Below are positions 1 through 64,000 of a DNA stretch of 64,000 bases, piece by piece. The translations under genes and the position numbers were made by a program. The DNA is from Dehalococcoidia bacterium (GTDB taxonomy: Bacteria > Chloroflexota > Dehalococcoidia > Lucifugimonadales > JAGWBF01). Each line of letters opens with the position of its first letter. Within the stretch, counting starts at the first letter, position 1. Below the pieces are notes generated by a model. That model had not been told where the DNA came from, made no database searches, and was given only the letters and a program-made list of their open reading frames with translations. The DNA lies in assembly GCA_965207935.1 (NCBI GenBank), contig CBDBNM010000002.1, positions 185,055 through 249,054 on the forward strand. The letters are read 5' to 3'.

Positions 1-672
1 CAGTGCCACGCTCTGGGCGATATCGCCACCGGGGCCATCGGGCCCGACCTGACCAATATCGCTGTTGATGCAGCCACCCGTAAGCCGGGAGTGTCCGCCG
101 AGGAGTACATCCGGGAGTCCATCAGGGAACCGGAAGCCTTCCTGTGCGAAGTTGAGCTTTGCACTCAGGGGCTGATGACAGCGTCCGTCACCGGCGGGCT
201 GACCGACGAAGAGGTTGAACTACTGGTCGAGTTCTTGATGAGCGCCACGGCCGCAGAAGACACGCAGGCCCCCGTTGTGGACGTCATGGTTCCGACCACA
301 CCAGCGGATACCTCGCCCGACGACGTCCCTGCGCCGGCCGGAGGCCTTGTAGCTGAAGGTCAGGCCCTGTTCATGAACGCCCCGGCCAATGTGGGCCCCC
401 AAGCCCTCTGGTGCTCCGAGTGCCACGCAATCGAAGGGCTGGCCAATGGGCTGATTGGCCCCGATCTGACCAACATAGGGTCGGCTGCAGCCACCCGAAA
501 GCCGGGCACCTCGGCCAAGGAGTACCTGGTCGAGTCGCTGCGAAACCCCGACGGTTTCATTCCCGACGGAGTGGAGCGCGCAACCCCCGGCCTCATGACC
601 CTTGCCATCGTCCAGGACCTGACCGACGAGCAGGTGGAGGCGCTGGTGGCCTTCCTGCTATCCCAGCAGTAG
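1..672 (+). CDS. Multi-domain c-type cytochrome, 5'-truncated (at least two tandem heme c domains)
   Basis: Frame open from base 1 reading QCHALG..IGPDLTNI..AATRKPG.SAEEY..ES.R.P; second copy CSECH..IGPDLTNIGSAAATRKPGTSAKEYLVESLRNP; GLMT (possible Met ligand) in both; Pro/Thr linker between. Confidence 0.85.
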   Translation, partial: QCHALGDIATGAIGPDLTNIAVDAATRKPGVSAEEYIRESIREPEAFLCEVELCTQGLMTASVTGGLTDEEVELLVEFLMSATAAEDTQAPVVDVMVPTTPADTSPDDVPAPAGGLVAEGQALFMNAPANVGPQALWCSECHAIEGLANGLIGPDLTNIGSAAATRKPGTSAKEYLVESLRNPDGFIPDGVERATPGLMTLAIVQDLTDEQVEALVAFLLSQQ

Positions 673-741
673 CCGTGCCAGTGGGCGTCCAGTTTTTGTA
701 CATGGGCAGCCCCGATCATGTACCCCTCGGACTAGCGTAAG

Positions 742-1677
742 ATGATACTTCTCCAGGTCGCGGACTTCTCCTGGACCCAATGGCATGCCCACCCCAGCAT
801 AATCCTGGGCCTCCTGGCCTTCGGCGGCGCCTATCTCCTTGGCGTGGGGCCCCTGCGCCAGCGCTACCGCTTGGGCCCTCCCGTGGAAGGATGGCGGGTA
901 TCGGTGTTCCTGCTGGGCGTCTTGGTTTTGATGGGAGCCCTGCTCTCCCCCATCCACGACCTGGGCGAGCGATACCTCTTCAGCTTCCACATGCTCCAGC
1001 ACATGCTGCTCATGCTGGTCTTCCCGCCCCTGGTTCTCATAGGCACGCCACCGTGGCTGCTGAGGCCCTTGCTGAGGAACACCACGGTAAGGGGAGCTGC
1101 TTCTTTCGTAACCAGGCCGGTAGCCGCCTTTCTGATCTTCAACACGGTCCTGGTGTTCTGGCACGTGCCGGGGCTGTACGACCTAGCCCTGCGGGAACGA
1201 AACATTCACATCCTGGAGCACATCACATTTATGGGGGCAGCCGTCATTATGTGGTGGCCTGTACTCAGCCCCATGTCCGAGCTGCCCCGGGCGCCGTACA
1301 TCGGCCAGATGGCCTACCTGTTTATGGTGCCAACCGTTTCGGCTATCTTGGGAGCATTCATCACCTTCTCCGAGTCGGTATGGTACGATTGGTACGCTGA
1401 AGCTCCCCGCATATGGGAGATTTCGGCCAAGACAGACCAGGAGATCGGGGGTCTGCTAATGTGGGTCCCCGGAGGGGCAGTGTTTATGGCATCCCTGATC
1501 ATAGTCTTCCTGGTCTGGGCGGGCAGGTCTGAATCCGATGACAGCGCTCGGCTGACCAATGGTGCGGGCAGTGCCGGTGTGAAGAGTTATAGAACGTCCC
1601 ATCAACAGGATTCCGGCCCTGAGAGGCAAATCAGGGCCAATCTTGGGTCAACCACATCCAGGGAGGCATACCAGTGA
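742..1677 (+). CDS. ctaG: Cytochrome c oxidase assembly factor, CtaG (caa3-type) family
   Basis: Polytopic membrane protein with HMLQHMLL, WHVPGLY, LEH and DQEIGGLLMWVPG motifs. Confidence 0.85.
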   Translation: MILLQVADFSWTQWHAHPSIILGLLAFGGAYLLGVGPLRQRYRLGPPVEGWRVSVFLLGVLVLMGALLSPIHDLGERYLFSFHMLQHMLLMLVFPPLVLIGTPPWLLRPLLRNTTVRGAASFVTRPVAAFLIFNTVLVFWHVPGLYDLALRERNIHILEHITFMGAAVIMWWPVLSPMSELPRAPYIGQMAYLFMVPTVSAILGAFITFSESVWYDWYAEAPRIWEISAKTDQEIGGLLMWVPGGAVFMASLIIVFLVWAGRSESDDSARLTNGAGSAGVKSYRTSHQQDSGPERQIRANLGSTTSREAYQ

Positions 1678-1871
1678 AACCAACAACCATGGCAGCGCTG
1701 CTCCCCATCATGGCAGCGCTCTTCATCGTCATCTGGGGCGGCGCCTTGGGTGTGATATTCATTATCTTGTACAAGACTCCGCTGGGTGAGTGGGGCGCCG
1801 TGATTCTCGGCATGGCTCTGGTTATCGGGATACCGGCCATTGCCGGGCTCCTCGCCAAGGACCGCGGTTAG
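1674..1871 (+). CDS. Small two-TM membrane protein
   Basis: 65 aa, two hydrophobic helices; GTGA overlap with the ctaG stop. Confidence 0.65.
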   Translation: MKPTTMAALLPIMAALFIVIWGGALGVIFIILYKTPLGEWGAVILGMALVIGIPAIAGLLAKDRG

Positions 1872-1904
1872 ACCGCGGGCCGGCAGGGCTGCCCCAGCCG
1901 GACG

Positions 1905-2585
1905 ATGGTTCTGAAAGCTACGTTACTTGCTGCGGCCCTCATTCTCATTGCGTCGGCATGTGGAGAAGACCCTGACTTTCAAGGTAACACCCTGAACGTA
2001 GAGCGTGCCCCGGACTTCCGCCTCCACGACCAGCACAATGGGGAGATTGCCCTGTCCGACTTCAGGGGCAAGGTTGTGGCCCTGACATTCCTCTACACCT
2101 ACTGCCCTGAGATCTGCCCCGGTATCACCGAGACCATGAGAAAGGCCTCTGACATCCTCGCCGATGAAGCAGGCCATCTCCAGTTCCTAGCCGTTAGCGT
2201 GGACCCCGAGAGGGACACGGTGGAGACGGCCTACAGCTACAGCCGGGATACCGGCCTGCACGATAGATGGCGGTTCCTGGTGGGCAGCCGAGAGGAGCTG
2301 GAGCCTGTGTGGAAGGCCTACTGGCTGGACCCGTCCGTCGACACTTCAGTGGGATATAAGATCGTGCACCTTCACGAGGACGGAGAACTCCATGTGCACG
2401 AGGTGGATGACGGGGGCGGCGCAAGTACAGGGGATTTGAAGGTTGTACGGGAAGGGCCTCTGATCTCCCACTCAGCCCCGGTGTTCCTGATTGACAGAGA
2501 AGGCAACCGGCGAGTGCTGTTGAACGATCTTGCGCTGGACCCGGCTCCCCTGGTCCACGACCTGCGCATTCTGCTGGACGGATAG
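1905..2585 (+). CDS. SCO1/SenC family copper chaperone lipoprotein
   Basis: Lipobox ASAC, FLYTYCPEICP (CxxxC), VSVDPERDT, ISHS. Confidence 0.9.
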   Translation: MVLKATLLAAALILIASACGEDPDFQGNTLNVERAPDFRLHDQHNGEIALSDFRGKVVALTFLYTYCPEICPGITETMRKASDILADEAGHLQFLAVSVDPERDTVETAYSYSRDTGLHDRWRFLVGSREELEPVWKAYWLDPSVDTSVGYKIVHLHEDGELHVHEVDDGGGASTGDLKVVREGPLISHSAPVFLIDREGNRRVLLNDLALDPAPLVHDLRILLDG

Positions 2586-2607
2586 CCCGTCGCAGAAGCC
2601 GCGGGGT

Positions 2608-2967
2608 CTAGGCGGTCTGGTTGGCTTGGGCTATTTCCACAAGCTTGTCGAAAGCCGGGCGGTCGCTGACCGCCATCTCCGCCAGCATCTTGCGATCGAT
2701 CTCGACATTAGCCATTTTCAGACCGTGCATCATCCGGCTGTAGGTCAGCCCCGACTGGCGGGCCGCTGCCCCGATGCGAATGATCCATAGCCGTCGGAAA
2801 TCGCCCTTGCGTTCCCTCCTGTGCCTGTAGGCGTGGCTCCAGGCATGGATGAGAGCTTCCTTGGCCCACCTGTAGTTCCGGTGGGAGGACCCCCGGAAAC
2901 CCCTGGCTGCCAGTAGTACTTTCTTGTGCCGGCGGCGTCTGGTTACGCCGCTCCTTGCCCTAGTCAT
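2608..2967 (-). CDS. rplT: 50S ribosomal protein L20
   Basis: RRRHKKVL..ARGFRG, RKGDFRRLWIIRI, DRKMLAEMAV; follows infC-rpmI. Confidence 0.98.
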   Translation of the reverse strand: MTRARSGVTRRRRHKKVLLAARGFRGSSHRNYRWAKEALIHAWSHAYRHRRERKGDFRRLWIIRIGAAARQSGLTYSRMMHGLKMANVEIDRKMLAEMAVSDRPAFDKLVEIAQANQTA

Positions 2968-2996
2968 TCTTTGGCTACCTGTCTATCTCTGTTGGG

Positions 2997-3194
2997 TTAC
3001 CCGTAGGGGACCAGCTTCGTCAGCCTCTTCACGTCGGCGGCATCCACCAGACGCTTGCCCTCGTACTGGCGACGTACCTTCTTGGGCTTCTTGCGGCGCA
3101 GGTGGCTGCTCATCCTCTTGCGGCGCATGAGCTTGCCCGCCCCCGTGATGTGGATACGGGCTTTAGCTCCCTTGTGGGTCTTTTGCTTGGGCAT
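2997..3194 (-). CDS. rpmI: 50S ribosomal protein L35
   Basis: MPKQKTHKGAKARI.ITG.GK; operon context. Confidence 0.97.
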   Translation of the reverse strand: MPKQKTHKGAKARIHITGAGKLMRRKRMSSHLRRKKPKKVRRQYEGKRLVDAADVKRLTKLVPYG

Positions 3195-3738
3195 CCGCTA
3201 CTCCCGCCAACTCCGTCTTAGCTTTCCGGGGGGTTGGGACCAGGATGATGGACATCGCCCGGCCTTCCATTCCCGGAGGCTTCTCCAGCCTCGCCTCTTC
3301 CTGGAGCTCGTCCGCCACCTTTTTCAGCAGGGTCATACCCAACTGGGCGTGGGACTGCTCTCTGCCCCGGAAGACGACGGCCACCTTTACCTTGGAGCCG
3401 TCCTGGATCAGCTCCTTGACCTTACGCACCTTGGAAGAAAAGTCGTGGGTGCCGATGTTCGGCCGGAAGCGGACCTCTCGTAGGGCTGTGTTCTTCTGGG
3501 ACTTCTTGGCTTCCCTTTCCTTCTTGGAATACAGGTATCGAAGTTTACCGTAGTCCAGCAGGCGACATACCGGGGGGCTTCCGTTCGGGGCCACCTCCAC
3601 AAGGTCGACCCCTCGCTCCCTGGCTGCCTCCAGGGCTTCGGCAAGGGACAGCACACCAAGCTGCTCGCCGCCTTCAGCGATGACGAGCACCTCGGATGCT
3701 CGGATTCTTTGGTTTACTCTGTATTCCTTAGTAGGGAT
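3163..3738 (-). CDS. infC: Translation initiation factor IF-3, probable ATC start
   Basis: DLVEVAP..PPVCRLLDYGK, FRGRE; frame extends upstream of the ORF-track start as IPTKEYRVNQRIRASEV from ATC 3738, with GGAGGT 8 nt upstream. Confidence 0.95.
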   Translation of the reverse strand: MPTKEYRVNQRIRASEVLVIAEGGEQLGVLSLAEALEAARERGVDLVEVAPNGSPPVCRLLDYGKLRYLYSKKEREAKKSQKNTALREVRFRPNIGTHDFSSKVRKVKELIQDGSKVKVAVVFRGREQSHAQLGMTLLKKVADELQEEARLEKPPGMEGRAMSIILVPTPRKAKTELAGVADAQAKDPQGS

Positions 3739-3794
3739 GCCCGGCTACCTCCAGGAAGTGATGGCTACATTATCGGCATCTTAGCTTGCGCAAA

Positions 3795-3823
3795 AATATA
3801 GCATAGGCAGATATGCAAGTCAA
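3795..3823 (-). promoter_or_regulatory. Sigma70-type promoter for infC-rpmI-rplT
   Basis: Minus strand TTGACT-17 nt-TATATT with extended -10 TG. Confidence 0.6.
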
Positions 3824-3838
3824 ACGTAACGTGGGAAC

Positions 3839-5596
3839 CTACGCCTTTCGGATGATTTCGTCGTTCATCCGCTCGATGAGGCTGTCGATGCCAACGGGAC
3901 CCAGGTTTTCCCCCGTGCGCAGGCGCACCGAGGCGGTATCGCTGCCCATTTCCGAGTCTCCGACTACCAGCATGTAGGGCACCTTATCCATCTGGGCTTC
4001 GCGTATCTTCAGGTTCATCCGCTCGCTGCGGGCGTCCACCCGCCCGCGGATTTGGCTGCCCCTCAGCCGGGCCTGCACCTCGTTGGCATACTCCAGGTGC
4101 CGGTCGGCGATGGGTATAACCAGGGCCTGGACGGGGGATAGCCAGAGGGGGAAGGCACCGCCGTAGTGCTCCATCAGCACCCCGACGAAGCGCTCCACCG
4201 AACCCATTATCGCCCGGTGAACCATGTAAGGCCTGTGCTGTCCGCCGTCGGCTCCCTGGAAGGTCAGGTCGAAGCGCTCAGGCAGATTGAAATCGAACTG
4301 GACCGTAGTGCACTGCCACTCACGCCCCAGGGCATCCTTGATCTTGATGTCGATCTTCGGGCCATAGAAGGCGCCTCCGCCCTCGTCGATGCCGTACTGC
4401 AACCCTCGCCGGTTCAGGGCGCTGGCCAGGGAGTCGGTGGCGTGCTGCCACATCTCCTCATCCCCGACGTGCTTCTCCGGCTTTGTGGACAGAGAGATGC
4501 TGTAGTCAGAGAACCCGAAGGTGCTCAGGAGCTCAAATGTCAGGTCCAGCACCCCGAGCACCTCGTCCTCGACCTGCTCGGGCAGACAGAATATGTGGGC
4601 ATCATCCTGGGTGAATCCCCGGACCCGCATCAGCCCGTGCAGCACCCCGCTCCGCTCGTAGCGATACACCGTGCCCAGCTCGGCGAACCTTAGAGGCAGC
4701 TCCCGGTAGCTCCGCAGGTCCGACCTGTAGATCATGATGTGAAAGGGGCAGTTCATGGGCTTCAGGTAGTATTCGTTTCCGTCCACATCGTTGGGAGAGA
4801 ACATGCTGTCCCGGTAGAAGTCCAGGTGGCCGCTGGTTTCCCACAGGCGCGCTTTGCCCACATGGGGGGAATAGACCACATCGTAGTTGTGCTTGTCGTG
4901 CAACTCCTGCCAGTAGGCCTGGATGATGGTGCGCACTCGTCCGCCCTTGGGATGCCATGTGATAAGGCCCGGGCCTATATCTTCGTGGATTCCAAACAGG
5001 TCGAGCTGCTTGCCCAGTCGGCGATGGTCCCGCTTTTCGGCTTCCTCCAGCATATGAAGGAACTCGTCCAGGGCATCCTGGCTTTCAAAGGCGGTGCCGT
5101 AGATGCGCTGGAGCATAGGGCGTTTCTCGTCGCCCCTCCAGTAAGCCCCAGCCACGTTCAACAGCTTGACCGCGGCGATCTTGCCCGTGGACTCCACGTG
5201 GGGGCCCTGGCACAGGTCAACGAACCCGCCATGGGTGTAGGTGCTCAGATCCTCTTCCTCGGGGATGTCGTGGATAATCTCCAGCTTGAACTGCTGATCA
5301 TGGAACATGTCGTTGGCTTGGTCCCGGCTGATGACGTCCTTCTCGAAGGGGTGGTCCTGGGCGATGGCATCCATCATGCGGGACTGGATGCTCTCCAGGT
5401 CCTCGGGCGTGAAGGGCCGGGACACCTGGAAATCATAGTAAAAGCCTTCGTCGGTGGAAGGTCCGATACCGATCTGCGCCTCGGGGAAGAGCTGGATGAC
5501 GGCATCGGCCATCACATGGGCCGCCGAGTGGCGCATACGATGGCGCAGCGCCATCAACTCCCCTTCATGCTGGCTGCCGGTAGCTGTCATCTCCAT
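3839..5596 (-). CDS. thrS: Threonine--tRNA ligase (short N-terminus, no obvious TGS domain)
   Basis: RHSAAH editing motif, DLCQGPH, KPMNCP, RVRGFTQDDAH, FYGPKID. Confidence 0.98.
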   Translation of the reverse strand: MEMTATGSQHEGELMALRHRMRHSAAHVMADAVIQLFPEAQIGIGPSTDEGFYYDFQVSRPFTPEDLESIQSRMMDAIAQDHPFEKDVISRDQANDMFHDQQFKLEIIHDIPEEEDLSTYTHGGFVDLCQGPHVESTGKIAAVKLLNVAGAYWRGDEKRPMLQRIYGTAFESQDALDEFLHMLEEAEKRDHRRLGKQLDLFGIHEDIGPGLITWHPKGGRVRTIIQAYWQELHDKHNYDVVYSPHVGKARLWETSGHLDFYRDSMFSPNDVDGNEYYLKPMNCPFHIMIYRSDLRSYRELPLRFAELGTVYRYERSGVLHGLMRVRGFTQDDAHIFCLPEQVEDEVLGVLDLTFELLSTFGFSDYSISLSTKPEKHVGDEEMWQHATDSLASALNRRGLQYGIDEGGGAFYGPKIDIKIKDALGREWQCTTVQFDFNLPERFDLTFQGADGGQHRPYMVHRAIMGSVERFVGVLMEHYGGAFPLWLSPVQALVIPIADRHLEYANEVQARLRGSQIRGRVDARSERMNLKIREAQMDKVPYMLVVGDSEMGSDTASVRLRTGENLGPVGIDSLIERMNDEIIRKA

Positions 5597-5680
5597 TCAC
5601 TAGACCTTACGTTTGGAATTAACAATTCAATATAGCACACGGCCCTCTTGGCTTGTAACGAGAACCGGTCTGCACCTTTG

Positions 5681-7078
5681 CTATCCTTTGCCCAGCACAT
5701 GCCTCAGGGCTGTCACGATGTCCGGGTGTCGGAAAGCATAGCCGCTGTCCATCAGCCTCTTGGGGACCGCCCGCGTGCTCCCAAGAAGGGACTCCTCAGC
5801 CATCTCGCCCAGGGCCGCTTTCAGAACAACGCCAGGCACTTTGAACAGGGTGGGACGCCGCAGTGTCTTGCCCAGGGCACGGGTAAGCTCTCCGTTGGTA
5901 ACAGGCCCGGGGGCTGTTATGTTGACCGGGCCTTCCAGGGACTGGGTCATCATGCAGTGCTCTATGGCGCCCAAAGTGTCGTCCAAGGATATCCAGCTGA
6001 CGTACTGCCGCCCGCTCCCCACCGGGCCTCCCACGCCTGCCTTGAAGGGAGGCAGCATGCTCTTGAGCATTCCACCCAGGGGCGTTACGACAGGCCCCAG
6101 CCGAAGATGCACCACCCGGATGCCCGCCTGGGCTGCTGCTTCGCTGGCCCCTTCCCACTCCCGGGCCAGATCACCCAGGAACCCCTCCCCGGCGGGGCTG
6201 TCTTCATCCATGACAGTGTCGCCTCCCGATGAGCCGTAAATGCCCACTGCCGAGGCGCACAGGAACACCCTGGGGGGATTCTCCAGCCGGGACAGGTTGT
6301 CGGCCAGCAGGCGGGCGGTGCCGACCCTGCTCTCCCGCATCCGCTGCTTCTTCGCCGGGGTCCACCTCCCCATGATGGTCTCGCCGGACAGGTGCACAAG
6401 AGCATCCAACCCCTCCAGGTCTGCCCCATCCAGGACACCCCTCGCGGGATCCCAGGGAATGACGGAACTATCGGCTCCATAGTTCTCCCTCGGACCCGTA
6501 GTCCGGACCAGGCGCTTCACTTGGTGGCCGGCGGTCGTCAGGTAGTGCACAAGGTTCGAGCCGATGGTACCCGATGCTCCGCTAATTGCCACCTTGTAAC
6601 GAGGCATGGACGCGTAACGCCGGTGAGCCTTCAGATCCTGCTCCAAGGTGCTGCTCCTGTACCGGAAGGCCTCCTCCAGCCTACGGAGTACCAAGCCTCC
6701 CACGAGGACGCGCCCGGCCAACCCCAGGGGCAGTGAGTATTCGACCTGGTTGTCCACGAAACATGCGTCGGGGCCGTCGGGCTCAGCGCTGGTAAGGTGG
6801 CTCCAGTGGGCAAAGGGGCCCTTGAGCTGCACCTCACGAAACTGGCGTTCTTCCACGAAGTCCCGGTGTTCCAGCATCCAGCGCAGGCGCAGCATTCCCA
6901 GGGGGATAAGGACGGTAGCCTCACCTCCCGCCTCGATGCTTCCAGTACGAGTCAGTCCCCGGAATGGCTGCCAGGGAGGATTCAGACGCTCGAAGGCGCC
7001 GGGACGTCCAAGCCACTGAAACACCTCTTCCGCAGACGCATCCAGTCGCGCACGATTGACGTATTCAAGGAGTTTCAT
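5681..7078 (-). CDS. TIGR01777-type NAD-dependent epimerase with N-terminal SRPBCC domain
   Basis: SRPBCC-like N-terminus (GAFERLNPPW, QLKGPFAHW); GASGTIG Rossmann motif; SAVGIYG, GSGRQYVSWI. Confidence 0.88.
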   Translation of the reverse strand: MKLLEYVNRARLDASAEEVFQWLGRPGAFERLNPPWQPFRGLTRTGSIEAGGEATVLIPLGMLRLRWMLEHRDFVEERQFREVQLKGPFAHWSHLTSAEPDGPDACFVDNQVEYSLPLGLAGRVLVGGLVLRRLEEAFRYRSSTLEQDLKAHRRYASMPRYKVAISGASGTIGSNLVHYLTTAGHQVKRLVRTTGPRENYGADSSVIPWDPARGVLDGADLEGLDALVHLSGETIMGRWTPAKKQRMRESRVGTARLLADNLSRLENPPRVFLCASAVGIYGSSGGDTVMDEDSPAGEGFLGDLAREWEGASEAAAQAGIRVVHLRLGPVVTPLGGMLKSMLPPFKAGVGGPVGSGRQYVSWISLDDTLGAIEHCMMTQSLEGPVNITAPGPVTNGELTRALGKTLRRPTLFKVPGVVLKAALGEMAEESLLGSTRAVPKRLMDSGYAFRHPDIVTALRHVLGKG

Positions 7079-7216
7079 GATTGGAGGAAATGCCCGTCCT
7101 TAGGTAAAGTGACCTCCCTCGCGACGAGTAGTCTGGTAATAGGATAGACTTTTCACGAAACCCGTAGCAAGATGGAAGGCTGCCAGTGTGAGGCAGGTTG
7201 GACTTTGATTTTGGTC

Positions 7217-7750
7217 ATGCGAAGAACGAATGAGAATAGCGCCCTCCACATAGGGCCGATCCAGGCTGGGCTGACCGGCGGAGCGGGCGCGGGGGTCGTG
7301 GGTGTGCTGGTCAACCTGCCCCTGGTCTCACCCAGCGACCCCTTCTTCAACAGCGCCACGGTAATGGTGGGCGCGCTTCTGACAGGGCTGGCGGTGGGAA
7401 TCTGGGGGCGTGTGCTCGGCGAGGGACATGTCCGCCGGGCGCCCTTCTGGTCTGGCATCGTCTTTCTGATGGGGCTGGCCACGATCATAGCTGTGGTCGG
7501 CGAGTCCCAGCTGGAGCGATCCCTGTCTTACATTGCGCCTATAGCAGCTATCGTCGTGGGCCTGACGGCGGGCATTTTCCTTCTCCTGGAACGGCTGAAT
7601 CGCCCCTTCCCTTGGACGGCGACCCTCGCCCTGTTGGCCCTGGTCGTTGGCTTGGGGATCGGGCTTGCAGGGTTCGGGGACCAGGAGAGCGGCCGGCTGG
7701 AACTGCCACCAAGGGCGAACATCCAACACATACCCGAATCTCAGCTATGA
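7217..7750 (+). CDS. Hypothetical multi-TM membrane protein (start uncertain)
   Basis: About five hydrophobic segments; no family recognised. Confidence 0.6.
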   Translation: MRRTNENSALHIGPIQAGLTGGAGAGVVGVLVNLPLVSPSDPFFNSATVMVGALLTGLAVGIWGRVLGEGHVRRAPFWSGIVFLMGLATIIAVVGESQLERSLSYIAPIAAIVVGLTAGIFLLLERLNRPFPWTATLALLALVVGLGIGLAGFGDQESGRLELPPRANIQHIPESQL

Positions 7751-7778
7751 TGTTAGAATCCTCCAGGAGCAAATCAAC

Positions 7779-8579
7779 GTGACCAAAGCTATGCAATTAT
7801 CCCGACTTTCCATCCTGGCGGCGTCCCTCGCTCTCTTGCTTGTGCTGTGGGGGTGCGGAAGTTCGGGGGATGCTGAAATGCAACCTACCCCCACTATGGA
7901 AGAACCGGCGACCGTACCAGCCGCAACCCTCATCCCCACCCAGGATACAAATGTCGAGTTGCAGCCGACAGCCACCCTAGCTGAACCTCCCACCGTGCCG
8001 GCGGTAACCCCTATCCCCACCCCGGAACCCACGGACATAGGCGAGGCTACGGAAAAGTACGAAGGTGTCACCTACGTCGTATCCGACGGCACTGAAGCCA
8101 CTTTCACCGTCGAGGAGCAGCTGGTGAGGCTGCCCCTGCCCAACGATGCTGTGATGCGCACAACAGAGCTCTCGGGAGAGGTCCACCTGGACGGCAGGCC
8201 ATCGGTGGTCAGAATCGACCTCCAGACCCTGGAAAGCGACCAAGCTTTCAGGGACCGCTACGTGAGGACCAGGATGTTCGGAGAGCATCCCACAGGAATC
8301 TTCACCGTGCCGGATATCGGACCAATTCCTGAGGGCTTGGCCTCCGGCGAAGAGGTCATGACCTCGGTGTCCGGCTCCCTGGAAATGCGCGGGGAAACCT
8401 TCCCCTTGGAGTTCGAAATCGAAGCCAGGGACGACGGTGAGGTGCTGTACGTCCTGGGCCGCACCACCTTCACATGGGACCAGCTGAACATACCCCGTCC
8501 CACAGCCCCCCCGGTAGCCAGCATAGAAGACGATGTGCGCGTGGAAATACTCCTGGCCCTGACACCCGAGGAGAGCTAG
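7779..8579 (+). CDS. YceI family lipoprotein
   Basis: AGGAG then GTG 7779 (or ATG 7791); lipobox LWGC; Pro/Thr linker; ATFTVEEQL, LESDQAFRDRYV, GSLEMRGET. Confidence 0.8.
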   Translation: MTKAMQLSRLSILAASLALLLVLWGCGSSGDAEMQPTPTMEEPATVPAATLIPTQDTNVELQPTATLAEPPTVPAVTPIPTPEPTDIGEATEKYEGVTYVVSDGTEATFTVEEQLVRLPLPNDAVMRTTELSGEVHLDGRPSVVRIDLQTLESDQAFRDRYVRTRMFGEHPTGIFTVPDIGPIPEGLASGEEVMTSVSGSLEMRGETFPLEFEIEARDDGEVLYVLGRTTFTWDQLNIPRPTAPPVASIEDDVRVEILLALTPEES

Positions 8580-8723
8580 CCACCGGGAACCGCCCGCCCA
8601 TTCCCAGGCCGGGCGCCGGACAGCCCCAGGTCGTTTGATTACATCGGGCAACCCGTGCTACCATCCCCCAGATGCACCCGCGTCAATCCCCCTTCGAAAA
8701 ACGCCGGTAGACAGGAGCCCGAT

Positions 8724-8948
8724 ATGCAGCTCCCCATCGTATATACACTCATCAACTGAGGGGCCAGCGACAAGCTGCGCGAGTCGTGGACTAGCCAGGG
8801 AATAGCCTTCGAAGAGCGAAGGGTGGACCAGAGCCAGGAATGGCTGGATGAGCTGCTCAACTACTCGGATGCGTCTCCTACTGTAATCTACCCCGACGGA
8901 CGAGTTGAGATCGGATTTGAAGGTCACGTCGGCTGAGCTCTGGCCTAG
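8724..8948 (+). CDS. Glutaredoxin/NrdH-like putative selenoprotein with two in-frame TGA codons (not in ORF track)
   Basis: AGGAG then ATG 8724: MQLPIVYTLIN-U-GASDKLRESWTSQGIAFEERRVDQSQEWLDELLNYSDASPTVIYPDGRVEIGFEGHVG-U-ALA-TAG; TGA at 8757 and 8934; glutaredoxin-like pattern throughout. Confidence 0.75.
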
Positions 8949-8964
8949 GTCGGCGGCGCCGACC
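8948..8964 (+). promoter_or_regulatory. Candidate bacterial SECIS hairpin for TGA 8934
   Basis: GGTCGGC-GGC-GCCGACC: perfect 7-bp stem with G-first loop starting 18 nt after the TGA; no U-tract follows. Confidence 0.55.
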
Positions 8965-9010
8965 CCACGACGTGACCAACCCCCCAGACCCCAGCACCCA
9001 AGGAGGAAGC

Positions 9011-9604
9011 ATGACCAGCGAGACCAGCGTAGTAACCCCCGAAAGGTTTTCCCAGGGTTTCAGCTACCCTGACTATATCGCCCAGATCAACATCAACAAG
9101 AACTGGTTTGAGAAGCTCTACGACTCATTCCAGGTGGAATCCGATGACGCCGAGTTCTTTAAGGAGGCAGTCAGCCTTCCCAACGGCCCAGCCAAGATGA
9201 TGGTCATCGGGGAAGACTGGTGCCCGGATGTTTACCGCGGAATGCCCGTCATGGCCCGCATTGCCGAGGCGGCGGGGATGGAGATGCGGGTGTTCCCCCG
9301 GGACGCCAACATGGACATCATGAACGAGTTCCTGAAGGAAGGTAAGTGGGCCTCGATCCCGGCGGTGGTGTTCTACTCGGCCTCCCACGAGTATTTGTGC
9401 CATTGGATAGAACGGCCGGCCCTGGCCGAGCAAGAGATGGAGTCCATATCCGCCCAGGTCAAGAGCGAGATGCCCAACGCATCGGAGCAGGAGATTCGGG
9501 CGGCGGCCAGGCCGCGAAACCAGGAGCGCTTCCCCGCTTGGCAGCAGGAATCGGTCAAGGAGATACGCAAGCTCCTGACCGAATCACTCAACATCCAGGG
9601 CTAG
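9011..9604 (+). CDS. Thioredoxin-fold protein (Thioredoxin_9-like), monothiol WCPDV
   Basis: AGGAGG then ATG 9011; VIGEDWCPDV, RVFPRD, SIP, WIERP. Confidence 0.85.
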   Translation: MTSETSVVTPERFSQGFSYPDYIAQININKNWFEKLYDSFQVESDDAEFFKEAVSLPNGPAKMMVIGEDWCPDVYRGMPVMARIAEAAGMEMRVFPRDANMDIMNEFLKEGKWASIPAVVFYSASHEYLCHWIERPALAEQEMESISAQVKSEMPNASEQEIRAAARPRNQERFPAWQQESVKEIRKLLTESLNIQG

Positions 9605-9626
9605 GTTTTGGGCTAGGGGCTCTTCC

Positions 9627-11729
9627 TTAAGAAGGCCCACCGCTGGAGTACTCGTTCACGGAGATGCTCCCGCCTTCCCAGATCGATAGATGATAGGGGG
9701 CTTCCTGCAAGGTGTCGGGCGACAGGGCGGCCACGATCACGTACACCTTTTCTAAGCCCCGGGTTGCTGGAACTACGATCTGCCCTGCGTTGTCCGAGTT
9801 GAGCCTAAGCTCCCGCACCACGTTGGAGTTCCCCTCCTCGACAACCTGCACGATGTACTCCTGGGGGGCCCGGTTGTCTATCCGGCGAAACCCCTGAGGG
9901 ACCCATGTGCCGTCGAAGCTCGCATCAGGGTCGATGCCGATCTCCGGCACGGCGATGTGGTCGAGGCAGATGCCCGTCTCGTGCAAGGCATCGTCGGTCA
10001 CATAGTGGAATCGGACCAACACCTCCTGGCCCGCGTACTCCGCCAAGCTGGTTTCGTACACCTCCCATCCATCGCTGGAGCCTGTGTAACCCGGCCCGAA
10101 GCTGACGCCCAGGGAGTCTTCGTCAGTGGTGCCCTCAGCATTCAGGATGTCCCAGGTGGAACCGCCATCCACCGACACCTCCACATAGGCGTAGTCCCAG
10201 CCCTCCTCGATTTCGTACCACAGGCGGTAGCTGAGGGTGGCATCATCCACCTGGGTCAGGTCCAGCCCCCGGGTAAGAGTGGTGCTGATGGAATCTCCCC
10301 GGTTGCCCCACCAGCAGTGGCCCTCGACCAGGTCCAACGGGATGATCGGCGTGTGGGACCGTCCCTGGAACTGGATGATCAGCCCTTCATCCACATCGTC
10401 GATGGCGTAGTACCTGGCAGAGTACTGGGGAATAGAAGAGCTGACGCCGTCGTTGGAGCCCAGCTCTTCTACATCACGGACCCTTATCTCAGCATCAGGG
10501 TAGCTGTAGGCTCCGTCATCCGGTTCATCAAGCAGGTTGGCCACAGTCCAGTCCGCAAACACATCCCTGAAGGTGCGCCCCGCACCTACCTCATCGAGAT
10601 AGGACTCGACGCCCGCAACCCCGTCCAGAGGATTCTGCACCAGCCTGAGAGGGGAACCAAATCGCTCGTACAGGTATCGAAAGAACAGGTAGTCGCCTCC
10701 GTAGTGGGCTGGCCCGGGATCGGAGGGCCAGTTGACCAGGGAGGTGGTCGGATTTCTCAGAAAGGCGTTTACGCTAATGGGGTCGTATCCGGCCTTGTGA
10801 GACGCCAGCTCCGAAAGCCCTTCCCCAACCCATGCATCCTCCGTCGGGTCTGAGTTCCAGTGGACCAGGTGCTGAAGCTCGTGGGCCAGGACCGAGAGGT
10901 ACAATGACGTCCCAACGAACCTCTCGTTGCCATCCATGTATATCATCTCCCTCTCGTTGCTGAACGGGAATGCTGCAGCCGGGTGCTCATCCATGGAACT
11001 GAAGTACCCCGCCAGGCCGCTCAACCTGACGTGCAAGATGGCGATCCTGGGGTCACCATCTATTCCAGGCGACCACTCACCGCCGAAATCGGAGGTCACT
11101 CGGGGGTATATCTCCTCTTCGAACACCTCGGCCACCCTTTCCAGGTCTTCATCGGAGATGCCGACGCCATCTTCCACGTACCAGTAAGCATGCGGGCTGA
11201 TGACCCTAAGGGTGGCGGGGACGGAGTGAATCCTCACCCTCGACAGGTCGAGGGCAAAGAACTCTTCAGTGTCTCCCGTCGTCCTGGGCACGCCGAACTC
11301 TGAAGCTACATGAGGTATGGGGTCATGCTGCTTGAGAATGAGAGAGCGGCCCAGCTCCAACAGGTCCCGGTCCGGCGGGGCCTCGTACTGAGCGCTTTCG
11401 TTGACGTGCGGCGTTGCGTTGGGCGATGAAGCCGTCGGCTGGACAATGCTGTCTTGTTCAGATCCCGTGGGGCTGGGTGGGCTTGTCGGTGTGTCGACAG
11501 ACTCCCCATCTCCGGGCATCTCTGCAGTCGGCTCAAGGCCCGACGTGGGTGTATCCGTGCCAGGGTCCGTTGCAGGCGTGGTATCGACAGCTGCAGGACT
11601 GGGGGAAGGCGTTACCTCACCTGTAGCAGGGCCTTCTCCCCCATCGGACCTGCAAGCGAGGAGGGCGGACAGAACTGCTACCAGGACAATGAGGCAGGCA
11701 GCTTTGCCAACCAAGCCTTTACTGCTCAT
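9627..11729 (-). CDS. Secreted zinc metalloprotease lipoprotein, immune inhibitor A/M6-like
   Basis: Lipobox LLAC, Pro/Thr linker, LAHELQHL, W.GEGLSE, WYEIEEGWDYAYVEVS, FHYVTD. Confidence 0.8.
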   Translation of the reverse strand: MSSKGLVGKAACLIVLVAVLSALLACRSDGGEGPATGEVTPSPSPAAVDTTPATDPGTDTPTSGLEPTAEMPGDGESVDTPTSPPSPTGSEQDSIVQPTASSPNATPHVNESAQYEAPPDRDLLELGRSLILKQHDPIPHVASEFGVPRTTGDTEEFFALDLSRVRIHSVPATLRVISPHAYWYVEDGVGISDEDLERVAEVFEEEIYPRVTSDFGGEWSPGIDGDPRIAILHVRLSGLAGYFSSMDEHPAAAFPFSNEREMIYMDGNERFVGTSLYLSVLAHELQHLVHWNSDPTEDAWVGEGLSELASHKAGYDPISVNAFLRNPTTSLVNWPSDPGPAHYGGDYLFFRYLYERFGSPLRLVQNPLDGVAGVESYLDEVGAGRTFRDVFADWTVANLLDEPDDGAYSYPDAEIRVRDVEELGSNDGVSSSIPQYSARYYAIDDVDEGLIIQFQGRSHTPIIPLDLVEGHCWWGNRGDSISTTLTRGLDLTQVDDATLSYRLWYEIEEGWDYAYVEVSVDGGSTWDILNAEGTTDEDSLGVSFGPGYTGSSDGWEVYETSLAEYAGQEVLVRFHYVTDDALHETGICLDHIAVPEIGIDPDASFDGTWVPQGFRRIDNRAPQEYIVQVVEEGNSNVVRELRLNSDNAGQIVVPATRGLEKVYVIVAALSPDTLQEAPYHLSIWEGGSISVNEYSSGGPS

Positions 11730-12291
11730 CGGCCCTGTTGAAGATGTTCATGGTGGATTCAATGTCGTTCTCGAGCAGGTACACCAGGGCATCTGCGGCC
11801 CTGGCATTGGCAGCGTCGATAAGGGGCTTCTCATCCCCCGAGAACGAGCCAAGGACATGGGCTATCTCGTTGCCGTTGCTCAAGGGTTTCCCGATGCCTA
11901 TGCGCACCCGGGGGATATCGGTGGTGTGGACGGCCTGGATGATGGATGTCATCCCGTTGTGGCCCGCATCGCTGCCTCCCCTTCTCACCCGGATCCTCCC
12001 CGTGGGCAGGGCCATCTCGTCGTACACGACGATCAGGTCTTTGTGCCCGCCGCCGAAGCGGGCAAGCAGGTACTGCACCGCATCCCCGCTGTGGTTCATG
12101 AAGGTCCGCGGTTTCGCCAGAACCACCTTGTGCTCACCATGAGTCCCTTGGCCCAGAACAGCCTTGGCTCGGCGGTCCGACACGGGGATCTCCAGCCGTT
12201 TGGCCAGTAGGTCGATGCAGCGGAAACCTACGTTATGCCTGCTGCCGGCGTACTTGCGTCCCGGATTTCCCAACCCGACGATTATCCTCAC
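11719..12291 (-). CDS. pth: Peptidyl-tRNA hydrolase
   Basis: IVGLGNPG.KY..SRHNVGF, KPRTFMN.SG, GHNG, RVRIGIG. Confidence 0.97.
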   Translation of the reverse strand: MRIIVGLGNPGRKYAGSRHNVGFRCIDLLAKRLEIPVSDRRAKAVLGQGTHGEHKVVLAKPRTFMNHSGDAVQYLLARFGGGHKDLIVVYDEMALPTGRIRVRRGGSDAGHNGMTSIIQAVHTTDIPRVRIGIGKPLSNGNEIAHVLGSFSGDEKPLIDAANARAADALVYLLENDIESTMNIFNRADEQ

Positions 12292-12351
12292 AGGCTTACC
12301 GGCCCCCTGAATGGGGGAGAGGCGCTTGCGGGAATCGGCGGCGGGCCGTGT

Positions 12352-14436
<2,085 letters not shown>

Positions 14437-14548
14437 TCACGGGTCATTATAGCAACTCCAAGTCCCCGTCCATGACCAGTCTGGGGCGGATCACGGGGCA
14501 GAAAACCGACTTGTCAAACCGTGGGCTTCCCACTAAGATTGGGAAATT

Positions 14549-15070
14549 GTGGAAGCCAGTCAAGCCAGATACCGCTTCGGGGCGCTATCCAGCATAACCG
14601 CAGAAGCTATTGGGGAGCCCGGAAAGCGCACCTTCAAGCTCACCCTTCATGCAGGGGCTGCCACGGCCATAGTCTGGCTGGAAAAGGAGCAGCTCTCCCA
14701 GCTTGGGACCCGCCTACAGGAGATCATAGCGACCCTCTCGGACGAGGAGCGGTCCCAGTCCGGCGAGGCGCCCGAGCCTGAATGGAACGATCGAATAACC
14801 AACCTGGACTTTAAGGCCGCCAAGCTTGCCTTGGGGTACGATTCCGGTTCCGGCAACTTCCTCCTCCTGGCCCACAACATGGAAGAGGAGGATGACCGGA
14901 CCGCCACCATCAGCTGCTGGATCTCCCTGAACCAGGGAGAAGACCTGGGAGAAGAAGCCCTCAGGGTATGCGCCGCCGGCAGGCCTCAATGCCCCCTCTG
15001 CTCGAGACCCATCGACCCTGACGGCCACATGTGTCCCAGGGCCAACGGGCACGCACCCCTCCAGGACTAA
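14549..15070 (+). CDS. DUF3090 family protein
   Basis: AIGEPGKRTF, LEKEQL, AAGRPQCPLC..PIDPDGHMCPRANG. Confidence 0.85.
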   Translation: MEASQARYRFGALSSITAEAIGEPGKRTFKLTLHAGAATAIVWLEKEQLSQLGTRLQEIIATLSDEERSQSGEAPEPEWNDRITNLDFKAAKLALGYDSGSGNFLLLAHNMEEEDDRTATISCWISLNQGEDLGEEALRVCAAGRPQCPLCSRPIDPDGHMCPRANGHAPLQD

Positions 15071-15089
15071 CAACCCGCCCCGGGAGGAT

Positions 15090-15797
15090 GTGGAAGGATT
15101 GAGCTCCGTCCAGGATACCCGCAGGTTGCTGCTGGAAGGGGAGATAAGCGACGCCAGCCTCACCCTCTGGGGCTCCAACTACACCTTCCTCGTCAACGTC
15201 AACAACGGCTCTGAAGGCTGCCAAGCTGTCTATAAGCCAAGGGACGGAGAAGCGCCCCTCTGGGACTTTCCCGGCGGCACCCTGTACAAACGGGAGTACG
15301 GGGCTTATCTCTTGAGCCAGCTACTCGGCTGGGACCTGGTGCCCCTGACGGTGGTAAGGGACGGCCCCTATGGCGTGGGCTCCGTGCAGTTCTTTGTGGA
15401 GCATGACCCCCAAGTCCACTACTACACCCTGCGGGGCGACCACAGCGAAGCGCTGAAAAGGATCGCCTGTTTCGACCTCGTCAGCAACAACGCCGACCGC
15501 AAAGGCATCCACTGCATCCAGGGGAACGACGGGCATGTCTGGGGCATCGACCACGGCCTGACCTTCCACGCCCAGCTGAAGGTGCGGACTGTGATTTGGG
15601 ACTTTGCCGGCGAGCCCATACCCCGGGAGTTCCTGGCAGACCTGGAGTCGTTCGCCTCCACGCTGGAAGAGCCTGAAGGGCTAGCGAGGGAGCTTATGGA
15701 GCTGCTCCACCCCACGGAGGCGGACGCCCTTAAGCAGCGCGTTCAATGGATCACCGAGATCAAGGAGTTCCCCGGCACCACCCGCCGCCGGGCATGA
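15090..15797 (+). CDS. SCO1664 family protein (PI3/PI4-kinase-like)
   Basis: SNYTFL, VYKPRDGEAPLWDFP.GTL..RE, NNADRKG.H, WGIDHGLTF. Confidence 0.88.
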   Translation: MEGLSSVQDTRRLLLEGEISDASLTLWGSNYTFLVNVNNGSEGCQAVYKPRDGEAPLWDFPGGTLYKREYGAYLLSQLLGWDLVPLTVVRDGPYGVGSVQFFVEHDPQVHYYTLRGDHSEALKRIACFDLVSNNADRKGIHCIQGNDGHVWGIDHGLTFHAQLKVRTVIWDFAGEPIPREFLADLESFASTLEEPEGLARELMELLHPTEADALKQRVQWITEIKEFPGTTRRRA

Positions 15798-15804
15798 CCG
15801 GGGT

Positions 15805-16218
15805 CTACGCCTGGAAGCCGTGATTCGCCTGGTAGGTCTCCACAGCATCCTGGAGCTTGCGCCTGAACTCCACCGAATTCGTCGGCTGGATCATCAGCCT
15901 GCCCGATGTCCTGAGGCGGATAATCAGGCGGTTCCCGAGGGGAAGGGGCAGGGCATCGACCCACTCGATATGGCCAAAGAGCACATGCCGTGACCTTGGC
16001 TGGCCGTAGAATATCACCATCCTGTCTTCATAGATGGAGTAGTACCTGGGAGTGGTGAACCAAGCCAGAAGGCCAAAGCCTAACCCGATTAGGATAAGGA
16101 CATAGTGCTGCATGACGACCCCAAGGATCATGGAGAGGAAGGCGACGATCAGACGCAGGTTGGCCGAACCCGCATGCCGCTCGAACCACTGGGGTTCTTT
16201 GGGCTGAATCGATTCCAA
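15805..16218 (-). CDS. Hypothetical two-TM protein with PH-like soluble domain (paralog A)
   Basis: Two TMs then TTPRYYSIYEDRMVIFYGQPRSRHVLF; clearly similar to the adjacent gene. Confidence 0.7.
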   Translation of the reverse strand: MESIQPKEPQWFERHAGSANLRLIVAFLSMILGVVMQHYVLILIGLGFGLLAWFTTPRYYSIYEDRMVIFYGQPRSRHVLFGHIEWVDALPLPLGNRLIIRLRTSGRLMIQPTNSVEFRRKLQDAVETYQANHGFQA

Positions 16219-16222
16219 GGCC

Positions 16223-16693
16223 CTAGACCTCTTCTGCAGGAGGCTCTTGAGGGGGCTGTTGGGGAGGCTGTCGCTCCGGGGACTTGCCCGTATGGGATAG
16301 AACGGCTGCCTTGAACTTGTCCTGGAAGTCGCCCAAGGCTTTGGGCTGAATGATGACTCTTCTGCCGCTCCTCAGCCTGATCCACAAACGGTTACCGAAG
16401 TTGAACTGCGGCACCTCGATCTCATCTATCTCGTTGAACAGGACGTGCCTTAGCCGCGGCCTCCCGTAGAACACAACCAATCGGTCTTCGTAAAGGCTGT
16501 ACGCCTGGGGCGTCGTAAGCCAAGCATATGCGGCGGCGGCGATGCCTATCACAACGAAATCGCCGGGAACGAAGAGTCCAGCCTGGACAATCACGCCCAT
16601 GACCACAAAGGCGATGCCCATGATCAGCGTGATGTTGATGGCGGACACATGGCGGTCTCTGTACAGGGGTTCCGGTCGTTGCATAACGGCCAT
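16223..16693 (-). CDS. Hypothetical two-TM protein with PH-like soluble domain (paralog B; start 16693 or 16684)
   Basis: TTPQAYSLYEDRLVVFYGRPRLRHVLF..GNRLWIRLRSG. Confidence 0.7.
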   Translation of the reverse strand: MAVMQRPEPLYRDRHVSAINITLIMGIAFVVMGVIVQAGLFVPGDFVVIGIAAAAYAWLTTPQAYSLYEDRLVVFYGRPRLRHVLFNEIDEIEVPQFNFGNRLWIRLRSGRRVIIQPKALGDFQDKFKAAVLSHTGKSPERQPPQQPPQEPPAEEV

Positions 16694-16842
16694 ATTGTAA
16701 CACATACCTAGCCGAACTTTGGATGGGATAGTAGGTCGGGACGACGGGAACACTCAGGGAAGAGGCCGTCGCTCCTGGGGGTTCTGGTATAATGCAACCG
16801 GTTTGGCCAGACACGTTTAATCCCCCGTGCTATATGCTGAGC

Positions 16843-17187
16843 ATGGACGACAGGCCCTCACAAAAACAGATAAAGCTAACCGTCTACGACAACGAACCCC
16901 TGGCGCGCCTTGCCCAGCAGCGACTGCAGCAAGAGGATGTTCCATGCGTGGTTCGCTCCCTGGGCGTAGGCCCCGGCGGATGGGGAGTAGCAACCTACCT
17001 GCCCCACGGGTTGTACGTCGGGGCAGCCGACGAGATGAAGGCGCGGGACATCCTGGAACTTCCGCCGGACGAGACCACCGAGCGGGACGAGACTTCTCCC
17101 AAGACGCCCATCAAACTTCACCCAGCTTTCGTAGTACTTCTGCTGGTCGTCGTCGCAGCCATACTATTGACCAACTTTCGCTGGTAA
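16843..17187 (+). CDS. DUF2007-like protein with C-terminal TM anchor
   Basis: VYDNEPLARLAQQRLQQEDVPC..LYVGAADEMKARDIL; hydrophobic tail. Confidence 0.65.
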   Translation: MDDRPSQKQIKLTVYDNEPLARLAQQRLQQEDVPCVVRSLGVGPGGWGVATYLPHGLYVGAADEMKARDILELPPDETTERDETSPKTPIKLHPAFVVLLLVVVAAILLTNFRW

Positions 17188-17236
17188 TCGCAGCCACATC
17201 TTTCCCCGGCATAAAGGCCATGAAGGAGGCCCCCAC

Positions 17237-19039
17237 TTGGTGATTAGAAGGGAGAGCCTGCTCCCCGAGCACGTAGAGTTCCAGAAGAGCGCCACCGGCA
17301 GAGCGGCCGTATCGGGCACCCGGGGAGTCGTGTCCTCAGGGCACCACCTGGTCTCCCTTTCGGGGATGAAGATGCTCCTGAACGGAGGTAACGCCTTCGA
17401 CGCCGCGGTGGCTATGGGCCTGTCGGCGGGCGTCATCGAGCCGGCGGCCCCTTACTCCCTGGCCGCCGAGGGCTCCTTCATGCTCTACCCTGCTGCAACC
17501 GGTAAGGTAATCTCTCTGAGCGGCCAGGGCGTGGCCGCTGGGCGGGCCACCGTCGAGCTGTTCAACAGCAGGGGCCTAGACAAGGTGCCGACTGGCCCTC
17601 ATCCCGACGCCGGCCTGTCCTTCACCGTCCCGGGAGTCATGGGCGCCTACCTGTCCATCCTGGAGAACTACGGCACCAAGAGCCTGGCAGAAACAGCCGC
17701 TCCAGCCATCGACTACGCCCGCCGGGGGTTCCCCATGTACCCCTTCATGCACCGCATGCTGGGATTCAGGGGCACGGCCGAGCGTATCAGGAAGTACTCG
17801 CCCAATGGGACCCAGGTCTTCTTCACAGGCGATGAACCCCACGAGGTGGGCCAACTGGTCGTACAGGAGCAGCTTGCATCCACCCTGGACAAGATGGTCG
17901 ATGCTGAGAGCGCCACCAGGAGCAACAGGCAGACGGGCATACAGGCCGCCCGCGAAGTGTTCTACCGGGGCGACATCGCCCGCACCATTGTCGAGTGTTC
18001 GGACCGTCTGGGAGGACTCCTCAGCATGGAGGACCTGGCAGGCTACTCTCCCAAGTACGAGGAACCCCTCACCATCGACTTTCGGGGGTACCGCATCTGC
18101 GCCCAGTCCACCTGGACCCAGGGAGCGGTGCTGCTGCAGGCCCTCAACATCCTTGAAGAGTTCGACCTGGCCGGCATGGGGCACAACTCAGCCCAGTACA
18201 TCCACATCGTCACCGAGGCCATAAAGCTAGCCTTTGCAGACCGGGAAGCCTACTACGGGGACCCGGACTTCGCCAGTGTTCCCATTGACGGGCTGCTGTC
18301 AAAGGCCTATGCAGCCACCCGCATCCCGCTGCTGCGGGAGGATGAGGCTTGGCCCGAGATACCCCCCGCCGGAGACCCCTGGGCCTTCAGTAGCCTTTCC
18401 CGCCCGGCGACGGCCATGGCAGGAGCCTCGGACTCGCCGGGTTCCGGCCCGGGGGCCGACCACGGCACCACGCACCTCGCCGCCATCGACGTTGAGGGCA
18501 ACATCATTTGCGCTACGCCCAGCGGCGCCGCCTTCTTCAAGTCAATCTACTTCCCCGAGCTGGGCTTGGCCCTGAGCACGCGCAGCGAGATGTTCTTCGT
18601 GGACGAACATCACCCCAACGGCATCGCGCCCGGCAAGCGCCCACGCACAACCCTTGTGAACTACATGGTCTGCCAGGGCGACCAGCCCTTCATGACCGTG
18701 GGTTGTCCCGGAGGCGACAACCAGGCCCAGTCGGACATCCAGATGGTCCTCAACGTGCTGGTGTTCGGCATGAATCCCCAGGAGGCCGTGGAAGCTCCCA
18801 GGTTCGCATCCCAGAGCATGACCAACTCTTTCTATCCCAGGGTTTACCGACCCGGGCACCTGGATGTGGAGCCGGGTATCACGCCCGAGGTCCAGCAGCA
18901 GCTATCAGCCCTGGGACACAATGTGGTGGAGGCGTTCCCCTGCGGCTACGGAGCAACAGTGACCCGCCGGGAACCGGACTCAGGCATCATGAGTGCTGGG
19001 GCGGATCATCGGACAGCTTCATACGCAATTGCATGGTAG
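17237..19039 (+). CDS. ggt: Gamma-glutamyltransferase family protein
   Basis: GGNAFDAAVA, AFADREAYYGDP, nucleophile GTTH, PGKRPRTT, PGG. Confidence 0.92.
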   Translation: MVIRRESLLPEHVEFQKSATGRAAVSGTRGVVSSGHHLVSLSGMKMLLNGGNAFDAAVAMGLSAGVIEPAAPYSLAAEGSFMLYPAATGKVISLSGQGVAAGRATVELFNSRGLDKVPTGPHPDAGLSFTVPGVMGAYLSILENYGTKSLAETAAPAIDYARRGFPMYPFMHRMLGFRGTAERIRKYSPNGTQVFFTGDEPHEVGQLVVQEQLASTLDKMVDAESATRSNRQTGIQAAREVFYRGDIARTIVECSDRLGGLLSMEDLAGYSPKYEEPLTIDFRGYRICAQSTWTQGAVLLQALNILEEFDLAGMGHNSAQYIHIVTEAIKLAFADREAYYGDPDFASVPIDGLLSKAYAATRIPLLREDEAWPEIPPAGDPWAFSSLSRPATAMAGASDSPGSGPGADHGTTHLAAIDVEGNIICATPSGAAFFKSIYFPELGLALSTRSEMFFVDEHHPNGIAPGKRPRTTLVNYMVCQGDQPFMTVGCPGGDNQAQSDIQMVLNVLVFGMNPQEAVEAPRFASQSMTNSFYPRVYRPGHLDVEPGITPEVQQQLSALGHNVVEAFPCGYGATVTRREPDSGIMSAGADHRTASYAIAW

Positions 19040-20399
19040 GAAAGGGTAAGTCCGGATCGGGGTTCCCGCCCCTGTAGAGCACCCTCCTGAGGGCTTTGGT
19101 AAAGACATCTATCTCTGCTTCGGACATCGGAGCCGAAACTGCCCCCACCAGGCTGGGCGCCATCATAACGCCCTCGTTCATCAGTCCCCAGAAAACCTGG
19201 TTCCTCCGCTCGTCATCTGCCTTCGCTACATCCCGCCATGTGTGGACGGGATCATTGACGAAATGCAGCCCGAACAGGGAGCCCAGTCCCGTCACCCTAA
19301 CGGGCACTTCCAGTTCCAGGCAGATGTCCCTTATCCCTTCCCTGAGGGAGTCCGTCATCTCATCCAGGTGCTCGTACACCTCCGGAGTGAGGTGCTCCAG
19401 GGTGATGCCCCCGGCCAGCATGGTCAGGGGGTTCCCGTTGAAGGTGCCGGCATGGACTACTGCGGGACCCTTAAGAGGGTCGAACAGCTCCATGATCTCC
19501 CTTGAGCCTCCAAAGGCTCCCACGGGGAATCCCCCACCGATCACCTTCCCAAAGGTGGTCATGTCCGGGGTCACATCGTAGAGTTCCTGGGCGCCTCCCC
19601 TGGCTACCCGGAAGCTGATTACCTCGTCGAAGATCAGAACGATGCCATACCGCTTGGTCATGTCCCTTAGCATCTGCAGGTACTCCGGCTGGGCCGGTAC
19701 CATGCCTGAGCTGCCCAGGACCGGTTCGACGATAACCGCTGCCAGCTCATGGGCACACTCCTTGAGGATGAGCCGGGAAGCTTCGGTGTCGTTGAAGGGC
19801 AGCACCACCACTTGTTCCAGGGTTTCCGGAGGCAAACCCGCCACGCTGGCGACGGGCCTGGGACGGTCGTCGGGCCCCGCCGTCGCCGGGTCGGTGCGAA
19901 CACTCACCGAGACGGCATCGTGGGTGCCATGGTAACCGCCCTCGCACTTAGCCACTTTGGTCACGCCGGTGAAAGCCCTGGCGGCTCTGATGGCGTTGAG
20001 GGTGGCTTCAGTGCCCGAGTTTGTGAACCTGACCATGTCGAGGGATGGGACACGATCGCAGAGGAGCTTGGCCAACATGACCTGGTAGCGATTGGGGGCG
20101 TTGTAGACAAGGCCCTTGTCCGCCTGCTTCTTAATGGCCTCCACCACCGGGGGATAGGCGTTGCCGAACACCGATGTGGTCATGCAACCTATGAAATCCA
20201 GGCGAGCGGTGCCATCCACATCGTAAACGTAGCAGCCCTCGCCTCGCTCAATGTAAATCGGGTACGGCTTCCAGAAGATGCTGCTCCGAGTGTCTCCACC
20301 CGGCAGGTAACTCTGGGCTGTTTTCCACAGGGCCATGGAGCCGGCGGTCATCCCCAGGTAGCGCTCCAGCTCCCCCCACGCATCGGCGTTTGATGGCAT
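18987..20399 (-). CDS. Class III aminotransferase, glutamate-1-semialdehyde aminomutase-like
   Basis: RFTNSGTEAT, GGYHG, FDEVISFR, FGKVIGGGFPVGAFGG, HAGTFNGNP; start set at ATG 20399; may be a non-heme paralog. Confidence 0.85.
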   Translation of the reverse strand: MPSNADAWGELERYLGMTAGSMALWKTAQSYLPGGDTRSSIFWKPYPIYIERGEGCYVYDVDGTARLDFIGCMTTSVFGNAYPPVVEAIKKQADKGLVYNAPNRYQVMLAKLLCDRVPSLDMVRFTNSGTEATLNAIRAARAFTGVTKVAKCEGGYHGTHDAVSVSVRTDPATAGPDDRPRPVASVAGLPPETLEQVVVLPFNDTEASRLILKECAHELAAVIVEPVLGSSGMVPAQPEYLQMLRDMTKRYGIVLIFDEVISFRVARGGAQELYDVTPDMTTFGKVIGGGFPVGAFGGSREIMELFDPLKGPAVVHAGTFNGNPLTMLAGGITLEHLTPEVYEHLDEMTDSLREGIRDICLELEVPVRVTGLGSLFGLHFVNDPVHTWRDVAKADDERRNQVFWGLMNEGVMMAPSLVGAVSAPMSEAEIDVFTKALRRVLYRGGNPDPDLPFPTMQLRMKLSDDPPQHS

Positions 20400-20589
20400 C
20401 AACCCTTCCCTACGTTCAGAGTCCCAGCTTCGTCTGGCCCACCGATAATAGCACTTCGACCCCCCCATTTCCCACAACGCCGCCGATTTGACACGACTTG
20501 CCGGGGCGCGATTTTGTCAACTGAAAAACTGGTCAATTTTTAGCAAACCACGCCTTGAAAGTTGCGAAATTTAATTGATAGGCTGAATT

Positions 20590-21378
20590 ATGTCCACTAG
20601 ACTACAAGACCCCACTATGTCCAAAGCAGGCTGGACGTCGATTGCAACCGAGTCGCCTGTAATAGAAAAGGCCGGTCTGGTGCAGGTCATCGGCAGGGGC
20701 ACAAAAGTCAAGTTCGTGCTGGACCCGTTCGCGCCCGCCGAGTTGCTGGAATCAGAGCTACGAACCTTTCTGGGCAGCACCCATGGATGGTTCGCGGGAG
20801 GGGAGGTTGTGGTAGATGCCGGTGTCAGGGTGCTGAATGTCAACGAGCTCCAGCGTTTACGAACAATCTTCGAGGATGAGTACAAGGTCAACGTCGCCAC
20901 TTTTGAGTGTCCCATCGACGTACTCCAGGACACTATACGCGATGTGCACAACTTGCCCGTCTCCCTCGTATCCGACGAAAGACTGGAAGCCAAGCCCCCA
21001 CCGGCACCCCCGAGCGATACCTTGTTCGTGAAGTCCAACTGCCGGTCGGGAAGGGTTGTGAAACATCCCGGCGATGTTGTGATCTTTGGCGATGTGAACC
21101 CCGGTGGGAAGGTTATAGCCGATGGCGATGTTGTGGTGCTCGGCGCCCTGAGGGGTACGGCGCAGGCGGGGGCAAACGATACCGAAGACAGCGAGGCCAG
21201 CATCCTTGCCCTGAATATGGGAGCGGCCCGGCTGCAAATTGGGACCAGGCTCTACCAGCACATGCCTGGTAAGACAAAGAAGGGAGAAGTCCCGCTCCCT
21301 GTGATCGCTCGCGTTCGGAGGGGAGGTGTTGAAGTGATGCCTTTTGCGGGTAGTTTTCATAGAAGAAAGGAAAGGTAG
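20590..21378 (+). CDS. minC: Septum site-determining protein MinC
   Basis: RSG, GDVVIFGDVNPGG.VIADGDVVVLGALRG.A.AG; precedes minDE. Confidence 0.9.
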   Translation: MSTRLQDPTMSKAGWTSIATESPVIEKAGLVQVIGRGTKVKFVLDPFAPAELLESELRTFLGSTHGWFAGGEVVVDAGVRVLNVNELQRLRTIFEDEYKVNVATFECPIDVLQDTIRDVHNLPVSLVSDERLEAKPPPAPPSDTLFVKSNCRSGRVVKHPGDVVIFGDVNPGGKVIADGDVVVLGALRGTAQAGANDTEDSEASILALNMGAARLQIGTRLYQHMPGKTKKGEVPLPVIARVRRGGVEVMPFAGSFHRRKER

Positions 21379-21383
21379 CCCCT

Positions 21384-22199
21384 ATGGCAGGAAAGACGTA
21401 TGTGATCACCTCGGGCAAAGGAGGCGTTGGTAAGACCACCACTACGGCCAACCTTGGCGCAGGGCTCGCCCTCCGCGGCCACAAGGTGGCGGTGGTGGAC
21501 ACCGACATTGGCCTTCGAAATCTCGATGTGGTGATGGGACTGGAGAACCGTATCGTTTATGACCTCGTGGATGTGGTAGAAGGCCGCTGCCGGCTGCCAC
21601 AGGCCATGATAAGGGACAAGTACGTCAAGGACCTTTGTCTCATCCCGGCGGCCCAGACCAGGGACAAGTCGGCTCTCAAGCCGGAACAGATGAAGGAGCT
21701 TTGCGACCAGCTGCGGGAGGAGTTCGACTACATCCTCATCGACTGCCCGGCGGGAATCGAGCAGGGCTTCCAGAACGCCATCGCAGCAGCCGACAACGCC
21801 ATCGTCGTGACCACTCCCGAGGTCTCAGCAATTCGCGATGCAGACAGGGTCATCGGACTTCTCGAGGCCGCCGAGATTCCTACACCCAGCCTGGTGATAA
21901 ACAAGCTCAAGCCAGGCATGATCAAGCAAGGGGACATGATGGCCCAGGGCGATATCCTGGACCTGCTATCGGTTACTATGCTCGGGCTGGTGCCTGACGA
22001 TGAGCAGATCATCGTTTCGACCAACAAGGGCCAGCCCACCGTGCACGACCCCAATTCGTGGGCCGGGGAAGCCTACCGACGCATCGCCGCCCGCATGGAT
22101 GGCGTAGACACCCCTTACCTGGATGTCGACAGCGCCCCCGGTTTCTTCTCCAAGTTCAAGAAGATGTTCGCACGGCCCACTAAGGAGCTCGGTCGATGA
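21384..22199 (+). CDS. minD: Septum site-determining ATPase MinD
   Basis: SGKGGVGKTT, DIGLRNLDVVMGLENRIVYD, amphipathic C-terminus GFFSKFKKMF. Confidence 0.97.
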   Translation: MAGKTYVITSGKGGVGKTTTTANLGAGLALRGHKVAVVDTDIGLRNLDVVMGLENRIVYDLVDVVEGRCRLPQAMIRDKYVKDLCLIPAAQTRDKSALKPEQMKELCDQLREEFDYILIDCPAGIEQGFQNAIAAADNAIVVTTPEVSAIRDADRVIGLLEAAEIPTPSLVINKLKPGMIKQGDMMAQGDILDLLSVTMLGLVPDDEQIIVSTNKGQPTVHDPNSWAGEAYRRIAARMDGVDTPYLDVDSAPGFFSKFKKMFARPTKELGR

Positions 22200-22471
22200 T
22201 CGATCTCATCAGGTGGGCGCTCCAACGGCCTGCGCCCAGCGGTGAAACAGCGAGACAGCGCCTTCGATTGATCCTGGTGATGGACCGGGGTGGTCTTCCT
22301 GAAGAATGCATGGAAGCCCTCAAAAGAGATATCATTGACGCCGTATCCAAGTATATGATCGTGGACGAAGATTCCGTGCAGATGGATATGCGCCGCTCCA
22401 ATGATTCCCTGGAGCTCGTCTCCAACATCCAGGTGAGAGAGATCCTCAAAGAAACTGCCGGAAGCCGGTAA
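22196..22471 (+). CDS. minE: Cell division topological specificity factor MinE
   Basis: SGETARQRLRLILVMDR, LKRDIIDAVSKY, LVSNI. Confidence 0.9.
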   Translation: MIDLIRWALQRPAPSGETARQRLRLILVMDRGGLPEECMEALKRDIIDAVSKYMIVDEDSVQMDMRRSNDSLELVSNIQVREILKETAGSR

Positions 22472-22527
22472 GCAAGCTCCCCGAGGACGGGTAGGCCAGC
22501 CGGTCAAGCTCCACACCAGGGGGAACT

Positions 22528-24105
22528 ATGCTTCAACTGCTGATCTCCGGTGGAATGATCGTGGATGGCGCCGGAAACCCCGGTTTCTTCGGCGCCGTCG
22601 GTGTGGAAGGCGAAACGGTCCACATCTTTCGCGGCGATGTATCTTCCCTGGAAACTGAGGCCACCATTGACGCCACCGGCAAGGTCGTCTGCCCCGGTTT
22701 CATAGACATGCACGCCCACTCGGGCCTCGTCCTCCTGGCCGAGCCGGAGCACCATCCCAAGGTGCGCCAGGGGATCACCACCGAGCTCATCGGCGTGGAT
22801 GGCAACTCCTATGCCCCCTTCCTGGACCGCGCCGACCTTCGGAAGTTCATCGAGCTGAACTCGGGGCTGGACGGCGCCCCCGACCTGGCCCAGGAATGGT
22901 CAACGGTGGCCGAGTACCTGTCCTTGTTCGATCGCAGAGCGTCGGTGAACGTAGCCTACATCATTGGCAACTCCCCCCTGCGCATCTGCGCCGTCGGATG
23001 GCGGGACGAGACCGCGACCGGCTCTCAGATGGAGAACATGCGCGCCCTCCTTAGAGAAGGCATGGAAGAGGGCGCCTTCGGCATCTCCACGGGCTTGGAC
23101 TACCCGCCCGGAAGCTATGCCGACACTCAGGAGTTGGTGCAGCTATCCAGGGAAGCAAACCGGCTGGGCGGGATCTACCACACCCATGTGCGCAACTCCC
23201 TGGGAGACCGGTTCCTCGACCCCTTCAAGGAAGCCATCGACATAGGCCGTCAGAGCGAAATCCCCTGCCACCTGACCCATCTTTATCAGAGGATTACCGC
23301 ACCCGGTGGGGCCAGGAAAATCCTGGGGTTGGTGGAGGATGGCCGGGAAGAGGGCCTGGACGTCACCTTTGACAGCTACCCCTACATATACAGCAGCACC
23401 CGCCTGCTCATCATATTTCCCCAGTGGGCCCAGGACGGAGGCCCCGAGCCTCTGAAGGAGATCATGCGCTCCAAGGAGGGCCGGGAGCGACTGCGCCGGG
23501 AGATCAGCCCCCGAGGGCCATCCTGGGAAGATATGTGGCTGACCTACTTCAAGCACCCCCACAACCACCGGTTCGAGGGTCGCTCCATCGCCGAAATTGC
23601 GGAGATGACCGGCAAGGACGAGGTTGATGCCGTCTGCGACCTGCTCCTGGAGGAAGACCTGCAGACTTCCTACGTCACCATCGGCCCCAACGGGCATACC
23701 CTTCCCGACTTCGTCACCCATCCCTTTTCTATGGTGGGAAGCGATGCGGTCCTGCTCGGGGACTTCCCCAGCCCCAGGACCTACGGCACCTTTCCGGTGA
23801 TCCTTTCGGAATTGGTGCGGGAGGAGAAGGCCATGACCCTGGAATACGCCATTCGCAAGATGACCTCCTTCCCCGCCCAGAGACTGGGGCTTCCGGACCG
23901 GGGCCTCCTGAGGGATGGCATGAAGGCGGACATCGTCGTGTTCGATCCCAACACGGTCAAGGCTCCGGCCACCCGGCGCCAGCCCAAGCAGTTCCCTATA
24001 GGGATCGACTACGTCATCGTCAATGGGCAGGTTGTCATCGAGCAGGGTCGCCACACGGGGACGCTGGCGGGCCGGGCGCTCCGCCGGGGCAGGCCGAGCA
24101 CCTAA
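22528..24105 (+). CDS. N-acyl-D-amino-acid deacylase family amidohydrolase
   Basis: PGFIDMHAHS, GISTGLDYPPG, YHTHVR, GSD..PRTYGTFP, GMKADIVVFDP. Confidence 0.9.
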   Translation: MLQLLISGGMIVDGAGNPGFFGAVGVEGETVHIFRGDVSSLETEATIDATGKVVCPGFIDMHAHSGLVLLAEPEHHPKVRQGITTELIGVDGNSYAPFLDRADLRKFIELNSGLDGAPDLAQEWSTVAEYLSLFDRRASVNVAYIIGNSPLRICAVGWRDETATGSQMENMRALLREGMEEGAFGISTGLDYPPGSYADTQELVQLSREANRLGGIYHTHVRNSLGDRFLDPFKEAIDIGRQSEIPCHLTHLYQRITAPGGARKILGLVEDGREEGLDVTFDSYPYIYSSTRLLIIFPQWAQDGGPEPLKEIMRSKEGRERLRREISPRGPSWEDMWLTYFKHPHNHRFEGRSIAEIAEMTGKDEVDAVCDLLLEEDLQTSYVTIGPNGHTLPDFVTHPFSMVGSDAVLLGDFPSPRTYGTFPVILSELVREEKAMTLEYAIRKMTSFPAQRLGLPDRGLLRDGMKADIVVFDPNTVKAPATRRQPKQFPIGIDYVIVNGQVVIEQGRHTGTLAGRALRRGRPST

Positions 24106-24108
24106 GTC

Positions 24109-25065
24109 CTAAACAGCTTCCAGCACCCGCACCGGCTCGCCTGCAAGGAAGGCTTGGATATCCTCCACCGCCTGCCCGAAGTAGTTCAGGTAGGTCTCCT
24201 TGGTTACGTAACCCAGGTGGGGTGTGATCACCGTGTTCTCCATGCGGCGCAGGGGATGGTCCACTGGGAGGGGCTCTTCATCGAAAACGTCCATCGCAGC
24301 CCCGGCAATGGCCCGCCTCTCCAGCACATCTATCAGGGCGGCTTCATCGACGATAGGCCCCCTGGATGTGTTCACGAGGTGGGCTGTCGGCTTGAGCAGC
24401 GCCAACTCCTTGGCGCCCAGCAGCCCCCTGGTGCGCTGGCTGAGGATCAGGTGGATGGTCACGATATCTGAGGTTCTGAGCAGATCTTCCTTGGACACCA
24501 GGGTTGCGCCGAACTGGGCTGCCCTCTCCTCGGTCAGGTTCTGGCTCCAGGCGACGACATTCATACCGAAGGCGTTTCCAACCGTCGCTACCTGGGATCC
24601 CAGATTTCCAAGGCCCAGCACCCCCAGGGTCTTGAACTTCAGCCCTTCCCCTACGCTTACCTGCCAGTTGCCTTGACGCGTCGCCGTATCTTCGGTGGGG
24701 ATGCGGCGCACCAAACTTAGGATAAGGCCCCACGTAAGCTCAGCGGTGGAGTAGCTTCCCCCGGACGTACCGCACACTACTATGCCTAGCTCGGCAGCGG
24801 CGCCCATATCGATGGAGCGATTGCGCATGCCGGTAGTCACCAAGAGCTTCAGATTGGGCAGGCGGCTCAAGATTTCCCTGGGGAAAGGGGTGCGCTCCCG
24901 CATGGCAACGACTATGTCGAACTCCTTCAGCCGGTTGACCACCGCATCGGGGTCCGAAAGGTGGTCCTTGAACACCTGGACATCGTTTTCCTGGGAGATG
25001 ATGCTCCAGTCGGCCATCTCCAGGGCCACCTCCTGGTAATCGTCCAGCACACCTATTCTCGCCAT
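24109..25065 (-). CDS. D-2-hydroxyacid dehydrogenase family protein
   Basis: VLDDYQ, MRERTPF, GLGNLG, NTSRG, TPHLGYV. Confidence 0.92.
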   Translation of the reverse strand: MARIGVLDDYQEVALEMADWSIISQENDVQVFKDHLSDPDAVVNRLKEFDIVVAMRERTPFPREILSRLPNLKLLVTTGMRNRSIDMGAAAELGIVVCGTSGGSYSTAELTWGLILSLVRRIPTEDTATRQGNWQVSVGEGLKFKTLGVLGLGNLGSQVATVGNAFGMNVVAWSQNLTEERAAQFGATLVSKEDLLRTSDIVTIHLILSQRTRGLLGAKELALLKPTAHLVNTSRGPIVDEAALIDVLERRAIAGAAMDVFDEEPLPVDHPLRRMENTVITPHLGYVTKETYLNYFGQAVEDIQAFLAGEPVRVLEAV

Positions 25066-25102
25066 GACACACCCCTTTTGTTCATGTGGTAAGGCGGCAC
25101 AC

Positions 25103-25963
25103 CTACGCCAGGTATTCATCCTGCCAGCGTTGGTAGTCCCCTTGAGCTTGGGAGATTTCGAGGAGATCCCGGGATGCCACCCTGTCAGCCAGCGCAGCGG
25201 GTGCTCCGCCATCTCGCAAGTGCTTCAGGGCATCGTAGGCGGCCTTCACCGACGCGTAGAAGGGGTGATGTCCCTGTAACGCCACCCTGACACCCACGGA
25301 AGCAAGCTGTTTGGCATCGGCCAAGTCCGCCGGGGCGCCGCCGATGATCAGGGGCAGAGTGGTCGCTTGGTGCACCGCCTCCAGCTGGTCAAGGGCGGTC
25401 ACCCCCGTCAGGAACAGGGCGTCCACCTCAACCTCCTGGATTCTCGCGGCCCGGGCACAAGCTTCGGACACGCCACCATAACGCAGGGCGCCGGTGCGTC
25501 CGACGATCACCAGTGAAGGGTCTCGGCGGGCCTCCAGCCCGGCCTTCAGCTTTCCCACCAGCTCATCGGCGCTGATAAGCTCATCCTCGGTCGCGCCGAA
25601 CGGCCTTGGAAGAAGGGTGTCCTCTATGGTAAGCCCCGACGCCCCAGCGATCTCCAGCTCCTCGACGGTGCGCATTACGCTCAGGGCATTCCCGAAGCCA
25701 TGGTCGGCATCCACCAGGATGCTCAGGTTCCCCGCCCTGGAGATGCGCTTGACCTGCTCGGCCAGCTCAGAAAGGGTGAGCACCACAAGGTCCGGGGCAC
25801 CAAGCACCGTTGCTGAAGCTATGGACCCGGCGAACATCCCGATGGTGAAACCCAGGGACTCAGCCATCCTGGCCGACATAGGATCATAAACGGAACCGGG
25901 GTGCACACACTCCGTACCCGCCAGAATCTCCCTGAACCGGTTCCTGCGCTCAGACAACAACAT
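25103..25963 (-). CDS. ICL/PEP mutase family enzyme, oxaloacetate decarboxylase-like
   Basis: PGSVYDPMSAR, VDADHGFGNALSV.RTV.ELE, TIEDTLLP (lacks the KRCGH loop of lyases). Confidence 0.85.
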   Translation of the reverse strand: MLLSERRNRFREILAGTECVHPGSVYDPMSARMAESLGFTIGMFAGSIASATVLGAPDLVVLTLSELAEQVKRISRAGNLSILVDADHGFGNALSVMRTVEELEIAGASGLTIEDTLLPRPFGATEDELISADELVGKLKAGLEARRDPSLVIVGRTGALRYGGVSEACARAARIQEVEVDALFLTGVTALDQLEAVHQATTLPLIIGGAPADLADAKQLASVGVRVALQGHHPFYASVKAAYDALKHLRDGGAPAALADRVASRDLLEISQAQGDYQRWQDEYLA

Positions 25964-26113
25964 GGGTGCCCTCTCCTTTCCTCGTTCCCCGGGAATCCAC
26001 AGCAATGGTTATAGTAGCTCGCCTGTGGAAATTCAACCCGCCTGCTGGTACCATGAGCGCGGTTGAGACAATACGGCCCCGGTATCCCACGCCGCATCTT
26101 TGGAGCTGCCGAA

Positions 26114-26503
26114 ATGACCGACCGCCAGCACTTCAAGCCCGATACCCTGCCTCCCACCGCCGGTTTCTCCCAGGTGGTCAAGGTCGGCAACACGGTCTAC
26201 ATCGCCGGGCAGGTGGCGCTGACGCCAGACCGGGTTCTGGTTGGGGAGGGTGACCCCGAAGCCCAGGTGAGGCAGACATGGCGGAACATCCAGTCGGCGG
26301 TGGAGTCGGTGGGAGGCACCCTGGAGAACGTGGTCAAGACCACGACGTTCGTTACCAGCATGGAGTGCATCTCGGCAACCCGCAAGGTGCGGGCCGAGCT
26401 GTTCCCCGACGGGAACGCACCTCCAGGCACCATCGTGGAGATAAACAGGCTGTCCCTCCCCGAAGCCATGGTCGAGATTGAGGCGATAGCTGTACTGGAC
26501 TAG
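26114..26503 (+). CDS. RidA/Rid family protein
   Basis: FSQVVKVGNTVYIAGQVA, MVEIEAIAV. Confidence 0.9.
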   Translation: MTDRQHFKPDTLPPTAGFSQVVKVGNTVYIAGQVALTPDRVLVGEGDPEAQVRQTWRNIQSAVESVGGTLENVVKTTTFVTSMECISATRKVRAELFPDGNAPPGTIVEINRLSLPEAMVEIEAIAVLD

Positions 26504-26591
26504 AGTCCTAGGCCCTACGCAAGACCCTTGCGTAGAGAGATCCGCAAACGGCAGCCAACAGACTGTTAAACGACAGAAAGGAGCAAGACAG

Positions 26592-26891
26592 ATGGTTTCC
26601 CAACTGAGGACATACACGATAAACCGGGGAATGATGGACCAATGGGTAAGCTTGTTCAACCAAACCCTCATGCCGATCTACACCAAGGTAGGGATCGTGG
26701 TGGAAGGCGCCTGGGTCAACGAAGACAAGAACCAGTTCATCTGGATTCGCAGCTTCAATGATGCCGCCGACCTGGAAGCTAAGGAGGCCGCCTTCTACGG
26801 CTCCGACGAGTGGAAGGCCAACGTTGACCATATCCGAAGCCACCTCGCGCGGGTCGAGGTCCAGGTGATCAACCACGTGCTGGACGCCTAA
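26592..26891 (+). CDS. NIPSNAP family protein
   Basis: QLRTYTI..G.M..W, FIWIRSF, AFYGSDEW; AAAGGAG RBS. Confidence 0.85.
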   Translation: MVSQLRTYTINRGMMDQWVSLFNQTLMPIYTKVGIVVEGAWVNEDKNQFIWIRSFNDAADLEAKEAAFYGSDEWKANVDHIRSHLARVEVQVINHVLDA

Positions 26892-26898
26892 GCTACTC

Positions 26899-27786
26899 AT
26901 GCAGGAAGGTAACCCCCACCTGCGCCTGCTGGCCTGCTTTGCCCATCCCGACGACGAGGCTTTCCCCGTCGGAGGCACGCTGGCCACCTATGCCTCTAAG
27001 GGGGTCCAGGTCCGCCTCATCTGCGCGACCCTGGGCGAGGAGGGCGAGATTCGTCAGCCGGACAGCGCAACCAGAGAGACCCTGCCCCAGGTGCGCCTAG
27101 AGGAGCTTCGGAGCTCCTGCCGAAGCTTGGGCATCGAGCAGCCCCTGGTGCTGGGCTACAGGGACTCGGGGATGGACGGCGACAGCGCCAACGACCACCC
27201 CAGCGCTTTCGTGCAGGCAGATGCGGATGAAGTCGTCGCCTTCATCGAGGAGCAGATGCTGAGCTACCGGCCGCAGGTCGTGCTGACTTTCGGGCCCGAC
27301 GGCCTTTACGGTCATCCCGACCACATCGCCATTCACCGGCACACCACCGATGCCTTTCACAGGGCGCGGATCTCACCCCTTTTCGATGAGCAGGCCTCAA
27401 ACGGCAATGACTCCGGCTGCCTCAGCAGGCTGTTCTACAGCGTTCGCCCCAAGGGGTTCAGGACCATGATGACCATGAAGCTGCGCGAGGCTGGAATCGA
27501 TGCGCCGATGCCTCCACCGGAACGACTTGACGATGGAGTGGACCAGGAGCTTATTAATCTGGAGATGGACATCTCTGAGATGATCGAGCGGAAGATCGCT
27601 TCCCAGCTATCCCATCGCACCCAGCAGAGCCCCCAGCGACCCTACCACAAGCTCCCCCGGGAGATCGCCTGCGATATTCTCGGTACGGAGCATTTCACCC
27701 AGGGATATCCCGAAGCGGCCCCGGGCGAGGCAGTGCCCCAGGATATGTTCGAGGGCCTCTGGGCGACCGCCCCTTCCAGGCCCTAA
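26899..27786 (+). CDS. PIG-L family deacetylase (MshB/Mca/BshB-like)
   Basis: FAHPDDE, ATLGEEGE, LGYRDSGM, GLYGHPDH, SHRTQ. Confidence 0.9.
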   Translation: MQEGNPHLRLLACFAHPDDEAFPVGGTLATYASKGVQVRLICATLGEEGEIRQPDSATRETLPQVRLEELRSSCRSLGIEQPLVLGYRDSGMDGDSANDHPSAFVQADADEVVAFIEEQMLSYRPQVVLTFGPDGLYGHPDHIAIHRHTTDAFHRARISPLFDEQASNGNDSGCLSRLFYSVRPKGFRTMMTMKLREAGIDAPMPPPERLDDGVDQELINLEMDISEMIERKIASQLSHRTQQSPQRPYHKLPREIACDILGTEHFTQGYPEAAPGEAVPQDMFEGLWATAPSRP

Positions 27787-27810
27787 GTCCTACCAAAGAG
27801 AGGAACAGAT

Positions 27811-28392
27811 ATGGTAAGCCCAACCGATCCCAACCAGGTACTTCTCACCGGCGAAAACTCCTTCATGCGACTCAGCCATGAAGACGGCGGTCCGCTGACC
27901 GTCCGGGCCAGCCACTGGCGTGTCCTGCTCTCCCCCGGCGGCCCCGGCCACGTTCTGTTCCTGAGCGGTGAAGTCACCGACGACGAGGTGCAGATCTACA
28001 CCGACAACGTGGCCATGACCCGGTGGCTCCAGGGCGAGATCCAGGGCCTTCTCACCCCCGAGTTCGGCGACCAGGACACCCCTGTTATCGATGCCGAGTT
28101 CGAACGCCTCGGCGATGTTCGCTCCTTCTCGACCGAGGCGGTGGTCTCCAGAGATGCGGACATCTCCATGACCTGGTACGACTTTGCCGAGCCCTTTGTG
28201 ATCCGGGCCGCCCCCGGCAGCACACCGGGCAGACCCCACGGCGTGTACAGCGTCTTCATCCCGGCCCGGAGGGCTTCCCTGACATTCAATGGCGAGAACT
28301 GCGCCGGCAGGCCATTCCCCGCCGATCGGGACGGGCACGAGAGCAGCACCGCCTGCCTCGCCTGGTCGGAGACCTGGGTCAAGCCCCGTTAG
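27811..28392 (+). CDS. Hypothetical cytoplasmic protein
   Basis: AGAGGA RBS, coding-like composition, tight packing; family not recognised. Confidence 0.7.
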   Translation: MVSPTDPNQVLLTGENSFMRLSHEDGGPLTVRASHWRVLLSPGGPGHVLFLSGEVTDDEVQIYTDNVAMTRWLQGEIQGLLTPEFGDQDTPVIDAEFERLGDVRSFSTEAVVSRDADISMTWYDFAEPFVIRAAPGSTPGRPHGVYSVFIPARRASLTFNGENCAGRPFPADRDGHESSTACLAWSETWVKPR

Positions 28393-28424
28393 CCGGCCCA
28401 AGTCCTCGGATAAAGTGAACGGCC

Positions 28425-30092
28425 TTGAATAGCCTGATAGCCCCCAAGGACCCCCAGCGCAACCCCTGGGCGATGACCTTGGAGGAGGTGCTGTACCTCG
28501 CCGCCGAACGCAACCCGGACAAGGTCTATCTTTATCACGGCGATCACCAGGTTACTTACAGGCAGCTACTGGATTCCTCCCTGCAAGCTGCATCGGCCTT
28601 CCGCATCCTTGGTGTTGGCCACGGGGACAGGGTCGGGGTCTATCTTCCCAACTGCCGGGAATACCTGTTCTCCTGGATGGGCCTGTCCTTGCTGGGCGCC
28701 ATCTGCGTCCCCATCAACACCGCCTATCGCAGGGACGAGATGGCCTACATTCTCAACAACGCCGAGGCCAAGGGCATTATCTGCCACCCCCCACTGGTAG
28801 ATGTCGTTGACGAAGCTTCGTCCTTATGCCCATCCCTTCAGTTCCGTATGGTGGTCGGTGAGGATGATGCACTCCCGTCAGGGTACGTCGGGTTCCAAGA
28901 GGCGCTGAAAGGGGCTGCCCCTCTGATGCACGAGGACCTGCCCGCCGTCGCTCCGTCGGACTTGTCCATGCTGGTGTACACATCCGGAACTACCGGAAGG
29001 CCCAAGGGCGTGATGATCAGCCACGAGATGTACGTGGCGGCAGGACAGGGTTTCGCTGTGTGGACCCAGGCCACGGAGCACGACCGCTTCTTCACCTGCC
29101 TGCCCTATTTCCACGCCAACGCCCAGTACTACTCCACCATGGGGTCCCTGGCGGCCGGGGCCAGCCTCGTGCTGGAGGAGCGGTTCAGCGCATCCAACTT
29201 CTGGCATCAGATCCGCAGGTCCGACGCCACCGTGGTCAACTTCATCGGCATGATGATGTCGGTCCTGCTGAAACAGCCCCCCACCCCAGAGGACCGCACC
29301 AACTCCGTGCGCCTCTTCTACGGCTCCCCGGCCATGGACGTAGACCTGCTGAAGGAGTTCGAGGAACGATTCGGCGCGCGGGTGATTATCGGCTTCGGGA
29401 TGACTGAGACCTGCTACGGCACTGTCGAGGGCCCAGCGTCCCCCCATCGCCCAGGCTCCTCGGGCAGGCTGCGCTGGCACCCCGACTCCCGTTTCGAGAA
29501 CCGCATGTGCATTCTGGGTGCCGACGGCACTTCCCTGGGCGAAGGCCAGGTGGGAGAGATTTTGCTTCGCAATCCCGCCGTAACCCCCGGCTACTGGCGG
29601 GACGAGCCGCGAACAACCGAAGCCCTACAGGGAGGCTGGCTGCACACCGGGGACCTGGGCTGGGTGGACGACGACGGCTACTTATATTTCGTGGACCGCA
29701 AGAAGGACGTGGTGAGGCGCCGGGGAGAGAACATCTCTTCCCAGGAAGTCGAAGATGTCATCAAAGCCCATCCGGGTGTGCTGGACTGCGCCGTGATTGC
29801 GGTTCCCTCGGATTTGGGAGAGGAAGAGGTGAAGGCCTACGTGGTGCCCCAGCCCGCCGGCGGCGAGGAATCCGGTGATCAGCAGGAGCTGGACCCGGCC
29901 GACATCATCTACTGGTGCGCTGAGCGTCTAGCCTACTTCAAGGTGCCCCGCTACGTGGAGATACGGCAGGACCTGCCCAGGACTCCCAGCTTTCGGGTGC
30001 GGAAGGACGTCCTCAGGGACGAGCGAGAGGACCTCACCAAAGGCTGCTTCGACAGGGAAGCGGCCGGCATAGTCATCCGGCGGCCATCCTAG
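28425..30092 (+). CDS. ATP-dependent acyl-CoA ligase, CaiC-like
   Basis: YTSGTTGRPKGV, FHANAQ, FGMTET, HTGDLG, RRRGENISS.EVE. Confidence 0.9.
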   Translation: MNSLIAPKDPQRNPWAMTLEEVLYLAAERNPDKVYLYHGDHQVTYRQLLDSSLQAASAFRILGVGHGDRVGVYLPNCREYLFSWMGLSLLGAICVPINTAYRRDEMAYILNNAEAKGIICHPPLVDVVDEASSLCPSLQFRMVVGEDDALPSGYVGFQEALKGAAPLMHEDLPAVAPSDLSMLVYTSGTTGRPKGVMISHEMYVAAGQGFAVWTQATEHDRFFTCLPYFHANAQYYSTMGSLAAGASLVLEERFSASNFWHQIRRSDATVVNFIGMMMSVLLKQPPTPEDRTNSVRLFYGSPAMDVDLLKEFEERFGARVIIGFGMTETCYGTVEGPASPHRPGSSGRLRWHPDSRFENRMCILGADGTSLGEGQVGEILLRNPAVTPGYWRDEPRTTEALQGGWLHTGDLGWVDDDGYLYFVDRKKDVVRRRGENISSQEVEDVIKAHPGVLDCAVIAVPSDLGEEEVKAYVVPQPAGGEESGDQQELDPADIIYWCAERLAYFKVPRYVEIRQDLPRTPSFRVRKDVLRDEREDLTKGCFDREAAGIVIRRPS

Positions 30093-30107
30093 CAGCGTCC
30101 CCCGTAG

Positions 30108-31376
30108 CTAAACGATTCCCGCTTCCCTAAGGCGGTCCAGCCCCTCATCATCCAGTCCCAGCCACTCTCTGTACACCTCATCGTTGTGCTCGCCCAAAGC
30201 GGGCCCACCGTGGGCAACCGCTCCCGGCGTGGCGCTGAACTTGGGCACCACTCCCACCATCTTCGTTTTCCCCAAGTCAGGGTCATCGACGTCGATTATG
30301 TCGTCCCGCACTTGGTAGTGGGGGTCCGCCACGATCTGGGCGATGTCGTAAACGGGGCCCACGACGCCTCCGGCGGGCACCAGCAAGTCCATCACCTGCT
30401 CCAAGGTCTTGTCGGACATCCATCCCTGGAGGATGACATTTAACTCATCCCGGTTGGCCACCCTGGAGGGGTTGTTCAGGAAACGGGCGTCATCGATTAG
30501 CTCGGGCCTGCCTATGGCCCTAGCCAAGTCTTCCCAGGTGGCCTGGGTTGTGGCAGAGAGGCCAATCCACCTTTCATCCATGGTCTTCAGCATGGTGCGA
30601 GGCGCCGCATCGGGAAACTCGTTGCCCACCCGGTGACGGACTATGTTCAGCAGGTCGTATAGGGTGACGTACGGGATCGCCATGCGGAACAGGGGCTCGA
30701 ACAAGCTGACATCCACCACCTGCCCTTGACCCGCGCCGCCAGCATCCCGGTGGTGCAAGGCCATCACCGATGCCATGGCCCCGAACAGGCCCGCAACCTC
30801 GTCGCCCATAGGCACGGGGGGAAGCATGGGCGGGGTGTCAGGGAAGCCGGTCATGGCTACCATGCCGCTCATGCACTCGGCGACGGTGCCAAAGCCCGGG
30901 CGGTCCTTATAGGGCCCCGTCTGACCGTACCCCGAAAACCGCACGATCACCAGCTTAGGATTGACTTTGGCAAGCTCGTCGGGGCCTAATCCCCAGCGCT
31001 CCAGGGTACCGGGACGGAACCCCTCAACCAGGATATCAGCCCCCTTGGCTAGGTTCTTGAGTATCTCCTGGCCTTCAGACCGGCGCAGATCGAGGGTAAT
31101 GGACTTCTTGTTCCGGGAGTGCACCTTCCACCAGACTGACACCTCATCCAGCCCCGCGTTTTCGGCCGCTTCAGATGCGCCATCTTCGCCGGATCCACGG
31201 TGAGAGGGATAGAAGGGCCCCCACCTGCGCAGGGCGTCACCCACTCCGGGCTGTTCCACCTTGATCACCTCGGCGCCGAAGTCCGCCAGCATGCTGGTGG
31301 CTGTGCCTCCGGCGATTATGGTGGACAAATCCAGCACCTTGACGCCAACCAAAGGCCCCTTCTGCTCATTAGCCAT
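30108..31376 (-). CDS. Class III CoA transferase (CaiB/BaiF family)
   Basis: LADFGAEVIKVE, RNKKSITLDL, SGYGQTGPY..RPGF, MGD. Confidence 0.92.
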   Translation of the reverse strand: MANEQKGPLVGVKVLDLSTIIAGGTATSMLADFGAEVIKVEQPGVGDALRRWGPFYPSHRGSGEDGASEAAENAGLDEVSVWWKVHSRNKKSITLDLRRSEGQEILKNLAKGADILVEGFRPGTLERWGLGPDELAKVNPKLVIVRFSGYGQTGPYKDRPGFGTVAECMSGMVAMTGFPDTPPMLPPVPMGDEVAGLFGAMASVMALHHRDAGGAGQGQVVDVSLFEPLFRMAIPYVTLYDLLNIVRHRVGNEFPDAAPRTMLKTMDERWIGLSATTQATWEDLARAIGRPELIDDARFLNNPSRVANRDELNVILQGWMSDKTLEQVMDLLVPAGGVVGPVYDIAQIVADPHYQVRDDIIDVDDPDLGKTKMVGVVPKFSATPGAVAHGGPALGEHNDEVYREWLGLDDEGLDRLREAGIV

Positions 31377-31446
31377 GAACGCATCTCCCGTAGGGCATCA
31401 TTGTGGCGGGATTATAGCAAAGGCGCCCGACTGCCTTGGGCCGATG

Positions 31447-31476
31447 TTGACACGAGGGTTCCCCGCCCATTAGCAT
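31447..31476 (+). promoter_or_regulatory. Sigma70-type promoter for the ABC transporter leader
   Basis: TTGACA (31447-52), 18 nt, TAGCAT (31471-76); GTG begins after a 6-nt gap. Confidence 0.55.
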
Positions 31477-31482
31477 TTGGGC

Positions 31483-31589
31483 GTGAAACCTGTTTTTCTC
31501 CCCTGCATTCGCCCCTCGGCCTTCTCCTCTGGCTTCACCTGAGGCTGATGCCCCACAGAGCCCGGTGAAGCTTCTGCGGTTTTTGATTT
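31483..31589 (+). promoter_or_regulatory. Putative leader peptide/attenuator with tandem TGA codons and alternative hairpins
   Basis: GTG 31483 MKPVFLPCIRPSAFSSGFT-TGA-GGC-TGA-TGC; stem 31532-39/31564-71 competes with hairpin 31553-31579 followed by TTTTT. Confidence 0.45.
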
Positions 31590-31678
31590 CCTAGCTCCTC
31601 CAGGGGCCATCCCCTGACTATTCCTTGCAGCTAAGCCCTCGGCCTACCTTGCCCAGCTACGCTCATGAAGGGAGATGT

Positions 31679-32593
31679 GTGCAATTCTTCAAGCTAAACG
31701 TTACGGCATCCAAGCTCCTGGCCCTCGCCGTCCTGATTTTGCTATTTGCCGCCATCACGGCAACGACAGCCTGCGACGGCGGAGATGGGCACACCCCCGT
31801 CTTGACCATTGGCGGCATACCTGACCAGGATGTCGCCCTCCTGACCCGGCGCTTCGAGACTGTCTCCAACTACCTTTCCGATAAGCTGGAAATTGAGGTG
31901 CGCTACATCCCCAGCCTCTCTTATGCGGCCCTGGTCACCGCCTTCGAGCAGGGTGACATCCAACTGGGCTGGTTCGGGTCACTCACTGGAGTACAAGCCC
32001 GGGAGGCAGCCCCAGGGTCCCAGGCTATTGTTCAGAGAGCGCGGGATGCTGGGTTTCATTCGATCTTTATTGCCGGAGCCGGTGTAGAGGCAGATGGTCT
32101 GCAGGACCTTGAGGGACTGACCTTTACCTTTGGAAGCGAAAGCTCCTCCTCGGGCCACCTGATGCCCCGATACTACATGGTAGAGGAAGGGGTCGATCCC
32201 GATGAGGACCTGGCCGGCGTACCCGGCTACTCGGGAAGCCACGACAAGACGTGGCAGCTCGTCGAGACCGGCTCATACCAGGCGGGCGCCCTGAGCGAAG
32301 CTGTCTGGGAATCGGCCGTCGAGGACGGTCGGGTGGACACCTCCAGGGTCAATGCCTTCTACACCACGCCTCCCTACCACAACTACAACTGGTCGGTGCG
32401 CGCCGATGCCGATGCCACCTTCGGGGACGGATTCACCCTGAGGCTGCAGCAGGTGCTTGTCGGTCTGGACCCGTCGGTCGAACTAGAGGCGGAAATCCTC
32501 GACTTGTTCAACGCTGAAGCCTTTGTCGAGACCACCAACGAGAACTACGGCGCCATCGAAAAGATCGCCCGGGATTTGGACATCATTCGTTGA
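31679..32593 (+). CDS. PhnD-family ABC substrate-binding lipoprotein, putative selenate-type
   Basis: Lipobox-like TAC; IPDQD, WFGSLTGVQAR, FTFGSESSSSGHLMP, SGSHDKT, TPPYHNYNW, FGDGF. Confidence 0.85.
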   Translation: MQFFKLNVTASKLLALAVLILLFAAITATTACDGGDGHTPVLTIGGIPDQDVALLTRRFETVSNYLSDKLEIEVRYIPSLSYAALVTAFEQGDIQLGWFGSLTGVQAREAAPGSQAIVQRARDAGFHSIFIAGAGVEADGLQDLEGLTFTFGSESSSSGHLMPRYYMVEEGVDPDEDLAGVPGYSGSHDKTWQLVETGSYQAGALSEAVWESAVEDGRVDTSRVNAFYTTPPYHNYNWSVRADADATFGDGFTLRLQQVLVGLDPSVELEAEILDLFNAEAFVETTNENYGAIEKIARDLDIIR

Positions 32594-33366
32594 GCACTTC
32601 GGCCAACGGGCTCCAGCCCGTGTATGTCCTGCAGGGGGTAACGAAGACCTACCCTGCCGCCAGGGCTCTTGATGCCATCGACCTGACCATATCGCCGGGG
32701 GAGCGGGTCGCACTTCTTGGGCCCAGCGGCAGCGGCAAGACCTCCCTGCTCCACGTTATGGGCGGCATCGTCCTCCCTGATTCGGGGACAGCGACCATCG
32801 ACGGACAGCCCCTCCTCGACCTGAGCTCCGGGAAGAAGCTGGCCGGCATGGTGGGCATGATCCACCAGCAGTACGACTTGGTACCCCACCTGCCGGTCAT
32901 CCACAACGTGCTCGCCGGTAGGCTGGGTCTGTGGAGCACCCTGCGCTCCCTTTTGTCCCTGGTTGTGCCCCAGGAACGGAGGCTGGCCGCCGATGCGCTT
33001 GCAACCTTAGGCATTGGCGACAAGTTGCACGAACGCACTTCCAGGCTATCTGGGGGTGAGCAGCAGCGAGTTGCCATAGCCCGCTTGCTGGTACAGGCCC
33101 CCAGGGTAATCCTGGCCGACGAACCGGTAGCCTCCCTGGACCCCGCCAGGGCCGAGGCGCTGATGGACCTCCTGAATGATGTGGCCGACCGCTCCAGCAA
33201 CACCGTCGTGGCCAGCCTCCATTCGATACATCTGACCCGGAAGTACTTCTCCAGGGCCATCGGATTGCGCAAGGGCCGGCTGCATTTCGACATCCCGGTG
33301 GGCCTGCTTGACGATGACCTGCTGGAGGAGCTCTACGACATCGAAGGGCTGGATGGCGAGACCTAG
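32590..33366 (+). CDS. ABC transporter ATP-binding protein, PhnC-like
   Basis: GPSGSGKT, NVLAGRLG, LSGGEQQRVAIAR, LADEPVASLDP, SLH. Confidence 0.93.
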   Translation: MSTSANGLQPVYVLQGVTKTYPAARALDAIDLTISPGERVALLGPSGSGKTSLLHVMGGIVLPDSGTATIDGQPLLDLSSGKKLAGMVGMIHQQYDLVPHLPVIHNVLAGRLGLWSTLRSLLSLVVPQERRLAADALATLGIGDKLHERTSRLSGGEQQRVAIARLLVQAPRVILADEPVASLDPARAEALMDLLNDVADRSSNTVVASLHSIHLTRKYFSRAIGLRKGRLHFDIPVGLLDDDLLEELYDIEGLDGET

Positions 33367-34150
33367 CGCCAGCTTCCTGCAGGGCCGGAGGCTACTCAGC
33401 CTCGCCCTGCTGGCCGCCCTGGGGTGGAGCGTATTGCAGGTCCAGTGGGGCCAGCCCATCATCCACGGAGGAGGCTTAGGAGCGGCCGCGGATCTGCTCA
33501 GGGCCTTGTTCAACCCTGAGCTGTCCCCCTCTTTTCTCAGCACGGTCCTGAAGGCAAGCTGGCACACCATCGCATACGCCTTCGGAGGCATCACCCTGGC
33601 AGTGGCCTCGGGCTTCACTCTGGGAGTAGTCGCCTCGGGCGTGCTCGCCAAGTCTGCCCCCGGCCGCTGGTCCATGATGGTCGGCACCCGCGGGCTTCTG
33701 GCCCTGATGCGGGCCATCCACGAACTGGTCTGGGCATGGCTGTTCGTTGTGGCCATAGGGCTGTCGCCCATGGCTGCCATACTGGCGCTGGCCATCCCCT
33801 ACTCTGGGATACTGGGGCGCATATACGCGGAGATACTCCAGGATGTGCCCGAGGAACCCCTGAGGGCTCTGAGAAGCTCTGGAGCATCGGAGTGGCAGGT
33901 GCTGCTCTACGGACGGCTGCCCGCAGCGTTGCCCGACATGCTCAGCTACACCTTCTATCGATTGGAGTGCGCAATCAGGGCCGCGGCGGTCATGAGCTTT
34001 GTCGGCGTGGCCGGCCTGGGGTTTCAGATACAGATATCCCTGGATGATCTGCGGTTTTCGGAGGTCTGGACCCTGCTGTTCGCCCTGGTCGGGATCATTC
34101 TCCTTATAGACCTGTGGAGCACCTGGGTACGCAGGAGCTTGGTGCGATGA
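33353..34150 (+). CDS. ABC transporter permease, PhnE-like
   Basis: RAIHELVWA, GILGRIYAE, YRLECAIR, GLG. Confidence 0.9.
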   Translation: MARPSASFLQGRRLLSLALLAALGWSVLQVQWGQPIIHGGGLGAAADLLRALFNPELSPSFLSTVLKASWHTIAYAFGGITLAVASGFTLGVVASGVLAKSAPGRWSMMVGTRGLLALMRAIHELVWAWLFVVAIGLSPMAAILALAIPYSGILGRIYAEILQDVPEEPLRALRSSGASEWQVLLYGRLPAALPDMLSYTFYRLECAIRAAAVMSFVGVAGLGFQIQISLDDLRFSEVWTLLFALVGIILLIDLWSTWVRRSLVR

Positions 34151-35016
34151 GCGCCATCGCACGACAGCTCATCAGGCCGTTCACAGGGACGGTGAGGCTG
34201 TCCCTCATCATCTTCTTTGTCCTGGCTTCCGCATCGTGGGCATTCATCCTGTCCGACTCCAACAGCGGGTTCCCGGACCTGTTCAGGGCGCAGACCTGGA
34301 GCGGCGCCGCAAGCTTCGTCGGCAAACTGGCCGGGGTGGGAGAAGCGGGCACTCCGGCCTTCCTGCAGGCCGGCCGGTGGGCGGAGACGGGCATACTGGC
34401 ATCCCAGACCCTGGCCATGAGCATCCTTGCCATAGTGTTTGCCGGGACCGGGGCGCTGCTGACTTTTCTGCCGGCCGCGCGGAATGTGGCCATGGGCGAG
34501 CTATCACCCCAGAGGCGCGCTATGCCCGGGTGGGTCCTGCTCCACTACATCGTCCGCGGCACCTTCATGCTGACCAGGGGGATACCGGAGCTGGTATGGG
34601 CGATGCTGATAATCATCTTCCTCTCCCCTGGGATCCTGCCCGGCGCTGTGGCCCTGGGGCTCCACAACTACGGCATACTCGGAAAGCTTTCGGCAGAGGT
34701 GGTGGAGGACATGGACCCCAGGCCTGCCCGCTCTCTAAGGGCATCTGGGGCCGGGGCATTCCAGATGATGGCCTACGGGATAATCCCCCAAGTGCTCCCC
34801 CAGTTCATCACCTACCTGCTGTACCGGTGGGAGGTCGTGATACGGACGACAATAGTGGTGGGATTCGTCAGCGCCGGAGGCCTGGGCATGGACTTCCGGC
34901 TGAGCATGAGCTTCTTCCACTACAGCGACGTTGCCCTGCTGTTGGCGTGGTACCTGCTGCTGGTCGTCGGCATCGACATGCTGTGCGCGGGTCTGCGCAA
35001 GCTCATCAGGGAATAG
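34147..35016 (+). CDS. ABC transporter permease, PhnE-like (second)
   Basis: RGIPELVWA, ALGLHNYGILGKL, YRWEVVIR, AGGLG. Confidence 0.9.
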   Translation: MSAIARQLIRPFTGTVRLSLIIFFVLASASWAFILSDSNSGFPDLFRAQTWSGAASFVGKLAGVGEAGTPAFLQAGRWAETGILASQTLAMSILAIVFAGTGALLTFLPAARNVAMGELSPQRRAMPGWVLLHYIVRGTFMLTRGIPELVWAMLIIIFLSPGILPGAVALGLHNYGILGKLSAEVVEDMDPRPARSLRASGAGAFQMMAYGIIPQVLPQFITYLLYRWEVVIRTTIVVGFVSAGGLGMDFRLSMSFFHYSDVALLLAWYLLLVVGIDMLCAGLRKLIRE

Positions 35017-35076
35017 GCCTCGCGCCGGGAGGCCGCTGCCTCATCACCCGAACCTCGACCCAGCCTCAGCGCGGGT

Positions 35077-36252
35077 CTAATAGTCTTCGTAGGACTGGAG
35101 CTTGATCTCGTGCAGGGCCGGAATGACCTCTTTGCCCATCAGCTCGATTGACCGCATGGAAGCTTCGTGGGGCATCGGGCCTTCGTTGCCGTAGATGTGC
35201 AGGTAACCTGGGTTCAGGCCTTCTATGATCTCCGACAGCTTCCGGGTCACCGTTTCGGGGCTGCCAACGATCACGTTGTTGACCTCTCGCAGCTCATCGT
35301 AGGTCATCTTCTTGCCATAGGTGCCCGTGCCGACGGTGGGGCGGGACATCTTGACGTTCAGCGCTTCCCTGGACTGGTATCCCGGCGGGTCGGTGTGCTC
35401 CCTGGGTCCCCGCTGGCGGTGGTTCTCCGTCCACATGAAGTGGCGTCCCAGCTCTATGGCTTCCTCATCAGTGTCGGCAACAAGGGCGCGAAGGAGATAA
35501 CCAAAGTGTTCGGGGCCCGGAGTGTAGCCTGTTTCGCGGGCTGTGTCGATGTATATTTGCTTCAGCCACTTGGTGACGTCCACGAGGGCACCCAGGTTCA
35601 TGTACGGGTGGCCGTGCTTAGCCGCCCACACCACGCTTTCGGGGCTCCCCGTCCCCGGGAACCAGATATCGGGATGGGGCTTCTGTATGGGCAGCACCCA
35701 GGGGTTAATCGCCCTGTAGTGGTAGTGCCTGCCCTCGTACCTGAAGGGTCCTGGAGTGGTCCAGCACTTGATGATCAGGTCGTGGGCTTCCTGGAAGCGG
35801 TCGAAGTTCTCCGACGGGTCAATGCCCCCATGGAGGCTCTCCACCGCAGTGCCGCGGACAAAGCCCGATATGATGCGCCCGCCGGAGAAGCAGTCCAGCA
35901 TAGCTATCTCTTCGGCCATGCGGACCGGGTCGTTGATGGCGATGACGTTGCCCAGGATAGCGATCTTCACCCGCTTGGTCAGCTTGGAGATCACGGCGGC
36001 GTCCAGGTTCACCGAGGGCTTCATGCACCAGTAGGAGGCGTGGTGTTCGTTGCTCATGATGCCGTCGAAGCCCACCTCGTCGGCCCATGCGTACTGTTCG
36101 TGGTATTGGTTGTACAGCACATGGGCCTTCTGGGGATCAAAGTGGGTGTTGGGGAAACCCAGGCGCCCGGAATCGTACTGGCTCAGATCATCGTCACCCA
36201 CATGGCCGTAGGGCTGCTCGGAAAACCAGAACACCTCTACCCGGTCCTTCAT
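35077..36252 (-). CDS. LLM-class flavin-dependent oxidoreductase
   Basis: GFDGIMSNEHH, PVRMAEEIAMLD..SGGR, PIQKPHP, VGSPETV. Confidence 0.92.
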   Translation of the reverse strand: MKDRVEVFWFSEQPYGHVGDDDLSQYDSGRLGFPNTHFDPQKAHVLYNQYHEQYAWADEVGFDGIMSNEHHASYWCMKPSVNLDAAVISKLTKRVKIAILGNVIAINDPVRMAEEIAMLDCFSGGRIISGFVRGTAVESLHGGIDPSENFDRFQEAHDLIIKCWTTPGPFRYEGRHYHYRAINPWVLPIQKPHPDIWFPGTGSPESVVWAAKHGHPYMNLGALVDVTKWLKQIYIDTARETGYTPGPEHFGYLLRALVADTDEEAIELGRHFMWTENHRQRGPREHTDPPGYQSREALNVKMSRPTVGTGTYGKKMTYDELREVNNVIVGSPETVTRKLSEIIEGLNPGYLHIYGNEGPMPHEASMRSIELMGKEVIPALHEIKLQSYEDY

Positions 36253-36284
36253 CTGCAACCTCCTGGGAAATCCCTCGCGTTAAG

Positions 36285-37073
36285 TCAGGGAAGATTTTGA
36301 CAGAAGCTCGAAACGATCTGCAGGAACTCTCCCGGTTTTTCGTTCTGGGGCGAATGGCCGCACTCTTCGATGATGTGCAGTTCGGATCCCGACAGCACCT
36401 CCCGGTACCGCTCCCCACAGCTAAGGGGGACTATGCCGTCCTGGCGCCCCCAGATGATGGCGCTGGGAACGGAGATGAGCTTGAGGTACTCGGGCAGGCT
36501 CGGATTATGCATGTAGGGCTTCCAGCAAAGGCGGGAAGTCATCTCCCGGTTGCTCCAAAGCACCTGCTGCTCTTCCGGGGGAATGGCGCTCAGGTCGGGG
36601 GCCTTCGACACATCGTAGTAGCTCAGGTGCTGGGTGCTGGAGGGAGAGACCATCAGCAGCTCCGCTATTTCGCCAACAGGCGCCTTGATTCCCACGGCGT
36701 CCACGAGTATCAGACCCCTGACCAACTGCGGGCACATAGCGGCCATCTCGGCGGCGATCCAGCCGCCCATGGAGAAGCCCATGATGATGGCCTTCTCGCC
36801 GGGCACCTCCTGGCGCAGGTAGGCGAGGTGCAGCCGGGCAACTTCTGCGATGGATGTCACCCAGTCAGGCCGGTCGGAACCGTTGTATCCGGGGTGGGAA
36901 GGGGCATGGACGCTATGGCTGGCCGCCAGCTCCTGGTGGAAGGGCATCCAGCCCGGATTGCCCCGGGCGCCGTGCAAGGAGAGCAGGGCAGGGCCTCGGC
37001 CTCCCCGGAATACCTCTATGTTGCAATCGCCTACCGGAACGAGCTTAGATGCCCGGGCTGCCTGCGTAGTCAT
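36285..37073 (-). CDS. Alpha/beta fold hydrolase
   Basis: LHG, GFSMGG nucleophile elbow, WGRQD, CGH. Confidence 0.9.
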   Translation of the reverse strand: MTTQAARASKLVPVGDCNIEVFRGGRGPALLSLHGARGNPGWMPFHQELAASHSVHAPSHPGYNGSDRPDWVTSIAEVARLHLAYLRQEVPGEKAIIMGFSMGGWIAAEMAAMCPQLVRGLILVDAVGIKAPVGEIAELLMVSPSSTQHLSYYDVSKAPDLSAIPPEEQQVLWSNREMTSRLCWKPYMHNPSLPEYLKLISVPSAIIWGRQDGIVPLSCGERYREVLSGSELHIIEECGHSPQNEKPGEFLQIVSSFCQNLP

Positions 37074-37228
37074 TCTGCTGACCTCCCCTTGGGGACTGGC
37101 TGCCGCCCTCTATGCTGTGAGCATACATAACGCACTGGGAGACGGCATCAGTATAGCAGAAAAGACCATCTTTCAAACCTTGTACCAAGGGTGGGCAAGC
37201 ACATAGGATGGGGGCGGCCACATGACGC

Positions 37229-38602
37229 ATGTCTCCAACAACAGGGCCAGAGGAAACACCAGAAAATGACTTGGCTGCCCCATCAATGATCCCCCACCGA
37301 CGCCTATCCGGCATTTTTTATGGCTGGTGGCTGGCCCTTGTGGCGGCCGTCATTATGGCAATCGGGATCGTGCCTGTGTTTCAAGGGATGTCCGTATGGT
37401 TTGTCGCCCTGGAAACCCACTTTGGTTGGAAACGGACCCAGGTGGCATTGGCCTTCTCTTTCACCAGGGCGGAAGGCTCCCTCTCAGGGCCGATCGGAGG
37501 CTTTCTCGTGGACAAGCTGGGGCCGAGGCGCATGGTGCTGCTGGGAGGCCTCCTCCTGGGGTCCGGCTTTATCCTCTTCAGCTACATTCAGAGCCTATGG
37601 CAGTTCTACTTGGTCTTCATCTTGATCAGCTTCGGTTTGGGACTGGGCTCCTGGCTACCAATGATCTCTGCCATCAACAACTGGTTCGCGAGGCACCGTT
37701 CCAAGGCCATGGCCATCGCAACTGAGGGGCAGCTCCTTGGTGGCATCATCCTTATTCCCATTCTCAGCTGGTTGGTGGATCCCGATGCCGACAGGCTCGG
37801 CTGGCGGTGGACCGCTGCCGGTCTGGGCCTCTTCATCGTGCTGGTAGCCTTTCCCTTGTCTCGGCTGATCAGGAATCATCCCGAGGAGTACGGGCAGACC
37901 CCCGACGGAGAGCCCCCACAAGAACGTTCCAGGCCCGGAGCAGCGGCCGCGCGTCCTTCCGGCTACGCCCCCGAATACACTCTGCAGCAGGCCCTACGCA
38001 GCCGGATATTCTGGCTCCTGGCTTTTGGCCATGGCTGCACCGCAATCGTCATCATCACCATCTCTGTCCACCTTGGGCCTATGCTCAACATAGACCGGGG
38101 CATTCCCCTGCAGACCGTAGGCTGGGTGGTGTCCACCTACTTGAGTGTTGCTGCATTGTTCAACCTGATTGGGGGATACGTTGGCGACCGCCTGCCCATC
38201 AGGTATGGCCTGTTCGCATTTTCCATCATCCAAAGCTTCGCCATGGTCGTTCTAATCTTCGCCAACGACACACCTACCGCATTGCTGTTCGGGGTGCTGA
38301 TGGGAATCGGGTTTGGTGGCAGGGTTCCCCTGACTAACGCGGTCCGAGGAGTTTATTTCGGCAGAGGCGCCTTCGGGCAGATCACAGGCTTCTCCCAGCT
38401 TCCCATGAATGCCCTGGCTTTTACGATTCCCCTGTTTGCGGCGATCATGGTCGATGTACAGGGAAGCTACACCATACCTCTGGTTCTGATTGTGTGCCTC
38501 AGCGTTTTTGGAGCGATGTGTTTCCTGGCAGCCGGGGAACCGCGCCCGCCGGCGCCGTCTCGGACGTACGCCCGGACCAGACCCGAAGGTGGGTCTGCCT
38601 AA
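37229..38602 (+). CDS. MFS transporter
   Basis: About 12 TMs, FYGWW, GFLVDKLGPR motif A. Confidence 0.92.
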   Translation: MSPTTGPEETPENDLAAPSMIPHRRLSGIFYGWWLALVAAVIMAIGIVPVFQGMSVWFVALETHFGWKRTQVALAFSFTRAEGSLSGPIGGFLVDKLGPRRMVLLGGLLLGSGFILFSYIQSLWQFYLVFILISFGLGLGSWLPMISAINNWFARHRSKAMAIATEGQLLGGIILIPILSWLVDPDADRLGWRWTAAGLGLFIVLVAFPLSRLIRNHPEEYGQTPDGEPPQERSRPGAAAARPSGYAPEYTLQQALRSRIFWLLAFGHGCTAIVIITISVHLGPMLNIDRGIPLQTVGWVVSTYLSVAALFNLIGGYVGDRLPIRYGLFAFSIIQSFAMVVLIFANDTPTALLFGVLMGIGFGGRVPLTNAVRGVYFGRGAFGQITGFSQLPMNALAFTIPLFAAIMVDVQGSYTIPLVLIVCLSVFGAMCFLAAGEPRPPAPSRTYARTRPEGGSA

Positions 38603-39294
38603 GGCTGGTCGATTATCCTGCGGGCCGCGGAGAAGATGCCCTCGAACATCTCCCTCGTGAGACGGCCCGTCTGGGTATTCTGCTGGCTGGGATGGTAAGA
38701 GCTTAGCAGCACAGTCCCATCTGGGAGTTCCGACAGGGCACCGTGCCCGAACTGGGGCCTCAGCCTCGATACACCTTCAATCCCCTCGTGCAGCTCCCGG
38801 TAGGCCGACAAGTAGCTGTCGAAGGCGATCTTGCCCAAGGGGACTACGACCTTGACGCGCTCCAGCAGCTTAAGCTCCTCCAGCAGGTAGGGACGGCAGT
38901 TCAGGAGCTCTTCGCGCAGGGGCTTGTTCTGAGGAGGCGCGCACCGCTGGGAAGAGGTGATGTACGCGTTGGTCAGGTATAAGCCGTCATCCCGGTTGTC
39001 GGAATTCGGCTGGCTGGCAAATCCGAACTTGTGCAGGGTGCCGTAAACCCAGTCGCCGCTGCGGTCTCCCGTGAACATGCGCCCCGTGCGGTTGCCCCCG
39101 TGGGCTGCGGGCGCTAACCCGACCAGCAGAAGCTGGGCGTCGGGGTCTCCGAAACCCGTGAGGGGGCCAGACCAGTACTCCTGAGTGCGGTACATGCGCC
39201 GCTTTACGCGGGATACGTCGGCCAAGTAGCTTACCAGGCGGGGGCAGAGGGTGCATGCGCTGATACGCGCATTAAGGTCGTCCAGGGGCTGCAT
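38599..39294 (-). CDS. Uracil-DNA glycosylase family 5 (UdgB-like, Fe-S)
   Basis: CTLCPRL, GLAPAAHGGNRTGRMFTGD, HPSQQN. Confidence 0.92.
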   Translation of the reverse strand: MQPLDDLNARISACTLCPRLVSYLADVSRVKRRMYRTQEYWSGPLTGFGDPDAQLLLVGLAPAAHGGNRTGRMFTGDRSGDWVYGTLHKFGFASQPNSDNRDDGLYLTNAYITSSQRCAPPQNKPLREELLNCRPYLLEELKLLERVKVVVPLGKIAFDSYLSAYRELHEGIEGVSRLRPQFGHGALSELPDGTVLLSSYHPSQQNTQTGRLTREMFEGIFSAARRIIDQP

Positions 39295-39329
39295 GATCGC
39301 GGCGAGCCGACGTTTCCGACCTGACCGCC

Positions 39330-40751
39330 CTAGATGGGTGGGCGGCGGGTGTGCCAGGTGCTGTTCTGCTCGTAGGCGTGGGCCACCTTCAGCACGGTGG
39401 CCTCGTCAAAAGGCCTACCCATGATCTGCAGGCCGATGGGAAGCGGGAGCGCGTCGGAGGTGAACCCGCAGGGCACCGAAAGGGCCGGAACTCCGGTCAG
39501 GTTACCGGGGTTGGTGAAGGTCCTGCGCCCGGAGAAGACGGCCTTCGCCTCAGCCTTGCTTCCAATTCCCGCCGCGGCCGGTATCTTGGGCGCCGGAATA
39601 GAAGAAGTGGGAAGCACCAGCACATCCACGGAGTTGAGGGCTCCCAGCATTTGGTTTCTCAACACTGTCCGCAGCCTCTGGGCCTTATAGTAGGCTTGGG
39701 CCGGGATCAGGCTGCCGCTGAGCTGGCGGATGCGTACGTTGTGGTCATAATCGTCCAGGCGGTCCCTGATCCAGCCCCGCTGCATGGCGGCGCCTTCCAC
39801 CTGCGAGATGGCGCCGAATATCACCGAGCTGCTGGCTATGAGGGGGATGGAGACCTCCTCGACGGAAGCTCCAAGCTCTCCTAACGCCGAGATGGCTGAA
39901 CGCACAGCATCTCGTATCTCCGTCTCTACGCCCTCATGGTCCATCAGCTCCCGGATAACCCCGATCCTGATATTGCTGACGTCGCCATCCAGGGCATCGG
40001 AGTAGCGGGGCACCGGCACATCCCACGTGTAGGGGTCTTTGGGGTCGTGACCTGCAACCGCTTCCAAGGTCATGGCGCAGTCCGACACGGTCCTGGATAT
40101 GGGCCCCCCGATGTCCATGGACCAGACGGCGCCCTGCATCCCGTAGCGGCTCACCCTGCCTTGGCTGGGCCTTATGCCCACCAGCCCGCAGAATGTGGCC
40201 GGCCCCCGGATGGAACCTCCCGTGTCCTCGCCGATGGATGTGGCGCACAGAAAGGCCGATGTGGCCGCCCCGGAGCCGCTGCTGGATGTCCCTGGATTGC
40301 GCTCTAAATCCCAGGGGTTGTGGGGCCTGCCGTAGGGATGGCGGAAGGCATCCCCCATGGCGAACTCGCTCATGTTCAGCTTGCCAAGGAGGACGGAGCC
40401 GGCCTCCTTAAGCTTCGCAACTACTGTCGAATCTTCGTCGGGGATGAAGTCCTTGAGGATGGTCGAGCCGGAAGTGGTGAGAATGCCCTTGGTGTTGAAC
40501 TGGTCCTTTATCGCCACAGGAATGCCGTGCATGGGACCCTTATATTCACCCCGGGCGATGTCCGCCTCAGCCTGGCGGGCGTCGGCCAACGCCTCCTCAC
40601 GGCAGACGGTGATGTAGGAGTTCAGCTTGCCGTCCACATGCTCGATGCGGTCCAGGTACGCCTGGCAGGCTTCGGTGGGAGAGATATTCCTCTGCCGGAT
40701 CTGGTCCGAAAGCTCGGTGGCAGACAAGAAGGGAATGTCGGCAGATGCCAT
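39330..40751 (-). CDS. Amidase signature family enzyme (GatA/AtzE-like)
   Basis: GIPVAIKD, GKLNMSEFA, SSSGSGAA, GEDTGGSIR. Confidence 0.9.
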   Translation of the reverse strand: MASADIPFLSATELSDQIRQRNISPTEACQAYLDRIEHVDGKLNSYITVCREEALADARQAEADIARGEYKGPMHGIPVAIKDQFNTKGILTTSGSTILKDFIPDEDSTVVAKLKEAGSVLLGKLNMSEFAMGDAFRHPYGRPHNPWDLERNPGTSSSGSGAATSAFLCATSIGEDTGGSIRGPATFCGLVGIRPSQGRVSRYGMQGAVWSMDIGGPISRTVSDCAMTLEAVAGHDPKDPYTWDVPVPRYSDALDGDVSNIRIGVIRELMDHEGVETEIRDAVRSAISALGELGASVEEVSIPLIASSSVIFGAISQVEGAAMQRGWIRDRLDDYDHNVRIRQLSGSLIPAQAYYKAQRLRTVLRNQMLGALNSVDVLVLPTSSIPAPKIPAAAGIGSKAEAKAVFSGRRTFTNPGNLTGVPALSVPCGFTSDALPLPIGLQIMGRPFDEATVLKVAHAYEQNSTWHTRRPPI

Positions 40752-40781
40752 GTCACTCCTCTCGGCGCGGGACGTAGTCGG

Positions 40782-41375
40782 CTAGCGGGCGGCCTGGACC
40801 GGCTGGGGGGCGATCCGGGCGGCTGCCGATGGGGCTGTCTTCTGCCCTTCGGCTATATTGTCGGCATCCCACAGCTTGGAGTAGGTGAGGGCCCTGGGAC
40901 AGTGGGTGTAGGCTTCTTCAACCTCGACGACTATCCCCTGCTGCACACCCCGGTTTCCCTCGGAGTAGTACATCTCGTTCTCAACTTCCCACCGGTCCAG
41001 CTCCTCCCGGTCGACCATGATGATCCGCCCATTCACCCGGGCCATATCGGTGCGTCCGGGGATGAAGAAGAGCAGCCCCACGTGGGGGTTCTCATCCATG
41101 TTCAAGTAGGACTGAAACAGCTTGTTCCCAGCCACATCGGGAACAAGGAGGTGGTTGCTATCAACGATGCGCACAAACCCGGGCTTGCCTCCCTTGGGAG
41201 AAGCATCGCACTCTCCTCCCTTGCCGCTGGTAGCCATCACCAGGAATGGGGACTGGGAAATGTATTCCTTGACAGCCTCGGTTAGGACTTCCTGTATCTT
41301 GGTAGCTACCCGCTCGATGGGCAGACCAAACTGGCGGGTGAACCTGTTGTCGAATCCCCCTTGCCATGATTCCAT
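40782..41375 (-). CDS. Pyridoxamine 5'-phosphate oxidase-like flavin-binding protein
   Basis: SPFLVMAT, DASPKGG.PGFV, PD..GN, VGLLFFIPG, HCPRA. Confidence 0.85.
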   Translation of the reverse strand: MESWQGGFDNRFTRQFGLPIERVATKIQEVLTEAVKEYISQSPFLVMATSGKGGECDASPKGGKPGFVRIVDSNHLLVPDVAGNKLFQSYLNMDENPHVGLLFFIPGRTDMARVNGRIIMVDREELDRWEVENEMYYSEGNRGVQQGIVVEVEEAYTHCPRALTYSKLWDADNIAEGQKTAPSAAARIAPQPVQAAR

Positions 41376-41553
41376 ATCATCCTCCCGGAGGGCGCCGATT
41401 CGCCGGAATTGCGCCCTATTCTAACCCTTCTTGCACCGACCTACAACTTGGGTCAGAAGCTGGCGAAATCGCCAGAGGAAGCACTGCGCTTGTATAATGG
41501 GCATCGCCCCGGTGCATACCGGATTAATTCCTGAATTGAAGTGAGGGACCAGA

Positions 41554-41880
41554 ATGTACTTCTTCGATCCTAACGAGCGGGACGCCAAGCAGCTGGCTCC
41601 GGGGGTCATAACTCGCACCTTCTGGGGAGACAACCAACTGCTGTCCATCGTTGAGCTGGAACCCCATTCCGAGGTCCCCAACCACACCCATCCCCATGAG
41701 CAGGGAGGCCTGATGCTGGAAGGGGAGCTGGAGATGAACATAGCGGGCGAGTCCCGCATACTGAAGCCGGGAGACGGCTACGTCATTCCCGGGGGTGTGG
41801 AGCACTACGCCAGGTCCGGCGATGTCCGCGCCAAGGTGCTGGACATCTTCGCCCCAGTGCGGGAAGAGTTCAAGTACTAG
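41554..41880 (+). CDS. Cupin domain protein
   Basis: PNHTHPHEQ, IPGGVEH, DIFAPVRE. Confidence 0.9.
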   Translation: MYFFDPNERDAKQLAPGVITRTFWGDNQLLSIVELEPHSEVPNHTHPHEQGGLMLEGELEMNIAGESRILKPGDGYVIPGGVEHYARSGDVRAKVLDIFAPVREEFKY

Positions 41881-42383
41881 TCCAAGACCTTCCATGAAGA
41901 CAGGGGCCAGTACCTGATCCAGCATTTCCCCAGGAGCATCTCCAGGTCCACCGGGCCGAACTTACGGCTGTCGTCGCTGTCTCGCAGGTTGTCGCCGATC
42001 ACAAAGTACTGGCCTTCGCCCAGGGAGTGCTCCCGGCTGATGGGAGCATCTTTGGCGTCCACGCAGCCCTGGCCAGCAGGCCAATCTTCCAGCGATTCGA
42101 GGGAAGTGCCGTCGATCCGGAGCTTGCCTCCGCTGACCTCGACCACCTCACCGGGCAGCCCGGCGATGCGCTTGATGTAGCTCTTTTCAGGACGGGCTGG
42201 GTGCCGTAGGACCACCACATCGCCCCGGGCTGGGCTCGCCCGGTGGTAGGCCCGGCGGTTCACCAGTAGGTACTGCCCTTCTTCCAGGTAAGGCACCATG
42301 CTCTCGCCCTGGACAACATATCGGGCTGCCGTCAGCAGGTCGAAAAACCTGCTCAGCAGCCCGATATTGGGGATCCAAGCCAT
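41877..42383 (-). CDS. sodX: S26 peptidase, probable Ni-SOD maturation protease
   Basis: GESMVP, RGDVVV, YIKRI, GDN...SDDSR; no TM anchor; immediately downstream of sodN. Confidence 0.8.
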   Translation of the reverse strand: MAWIPNIGLLSRFFDLLTAARYVVQGESMVPYLEEGQYLLVNRRAYHRASPARGDVVVLRHPARPEKSYIKRIAGLPGEVVEVSGGKLRIDGTSLESLEDWPAGQGCVDAKDAPISREHSLGEGQYFVIGDNLRDSDDSRKFGPVDLEMLLGKCWIRYWPLSSWKVLD

Positions 42384-42460
42384 ACTTTCCTATATGTGGG
42401 GAACGGGACTGCACCGCCCTCTTTGGAAGAGTTGGGCAATCTCCCTACCCTAGGACTCTG

Positions 42461-42940
42461 CTAGGAGCCGAACCGCACCGCGGCAACCTCATCCTTGTAC
42501 TCGACGTTCTTGGTTGCCCAGAATATGGTAGCTATTTCGTCCACGGTGGCCACCAGCTGCTGTGCCGCGTCCATGTCCACGTTCTGCTTGTTCCGCGCAG
42601 CCAGCTTGTTGGCCTGCCAGAAGGTGGTGTGGATGTCCGGGTACTTCTCCAGGTGGGTCGGGTTGAAGTAGTCGTGCCAGAGGATGTCCAGCTCCTTCTT
42701 GCACAGGTCAGCGTGCTGTTCCTTGACAGCTATGTAGCGGGACATGGTGTTGGCGTAGGCGGTGTGGTTGTCGCCTTCCTCCAGGGCTTGGATACGCAGC
42801 ACCATCTTCTGCACCGTCTGGGCGGCTATTTTGGCCTGGATAGGATCGTAGATACCACAGGGTATGTCACAGTGGGCATATGCTGCTTTCGCAGGCAGCA
42901 CCCTGTTGATAGCAGCAAACAAGCTCCGAGCGACCTTCAT
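42461..42940 (-). CDS. sodN: Nickel superoxide dismutase precursor
   Basis: Propeptide followed by Ni-hook HCDIPCGIYDP; LWHDYF; FWATK. Confidence 0.96.
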   Translation of the reverse strand: MKVARSLFAAINRVLPAKAAYAHCDIPCGIYDPIQAKIAAQTVQKMVLRIQALEEGDNHTAYANTMSRYIAVKEQHADLCKKELDILWHDYFNPTHLEKYPDIHTTFWQANKLAARNKQNVDMDAAQQLVATVDEIATIFWATKNVEYKDEVAAVRFGS

Positions 42941-43046
42941 GAACTCCTCCCGAAATCAAGTTGGGCGAGGTATCGTCCGACTCGTATTTTAGCGAGTACC
43001 TAGCGGGGCCGCAACTTCGGTAACAGCCGTCCCCGGCTGGCGACCC

Positions 43047-44018
43047 CTAGTTGGGCACCCAGGCCAGTCCCCTTATCTCGGTGAACTCCCGGCGCATCTT
43101 TATCCACCAGTCACCACCGTCGGCGGAAGCGAACACCTGGCCGTAGTGGCTGCACGCCAGAAGCAGGTCGGGGTCGGCCGCGTGGGTGGCGAATGACCAA
43201 ATAGGTGCATTGGGGACTACGGGCAAATTCAAGGTCTCCCAAGACTCGCCCAAATCCCTGGTTCGCTGGATAGCGCCGGTGTCTCCCAGGGCTCCGTTGC
43301 CGTTGCCCACGTAGATCACATTCGGATCATTGGGCTTCTGGGCAAGCTCACGGCAGTAGGGCATGGGGAAGGTCTTCTGAACCTCCAGGCGCCGGAAGGC
43401 TTCTCCCGAATCGGTGCTGGCAAAAATCTCCATGGGAGTGCTGATGAGCACCGTCTTGGGGTTGACTGCGCAGACCATGGTGTCGTGGATGTCGGGGTCA
43501 TCTACCCCTCCGGCCACCCTGGTCCAGGTGTTGCCTCCATCCAGGCTCCGGCGGGCGCCGTCCACCTCGATACCCACCCATATGTTGTTCCCGTCGGTGG
43601 GGTCCACCGTAAGGCCGGTAACCCTGGGCACACCCACGTTGGGGCACTCCTCCACCACTTCGACAGGCAGCTTGTCCCAGTGCTGGCCCCCGTCTTGGGT
43701 GCGATAGATGCCGGCCGGCCTGGTGCCCGCAAAGATGGTGTCCGGATTGGTCTGATCGAAAGCTATCTTCCACACATCTATGTCGTTGAAGGGAGCATCG
43801 AGCTGCTCGAAGGTATTCCCTCGATCATCGCTGCGATAGATGCCGGCGTGGGTGCCGGCAAGGATCACTTCAGGGTCATTGGGATGAGCGGTCACGCTGT
43901 ACACCCGGCAGTCCATCGGGAAGTTCCCACGTGCCCTGCTCCAGCTCTCCCCGCCGTCGGTGCTTCTCCAGATCCCGGAACCCAGGGTTCCCACGCACAC
44001 GGTAAAGTCCTTAGCCAT
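43047..44018 (-). CDS. BNR/Asp-box beta-propeller protein
   Basis: Repeated S.DGG.SW motifs; no signal peptide. Confidence 0.85.
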   Translation of the reverse strand: MAKDFTVCVGTLGSGIWRSTDGGESWSRARGNFPMDCRVYSVTAHPNDPEVILAGTHAGIYRSDDRGNTFEQLDAPFNDIDVWKIAFDQTNPDTIFAGTRPAGIYRTQDGGQHWDKLPVEVVEECPNVGVPRVTGLTVDPTDGNNIWVGIEVDGARRSLDGGNTWTRVAGGVDDPDIHDTMVCAVNPKTVLISTPMEIFASTDSGEAFRRLEVQKTFPMPYCRELAQKPNDPNVIYVGNGNGALGDTGAIQRTRDLGESWETLNLPVVPNAPIWSFATHAADPDLLLACSHYGQVFASADGGDWWIKMRREFTEIRGLAWVPN

Positions 44019-44053
44019 AGCACTTACCTCCTATGATGTGTTGGAACTTGGGC

Positions 44054-45508
44054 CTACTCCTCCCAGTCGAGGAAATCCTTGATCCTATCGACCAGCGGCC
44101 CGGCATCGTAGCCTCTGTACATCAGCATAGCATTGCGCACAGGGTCGCCGGCAAAGTAGCGCTCGTACAGCAGCTGTCGGCCTCCGAAAGCGCTGCAGGC
44201 TGCATCCCAGGCCAGATGGAAAAGCTTGGACCTATCCCTGGCTGTCGCAGCATCCGTTGCCAGGTACCGGCTTACGTCAGGTGAGATAACGGTATCGAAG
44301 TCCGCTTCCGTAGGAAGGGCCATCAGGCTGCTGGAACCCAGGAGCTGGATTATCTCTACCATCCGGGGATAGAGGGTCTCCGCAAAGAGCTGCCGCGCGG
44401 CATTCAGTGGGGCGGGATCAGGACACATAACGCCCCACTGGTTCTCGAAGGCGTCGGCCTCCGCAGCCCTCAGGCATGCCTTGGTAACCTCCAGGAAAAC
44501 TATCAGCTCGGCGACCCTCTGCTGGTTCACGTCGATGTCATCCGACCCCAAGGTCTTCACCATCAGGGCTGCCAGTCCCAGCATGAACTCCGTCTTGGCA
44601 ACGTTCCTGGTGGTGACTTGGTGGCCGGTGTGCAGGGTGTAGCCCGTCTGAGCTCCGTAGTTATTGCACATCTCCACGTCGCCCATAAGGAACATCCGCT
44701 CCCAGGGAACGAGGACGTTGTCGAAGATGACGATGGAGTCCATCTCTTCAAAGCGAGATCCCAGGGGATGGTCGAATGCAGAGCGTCCATGGTCCACGCT
44801 CTCCCTGCAGAGGAACTTCATGCCGGGGGTGTTGCAAGGAATGGCGAAGGCGAACGATTGTCGCCACGCCTCATCGCCGACCATGTGGGTCCTGGTGGGA
44901 TAGACTGCGATCTCGTCGGCAAGGGGTCCAAGGGTGGCCAGCAGGCGGCTGCCTTTCACGACCACCCCGGCATCAGTCTCCTTGACGATGGTCAGGGCAA
45001 TCTGCTCGTCGATGTTGTCGATCACCCCCGGTCGCCGGCTCTTCTGGAAGTTCAGCAAAGTGTGGGTTAGGGCGAGGTCGTGCTCCCGCGCATACTCGTA
45101 GTAGTTTTCGACGTTCTTCTGAAACTCGGGCCGGTTCCTGGCAAAGAACCCACCGGCAGTTCCCCACGATGTGATCACCACGTTCAGAAAGTCGGGGCTT
45201 CTTCCCATCATCCCGCAGCTTGCCCTAGCCCAGTTGGTCATCATGCCCCGTCGCTTCTCCAAGTCTTCGATTGACCGGGGAACTATGAAGGAGAGTCCCA
45301 CCTGTTCCTCGGTGGTGGGGGACTTGTAGGTCATCTCGCCCTTCAGCCGGGGGTCGTGCTGCATATCGTACAGGGAAGCCAGGGAATGCGCGCAGCCTTG
45401 GAGGGACTTGTGGGAGGTGACATCATCCACCCTCTCACCACGGATCCAGACCTCGGCCTGGACTTCCTTCAGCCCCCGAAGGAACTCAGCTCCCGTTCGT
45501 GCTGGCAT
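44054..45508 (-). CDS. hpaB: 4-hydroxyphenylacetate 3-monooxygenase-like oxygenase component
   Basis: GMMGRSPDFLN, LATLGP, FDHPLGSRFEEMD, FGGRQLLYERY. Confidence 0.85.
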   Translation of the reverse strand: MPARTGAEFLRGLKEVQAEVWIRGERVDDVTSHKSLQGCAHSLASLYDMQHDPRLKGEMTYKSPTTEEQVGLSFIVPRSIEDLEKRRGMMTNWARASCGMMGRSPDFLNVVITSWGTAGGFFARNRPEFQKNVENYYEYAREHDLALTHTLLNFQKSRRPGVIDNIDEQIALTIVKETDAGVVVKGSRLLATLGPLADEIAVYPTRTHMVGDEAWRQSFAFAIPCNTPGMKFLCRESVDHGRSAFDHPLGSRFEEMDSIVIFDNVLVPWERMFLMGDVEMCNNYGAQTGYTLHTGHQVTTRNVAKTEFMLGLAALMVKTLGSDDIDVNQQRVAELIVFLEVTKACLRAAEADAFENQWGVMCPDPAPLNAARQLFAETLYPRMVEIIQLLGSSSLMALPTEADFDTVISPDVSRYLATDAATARDRSKLFHLAWDAACSAFGGRQLLYERYFAGDPVRNAMLMYRGYDAGPLVDRIKDFLDWEE

Positions 45509-45547
45509 ACCCAATCACTCCTCAGCAGCAGGGGTCAGAGACGCTCG

Positions 45548-46540
45548 TTAGTAAACTCCGCCCATCTCGCGAAGCAGCCGCGACACTTCCTTGGCATGGT
45601 AGCTCAGGATGATATCGGCACCCGCCCGCTTGATCGAGCTCAACGTTTCGAGCATTACCGCCTGCTCATCGATCCACCCGGCCGCGCCGGCCGCTTTAAC
45701 CATGGAGTACTCACCGCTTACGTTGTAGGCAGCCATGGGGTGGTCGAAGCGCTCCCTTGCGCGAGCCAGGACATCCAGGTAAGCCAGGGCCGGCTTCACC
45801 ATCACGATGTCCGCCCCCTCCTCTATATCCGCCTCGATCTCCCGCATCGCCATGCGCCGGTTGCCTGGTTCCATCTGGTAGCCAAGCCTGTCTCCAAAAC
45901 TCGGCGCCGACTCGGCCGCGACGCGGAAGGGTCCGTAGAAGGCTGATGCGAACTTGGCTGCGTACCCCATGATAGGCACATGTTCGTAGTCGCTGGCATC
46001 CAGCGCGCTCCTGATTGCCCCCACTTGGCCGTCCATCATGGCCGACGGCGCCACCATGTCCGCCCCCGCCAACGCATGGGACAGGGCGGTCTTGGACAGC
46101 AGCTGCAACGTCGCATCGTTCTCTATGCGCCCGTTGCTCACCACACCACAGTGGCCGTGGTCGGTGTACTCGCACAGGCAGACGTCGGTAACTATCATCA
46201 GGTCGGGCACCGCCTGCTTGATGGCCCGGACCGCCTCCTGGACGATCCCCTGTTCGTCGTAGGCTTCCTCACCCAGGGGGTCCTTGCTCTGGGGAATGCC
46301 GAACAGGATGATGCCCCGGATGCCCAGCTCGGCCGCCTCCATCGCTTCTTCCAGAACATAGTCCAGAGAGAGCTGGTCGCAGCCCGGCAGGGGCTCGATG
46401 CTCTGGCGAATGTTGCGCCCGTGGGTGACGAACATGGGGTAGATGAAGTCCGACACAGATAGATGCGTCTCCCTGGACAGGGCGCGCAGAGACTCCTTCT
46501 CCCTAAGTCGGCGCAGGCGTGTATATGGGAAGCCGGCCAC
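45548..46540 (-). CDS. hemB: Porphobilinogen synthase
   Basis: DVCLCEYTDHGHCG, FYGPFR, MVKPA, YNVSGEY. Confidence 0.97.
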   Translation of the reverse strand: MAGFPYTRLRRLREKESLRALSRETHLSVSDFIYPMFVTHGRNIRQSIEPLPGCDQLSLDYVLEEAMEAAELGIRGIILFGIPQSKDPLGEEAYDEQGIVQEAVRAIKQAVPDLMIVTDVCLCEYTDHGHCGVVSNGRIENDATLQLLSKTALSHALAGADMVAPSAMMDGQVGAIRSALDASDYEHVPIMGYAAKFASAFYGPFRVAAESAPSFGDRLGYQMEPGNRRMAMREIEADIEEGADIVMVKPALAYLDVLARARERFDHPMAAYNVSGEYSMVKAAGAAGWIDEQAVMLETLSSIKRAGADIILSYHAKEVSRLLREMGGVY

Positions 46541-46541
46541 G

Positions 46542-48065
46542 TTAGTTCTTCTCCTCCCGGGCGTAGAAGTCCCTGAGGGAATCTACCAATCCCTCAATAG
46601 TATGTTCTTGGGCTACGAAAGCTATGTCAAGCCCTCTTTCCCTGGCCGCGGCGGCCGTCATGGGACCTATGCACCCGATTTGGAGGCCGTCCAGCAGGCT
46701 CTTATTTCCGTCGAGCAGGTCGCACAAGTTGGCGACTGTAGATGCGCTGGTGAAGGTCGCCACATCGACCTTTCCCCGGTTCAGCAGCTCCCTGGCCCTC
46801 TGGGCGGACCCTTCGGGCGTCGTCGTGGTGTAGATGCCGACATCATCGACCTCGGCCCCCATCTCTTTAAGGCCTTGGGGCAGGACATCGTCGGCTAAGG
46901 TGCCGCGAGGCAGCAGCACACGCTTCCCGGCCAGATCAACCGAGGACATTGCGGAAATCAACCCTTCAGAGGAGAACTCTTCCGGCAGGATGTCCGGACG
47001 TATGCCCTGCTGGCTAAGAGCCGAGGCGGTCGACTTACCGATGGCCGCGAGCTTGGTCCCCCCAAGAGCCCTGGAGTCCATTCCCATAACCTTCATGGCG
47101 GCAAAGAAGACATCGACAGCGTTGGTGCTCGTAAACACGACCCAATCGTAGGAAACCAGGTTCTTCAGCGCAGTATCCAGGGCTGTGTTGTCAGGGATGG
47201 GCAAGACCTGGATGGCCGGAAGCTCCACCGGTTGTGCGCCTTCTTTTTGGAGCAGCTTCACCAGGCCGGAAGCTTGTTTGCGGGAGCGGGTTACCAGCAC
47301 CCTCTTCCCGAAAAGGGGAGACCTGTCGAACCATGCACCTTTCTCGTGCAAGCCGACCACATCGCCTATAACGGCGACCACCGGTGCGGAAATACCCGCC
47401 TGCTCGCCCTCATGCGCTATGGAGGTTAGCGTGCCTACCACCTTTCGCTGCTGGGGAGTGGACCCCCATTGCACGAGGGCGGCGGGAGTAGATGGATCCA
47501 TGCCAGCATCCATCAGGGACTCGAAGACCTTTTCCCTGGCTTCCCATCCCATGAGCACCACGATGGTTCCACCGGAGCGGGCGAGGGCGCTCCAATCGGT
47601 CCCGGGGCTGTCCCTGGACGGGTCTTCGGTGCCGCTGACCACCGTGAAGGAGGAAGCTACGCCCCGGTGGGTAAGGGGGATGCCGGCGTAGGCCGGGGCC
47701 GCTATGGCGGACGTCACTCCCGGCACCACCTCGAAGGGCACCTCAGCCTCGGCCAAGGCCTGCACCTCTTCGCCGCCCCGACCGAAGACGAAGGGGTCAC
47801 CGCCCTTCAGCCGGACCACAGTTGCACCATCCTTTGCCCGGGCTACCATCAGATCGTTGATCTCTTCCTGCTCCATGGCCTTGGAGCCGGGCTTCTTGCC
47901 CACGTAGATGCGCTCGGCACCATTGGCTGTGTTCTCCAGAAGCTGACTATTTGCAAGGCGGTCATAGACCACCACATCGGCCTTCCGGAGGCATTCCACG
48001 CCCTTCATGGTTACCAAGCCCGGGTCCCCGGGACCTGCGCCCACAAGGTACACCTTACCGCCCAT
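46542..48065 (-). CDS. cobA/hemD: Fused uroporphyrinogen-III C-methyltransferase / uroporphyrinogen-III synthase
   Basis: VYLVGAGPGDP, RLKGGDPFVFGRGGEE; then LVTR, FTSTNAV, FTSASTV, CIGP. Confidence 0.95.
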   Translation of the reverse strand: MGGKVYLVGAGPGDPGLVTMKGVECLRKADVVVYDRLANSQLLENTANGAERIYVGKKPGSKAMEQEEINDLMVARAKDGATVVRLKGGDPFVFGRGGEEVQALAEAEVPFEVVPGVTSAIAAPAYAGIPLTHRGVASSFTVVSGTEDPSRDSPGTDWSALARSGGTIVVLMGWEAREKVFESLMDAGMDPSTPAALVQWGSTPQQRKVVGTLTSIAHEGEQAGISAPVVAVIGDVVGLHEKGAWFDRSPLFGKRVLVTRSRKQASGLVKLLQKEGAQPVELPAIQVLPIPDNTALDTALKNLVSYDWVVFTSTNAVDVFFAAMKVMGMDSRALGGTKLAAIGKSTASALSQQGIRPDILPEEFSSEGLISAMSSVDLAGKRVLLPRGTLADDVLPQGLKEMGAEVDDVGIYTTTTPEGSAQRARELLNRGKVDVATFTSASTVANLCDLLDGNKSLLDGLQIGCIGPMTAAAARERGLDIAFVAQEHTIEGLVDSLRDFYAREEKN

Positions 48066-48972
48066 GGCCACGCTCCGCCCCTGCGCCCATGACACCCAGC
48101 TCCCGGCAGGCGTCCCGGGCAAGCTTTTCCGGCTGCCCGGCATCACCCTGGACGGTGACACGAAGGGGAGAGTCAGCATTTTCAGGGACGAGGAACAGCG
48201 TTAGCTCCATCATGTCATCATCCGAGGTAGCGTACGCCCCCGCCGGCAGGCTGCAACCGCTGCCCAGCTCCTCCAGAAATGCTCGCTCGCAGGTTACCTC
48301 ACGCCTGGTGCCGTGGTGATCGATGTAGGAGACCATATCCATGGCCCTGCCGTCATCGCTCCGCGCCTCTACAGCCAGGGCTCCCTGGCCCGGGGCGGGG
48401 ACGAACTCCTTTGGCTGGAGGTATTCGGACACCCGGTCCACCATTTCCAGGCGGTCCAGCCCTGCGGCCGCAAGCACCGCGCCATCGTAGTCAGCACCGG
48501 CGGACTTCTCGAGGCGGGTCTCCACATTCCCCCGGATGGGGACTACCTGGACATCGGGGCGCAGGTGGTTCACCTGTGCTTCCCTTCTTGGGCTGCTGGT
48601 GCCGATCCTGGCCCCCGCCGGCAGCTGGGCCAGGGTGCATCCCCACTTGTTGACCAGGACATCCCTTGGGTCTCCGCGGCGAAGCACCGCTCCCAGGGTC
48701 AGGCCGTCAGTGATCAGGGTTGGCAGGTCCTTGAGGCTGTGCACCGCAAGGTCTATGGAGCCTTCCAGCAAGCTCCGTTCGATCTCCTTGATGAAGGCCC
48801 CCACCCCCAGGCTGGGCAAGGGAACGTCAGCCCTTCTGTCGCCGGAGGTTGAGATGGTCACGATCTCGAATTCGACATCGGGGTAGGCTGCGTGGAGCTG
48901 TCGTACAACCTCGTCGGTCTGTCGCAGGGCCAGCTTGCTGCCCCGGGTTCCCACCCTTACCACGCCAGCCAT
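48055..48972 (-). CDS. hemC: Hydroxymethylbilane synthase
   Basis: GTRGSKLALRQ, AVHSLKD, GTSSPRR, RGNVETR, GCSLP. Confidence 0.97.
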   Translation of the reverse strand: MAGVVRVGTRGSKLALRQTDEVVRQLHAAYPDVEFEIVTISTSGDRRADVPLPSLGVGAFIKEIERSLLEGSIDLAVHSLKDLPTLITDGLTLGAVLRRGDPRDVLVNKWGCTLAQLPAGARIGTSSPRREAQVNHLRPDVQVVPIRGNVETRLEKSAGADYDGAVLAAAGLDRLEMVDRVSEYLQPKEFVPAPGQGALAVEARSDDGRAMDMVSYIDHHGTRREVTCERAFLEELGSGCSLPAGAYATSDDDMMELTLFLVPENADSPLRVTVQGDAGQPEKLARDACRELGVMGAGAERGHGR

Positions 48973-48979
48973 CGGGCGC

Positions 48980-49666
48980 CTAACTTAGCGGGCCGACCAC
49001 CTGAGACACCGCCGCACTCCCCACCGCCCCCTCAGGCCCGCCCTGCAGAAAGCTCATAAGCGCGTCCAGCGCCTCCTCGGACTTCCCGGCATCCACAAGG
49101 TCTATCAGGCTTTCGGTGATGCCCTTCTGCCATCGGTCGACATCCACCGATAAGCCCCGCTGCTTGACCAAGGTGCGAGCCGTGGAAAGCACACCGGCCA
49201 GGTCCGCGTACCGGAGCAAGTCGCTATCCTGTATCGTCTCCTTAAGCTTGCGGGCGAGGGCAGGGCTGCTCCCACCGGTGGAAATAGCCAGCGTGACCTC
49301 TCCCCGCCTGACGATCGAAGGCGCGATGAAGGTGCACAGAGGCGCATCATCCACCACGTTCAGCACCACCTTCTCCCTCTCGGCCTCCGCAGCTATAGCT
49401 TGGTTGACATCCCGGGCGTCGGTAGCTGCGATGGCCAGGAAAACGCCCTTCAGGTCGCCCTGTTGGTACCGCCGGGCATGCCACACTATGCGGCCAGCGC
49501 GGGCAAGTTCTTGCAGGTTTGGGGTGATGTCAGGGCTGATCAGGGTAACCTCGGCGGAGCCGTCCAGGAGACCCTCTACCTTGCGTTCGCCGATCTCACC
49601 GCCGCCGATGACGACGCAGCGTTTCCCCCGCAAATCCAGGTACACCGGGTAATACTGGTTGGACAT
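48980..49666 (-). CDS. Precorrin-2 dehydrogenase / sirohydrochlorin ferrochelatase (SirC/Met8-like)
   Basis: YYPVYLDL, VIGGG.IG.RK, NVVD, ISTGGSSPALA. Confidence 0.92.
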   Translation of the reverse strand: MSNQYYPVYLDLRGKRCVVIGGGEIGERKVEGLLDGSAEVTLISPDITPNLQELARAGRIVWHARRYQQGDLKGVFLAIAATDARDVNQAIAAEAEREKVVLNVVDDAPLCTFIAPSIVRRGEVTLAISTGGSSPALARKLKETIQDSDLLRYADLAGVLSTARTLVKQRGLSVDVDRWQKGITESLIDLVDAGKSEEALDALMSFLQGGPEGAVGSAAVSQVVGPLS

Positions 49667-49673
49667 GGCTGCC

Positions 49674-50690
49674 CTAGACGAAGTACCGCACCCGGGTCTT
49701 CTTGAACTCCCTGGTCGAATAGAGCATCAGGTAGTCGGTTATGCCCGTAGCTTCTGAGATCTCGGTCGCTACCTGCTCGCAGCCGTCCCTGGATGTGGCG
49801 TGGATCATGGTGAAGTGGGAGTAGGGCCAGTCGGGAAAAGTGGGCCGCTCGTAGCAGTGGGTCACCGCCGGGTGGGCCGCCATGCGACTGCCCACCTGCT
49901 CCGCCACCTCGGCCGGGACCTTCCAGACGCCCATGCCGTTGGCGCGGAAACCGGCCTTCCGGTGATGAAGTACCGCGCTGTAACGGCGCATTATCGAACG
50001 CCTCTCAAAGTCCTGGGCTGTCTCGAACAGCTGGTCCGTTGTCATGCCCAAACGCTGGGCCATATCGTCGAAGGGCCGGGACACCATGGGCAGGTCTTCC
50101 TGCAGCTCACGGATGGCATCTATATCTTCCTGGGTGATGGGAACGGGGACGTTCCATCCGGCGCCATTTCCGTTGCCGTACCCGTCGGGACTGAAGTTGT
50201 GGGCCGCCCCCTTCTCCTCCACCATGTCGAAGTTGACGCCTATCTTGAAGAACCTCAGCGTCGGCATTATCCGGTAGGACAGGGCGCCGGATTCCTGGGC
50301 CATTTTCTCCACGGTGTCTTCCAGCACCTCGTCGGGGGCTACCGCCAGGGTGAACCACAGGTTGTAGTACGAGCCTTCACGCCCGTAGTTGTGGCTCACG
50401 CCAGGATGGCGGTTTACTATCTTTGCGCCCTTGCCCACCCTGCTCGCCTCCAAGGCCATGGCAATCAGGCTGGTCCTGTAGCCGAGTCGGCGAGTGTCGA
50501 AGATAGCGCTTATCTGGCGGACGACGTTCTGCTTGCGGAGCTCGGCCAAGCGGCGGATAACCTCGTCCTCGTCGATGCCCAGTTCATCCCCAACGTTCCT
50601 ATAGGGTTCATCCATCAATGGAAATCGAGACTGGATGATGTTCAGGAGCTTACGGTCCACCAGGTCCATGGCTGCTTTTGTGGTTGCCAT
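49674..50690 (-). CDS. Fused siroheme decarboxylase AhbA-AhbB (NirDL-like)
   Basis: Two Lrp/AsnC-like halves: VSHNYGRE..YNLWFT and VTHCYERP..WPY..FTMIH, STREFKK. Confidence 0.88.
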   Translation of the reverse strand: MATTKAAMDLVDRKLLNIIQSRFPLMDEPYRNVGDELGIDEDEVIRRLAELRKQNVVRQISAIFDTRRLGYRTSLIAMALEASRVGKGAKIVNRHPGVSHNYGREGSYYNLWFTLAVAPDEVLEDTVEKMAQESGALSYRIMPTLRFFKIGVNFDMVEEKGAAHNFSPDGYGNGNGAGWNVPVPITQEDIDAIRELQEDLPMVSRPFDDMAQRLGMTTDQLFETAQDFERRSIMRRYSAVLHHRKAGFRANGMGVWKVPAEVAEQVGSRMAAHPAVTHCYERPTFPDWPYSHFTMIHATSRDGCEQVATEISEATGITDYLMLYSTREFKKTRVRYFV

Positions 50691-50802
50691 CCCTCTCCCA
50701 CGCCGTTGTCATAGGTATCCGGATTCCGGGCTAGATTCAAGGTTAGTATAACACAGGACAGCTTTCCCCTATGTTCGCCATCCCCTTCATTCGGTACAAT
50801 GG

Positions 50803-51510
50803 ATGGCGAAGAAACTAAGGCTGCGCCCCTTGAAATCCGACATACATAAACCTAAACGAAAGCTCTTCCAGCGTCTGGGTCGGGATATCAGGAACGACCG
50901 GGTCCTGAGGGCAATGGCCGAGGTGCCAAGGGAAGAGTTCGTTCCTGAGCAGTCCCGGCGCCTCGCCTACGACGATGTCGCCCTGTCCATAGGAAGCGGC
51001 CAGACCATCTCCCAACCCTTCATGGTCGCCCTCATGTCCTCAGTCATGTCCCTGCGGGGAGACGAAAAGGTGTTGGAGGTAGGAACGGGCAGCGGGTACC
51101 AGGCGGCCGTGCTTGCCAACCTGCTTCCCAGGGGCGCCGTGGTGACGGTGGAACGAGTCCCCGCCCTGGCCCGACAGGCAGAGGAGCGACTGCGGTCCCT
51201 CGGCTATTCCAACGTGGGAGTGCGGGAAGCAGGGCCTGAGCTGGGGTGCCGGGAAGAGGCACCATTCGACGCCATTCTCGTTGCGGCAGCCGCCCCACGT
51301 CTGCCCGCTGCTCTCATAGGCCAGCTACGCCGCGGCGGCAGGTTGGTCATCCCCATAGGCAGCCTGGAGGAGCAGGAGTTGGTTAAGGCGACAAAGACCG
51401 ACGAGGGCACTTCAGTAGAGGTGCTCGGGGGCTGCCGCTTCGTTCCTCTGGTCGGGCAGGACGCCTGGCCTGAAAACAGCCGCCCGTCCAAGGGCTTCTT
51501 TCGCTCCTAG
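50803..51510 (+). CDS. pcm: Protein-L-isoaspartate O-methyltransferase
   Basis: VPREEFV, QTISQP, VLEVGTGSGYQAA, FVPLV. Confidence 0.95.
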   Translation: MAKKLRLRPLKSDIHKPKRKLFQRLGRDIRNDRVLRAMAEVPREEFVPEQSRRLAYDDVALSIGSGQTISQPFMVALMSSVMSLRGDEKVLEVGTGSGYQAAVLANLLPRGAVVTVERVPALARQAEERLRSLGYSNVGVREAGPELGCREEAPFDAILVAAAAPRLPAALIGQLRRGGRLVIPIGSLEEQELVKATKTDEGTSVEVLGGCRFVPLVGQDAWPENSRPSKGFFRS

Positions 51511-51599
51511 AACATGACATTCCCCAAATACTTCAGCCTGGCTCTTCTGCACGCATCCATTAACGGGAAGCGTCACATGCTGACCGCGACGGTCCGCCA

Positions 51600-53108
51600 A
51601 TGAGCAGCGCACACACTCCCCCCTCCCTTGACTACGAGACTATTATCGGTCTGGAGGTCCATGTCCAGCTCTCCACAGCCAGCAAGATGTTCTGCTCATG
51701 CGCGGCCGATTACCAGTCGGCCGAGCCCAACACGCGAGTGTGCCCCACCTGCCTGGGTATGCCAGGCACCCTGCCCGTCGTAAACCGAAAGGCGGTGGAG
51801 CACACCATCATGACGGGCCTCGCCCTCAACTGCCGAATCGCCGAAAGGACCAAATTCGACCGCAAGAACTATGCCTACCCCGACCTGATGAAGGGGTACC
51901 AGATCTCCCAGTACGATGTTCCCATCGCCTTCGGGGGCTGCCTGGCAATCCCCGACCCCAAAGGTGCCAGGGAGATCAGGATCACCCGCATCCACATGGA
52001 AGAGGATGTGGCCAAGCTCGCCCACCTCCGCGACGACCCCAACGGGGCCTATACCTTGATGGATGTCAACCGGGCTGGTGTGCCCCTGATGGAGATCGTA
52101 AGCGAACCCGACATGCGCTCTCCCGAGGAGGCCCGGGAGTATCTGGCCTCCCTGCACTCCATCATCCAGTACCTGGGCGTCTCCACTGCGAACATGCAGG
52201 ACGGAAGCTTCCGCTGCGATGCCAACATCAGCATCAGGCCCCGGGGGACGACGGACCTGCTGACCAAGGTGGAGATCAAGAACATGAACAGCTTCCGGGC
52301 TGTGTACAACGCCCTCCAGTACGAGGAGAAGCGCCAACTCGCCGCTGTGGAGACCGGTGTGGAGATAGTGCAGGAAACCCGGGGCTGGGTGGAAGAAAGC
52401 AGGTCCACGGTAAGCCAGCGCAGCAAGGAGTACGCCCACGACTACCGGTACTTCCCCGAGCCGGATCTGCCGCCCCTCGTCATCGAACCGGCCTGGGTCG
52501 AAGCCATTGCAGAGCGCATCCCTGAGCTCCCCGCCCAGAGACGCGCCAGGTTCATGGCTGAATATGGTCTGCCATCGTCGGACGCCTCCCAGCTCACCGC
52601 ATCCAAGGCTGTGGCCGACTATTTCGAAGAGGCGGCGTCTTTAGCCTCGGCGCAATCCAGGGAAAACGCCAAGTCCTTAAGCAACTGGGTCCTGGTGGAG
52701 CTGACCCACCTGCTAAACCTGGAGGGCATTATCATATCCGATACAAAGGTCAGCCCGTCCCATCTCGCCCAGCTTGTAAATATGATAGACTCTGGGAAGC
52801 TCAGCTCGTCCCTGGCGAAGGCGGTTTTGGAAGAGGCCTTTCGCTCAGGGCAGATGCCGGAGGAGATCGCCCAAGCACAGGGATACGTACAGATAAACGA
52901 CCAGTCCCTCGTGACCGCGGCAGTAGATGAGGCGATTGCTTCCAACGCCCAAGCCGTCTCCGACTACATGAGGGGCAGGGACAGCGCCATCAGGTTCCTT
53001 GTAGGCCAGGTGATGAAACACACCCGTGGGAACGCCAACCCTGAGCTTGTATCCGGGATACTCCGGGAGAAGCTGGAAACGCTGAAGTCCACAACAACGA
53101 CAGAGTAG
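51600..53108 (+). CDS. gatB: Asp/Glu-tRNA amidotransferase subunit B
   Basis: IGLEVHVQL, YPDL.KGYQISQ, FRCDANIS, YRYFPEPDL, FLVGQVMK. Confidence 0.98.
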   Translation: MSSAHTPPSLDYETIIGLEVHVQLSTASKMFCSCAADYQSAEPNTRVCPTCLGMPGTLPVVNRKAVEHTIMTGLALNCRIAERTKFDRKNYAYPDLMKGYQISQYDVPIAFGGCLAIPDPKGAREIRITRIHMEEDVAKLAHLRDDPNGAYTLMDVNRAGVPLMEIVSEPDMRSPEEAREYLASLHSIIQYLGVSTANMQDGSFRCDANISIRPRGTTDLLTKVEIKNMNSFRAVYNALQYEEKRQLAAVETGVEIVQETRGWVEESRSTVSQRSKEYAHDYRYFPEPDLPPLVIEPAWVEAIAERIPELPAQRRARFMAEYGLPSSDASQLTASKAVADYFEEAASLASAQSRENAKSLSNWVLVELTHLLNLEGIIISDTKVSPSHLAQLVNMIDSGKLSSSLAKAVLEEAFRSGQMPEEIAQAQGYVQINDQSLVTAAVDEAIASNAQAVSDYMRGRDSAIRFLVGQVMKHTRGNANPELVSGILREKLETLKSTTTTE

Positions 53109-53111
53109 AAA

Positions 53112-53327
53112 TTGGAAAGCTTAATCCAGATAGTACAGATGCTTATATCGGTGGTCCTGGTGGTCATCATCCTGATGCAGGTGCGGGAGACCGGCAGCGG
53201 CCTGTTCGGTAGCGCCCAAGCCAGCTACAGGGCTCGCAGGGGCGTCGAGAAGACCCTGTTCCAGTTCACCATCTTCCTCGCCATCGTGTTCCTGATCATA
53301 TCCGTCATAAGCGTCCGGTTTACCTAA
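53112..53327 (+). CDS. secG: Preprotein translocase subunit SecG
   Basis: Two TMs, ILMQ..GSGLFG, RRGVEKTL. Confidence 0.9.
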   Translation: MESLIQIVQMLISVVLVVIILMQVRETGSGLFGSAQASYRARRGVEKTLFQFTIFLAIVFLIISVISVRFT

Positions 53328-53364
53328 GGGCCTGTCCACTGCCGGCTCCGGTGGGAACCCTCCC

Positions 53365-54207
53365 TTGTCCATCATCACCCTGACCACGGATTTCGGTATC
53401 TCCGACCATTACGTCGCCCAGATGAAGGGGGTGATCCTTGGCATCAACCCCCAGGCAACCATCGTCGACATCTCCCACGCCATAGCGCCCCAGAACATCC
53501 TCCGGGGGGCCGGCGTCATTGGCGAAGCCCACCGCAGCTTCCCTGACGGCACCATCCACGTGGTCGTGGTTGACCCCGGCGTAGGCACCCGGCGCCGCCC
53601 CATCCTGCTGTGCACGCCGAGTGCCCGCTTTGTAGGACCCGACAACGGAGTCCTCAGCCACATCCTCTCCGAAAGATCAGGCGACCCTCCGCAACTTTCG
53701 CCCCAGCTCTCCGAGGATGGAACGGCAGCCCTCCCGACCGGATTCCAGGGATTCCATCTGAACAACCCCGACTTCTGGCGCGAGCAGGTCAGCCTCACCT
53801 TCCACGGCCGCGACATATTTGCCCCTGTGGCCGCCCACCTGTCCCTGGGCGTTCCCCCCACCAGCTTGGGCGCCGAGCTGACCCGCTTGGTTTATCTGCC
53901 TCCCCCCCTGCCCTACGAAGATGGAGGCTTCCTGGTGGGCGTGGTGACCTCGATCGACCACTACGGCAACCTAGTCACCAACGTGCCGGCAAAGCTAGTA
54001 GCATCACATAACCGGATCGAAGTGCAGGTACAGGGTCATACCATCCATGGCCTAAGCCAGAGCTACCAGGAAGCCGAGCACGTGCTGGCCATCATCGGCA
54101 GCGGCGGTTACCTGGAAATCTCCGTCAAGAACGGCAGCGCCGCCGAAGCCCTCTCAGCCCAGGTCGGTCTCCAGGTAAGGGTAAGCACGCGTCCTCCTCA
54201 TGGGTGA
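53365..54207 (+). CDS. SAM hydroxide adenosyltransferase (DUF62) family
   Basis: TLTTDFG, VVDPGVG, GPDNG, TFHGRDIFAP, IDHYGN. Confidence 0.9.
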   Translation: MSIITLTTDFGISDHYVAQMKGVILGINPQATIVDISHAIAPQNILRGAGVIGEAHRSFPDGTIHVVVVDPGVGTRRRPILLCTPSARFVGPDNGVLSHILSERSGDPPQLSPQLSEDGTAALPTGFQGFHLNNPDFWREQVSLTFHGRDIFAPVAAHLSLGVPPTSLGAELTRLVYLPPPLPYEDGGFLVGVVTSIDHYGNLVTNVPAKLVASHNRIEVQVQGHTIHGLSQSYQEAEHVLAIIGSGGYLEISVKNGSAAEALSAQVGLQVRVSTRPPHG

Positions 54208-54220
54208 CTAAGGAGGTTCC

Positions 54221-55882
54221 ATGAAGAGACTTATCGTTCTTGTAGCACTGGCCCTGAGTCTCGTGCTTGGGCTGGCCTTTGTCTTCATGGCCTGCTCGGG
54301 CGCCCCTCAACCCACGACCACGCCCACCATTCCTGCCACAACCGAGACCTTAGGCATCGAGCAGCCGAACTGGTGGGTCACCGCCACAGATTCGGTGGAA
54401 GAGCGCATCTTTGAGGCTGACGTGATCGTCAGGGCAACCCTCCTGTCCACTGGCGATGGGCCTCTCCGCTTCCGGGCTGTGGAGTACCTGAAAGGCACGG
54501 GAGCTGCTGAGTTCCAAGTGAATGCCTCCACATCCCAACGGAACACATCTTGGGACGACCGAGAAGCTCTTCTGTTCCTCTCCCTGCCTGATGCAGATGG
54601 CGCATCTGGTGCCAGCACTCCTGACAGGTTTCAATTCACTCCGCCTTCGCTTTCGCCATACAAGGGCGACCTCCCGGAGGGATACAGCGTGGACAAGAGG
54701 AACCCGGTGTGGCTGCCCCAGGAACAGAGCATCTCCTCCGGCGCTTCTGGTCAATCCGATGACAACCCAACCTTCATCACCGATGCTGAGCCTCTGTCCG
54801 GCACCGGCGATGCTCCGACCATCACCCTGACCGACCTCAAAGCGAAGATAGCCTGGATTGATGGCGGGGAGGGTGTAACATGGTATGACCAGTGCATACG
54901 CCAAAGCCTCTCCTCCATAAGATACTACCGGGACTTCGAGCACTTCTTTGGATCGCCATGGGAGCCACCGGAACATAGCATGGAGATTGAGTCAGGCCTT
55001 GCGTCAGGCACTCTGGCGACCGGCTATGGCACAGACTGGCCAGAGCGCTTCCCGGCGCATCATCAGGTCTGGCTGTCAGGAGAGGATGCAGACCTCTTTG
55101 AGGCTTTGATAGTGGATGATGATGAGGACCCCAGCAACGGGTTCACTCACAATGCTTTCACCGTCAGGCCTCTGCCGAACGGGACATACCAGTTCACCTA
55201 CCGCTTAAGGTTTTGGGACACCCTGCCATGCGACTTCCAGTCACAAGGTGGCCGCGGACACTGGACCCTGACCGTCACTGCTCCCGAGGGCACGGTTCAC
55301 GAAGCGTTCTTCGACCCGGCAGACCTGCAGGACGGCGTGGGCTTCAGCGCAGACGGCGGAGTCCTGGAGCCCAGCAGGTTCACCACCTTCAACACAGACA
55401 CGGAGATCACAGACTTGGTGTCGTCCGGCGACACGGTCACGATGACACTCATGCCATATGTCGACCTCACCTTCGACACCCTGGACTTCATCGCGCTGGA
55501 CGGGTCCGTGGCGGTATCGCTCTCCGACGGCACAGGGGATGCGACAGCCGGCACGATCACCTGGGAAGCAACGGCGCCCTGGAGCTCGGGGGACCAGCTT
55601 ATGCTCCGCATCGTCGAAGGTGAAGGCAGGCCAGTGCCGAAGCTCATTGCAAGCGAGGCGGCACCGAGCCCTGAAGTCTTCTTTGTGATCCCCAGCATCG
55701 GCGCACGCCTTCACTGGGACGAGATGGACGACCTCGAAGGTGAGTCCGTTACCGGCTACACGCTCCAGTGGTCGTATGAAGAGGACGGCATCTGGCTCCC
55801 GGCAACATGCAGCAACTCAGACCAGCTCCAGTGCTGGGCCCGATGGCGGGATAATGACTTTGGCCGTGGCGACACCCTGTAG
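54221..55882 (+). CDS. Large secreted lipoprotein; C-terminal FN3-like domain cut by TAG (frame continues to 55954)
   Basis: AAGGAGG RBS, lipobox FMAC; LHW..VTGYTLQWS..GDTL*FRVIAHSETYDSTPSPVFEFT. Confidence 0.75.
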   Translation: MKRLIVLVALALSLVLGLAFVFMACSGAPQPTTTPTIPATTETLGIEQPNWWVTATDSVEERIFEADVIVRATLLSTGDGPLRFRAVEYLKGTGAAEFQVNASTSQRNTSWDDREALLFLSLPDADGASGASTPDRFQFTPPSLSPYKGDLPEGYSVDKRNPVWLPQEQSISSGASGQSDDNPTFITDAEPLSGTGDAPTITLTDLKAKIAWIDGGEGVTWYDQCIRQSLSSIRYYRDFEHFFGSPWEPPEHSMEIESGLASGTLATGYGTDWPERFPAHHQVWLSGEDADLFEALIVDDDEDPSNGFTHNAFTVRPLPNGTYQFTYRLRFWDTLPCDFQSQGGRGHWTLTVTAPEGTVHEAFFDPADLQDGVGFSADGGVLEPSRFTTFNTDTEITDLVSSGDTVTMTLMPYVDLTFDTLDFIALDGSVAVSLSDGTGDATAGTITWEATAPWSSGDQLMLRIVEGEGRPVPKLIASEAAPSPEVFFVIPSIGARLHWDEMDDLEGESVTGYTLQWSYEEDGIWLPATCSNSDQLQCWARWRDNDFGRGDTL

Positions 55883-56019
55883 TTCCGGGTCATCGCTCAC
55901 TCCGAGACCTACGACAGCACGCCCAGTCCGGTGTTCGAGTTCACCTCAAGGTAAGAAGGGGGCGAGGACAAGATGCCGGGCACAACCTTTGGGCGCACCC
56001 CATCCTCGGCGGGCGAGGG

Positions 56020-56718
56020 GGAAATTGTATCCCCCTCCCTTGATGGGAGGGGACTAAGGGGAAAGAGACACGGCCCCAGATTCCTGATTCTGTGGGAGTG
56101 ACGATAGTCCGTTCGCCCTGAGGGAAATCGAAGAGGAACGGACGGCCCCGGCTTTCCTGGATTGCGGCCTCCGCCGCAATGACGGAGGGGCCTGTCCCCC
56201 TCACCCCAGCCCTATCCCTCCAGAGGAGAGGGGGCAATCTTGTCCCCCCCCCCACCCCAACCCTCTCCGGCCACGTTTTTCGTCATTGCGGCGAAGGCCG
56301 CAATCCAGGACGGAGCATTGCCGGGTTGCAGAATGGGCCATCTCCACCGGCCGGTCCCATTCGATATCCCTCAGGACGAACCGGGGGGAGGGGGTGGCCG
56401 CATGGCGGTGGGGCGTAGACTCCCGCTTCCGCGGGAGTGACGCTATGGGCAGCCTGTGCCAGCACTTGGGTTTCCTGGATTGCGGCCCCCGCCGCAATGA
56501 CGACGGGGGCTGTCCCCCTCACCCCAACCCTCTCCCGCCAGGGGCGAAGGGGCGGGTTTATCCTTACTCTCACCGCCCACGCTTTTCGTCATTGCGGCGA
56601 AGGCCGCAATCCAGGTCGGAGCACTGCCGGGTCCCATCGTGGCTCTAGTTCAGGGGAAGCACGAAAGCCTTCCAGCCTTGCCCGCCCGTTCCCCTTCGAT
56701 TTCCCTCGGGGCGAACGG
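56020..56718. repeat. Mosaic of palindromic REP-like repeats with 33-bp flanking inverted repeats
   Basis: CGTCATTGCGGCGAAGGCCGCAATCCAGG units at 56155-84(-), 56281-310(+), 56473-502(-), 56587-615(+); CCCCCTCACCCCA(A/G)CCCT units at about 56196 and 56514; IR 56109-56141/56686-56718 (31/33). Confidence 0.9.
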
Positions 56719-56771
56719 GCAGGAGCGGAAGCAGGGTGGTATGAAGCGCAGACGACCCCCATGGGCCGCTA

Positions 56772-56800
56772 TTGACACGTTTGTTGGCCCTATTTACATT
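56772..56800 (+). promoter_or_regulatory. Sigma70-type promoter for the E1 alpha/beta pair
   Basis: TTGACA-17 nt-TACATT. Confidence 0.55.
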
Positions 56801-56841
56801 TGAGGCCAGCAGCCCACCTCCAATGCGCCCCAGGAGGAGTC

Positions 56842-57849
56842 ATGGACATGGACCAGCAAACCCTGATCTCCCTCTATCGCACCATGGTCACTATCCGCAA
56901 CTTCGAGGAGATCGGCATCTACGAGATGGGCCAGCGACGCCTCAGCGGGTCCGTCCACTCCTCGGCGGGGCAGGAAGCTGTCCCCACAGGCATCTGCGCT
57001 CACCTTACCGACTCGGACTCCATCGCCAGCACCCACCGGGGCCACGGCCACTGCATCGCCAAGGGAGTGGACCCCAAGCTGATGATGGCGGAGCTGTTCG
57101 GCAGGGCCACCGGCACCAATAAAGGCAAGGGCGGTTCCATGCACATCGCCGACATGACCAAGGGCATGCTGGGCACTAACGGCGTCGTAGCTGCCAGTGT
57201 GCCCCTGGCCGTAGGGGCCGCCCTCACCAGCTCCATCAAGGGCACGGGCCAGGTGTCCGTGGCTTTCTTTGGCGACGGCGGAGCCAACCAGGGTGTCCTC
57301 CACGAGAGCATGAACCTGGCTTCGGTGTGGAAGCTCCCCGTCTTGTTCGTGTGCGAAAACAACCAGTATGCCGAGTCCACGCCCGTCGAGTACGCCCTGT
57401 CCGCGGAGAACGTCGCTGATCGGGGGGCGGGTTACAACATGCCCGGCGTGCTGGTGGACGGCATGGATGTTTTCGCCGTGCATGAGGCGGCCGGCGCCGG
57501 GGTACAGCGGGCGCGGTCGGGCCAGGGCCCCACCCTCCTGGAGTGCAAGACCTACCGCTACTACGGCCACACCGTTTTCGACAACCCCAGGACCTACCGC
57601 ACCGAGGAGGAGGAAACCTACTGGCGCGGTCGGGACCCCATCCAGCTTTTCCGCACCCGCACCCTGGAAGAGGGCCTCCTCCAAGCTCCCCTGCTGGACG
57701 CCATCGACGCCGAGATCGAGCAGCTAATCCGGGATGCCATACAGTTCGCAGACGAAAGCCCCCTGCCGCCCGAGGCAGACGTTTACACCGATGTGTACGT
57801 CGAGTATCCCCTGGACGGGTTACGGCGCGGGGCAAGCATGACCATCTGA
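56842..57849 (+). CDS. TPP-dependent dehydrogenase E1 alpha (AcoA/PdhA-like)
   Basis: AGGAGG RBS; GQEA, THRGHGH, GKGGSMH, FFGDGGAN, TYRYYGH. Confidence 0.93.
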   Translation: MDMDQQTLISLYRTMVTIRNFEEIGIYEMGQRRLSGSVHSSAGQEAVPTGICAHLTDSDSIASTHRGHGHCIAKGVDPKLMMAELFGRATGTNKGKGGSMHIADMTKGMLGTNGVVAASVPLAVGAALTSSIKGTGQVSVAFFGDGGANQGVLHESMNLASVWKLPVLFVCENNQYAESTPVEYALSAENVADRGAGYNMPGVLVDGMDVFAVHEAAGAGVQRARSGQGPTLLECKTYRYYGHTVFDNPRTYRTEEEETYWRGRDPIQLFRTRTLEEGLLQAPLLDAIDAEIEQLIRDAIQFADESPLPPEADVYTDVYVEYPLDGLRRGASMTI

Positions 57850-57863
57850 CCATTGGGGGCAGC

Positions 57864-58898
57864 ATGACCACCACCACGACGACCAGGGAGCTCCGCTACC
57901 GGGAAGCCATAAACGAGGCCATCATCCAGGAGATGGAACGGGACCCGGACGTGATCATCATGGGTGAAGAGATCGCCGGCGGGGCCGGGCGGGAGCATCT
58001 CGGCATCGTCGATGCCTGGGGCGGGGCCTTCAAGACAACGGTGGGCCTCATCCAGAAGTTCGGCAACCAGCGGGTTAAGGACACACCCTTGTCGGAGGCA
58101 GCCTTCGTGGGCACCGCTATCGGAGCCGCCTCCACGGGCCTGCGTCCCATCGCCGAGCTAATGTTTGTGGACTTTGTGGGCGTCTGCATGGACCAGATAC
58201 TGAACAACGCGGCCAAGATGCGGTACATGTATGGCGGGCAGGTCAAGGTCCCCTTCACCCTGCTGACCCGCATCGGAGCGGGCACCGGATCGGCCGCCCA
58301 GCACTCCGAGTCCTTCTACTCCATCTTCAGCCACATCCCGGGCATTAAGGGTGTGGTGCCGTGCGACCCCTACACCGCCAAGGGCCTGCTGATATCGGCC
58401 ATCAGGGACGACGACCCGGTGGTGTTCTTCGAGCACAAGCTGCTGTATCCCGAGACGGGACCCGTACCCGAAGAATCCTATGCCATCCCCCTGGGGAAGG
58501 CCCGCATCGTCAAGCCCGGCACAGACATCACCCTGGTGGGCATCTCGAAGATGACCCTGGTGTGCCTGGAGGCAGCCCAGAAGCTTCAGGGAGAAGGAGT
58601 AAACGCCGAGGTCGTGGATTTGATGAGCATATCCCCCATCGACTACGACCTTATCCTGGACTCGGTGAGGCGCACCCATCGCGTGGTCGTGGTGGATGAA
58701 GACACGCCCCGGTGCAGCGTGGCGGCTGACATATGCGCCGCAGTCGCCGACGAAGCCTTCGACTATCTTGACGCTCCCCCCAAGAAGGTCACCGCGCCAC
58801 ACACACCCGTCCCCTACAGCAGGCCCCTGGAGGGTGTGTACATTCCGAATTGCGACCGGGTGACGGGCGTCGTGAGAGACCTCCTGACCGGCGCATAG
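57864..58898 (+). CDS. TPP-dependent dehydrogenase E1 beta (AcoB/PdhB-like)
   Basis: MGEEI, DTPLSE, ELMFVDF, AAQHS, PVVFFEHK, LDAP. Confidence 0.93.
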   Translation: MTTTTTTRELRYREAINEAIIQEMERDPDVIIMGEEIAGGAGREHLGIVDAWGGAFKTTVGLIQKFGNQRVKDTPLSEAAFVGTAIGAASTGLRPIAELMFVDFVGVCMDQILNNAAKMRYMYGGQVKVPFTLLTRIGAGTGSAAQHSESFYSIFSHIPGIKGVVPCDPYTAKGLLISAIRDDDPVVFFEHKLLYPETGPVPEESYAIPLGKARIVKPGTDITLVGISKMTLVCLEAAQKLQGEGVNAEVVDLMSISPIDYDLILDSVRRTHRVVVVDEDTPRCSVAADICAAVADEAFDYLDAPPKKVTAPHTPVPYSRPLEGVYIPNCDRVTGVVRDLLTGA

Positions 58899-59122
58899 CA
58901 TCTCTTCCGGCCCACGTCCCTGAGACTATCCTCGCTGGGCTGGTAACGTGACGTACCCCGCCCTTGCTCTCGCTTACCTGTAATCCAGCTTTTGTGGTAT
59001 TCTGTGCCCGTATTCTTTCTTATGTGAGCTTTAGGTAAACGCCTATTGACCTTCTGCTCGAGGTCGACCCTGGCCCCAAAGCATCGGGCCAGCCAGTTGA
59101 GACTCCGGGGAATGAAGGTAAG

Positions 59123-60160
59123 ATGATAGCTCTAGTTATACGTCTTTTCGGAACCATCGCCTTAGGCTTGGCGGGGTGGGGCCTCTGGGAGCTCGTTTTC
59201 AATGATTCCCCCCGCGGGACGGACTATCTTCCGTGGGGCCTCGTATCTACTCTGCTGGGAGTAGTGGCCGGAATAGTCCTGGTCTCTCTTCCAATACCCC
59301 TCATCAGAATCAACCGCTACATCAACCAGCTGCCCTTATCCAGCCTGATCTCCGCCATGGTCGGCCTCGTAGCCGGGCTGATCGTGGCTTCCCTGATATC
59401 CATCCCCCTCATAAACCTGGATGGATGGCCAAGCTGGGGAGTGCCCCTGGCCCTCAACTTCACCTTCGGCACCTTGGGCTTTTGGCTTGGGGTCCAGCGG
59501 ACGGGGGATGCGAGGAGAATCGCTCCTTCATCCTGGTCCCGTGTGCCCATGGAGCGTTCTTACGACGGACGGATACTGGTGGACACCAGCGCCATTATCG
59601 ACGGCAGGATCGCCGACCTCAGCCAGACAGGGTTTGTCCAGGGCCCCCTGATCATCACCGGCTTCGTTCTCGATGAGCTGAGGCACATCGCCGACTCCAG
59701 CGACGGGATGCGCCGCAGCCGGGGCCGCCGGGGCCTGGATATCCTGGGACGCCTGCAGAAAGACACTGACGTTGCCGTGCAGATAATCGACGTTGACGAT
59801 GTCGATGACCCCGAGGTGGACGGCAAGCTGGTCAAGCTTGCCAAGCGAATGAAAGCCTCCATCCTGACCACCGATTTCAACCTCAACAGGGTGGCGGAGG
59901 TGCAGGGTGTGCAGGTCCTGAACATCAACGAGCTGGCAAACGCTCTCAAGCCCATGGTGCTGCCGGGCGAAGACCTGACCGTGAACATCATCCAGGAGGG
60001 CAAAGAGATAGGACAGGGCGTTGCCTTCCTGGACGACGGGACCATGGTGGTTGTGGAAGGCGGGCGCCGTTTCCTGAACACCATCCAGGATGTCACCGTC
60101 ACCCGGGTGCTCCAGACGGCCGCGGGCCGCATCATGTTTGCACAGCCCAAGGGCGGCTAG
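59123..60160 (+). CDS. PIN/TRAM domain membrane protein (YacL-like)
   Basis: Four TMs, DTSAIIDGRI, RGRRGLDIL, GTMVVVE, LQTAAGRIMFA. Confidence 0.93.
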   Translation: MIALVIRLFGTIALGLAGWGLWELVFNDSPRGTDYLPWGLVSTLLGVVAGIVLVSLPIPLIRINRYINQLPLSSLISAMVGLVAGLIVASLISIPLINLDGWPSWGVPLALNFTFGTLGFWLGVQRTGDARRIAPSSWSRVPMERSYDGRILVDTSAIIDGRIADLSQTGFVQGPLIITGFVLDELRHIADSSDGMRRSRGRRGLDILGRLQKDTDVAVQIIDVDDVDDPEVDGKLVKLAKRMKASILTTDFNLNRVAEVQGVQVLNINELANALKPMVLPGEDLTVNIIQEGKEIGQGVAFLDDGTMVVVEGGRRFLNTIQDVTVTRVLQTAAGRIMFAQPKGG

Positions 60161-60162
60161 AG

Positions 60163-60927
60163 ATGGCCCCTGACACAGGCACAGGCAGTCCAACTCAAGC
60201 CCCAGACGCAGCATCCGTGGGCCTGATAATAGTGGCCGCGGGCAGCGCCACCCGCATGATGGGCGTGGACAAGATATTCCTGCCTGTCCTAGGGGTCCCT
60301 CTCATCGCCTACTCTGTGGAAGCGCTGGCTTCTTCCCCCATGGTGGGCAGCTTTGTCCTGGTGCTAGGCGCCCATAACGTAGCCGCCGGCGAGAGGCTGG
60401 CTGCCGAGAGGGGCTGGGACAAGCTGGCAGGTGTATGTGAAGGCGGCGCAAGAAGGCAGGACTCGGTGAAGCAGGGGCTGGATAAGCTTTCCTCATATCC
60501 CTGGGTTGCCGTCCACGACGGGGCGCGGCCCCTTCCCGGGCCGGGCATCCTGGAACGGGGCCTGCAGGCAGCCCGGGAAACGGGCGCGTCCGTGGCCGCC
60601 GTACCTGCCAAGGACACCATCAAGGTCGTCTCCGACGACGGGGTCGTCGAAGCCACACCCCCGAGATCGAGCTTGTGGATGGTGCAGACTCCCCAGGTGT
60701 TCGCCTACGACATCCTGGAATCGGCCCACCGGTCTTGTACCGACTCCTTCACCGACGATGCGGCCATGGTGGAGAGCATAGGACACAAGGTGCGGGTCTT
60801 CCAAGGCTCTTACGCCAACCTGAAAGTTACGACTCCTGAAGACCTGCCCATGGTCGAAGCAGCCCTCAAGGCGGAAGCAGCCGGGAAATCCCAGGAAGCT
60901 ATGCAAGGGGGAGCGACGAAGCGGTAG
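60163..60927 (+). CDS. ispD: 2-C-methyl-D-erythritol 4-phosphate cytidylyltransferase
   Basis: AAGSATRM, RQDSV, VHDGARP, QTPQVF, TDD, KVTTPED. Confidence 0.95.
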   Translation: MAPDTGTGSPTQAPDAASVGLIIVAAGSATRMMGVDKIFLPVLGVPLIAYSVEALASSPMVGSFVLVLGAHNVAAGERLAAERGWDKLAGVCEGGARRQDSVKQGLDKLSSYPWVAVHDGARPLPGPGILERGLQAARETGASVAAVPAKDTIKVVSDDGVVEATPPRSSLWMVQTPQVFAYDILESAHRSCTDSFTDDAAMVESIGHKVRVFQGSYANLKVTTPEDLPMVEAALKAEAAGKSQEAMQGGATKR

Positions 60928-61412
60928 TGGGCAGCCGGGTAGGAATCGGATTTGATGCACATCCCCTGGTGGAAGGCCGCCTTCTCGTGCTGGGAGGGGT
61001 CCAGGTCCCCCACGGGCGGGGGCTGTCAGGCCACAGCGACGGCGACGTTCTCTGCCACGCCATCATGGATGCCCTCCTTGGAGCAGCCAACCTTGGCGAC
61101 AAGGGCACCCACTTCCCCTCTTCCGACCCCGGATTGGAGGGTGTGTCCAGCCTGATCCTCCTGTCCCAGGTGTTGGCCCTAGTCAAAGATAGCGGTTGGC
61201 AGATAGCAAACGTAGATGCTACCATCTTGGCGCAGCATCCCAAGCTGTCGCCCTACATTCCAACCATGAAATTAAACATCGAAGCCACGCTAGAGCTCAC
61301 TGCCAAGGGAGTCGTCAGCATCAAGGCTACCACCACGGACTACCTGGGCTTCGCAGGCCGGGAGGAAGGGATCGCGGCACAGGCAGTCGCCCTGCTGGAG
61401 GAAGCTGCGTGA
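60927..61412 (+). CDS. ispF: 2-C-methyl-D-erythritol 2,4-cyclodiphosphate synthase
   Basis: GIGFDAH, GHSDGDV, KATTT, GREEGIAA. Confidence 0.96.
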   Translation: MGSRVGIGFDAHPLVEGRLLVLGGVQVPHGRGLSGHSDGDVLCHAIMDALLGAANLGDKGTHFPSSDPGLEGVSSLILLSQVLALVKDSGWQIANVDATILAQHPKLSPYIPTMKLNIEATLELTAKGVVSIKATTTDYLGFAGREEGIAAQAVALLEEAA

Positions 61413-62770
61413 GGCTGTACAACACTCTTTCCGGTGAAGAGCAGGAGTTCAGCCCCGCCGGTGACAAGGTCAAGATGTACGTCTGCGGCGTCACTCCCTA
61501 CGCCCCTTGTCACCTGGGTCATGCCATGAGCTACGTCTTCTTCGATGTCCTCCGCCGCTACCTGGAGTACATCGGCCACGAGGTCGAGCATGTCCAGAAC
61601 TTCACCGACATCGATGACAAGATCATCCAGAGGGCCCAGGAGTCCAACACCAGAACCGAAGACCTTGCGCAGACCCACATCGACGAGTTCATGGAAAGCA
61701 TGGACTCCCTCAACATCAAAAGGGCACACTACTATCCGCGGGCAACCCAGGAGATACCCCAAATCCTGGATGTGATCGATCAGCTCGTGGAGAAGGGATA
61801 CGCCTACGCCTCCGACGGGGATGTGTATTTCCGCGTGGCCAGGTACGACAGCTACGGAGACCTGAGCCATCGAAGCATCGACGGAATGATCGCCGGCGCC
61901 AGGGTGGAGATCGGGGCCTCCAAAGAGAACCCGATGGACTTCGCCCTGTGGAAGGCGGCTAAGCCGGGGGAGCCAAGCTGGGACAGCAAGTGGGGACCGG
62001 GCCGTCCCGGCTGGCACATCGAGTGCACCGCCATGTCCATGTCTTACCTTGGCAGCACCCTGGACATCCATGGAGGAGGCCAGGACCTGGTCTTTCCCCA
62101 TCACGAGAACGAGAAGGCCCAGAGCGAGGCCTTCACCGGACAGTTCCCCTTCGTCCGGTACTGGGTGCACAACGGCCTCCTGAACATGGGCGACGACAAG
62201 ATGAGCAAGTCCCTTGGCAACAACGTCTCCCTTAACGAAGCCCTGAAACAGCACGGGGCAGACGCCCTCAGGATATTCTTCCTGAGCTCCCACTACCGGA
62301 GTCCTCTAACTTTCAGCGAAGAAGGTGTTTCGGGCACGGAGCGGGCGGCTGAGCGCTTGGCCAACGCCCTCCGCGAAGATTCCGGCGACGGCACGGAAAC
62401 CCTTGACCCCGAACCCTTCAAGGAGCGCTTCTTAAGGGCGATGGACTCGGACTTGAACACACCACAAGCCCTGGCATCCATGTTCGATTTGGCCCGGGAA
62501 ATCAATCGCAGCAGGGAATCGGGATCTAAGGTGCAGCAGGCCCAGGCTGTCCTGAGGGACCTGGGTGGTGTGCTGGGCCTGACCTTCGAAAGCGGGCGGG
62601 ACAACCAGGGATTCGGATCGGAACCCTTCATCCAGCTCCTTGTGGACACTCGCACCCAGCTCCGGGAGTCCAAGCAGTACGCCCTGGCGGACAAGATACG
62701 CTCCGATCTGCTGGACCTGGGCGTGGAGCTGGAAGACACAGCCCGCGGGACCGACTGGAGGTTCCGATAG
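61409..62770 (+). CDS. cysS: Cysteine--tRNA ligase
   Basis: MYVCGVT, HLGH, GRPGWHIEC, HHENE, KMSKSLGN; C-terminal anticodon-binding region ADKIR. Confidence 0.96.
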   Translation: MRLYNTLSGEEQEFSPAGDKVKMYVCGVTPYAPCHLGHAMSYVFFDVLRRYLEYIGHEVEHVQNFTDIDDKIIQRAQESNTRTEDLAQTHIDEFMESMDSLNIKRAHYYPRATQEIPQILDVIDQLVEKGYAYASDGDVYFRVARYDSYGDLSHRSIDGMIAGARVEIGASKENPMDFALWKAAKPGEPSWDSKWGPGRPGWHIECTAMSMSYLGSTLDIHGGGQDLVFPHHENEKAQSEAFTGQFPFVRYWVHNGLLNMGDDKMSKSLGNNVSLNEALKQHGADALRIFFLSSHYRSPLTFSEEGVSGTERAAERLANALREDSGDGTETLDPEPFKERFLRAMDSDLNTPQALASMFDLAREINRSRESGSKVQQAQAVLRDLGGVLGLTFESGRDNQGFGSEPFIQLLVDTRTQLRESKQYALADKIRSDLLDLGVELEDTARGTDWRFR

Positions 62771-62889
62771 TGATCTTTTGCCGTGTTCCCCTCGGTCCCA
62801 CTTCCCGGCCCCATGCTTAAAGGCAAAAGCGTCTTTATGGCAGAGGCGCCCATGCTTTGCCCCGCCATCCGTCCCATGAGGCTATGCGC

Positions 62890-64000
62890 ATGACCGATAG
62901 CCGCCTGCTGGACTCCCTGCGAAACATCCTGGCTGCCAAAGATGTCCTGAGCGCACCCGCCGACCTGGACCGCTACTCCGCCGACGCTCTTACTCCCTTC
63001 CGCGCCTTCGACAACGCAGCCATGCTGGAGCGGATGGCCGACGTCGTGGTCATACCCCGGACGGTGGAGCAGGTCTGCGAGGTGGTCCGTCTGGCAAACA
63101 CTACCAGCACCCCCATCGTTCCCTACGGCGGCGGCACCGGGGTCATGGGCGGCGCCCTGCCCGTGCAGGGCGGGATCGTGGTTGACCTGAAGGGCCTGGA
63201 CAAGGTCCTGTCCATCAGCACCATTGATGGCACCTGCGTGGCCGAGGGAGGCGTAGTCCTCCAGGACCTGTCCGATGCCCTGGAGCCTCACGGCTCCATC
63301 TTCGGCCATGACCCCTGGAGCGTGCCCATCGCCACCGTCGCAGGCGCAATCTCCACCAACGGAGTCGGGTACATGGCCTCCGCCTACGGACCCATGGGCG
63401 CACAGGTAAAGGGCCTGGAGGTCGTACTGCCCAGCGGAGAGGTGCTGACCACCAAGGGGGTGGTCAAGGGGGCTTCAGGCCCCGACCTCAACCACCTGTT
63501 CATCGGCACGGAGGGGGTGTTCGGGATAATCACAAAGGCTACGCTGAAGATCGCCCGAGCCCCCGAGGCCAGGTCCTTCTCTACCGTAGCCTTCGACTCT
63601 TTCGACGAAGGATTCCAGGCTGTTACCGAGTTGTTCGCCATCGGGCTGGTGCCCACACTCATCGACCTCACCGAGGAACCCGACGAGGGAATCGCCCTGT
63701 ACATGATGTTCGACGGGTACACCGAAGCGGTGTCCGCGCAGGCGGCCAGAGCCGTCAGGCTATGCGCCTCCTACGGGGGTGTCGAGTCCGACCCTGCCCG
63801 CACCGTGAAGTACTGGGACGAGCGCCACAGCAGCGGAGAGAGCTACCGGCTGAACATGCTGGACCAGCCCCGGAGCGTCCGGTGGAACCGTCCCAGGGCC
63901 AGGAGCTTCGATTACCTGCACCTCGCCCTGCCCATCTCCAGGGTGCTGGAGTACCGCAGGCGCTGCGAAGACATCCTGGACGGACGGGGCATCAGGGTCG
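62890..64000 (+). CDS. FAD-binding oxidoreductase (GlcD/alkyl-DHAP synthase-like), 3'-truncated
   Basis: Own translation: MTDSRLL..VPYGGGTG..GHDPWS..ATVAGAISTNG..GLEVVLPSG..GPDLNHLFIGTEGVFGIITKATL; open to the window end. Confidence 0.9.
   Translation, partial: MTDSRLLDSLRNILAAKDVLSAPADLDRYSADALTPFRAFDNAAMLERMADVVVIPRTVEQVCEVVRLANTTSTPIVPYGGGTGVMGGALPVQGGIVVDLKGLDKVLSISTIDGTCVAEGGVVLQDLSDALEPHGSIFGHDPWSVPIATVAGAISTNGVGYMASAYGPMGAQVKGLEVVLPSGEVLTTKGVVKGASGPDLNHLFIGTEGVFGIITKATLKIARAPEARSFSTVAFDSFDEGFQAVTELFAIGLVPTLIDLTEEPDEGIALYMMFDGYTEAVSAQAARAVRLCASYGGVESDPARTVKYWDERHSSGESYRLNMLDQPRSVRWNRPRARSFDYLHLALPISRVLEYRRRCEDILDGRGIRV

Follow-up and report, generated by a model that had tools for sequence, protein, structure and literature searches.

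A probable glutaredoxin-like selenoprotein gene with two in-frame UGA codons in a Dehalococcoidia genome

The locus considered here raises the question of whether a short frame interrupted by two TGA codons is a gene at all and, if so, how these codons are read. The window, by which we mean the whole stretch of 64,000 nucleotides that was analysed, comes from a Dehalococcoidia genome of 2.5 Mb (2 contigs, 95% complete). Within it a frame runs from an ATG at 8724 to a TAG at 8946–8948, with TGA at 8757–8759 and 8934–8936 as the sole interruptions. The listing of open reading frames has none of at least 40 residues in this frame between 8724 and 8948, so a gene caller would miss the gene. The elements of the predicted gene are:

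8713–8717, forward strand: Shine–Dalgarno-like AGGAG, 6 nt upstream of the ATG at 8724, read from the sequence
8724–8948, forward strand: predicted coding sequence of a glutaredoxin-like selenoprotein, 74 residues plus TAG, from the Pfam Glutaredoxin match, orthologues and codon analysis
8757–8759, forward strand: UGA codon 12, predicted selenocysteine (Sec), at the first-Cys position of CxxC (here U-G-A-S), from the Sec/Cys alignment column
8934–8936, forward strand: UGA codon 71, predicted Sec, in the tail G-U-A-L-A-stop, from the Sec/Cys alignment column

With U written for TGA, the product is MQLPIVYTLINUGASDKLRESWTSQGIAFEERRVDQSQEWLDELLNYSDASPTVIYPDGRVEIGFEGHVGUALA, which contains no cysteine and two U residues, at positions 12 and 71. 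The first-pass annotation of this DNA had described the same frame, from ATG 8724 through 74 codons to TAG with TGA only at codons 12 and 71, preceded by an AGGAG ribosome-binding site and encoding a Cys-free protein; re-reading of the sequence and its translation agrees on each point.

The relatives of the frame indicate how it is used. A whole-genome search that reads through stops recovered the gene in 24 of 28 genomes of the same family, each time with two TGA codons, which is more than chance would give; the four genomes that gave no match are 87–92% complete. Among the 24 family sequences, codon 12 is TGA in every case, the amino acids Val6, Thr8 and Leu9 ahead of it and Ala72, Leu73 and Ala74 behind codon 71 are constant with variable third positions, and the frame ends at codon 75 throughout, with TAG (14), TGA (8) or TAA (2). 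Codons 4–9 (P-I-V-Y-T-L, the first β-strand of the fold) likewise have conserved amino acids and varying third positions. The retention of amino acids with variable third positions around both TGAs, together with the constant end, is the signature expected of translation through both UGAs. A lack of conservation past codon 12 had been named beforehand as an observation that would speak against the gene; what is seen is purifying selection on both sides of both UGAs. Contigs from two other sequencing runs carry no alternative letter at either TGA, while the nearby positions 8756, 8761 and 8939 differ.

When 401 genomes were sampled evenly across the order, 149 proved to contain a homologue (E 1e-8 or better). 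By hand count over the matched range, two TGA codons are present in 51 of the 150 listed matches, one in 35 and none in 64, the TGA count of this last class being a lower bound because a match that ends at residue 70 does not show whether codon 71 is TGA; two homologues, L055 and L056, are listed with none, yet have Sec-71. The group is widespread within a single Chloroflexota-like order. A phylum-wide sample, also even, gave a match in 6 of 401 genomes, the window's own included, and two TGAs in none of the other five.

Reading 53 homologues through their stops gave 44 with TGA at 12 and 71, six with Cys-12 and Sec-71, and three that are all-Cys; in no two-TGA sequence do the TGAs lie at other codons. 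Column 12 holds U in 44 and C in 9 of the 53, and column 71 holds U in 50 and C in 3, with nothing else at either. This accords with the earlier suggestion that codon 12 occupies the place of the first Cys of a CxxC motif, and it gives a clear outcome to the check proposed with it, whether homologues carry Cys or TGA at the two positions. The sole invariant alignment columns are residue 12 (Cys/Sec), Pro52 (at the cis-Pro position), Gly59, Gly64 and residue 71 (Cys/Sec). The states found are as follows.

All-Cys: motif CDAC or CGTC; tail GCHIG, GCFIG or GCAII, then stop
One Sec: motif CPTC, CHAC or CQAC; tail GU or SU plus three residues, then stop
One Sec, phylum-level relatives L059 and L061: motif CPVC; tail GUEF or GUHI, then stop (two residues past U)
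Two Sec, Cys-15 retained: motif UPTC or UPAC; tail GU plus three residues, then stop
Two Sec, Cys-15 lost: motif UPAS, UPTS, UGTS, UGAS, UEAS, UETS, USVS or UPVG; tail GU plus three residues, then stop

In two-Sec forms position 15 is Cys, Ser or Gly (Ser in the window protein), and most of those read have exchanged the resolving Cys-15 for Ser or Gly. Three residues follow the U or C of column 71 in 51 of the 53 homologues, and two follow it only in L059 and L061. The relatives appear to retain the steps of a series that would begin with all-Cys proteins (CxxC plus C), gain Sec in the tail (CxxC plus U) and then at position 12 (UxxC plus U), and end with UxxS or UxxG plus U. When residues 12, 15 and 71 are masked, the best tree of the 53 proteins implies four changes between Cys-12 and Sec; with only 71 columns, and rows picked mostly from two-TGA sequences, this tree is too poorly resolved to fix the number of Cys-12 to Sec events, and a single origin of Sec-12 is also compatible with it.

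The genome has the means to insert selenocysteine. A search for selA, selB, selD and tRNA-Sec, also proposed at first pass, found the complete set: the tRNA-Sec scores 70.1 bits in Rfam against a gathering score of 47 and is called tRNA-SeC with anticodon tca by ARAGORN, and selB (316 bits), selA (543 bits) and selD (377 bits) all lie above their cut-offs. The selD gene has one in-frame TGA of its own, while selA and selB have no internal stops.

Each UGA is followed by a hairpin that varies in a compensatory manner among relatives:

8779–8795, forward strand: candidate SECIS 1, core GCGAGUC, loop GUG (8786–8788), GACUAGC; RNAalifold consensus and covariation
8948–8964, forward strand: candidate SECIS 2, GGUCGGC (8948–8954), loop GGC (8955–8957), GCCGACC (8958–8964); 7 bp, covariation

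The second hairpin is the clearer of the two. Its first base is the last base of the TAG, and its loop begins 18 nt past UGA-71, as the first-pass annotation had described for a 3′ hairpin with a G-first loop; to that description can now be added covariation. Taken alone it folds at -12.6 kcal/mol (z -2.89), with 1 of 200 shuffles as stable; the 37-nt stretch after UGA-71 folds no better than its shuffles (z -0.32). Over 28 Sec-71 sequences, 95.2% of cells are paired, five of the seven pairs covary and none of 500 shuffles reaches the score, and the loops across relatives are GGC, GUG or GUGA. The all-Cys homologues have no comparable hairpin past the stop: their 45-nt folds range from -6.4 to -9.3 kcal/mol, compared with -9.0 to -24.1 kcal/mol for the 50 Sec-71 forms, with slight overlap. 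No U-tract follows SECIS 2 and no terminator-like site was found there. An Rfam scan of 8500–9100 at E up to 10 returned no family, only three chance-level matches to unrelated RNAs.

At the first site, the core contains a G.A mismatch at 8781/8793, its loop begins 26 nt past UGA-12, and the lower stem can be extended to about 8767–8806. The helix is 90.9% paired in 25 sequences and 91.8% paired in 33, a set enlarged by nine sequences from three other families chosen for their shared register and leaving out eleven Sec-12 sequences with a hairpin 19–25 nt from the UGA (L052, L067, L069–L072, L074, L076, L078–L080). In the larger set four of the seven pairs have changed on both sides, for example by replacement of the stem GAGUC/GACUC with GACGC/GCGUC or GAUGA/GCAUC; the score was reached by none of 500 shuffles, and helices slid along the alignment are 26–45% paired. 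The codons concerned bear the same imprint. Among the 24 family sequences the third positions of codons 14 and 20–23 are invariant, Ser21 being TCG in all 24 when Ser48 is TCC in 12, TCG in 10 and TCT in 2, and the fixed third positions of codons 20–23 are explained by the SECIS 1 helix lying there. SECIS 1 is weak in this genome (core -5.4 kcal/mol, extended fold -9.9 kcal/mol), and the 44-nt stretch after UGA-12 folds no better than shuffles (z 0.27). Moreover, under a permissive search, hairpins compatible with the model also turn up behind the Cys codon of seven of the nine Cys-12 homologues, six of them at -7.5 kcal/mol or lower, so the case for site 1 rests on covariation and not on the presence of a hairpin.

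The published bacterial SECIS model has a loop of 3–9 nt with G in its first two positions, a stem of 4–16 bp, a distance of 16–37 nt from the UGA and an energy of -7.5 kcal/mol or lower. Site 2 falls within these bounds (-12.6 kcal/mol), and site 1 does so with the extended fold (-9.9 kcal/mol) and not with the core only (-5.4 kcal/mol). Two other folds at site 1 were set aside. The pairing of GCGAC (8767–71) with GTCGT (8783–87), put forward earlier as the 5′ element, has its letters in place and does not covary in 25 relatives: no pair is changed on both sides and 500 of 500 shuffles match its pairing, and the hairpin at 8779–8795 is preferred. The minimum-energy fold of 8757–8800 pairs 8763–8768 with 8774–8780 around a GACAA loop only 9 nt past the UGA, a spacing outside the SECIS model, and this hairpin, in an alignment judged by eye, is not preserved in relatives.

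Taken together, the Cys/Sec columns, the covarying hairpins, the Sec machinery and the selection on the frame agree with the proposal, made at first pass, of Sec at both sites, and on this comparative evidence the locus is very probably a genuine two-Sec selenoprotein gene. The other ways of reading the two TGAs fare poorly beside it. The view that this is a pseudogene, or a run of codons open by chance with two plain stops, draws on the empty standard annotation at this place and the lack of any open reading frame of at least 40 residues, and is scarcely credible when both TGAs persist in 24 of 28 genomes of the family and occur in further families of the same order, when the codons evolve under purifying selection and when the product matches the Pfam glutaredoxin model. 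We give as little weight to the insertion of an ordinary amino acid (Trp, Gly or Cys) through an altered code or a suppressor, which is formally conceivable for any in-frame TGA and in favour of which nothing was found: TGA is an ordinary stop in this genome, ending 114 of 420 stop-to-stop frames of at least 1500 nt, it is the stop codon of eight of the 24 orthologues themselves, it is missing from the interior of selA and selB, both sites align with Cys and not with Trp or Gly, and complete Sec machinery and SECIS-like hairpins are at hand.

A partial version, in which UGA-12 is a true stop or is untranslated, the protein starts past codon 12 and only UGA-71 encodes Sec, deserves slightly more attention and is still very improbable. 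It would account for the products of 43–57 residues that gene callers begin past codon 12 (P0045, P0060–P0070), and the weakness of SECIS 1 in this genome is to its credit. It leaves unexplained the conserved amino acids and variable third positions of codons 4–9, the Cys found at column 12 in nine homologues with a full CxxC, and the covariation of the helix past UGA-12; in the window, furthermore, there is no ATG from codon 12 to codon 71.

The predicted fold of the two-Sec protein is glutaredoxin/NrdH-like. With TGA read as Cys, residues 6–54 match Pfam Glutaredoxin (PF00462) at 25.4 bits against a cut-off of 22.9, and the family profile matches solved glutaredoxins (7c10, E 9e-9) and NrdH proteins; this bears out the glutaredoxin likeness noted at first pass. 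Classical glutaredoxins and NrdH proteins are a poor description of it: the motif is U-G-A-S, and the scores are 21.6 bits against a cut-off of 90 for GRX_bact, 15.8 against 85.75 for NrdH and 23 against 88.55 for YruB. Closer are the Uxx-star proteins, with which it shares a small glutaredoxin-like fold of about 70 residues. Nevertheless, the window protein lies below all four NCBIfam Uxx-star cut-offs (NF041212, 37.2 bits against 66; NF041114, 24.9 against 72; NF041211, 33.3 against 100; NF047338, 22.6 against 97). NF041212 is the best-scoring NCBIfam family for all 53 homologues, with a top score of 58.2 bits against the cut-off of 66. The tail also departs from the Uxx-stop ending, as read from the family name, since G-U-A-L-A-stop has three residues past U. 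The likeness to Uxx-star proteins claimed at first pass therefore stands as far as the nearest family is concerned and fails on the tail and the scores, which place the gene in a sister group of NCBI's Uxx-star glutaredoxin-like selenoproteins, for which there is as yet no model, and not within them.

Two Sec residues in such a protein are not without precedent. Table 1 of a 2026 review (PMC13188914) gives UXX-star selenoprotein family 1 with the motif UxxT and two Sec, which means that a double-Sec glutaredoxin-like design had already been catalogued; the earlier description of the architecture as unusual was overstated, and the present family extends a known theme. Family 1 ('Distant Grx-like protein 1', NF041114), compared here by its description and model score, is like the window group in being a small glutaredoxin-like protein with an N-terminal active-site Sec, no resolving Cys and a second Sec near the C-terminus, and differs from it in having UxxT in place of UxxS, UxxC or UxxG and two residues after the Sec in place of three. 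It was found above its cut-off in none of 151 genomes sampled from the same order, and the two-Sec proteins described here seem to form a lineage of their own. The same fold, a C-terminal Gly-Sec and a hairpin past the stop codon occur in NF041212 and UXX-star family 2 (NF041211); the window group adds Sec-12, a U-x-x-x-stop tail and a linked Thioredoxin_9 gene. The subgroup with this U-x-x-x-stop tail may already be described by Haft and Tolstoy 2025 (mSystems), which is cited for the Uxx-star families.

Other selenoproteins offer further parallels. The classical selenoprotein forms of glutaredoxin and thioredoxin are UxxC (PMC13188914, Table 1). They, too, are thioredoxin-fold proteins with Sec for the attacking Cys of CxxC; they have one Sec and a resolving Cys, whereas the window protein has Ser-15 and a second Sec 59 residues away. 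Animal thioredoxin reductase has a Gly-Cys-Sec-Gly tail, in which a flexible C-terminal Sec exchanges with a fixed active-site redox centre and passes electrons to a thioredoxin-fold partner. The principle is alike, but that enzyme is an unrelated flavoprotein with a Cys-Sec pair in its tail and no distant Sec-Sec pair. The SelL family is eukaryotic and peroxiredoxin-like. SelL, which Shchedrina et al. are said to have reported in 2007, is reportedly a UxxU selenoprotein with a diselenide bond; it resembles the window protein in having two Sec in one thioredoxin-fold protein and a possible diselenide, and differs in that both lie inside UxxU and not 59 residues apart.

What the two selenocysteines might do is suggested in part by the neighbouring gene:

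9011–9604, forward strand: predicted Thioredoxin_9 family protein, 197 residues, with a one-Cys active site W-C-P-D-V; Pfam PF14595, 95.2 bits

This gene lies downstream in 28 of the 30 loci read. Every one of the 24 family loci has it, although a contig end truncates one copy and at four loci a single gene is inserted between the two, and so do four loci of Sec-71 relatives; it was not found at the two all-Cys loci. Within its W-C-x-D-V motif, 21 sequences show no variation at W70, C71, D73 or V74, and Val replaces the second Cys. There is no sequence match between the Thioredoxin_9 protein and solved structures. No terminator-like site was found between the two genes, and the Thioredoxin_9 gene is likely a co-transcribed partner gene. 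The annotated surroundings comprise a YceI-like protein, Thioredoxin_9, an InhA-like protein, Pth and an epimerase. Near the all-Cys homologue L053, and in the insert between the pair in one genus, there are genes for an SDR, an M24 peptidase and a PEP-mutase/isocitrate-lyase family protein, neighbours that give no functional hint.

From these elements the following sequence of events can be proposed. UGA-12 would be recoded by SelB and Sec-tRNA(Sec), guided by the intragenic hairpin at 8779–8795, and UGA-71 would be recoded with the help of the second hairpin at 8948–8964, translation then presumably stopping three codons past Sec-71. Sec-12, at the site of the attacking Cys in CxxC redoxins, would be the attacking residue. 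Position 15 is variable (Cys, Ser or Gly) and residue 71 is always Cys or Sec, from which we infer that Sec-71, carried on a short tail in place of the last glutaredoxin helix, would act as the resolving partner. In the window protein the couple would then be a Sec12–Sec71 diselenide/diselenol; Cys-12 forms with Sec-71 would have a selenenylsulfide in its place, and all-Cys forms a disulfide. As a whole, we regard a two-Sec glutaredoxin-like gene with hairpin-guided recoding and a putative redox pair and partner as the best explanation of the locus, with a probability of roughly 0.85.

The functional parts of this account are put forward with less assurance. That residues 12 and 71 form a redox pair is about an even proposition. 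A redox partnership with the Thioredoxin_9 protein, suggested by conserved gene order only, is more tentative still, though the single-Cys W-C-x-D-V site makes that protein a plausible partner in need of an external resolving selenol. The boldest form of the idea, a Cys-free, selenium-only relay in which a Sec12–Sec71 diselenide would be reserved for giving electrons to, or taking them from, the co-transcribed Thioredoxin_9 protein, we consider doubtful; if true, it would be a two-gene redox module specific to one Chloroflexota-like order and missed by annotation. The two selenols might instead bind a metal or metalloid (e.g. Hg, As or Cu) rather than cycle as a redox pair, which would suit a protein with no other thiol and a group in which the loss of Cys-15 is tolerated. 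This seems improbable to us, as no gene for metal resistance or transport is among the annotated neighbours, the conserved one of these is itself a thioredoxin-fold protein, and the cis-Pro typical of redox-active thioredoxin folds is invariant.

In public databases the relatives exist as pieces only, either 71-residue 'glutaredoxins' or 43–57-residue 'hypothetical proteins', and 15 of 16 database homologues end at the Gly immediately before column 71. The gene is missed by annotation and lies below every NCBIfam cut-off, and the selenoproteomes of this lineage are consequently under-counted; a profile built from the 53 sequences could recover the family. The occurrence of all-Cys, one-Sec and two-Sec states in one family provides a compact natural system in which to compare the advantages of Sec and Cys. 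In addition, the 8 of 24 orthologues with a UGA stop 12 nt past the Sec-UGA, and the same hairpin downstream of it, are natural examples in which a UGA for Sec and a UGA for termination are told apart by their spacing.

According to the BSepDB paper, Dehalococcoidia genomes are among those with the richest selenoproteomes, which fits this genome. Two other selenoprotein genes were observed in it: a member of Uxx-star family 2 (CNYS...GVGUAF-stop; 123.9 bits against a cut-off of 100) and a glutaredoxin-like selenoprotein with the motif UGPC.

In 8 of the 24 family orthologues carrying two TGA codons (loci L032, L034–L038, L040 and L041), the glutaredoxin-like gene is itself terminated by TGA, at codon 75. 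This stop lies only 12 nt past the UGA assigned to Sec, immediately before the same hairpin; spacing must decide which of these two UGAs is read as Sec and which as stop, making the eight genes a natural case of that choice. Beyond the TGA stop, the frame of L035 and L040 runs without TAA or TAG into the gene for the Thioredoxin_9 protein, which is probably due to chance.

The database homologue P0009 has Cys at position 12 together with Ser at position 15 (CPAS), the usual place of the resolving Cys of a CxxC motif; its sequence is truncated where Sec-71 would fall. Since Cys-12 is here accompanied by Ser-15, loss of the resolving Cys also occurs outside the two-Sec forms.

Three further genes with a bearing on selenium use lie outside the window, on the two contigs (C1 and C2) of the genome that the window comes from, G000.

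G000:C2:1433544-1433747 (L026:1495-1710), UXX-star family 2 selenoprotein, CNYS...GVGUAF-stop
G000:C1:785241-785426 (L027:1483-1722), glutaredoxin/NrdH-like gene of 80 residues, in-frame TGA in U-G-P-C
G000:C2:644450-645373, selD, one in-frame TGA

The first of these products is a true UXX-star family 2 selenoprotein (123.9 bits, where the cut-off is 100), and a hairpin is located directly 3′ of the TAG stop of its gene. The glutaredoxin/NrdH-like product, which scores 73.7 bits with the YruB model (under the cut-off of 88.55), is probably a classical UxxC selenoprotein. Given the single in-frame TGA of selD, the selenophosphate synthetase of this genome is probably a selenoprotein itself.

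The Thioredoxin_9 protein (window 9011-9604) has a one-Cys active site, W-C-P-D-V, which is invariant in 21 orthologues; a second Cys, C130, is retained in 19 of the 21 aligned sequences, the other two, which are more distant, having Leu or Gly at this position. A search by sequence against solved structures gave no match to this protein. In one genus of the family (L047–L050), a gene of the PEP-mutase/isocitrate-lyase family, of approximately 340 residues, is positioned between the selenoprotein and Thioredoxin_9 genes. The selenoprotein gene also has two neighbours in the window, neither with an evident link to it.

7788-8576, + strand, YceI-like lipoprotein candidate
9630-11729, − strand, InhA-like protein with a MAM domain, 700 residues

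In a contig from sequencing run X5 (depth 2), one base is missing at window 8732, from the C-run of codons 3-4; the loss would shift the first codons of the selenoprotein gene, but with so low a depth it may be an assembly error. Small shares of window 8650-9050 were found in several of the runs among X6–X17, labelled sponge metagenome, and relatives may inhabit sponges. Run X8 yielded 20 pieces of this region, at 85-99% likeness, with both TGAs kept.

Follow-up and report, generated by a model that had tools for sequence, protein, structure and literature searches.

The window analysed in this study, a stretch of 64,000 nucleotides from the genome of a Dehalococcoidia bacterium, carries on its forward strand a promoter-like sequence, a short upstream open reading frame (uORF), two overlapping folds and four genes for a predicted ABC importer. 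The features, in window coordinates, are:

31447..31452, + strand: -35-like hexamer TTGACA, read directly; invariant in 5 congeners
31471..31476, + strand: -10-like hexamer TAGCAT, read directly; ends 6 nt before the uORF start
31483..31542, + strand: leader uORF, GTG-initiated, 19 sense codons (MKPVFLPCIRPSAFSSGFT), then UGA (31540-42), by direct reading
31511..31600, + strand: near-invariant leader block of the genus, 80-88 of 90 positions identical to 5 congeners
31531..31572, + strand: fold A, 31531-39 paired with 31564-72 and 31543-46 with 31559-62; encloses both TGAs
31543..31548, + strand: GGC, then a second stop TGA (31546-48), which is TAG in congener G001
31553..31579, + strand: fold B, SECIS-like or terminator-like hairpin, 31553-61 paired with 31570-79, loop CCGGTGAA at 31562-69
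31580..31589, + strand: U-rich tract TTTTTGATTT, directly 3' of fold B
31580..31666, + strand: C-rich, G-poor (rut-like) spacer, by composition
31595..31616, + strand: CTCCTCC box (anti-Shine-Dalgarno-like) and hairpin CAGGGG-CCAT-CCCCTG (31601-16)
31670..31681, + strand: Shine-Dalgarno sequence GGGAG(A), then the GTG (31679) with which the binding-protein gene begins; congeners keep GGGAGA-N3-GTG
31679..32593, + strand: substrate-binding lipoprotein, TIGR04553 'putative selenate ABC transporter' (322.5 bits, cut-off 250)
32590..33366, + strand: ABC ATPase, PhnC-like (TIGR02315, 225 bits, below the cut-off of 266)
33308..34150, + strand: ABC permease 1, PhnE-like
34114..35016, + strand: ABC permease 2 (BPD_transp_1, 43.1 bits)

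Direct reading places 18 nt between TTGACA and TAGCAT and a further 6 nt before GTG 31483, in agreement with the original prediction, and a promoter scan of positions 31000-32000 returned this arrangement as its one site (0.2 expected from shuffles). The same layout, i.e. a TTGACA-like -35 hexamer, a spacer of 17-18 nt and a TAnnnT ending 6-10 nt (mostly 6-7) before the start codon, was found in 29 of the 37 related leaders described below. Since the gap between the -10 hexamer and the start codon is so short, the uORF is probably leaderless across most of these loci, and the leaderless placement proposed from a single sequence proved to be shared far outside the genus. The AT-rich promoter spacers are also conserved in the family's other genera, which is a hint of an added transcription factor.

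The first gene of the operon scored above the curated cut-off of TIGR04553, which bears out its earlier assignment to the putative selenate ABC transporter family, and the substrate of the operon is a putative selenium oxyanion. The selenocysteine (Sec) machinery on which the predicted regulation depends is present in the genome: selB (316 bits), tRNA-Sec (70 bits) and a selD gene with one in-frame TGA were found, and 6 of the 11 AhpC-TSA matches (peroxiredoxin-like ORFs) also contain one in-frame TGA. As judged from sequence, the uORF is a real cis-regulatory leader peptide located 5' of the four-gene ABC importer operon.

Conservation of the uORF and its UGA

The description of the leader as a GTG-initiated uORF of 19 codons followed by TGA GGC TGA stands; in the same frame the second TGA is followed by TGC, and the next in-frame TGA lies at 31615-17. 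In the 6 genus members the frame and length of the uORF are unchanged, with no indels. The leader block is conserved above the second codon positions of the adjacent substrate-binding protein (SBP) gene (identity to congeners of 0.85-0.94 at second and 0.54-0.73 at third codon positions) and is under purifying selection.

A search of 99 distinct upstream regions with the pattern GGN-T[TA]Y-[AGT]CN-stop gave 39 matches, in which the stop was TGA in 39 cases, TAA in 0 and TAG in 0. After two matches had been put aside as chance, 37 transporter loci (Dehalococcoidia/Chloroflexota) remained, each with a short uORF (12-29 codons in the leaders measured) encoding a C-terminal Gly-Phe/Tyr-Thr/Ala followed by TGA, never TAA or TAG. 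The next in-frame stops past this UGA were mixed (13 TGA, 14 TAG and 9 TAA, n = 36, as one of the 37 frames ran past the end of the stored sequence before any stop), so the TGA does not reflect a general bias. Codon usage points to conservation at the peptide level: in 35 distinct sequences the wobble position was C20/T5/G3/A7 for Gly, C24/T11 for Phe and C22/T12/G1 for Thr, codons further upstream vary synonymously within the family and within the genus, and the conserved C-terminal residues are the last three across all classes and about nine within the family. The uORF and its first UGA are thereby conserved well beyond the genus, and comparison of these sequences indicates that the UGA of the leader peptide is under selection.

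The invariance of 31549-31579, about thirty bases without change in the genus, could also be expected if the block acted chiefly as a DNA operator or as the target of a protein or small RNA, with the uORF being incidental, and the conserved AT-rich promoter spacers in other genera of the family would fit such a site. This reading is, however, very improbable in view of the three-base periodic variation with the use of all four Gly codons, the constant spacing between promoter and start codon and a UGA that is invariant while the remaining leader diverges between classes.

The original prediction had drawn attention to a U-G-U-C cluster formed by the two TGAs, GGC and TGC, which is not conserved, as G001 has TAG in place of the second TGA and the TGC after this stop becomes TAT or TCC in two congeners. 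A stop two codons past the UGA was nevertheless kept in 6 of 6 genus members (TGA in 5, TAG in 1), and since a second stop would have no bearing unless ribosomes at times pass the first UGA, read-through is suggested. The read-through tail has 1 codon here, 4 in loci L027-29 and 14 to more than 28 elsewhere, without a coding signature, and the leader peptide read through with TGA as U matched no NCBIfam family. These observations bear on the notion of a tiny selenopeptide gene with its own function, or of a mycobacterial-type Cys-sensing leaderless uORF. A UGA followed by a hairpin, one Cys codon within the uORF and TGC after the second TGA would agree with it, but the tail of variable length (1 to more than 28 codons) and the missing family match speak against a selenopeptide, while Cys8 is replaced by His or Tyr in congeners, the TGC is lost as described above and the 29 peptides listed contain at most one Cys each. 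Together, we give these two possibilities hardly any credence, and the Cys-sensing reading was rejected on account of its unconserved Cys codons and Cys-poor peptides. A frameshift was also considered and rejected, because no slippery pattern was seen by eye at TTY-ACY-TGA.

The leader has a narrow distribution. A covariance model of the family-type leader gave exactly one match in each of 12 of the 28 family genomes, and 11 of these adjoin the transporter locus; the twelfth (genome G022) lies at a contig end, apart from the truncated SBP gene of that genome. In the genome of the window the G-F-T-TGA motif occurs four times, roughly as often as chance predicts, and no copy but this one sits in a leader; the core of fold B has no other copy with up to 3 mismatches. 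A wider regulon was therefore rejected, given one leader match per genome, a unique fold B core and a chance-level motif. Among 401 Dehalococcoidia genomes (a sample without the window's own family) the pattern TTYACYTGAGNNNNNGCCTGG had 2 matches, both chance and with no transporter alongside, while 23 of the 24 transporter loci screened among those missed by the first pattern (23 from Chloroflexota, 1 from Actinomycetota) were without such a uORF, as were the transporter loci of Bacillota and Clostridia. A metagenome scan for close relatives added one genus member and one unrelated locus, and nothing more. With respect to selB, a match over the cut-off was found in 35 of the 36 leader-bearing genomes searched, including that of the window, the exception being the genome of locus L079 (G481). 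The presence of selB among 61 genomes (55/61 overall; 17/18 with and 19/20 without the uORF) does not discriminate between loci with and without the leader, because selB is nearly universal in these lineages.

Hairpins and spacer downstream of the UGA

Folds A and B are present and overlap as originally noted, and they are mutually exclusive. Fold A is the local minimum-free-energy structure (MFE or centroid of -21.3 / -20.2 kcal/mol), and its sole change within the genus, a U in place of C31536 in G001, still allows a G-U pair. The same substitution is also a synonymous Phe change. Fold B taken alone has -8.5 kcal/mol, with one mismatch and one bulge; its loop begins 19 nt past the first TGA, as had been stated, and the hairpin itself 10-14 nt past the UGA. 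The computation of folding energies that the original prediction had called for thus yields about -20 to -21 kcal/mol for fold A and -8.5 kcal/mol for fold B, at a stability that is about that of shuffled sequence (z of 0.06 over the entire leader, -0.63 over 31520-31595). Over 37 leaders the mean z was -0.73, and values below -2 were found in just 3. As the folds are no stabler than shuffled sequence, the case against chance rests on conservation.

Conservation differs between the two folds. Within the genus no covariation of A or B is seen, because the sequence is invariant. Fold A was not found in other genera, where it has no consistent counterpart (by eye only scattered matches of 4-5 bp, not counted). 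A hairpin after the UGA is, in contrast, conserved well beyond the genus: in two classes pairing extends to 91.7% and 92.3% of cells, against 35-65% if the partner is shifted, with a compensatory change in one pair of each, in other classes the hairpin loop starts 14-20 nt past the UGA (measured by eye), and fold B and the inner stem of other genera are at equal distance from the UGA. The proposed role of fold B as a terminator fared less well. The stem is weak and imperfect, a terminator scan did not call it, and the motif TTTTTGA is present in 5 of the 6 genus members but reads TCCTTGAATT in G001; in other classes the U-tract after the hairpin is absent. From these sequences, the terminator/antiterminator detail would be valid for this genus at most, and the expression platform seems to differ between genera.

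Further downstream, a CTC(T/C)CCAGG box was seen again in other genera, and a block CTCTCCAGG / GCACACCGTGAGTGC is also located downstream. The spacer, taken as the stretch that begins 50 nt past the UGA and stops 12 nt short of the SBP start, contains C at 0.42 and G at 0.19 in the genome of the window, C exceeds G in all 34 leader spacers measured, and Rho is encoded in the genome (580.8 bits).

In bacterial SECIS elements the apical loop lies roughly 16-37 nt after the UGA, and the loop of the leader hairpin, at 19 nt here and 14-20 nt in other classes, is within SECIS-like spacing. The leader hairpin and the genome's own SECIS elements both lie downstream of an in-frame UGA, but the stems of selD and of 2 of the 6 peroxiredoxin-like genes (prx1 and prx4) start 18-21 nt past the UGA and have loops of 4-5 nt, whereas the leader stem starts at 10-14 nt and has a loop of 8 nt. 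In this genus, a likeness to the organism's own SECIS elements was not found in spacing or in loop, nor a similar sequence elsewhere in the genome. A partial likeness exists in the family's other genera, where GCCTGGT(C/T)AGAGGC in the leader is similar to ACCTGGT(C/T)(G/C)AGGT at the apex of selD. That the leader hairpin begins about 6 nt closer to the UGA than do the SECIS stems found in selD and in several peroxiredoxin-like genes is an observation against the selenium-sensing model given below.

A candidate sensor of selenocysteine decoding

The overall best explanation, although we give it slightly less than an even chance, is that the leader couples UGA decoding to expression of the selenium importer; selenocysteine sensing as such, with about equal chances of being right or wrong, is the best reading of the leader. 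More specifically, and tentatively, it may be a sensor of selenocysteine decoding capacity composed of G-F-T, the UGA and a candidate SelB-binding hairpin, in which a race between RF2 and Sec-tRNA(Sec) would control the importer. Transcription would start at or just before GTG 31483, so that a 70S ribosome would translate the leaderless 19-codon peptide right behind RNA polymerase and, after G-F-T, reach the UGA, the outcome at which would report the selenium status of the cell. With Sec-tRNA(Sec)/SelB scarce, RF2 would end the peptide and the ribosome would depart, whereupon the stronger fold A (-20 kcal/mol) would form, fold B would be blocked and the transporter genes would be expressed (ON). 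With Sec-tRNA/SelB plentiful, SelB would engage fold B, with slow Sec insertion; the ribosome would then advance one codon, park at the second stop and cover the 5' arm of fold A, so that fold B and the U-tract would persist and expression would fall (OFF), via termination or Rho loading on the C-rich spacer. The sequence elements and their conservation, the coding signature of the uORF, the sole use of UGA, the Sec machinery and the family of the transporter are observed; where transcription starts, that Sec is inserted and SelB binds, which way the regulation runs and what the expression platform is are inferred.

Against this model stand the ordinary stability of the folds, the weakness of fold B and the missing U-tract in G001 and other classes, the lack of a consistent fold A outside the genus, the near-universal selB, the 23 screened transporter loci with no such uORF and the variable length of the read-through tail. 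The selenium-sensing model also leaves the conserved G-F-T unexplained: since these residues are superfluous for a plain RF2-versus-SelB race, they point to a nascent-peptide effect. An arrest peptide would supply one. Here, the G-F-T chain would hinder RF2 at the UGA and stall the ribosome by default, SelB-delivered Sec-tRNA would relieve the stall by decoding the UGA, and the dwell time would control Rho access or Shine-Dalgarno exposure with no intrinsic terminator, selenium still being the signal. Peptide-level conservation (the last three residues in all classes, about nine in the family) with wobble variation, the strict UGA and uORFs of 12-29 codons, short enough for the exit tunnel, are in line with this possibility, and so are the C-rich, G-poor spacer of 34/34 leaders in the presence of Rho, the lack of a U-tract in most classes and the irrelevance of the length and sequence of the read-through tail, which is expected if only relief of the stall matters. 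There is also a precedent in PepNL, for which arrest at a UGA relieved by read-through is reported (PMC11890864). We nonetheless consider an arrest peptide unlikely: when selenium is low, a stall at the UGA would cover fold A to the benefit of the terminator-like fold B, a physiologically odd sign in this genus, the stalled ribosome would leave the C-rich spacer 31580-31666 uncovered, and three conserved residues are few for an arrest.

The same conservation of peptide and UGA would be shared by an RF2-specific leader peptide of the TnaC/PepNL kind that is unrelated to selenocysteine. Termination would then answer the transported anion, the RF2 level or near-cognate read-through, or would set a constitutive polarity, and the hairpin would act in pausing or have a structural role. 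The differences in loop and spacing between this hairpin and the genome's own SECIS elements and the non-discriminating distribution of selB would be accommodated, and TnaC and PepNL are both reported to act at a UGA (PMC8450073; PMC11890864). What makes this alternative improbable is that the only leader-bearing operon is the one with the selenium-linked TIGR04553 binding protein, that selB exceeds the cut-off in 35 of 36 leader-bearing genomes, that a stop is kept two codons past the UGA in the genus and that a loop 14-20 nt past the UGA fits the SECIS geometry given above.

Dehalococcoidia genomes are selenoprotein-rich, and selenium uptake systems have been assigned mostly by genomic association. 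To our knowledge, bacterial selenium sensing and balance are largely unexplained, with very few regulatory mechanisms described. If the selenocysteine-sensing reading is true, the leader would offer a direct, testable measure of selenium status, taken from UGA recoding. It would then be the first attenuator of the amino-acid type to depend on a recoded stop codon, would for the first time tie TIGR04553 transporters to selenium uptake through their regulation, and would bring stop-codon recoding into the repertoire of attenuation and arrest peptides. The element is compact (about 110 nt) and suited to reporter tests, and its signature, i.e. promoter, leaderless uORF, G-F-T-UGA-G and hairpin, is usable for annotating Dehalococcoidia genomes.

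Comparison with known systems

No match to Rfam 15 was obtained in the window at the gathering score; region 31300-31750 gave only chance-level matches (E-values of 3.5-7.2), and 10 related loci gave none at E <= 0.1. In the literature searched, whose scope stopped short of subscription journals and supplements, neither a Sec-codon leader nor a regulator of a TIGR04553-type transporter was found. The earlier statement that no Sec-codon attenuator had been described therefore agrees with Rfam, NCBIfam and the literature covered.

With attenuation of the trp/his type the leader shares a short ORF directly behind the promoter (between promoter and operon at 37 loci, with translation predicted), a putative codon for the monitored aminoacyl-tRNA, predicted exclusive folds overlapping the end of the ORF and an operon that would supply the monitored nutrient. 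As in the leaderless poly-Cys uORF attenuators reported from mycobacteria (bioRxiv 10.1101/834739), the ORF appears to be leaderless. In contrast to the trp/his type, sensing would rely on one UGA instead of several sense codons in a row, conservation extends to the C-terminal peptide, the candidate terminator is weak and confined to the genus, and a non-decoding ribosome would be released by RF2, not stalled.

In the 5'-UTR of E. coli selAB, a complex of SelB, GTP and Sec-tRNA on a SECIS-like element represses selAB (10.64898/2026.03.03.709296), and the likeness is that of a SECIS-like leader hairpin which, in our case, would feed selenium status back on an operon of the selenium pathway. The selAB hairpin is described there as lying 3 nt from the Shine-Dalgarno sequence, without a uORF or UGA, whereas the hairpin described here comes directly after the in-frame UGA of a uORF, and about 90 nt separate it from the Shine-Dalgarno sequence that follows. 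A translational operator of the selAB type, with the hairpin beside the Shine-Dalgarno sequence, was not found at this locus, as the Shine-Dalgarno sequence at 31670-75 lies apart from the end of fold B at 31579. For Treponema primitia fdhF-Sec, it is reported that translation at the UGA/SECIS is the means by which selenium governs transcript elongation (PMC3892789), so that downstream RNA is made or not according to what befalls the ribosome at a Sec UGA, as is proposed here. In that case the control lies within the gene of a selenoprotein and is switched on by selenium, whereas here a dedicated leader peptide precedes a transporter and the sign is probably opposite.

TnaC (PMC8450073), a leader peptide acting at UGA, and PepNL (PMC11890864), in which arrest at UGA is relieved by read-through with Trp-tRNA, resemble the leader in the short uORF, the conserved C-terminal peptide, the strict UGA and a C-rich leader of rut-like composition. 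The combination of a conserved C-terminal peptide with an RF2-specific UGA is found at 37 loci, and with PepNL the likeness would extend to relief by a tRNA that reads UGA. There is no sequence similarity to either peptide, and the candidate relieving tRNA would here be Sec-tRNA, brought by SelB to the adjacent hairpin.

The leader and its transporter operon

The elements of the leader were read directly from the sequence, and the promoter hexamers, their spacer, the GTG, the frame, the TGA/GGC/TGA/TGC run and the next TGA were all found where the original prediction had placed them.

Elements of the leader and its surroundings (numbering of the window)
30108-31376, family III CoA-transferase gene, divergent to the leader and the transporter
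31447-31452, -35-like TTGACA, followed by an 18-nt spacer
31471-31476, -10-like TAGCAT, ending 6 nt before the GTG
31483, GTG start codon of the uORF, whose frame reads MKPVFLPCIRPSAFSSGFT
31540, first TGA, followed by GGC, a second TGA (31546) and TGC; next in-frame TGA at 31615
31531-31539 with 31564-31572, plus 31543-31546 with 31559-31562, fold A, enclosing both TGAs
31553-31579, fold B, with the U-tract TTTTTGATTT directly 3' of it
31679, GTG start codon of the substrate-binding protein gene (Shine-Dalgarno GGGAG); 3' of this gene, a PhnC-like ATPase gene, then two permease genes

A promoter scan of 31000-32000 returned this single site, against 0.2 expected from shuffles. Another sequence, GGGATTATAGCAAAGG (31408-31425), is conserved in four congeners; its minus-strand reading, TTGCTATAAT, would serve the divergent CoA-transferase gene as a perfect -10.

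The proposal of a putative selenate ABC transporter downstream is supported, the gene starting at 31679 having matched TIGR04553 ("putative selenate ABC transporter substrate-binding protein", NCBIfam) with 322.5 bits (cut-off 250). The host genome (G000, 2.5 Mb) also possesses the selenocysteine (Sec) machinery that the proposal presupposed, namely selB (316 bits), tRNA-Sec (70 bits) and a selD gene with one in-frame TGA; Rho is present as well. The genome is selenoprotein-rich, with one in-frame TGA also in 6 of 11 AhpC-TSA matches, in each case at the expected redox motif (selD and AhpC-TSA-family matches at C2:644450-645373, C2:1089565, C1:593536, C1:269353, C2:1360031, C2:1054024 and C1:405792). 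Among the selB sequences, those from the genus of the window and from several further lineages matched the model well only over 2-350, plus a weak C-terminal piece, those of other genera over 2-580; the partial match implies divergent mRNA-binding C-terminal domains, for which no correlation with leader class was found.

Searched with a covariance model for family-type leaders, 12 of the 28 family genomes gave exactly one match each, 11 of these matches adjoining the transporter locus and the twelfth (G022) at a contig end, separate from a truncated substrate-binding protein gene. Of the 16 unmatched genomes, most lack the transporter. The others include G006, which has no leader, and G024, in which the transporter gene lies at the contig start and its upstream sequence is missing; the rest have a leader belonging to another class. 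The G000 genome contains no second leader-like copy of the motif. Judged from these sequences, the leader appears to belong to this operon only.

Conservation of the uORF and its UGA codon

The intergenic DNA was found by BLAST in four of five congeners, and a sixth sequence came from a metagenome contig. Within the block 31511-31600, 80-88 of 90 positions are identical between the window and each of five congeners, the identity of the adjacent transporter gene being 0.54-0.73 at third and 0.85-0.94 at second codon positions. In the congener G001 the remaining intergenic region has diverged and gained approx. 170 nt, and the leader block is nonetheless retained. This insert, located between the block and the transporter start, contains a short tandem repeat (GACAGGCTCAG) and has a copy of CATGAAGG(G)AGG on either side, indicating a duplicated Shine-Dalgarno region; it has the appearance of a small insertion element or a duplication.

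Frame and length of the uORF are kept throughout the genus with no indels. The first 8 codons vary freely (Cys8 is replaced by His or Tyr in congeners) and the last 11 show mostly synonymous changes (TCT/TCC, TTC/TTT, CGC/CGT, CCC/CCT). The proposed U-G-U-C cluster is not kept, since the second TGA is TAG in G001 and the following TGC is TAT or TCC in congeners, with a stop at the second position retained in all six genus members.

Beyond the genus, the comparison took in the DNA upstream of transporter homologues in 61 related genomes and at 80 loci of a species-genome collection (104 loci, 99 distinct regions). The pattern Gly-Phe/Tyr-Thr/Ala/Ser followed by any stop had 39 matches, and the stop was TGA in all 39. 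Two were discarded as chance (one inside the transporter gene, the other part of a long open frame 587 nt upstream), leaving 37. The next in-frame stops are mixed (TGA 13, TAG 14, TAA 9 of 36; one frame ran off the stored sequence before any stop), so the TGA at the leader is not simply a local habit. As the pattern fixes the first two codon positions, only stop identity and wobble variation are informative, and the latter extends to each of the four Gly codons, to either Phe codon and to three wobble bases at Thr/Ala. Within the family, codon changes at the residues just before these, P-Q-R-F-H-T, are likewise only synonymous. Of 35 distinct sequences, 33 have a G immediately 3' of the UGA. 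The uORFs span 12-29 codons, and the read-through frame past the UGA (1 codon in the window, 4 at loci L027-29, 14 to more than 28 elsewhere) has no coding signature. Thus, of the anticipated conservation in relatives, the uORF and first TGA held at 37 loci, and the letters of the second TGA and the TGC did not hold even within the genus.

A TTGACA-like -35 and a TAnnnT -10, 17-18 nt apart, precede 29 of the 37 uORFs, the -10 ending 6-10 nt (in most cases 6-7) ahead of the start codon; the leaderless placement originally predicted therefore probably reflects a conserved design. At L030-L039, loci from other genera of the family, the promoter spacer is itself conserved (AAATA(T/C)C.TCAAT), a hint that a DNA-binding regulator acts alongside the leader.

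The leader was absent from the Bacillota and Clostridia transporter loci and from 23 of the 24 remaining screened loci (23 Chloroflexota, one Actinomycetota). Other candidate operators occur at Dehalococcoidia loci lacking the uORF (L035, L040) and at Bacillota/Clostridia loci (L059, L069, L078, L083, L107), including a palindrome, TTGACTATATTAATAGTCA, over the promoter and, in Bacillota, repeated (T)ATCGATAA boxes. Transcription-factor control of the same transporter family is likely at such loci, to judge from these motifs.

The hairpin after the UGA and the expression platform

A stem-loop lies directly 3' of the UGA in each lineage, its sequence unlike between classes. The family's other genera have an outer stem beginning immediately past UGA-G and an inner AGAGGC/GCCTCT stem beginning 14 nt past the UGA, the position occupied by fold B in the window; 91.7% of cells are paired (39-53% with a slid partner) and one pair alternates between A-U and G-C, five times each. 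A second class has a 6-bp stem from 12 nt past the UGA (92.3% of cells paired, 35-65% slid) with G-U/A-U/G-C changes. The family selD SECIS (GGACC-TGGTC-GAGGTCC) begins 18-21 nt past its UGA, and its apex resembles a short alternative hairpin of family-type leaders (GCCT-GGTCAG-AGGC) but not fold B of the window's genus, the core of which has no other copy in G000.

Locally, the minimum-free-energy structure is fold A, at about -20 kcal/mol; fold B, which contains one mismatch and one bulge, reaches -8.5 kcal/mol by itself. The leader is not more stable than shuffled sequence (z 0.06 for the whole leader, -0.63 locally) and so would not stand out by thermodynamics alone; over the 37 leaders stability is likewise modest (mean z -0.73; 15 below -1, 3 below -2).

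In the attenuator originally proposed, fold A would be the "on" and fold B the "off" state. The folds are indeed mutually exclusive in the genus, and since A is far stronger, B would form only with the 5' arm of A (31531-31546) covered. A ribosome at the UGA or the second stop would sit exactly over this arm, in keeping with the proposed attenuator, and the second stop would keep it parked, preventing it from running on and melting fold B, which would give the retained stop a role. The terminator part fared less well: fold B is a poor terminator, the U-tract is not universal even within the genus (TCCTTGAATT in G001) and none follows the hairpin in other classes. The spacer from hairpin to transporter start is C-rich and G-poor in all 34 measurable leaders (mean C 0.37, G 0.23, compared with 0.31 and 0.31 in operon coding DNA; three leaders with spacers under 40 nt were excluded), and anti-Shine-Dalgarno-like CTC(T/C)CC boxes recur. 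Given the weak, non-universal terminator, these spacers and these boxes, control by Rho or at the level of translation is in general no less likely.

The L030-L039 leaders carry a second conserved block approx. 107-156 nt past the UGA, before the transporter start (CCTCTCCAGGCTTGCACACCGTGAGTGCTGCATG.GACT...AGTCGC...GTGTGCA), in which a long-range GCACAC/GTGTGC stem is evident, along with an inner GCGACT/AGTCGC hairpin. The block matched no Rfam family and may be their expression platform; the window retains only CTCCTCCAGG and TTGCAG of it.

The sensed event and comparison with known systems

A cis-regulatory leader peptide whose UGA is under selection is well supported and, in our judgement, highly probable, given the coding signature, the UGA-only stop, the geometry of the promoter, the single-copy association with the operon and a conservation within the genus that exceeds the level of coding DNA. 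What it senses is a more evenly balanced matter. Sec decoding, with its arrest-relief variant counted in, is the best reading, at roughly even chances, and is based on the family of the transporter, a host rich in selenoproteins, a hairpin placed like a SECIS, the retained downstream stop and two precedents: SelB acting on a SECIS-like leader (10.64898/2026.03.03.709296) and selenium acting via translation at a UGA in T. primitia (PMC3892789).

A plain race between RF2 and SelB at the UGA would leave the conserved Gly-Phe-Thr unexplained. These residues suggest a nascent-peptide effect at the stop codon, by analogy with TnaC or PepNL, in the latter of which arrest at a UGA is reported to be lifted by a UGA-reading tRNA (PMC11890864). 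Sec decoding could accordingly take two forms: slow Sec insertion would hold the ribosome at the UGA, or Sec insertion would relieve a stall there, and the sign of regulation may be either.

No Rfam family for the leader, no NCBIfam family for its peptide and no published description were found in literature on Sec leaders, uORFs, attenuation and this transporter (a search of the body of mostly open-access papers), in agreement with the initial statement that no described Sec-codon attenuator is known. The leader represents an apparently undescribed combination of known principles, i.e. leaderless leader peptides, SECIS-like operators and stop-codon arrest.
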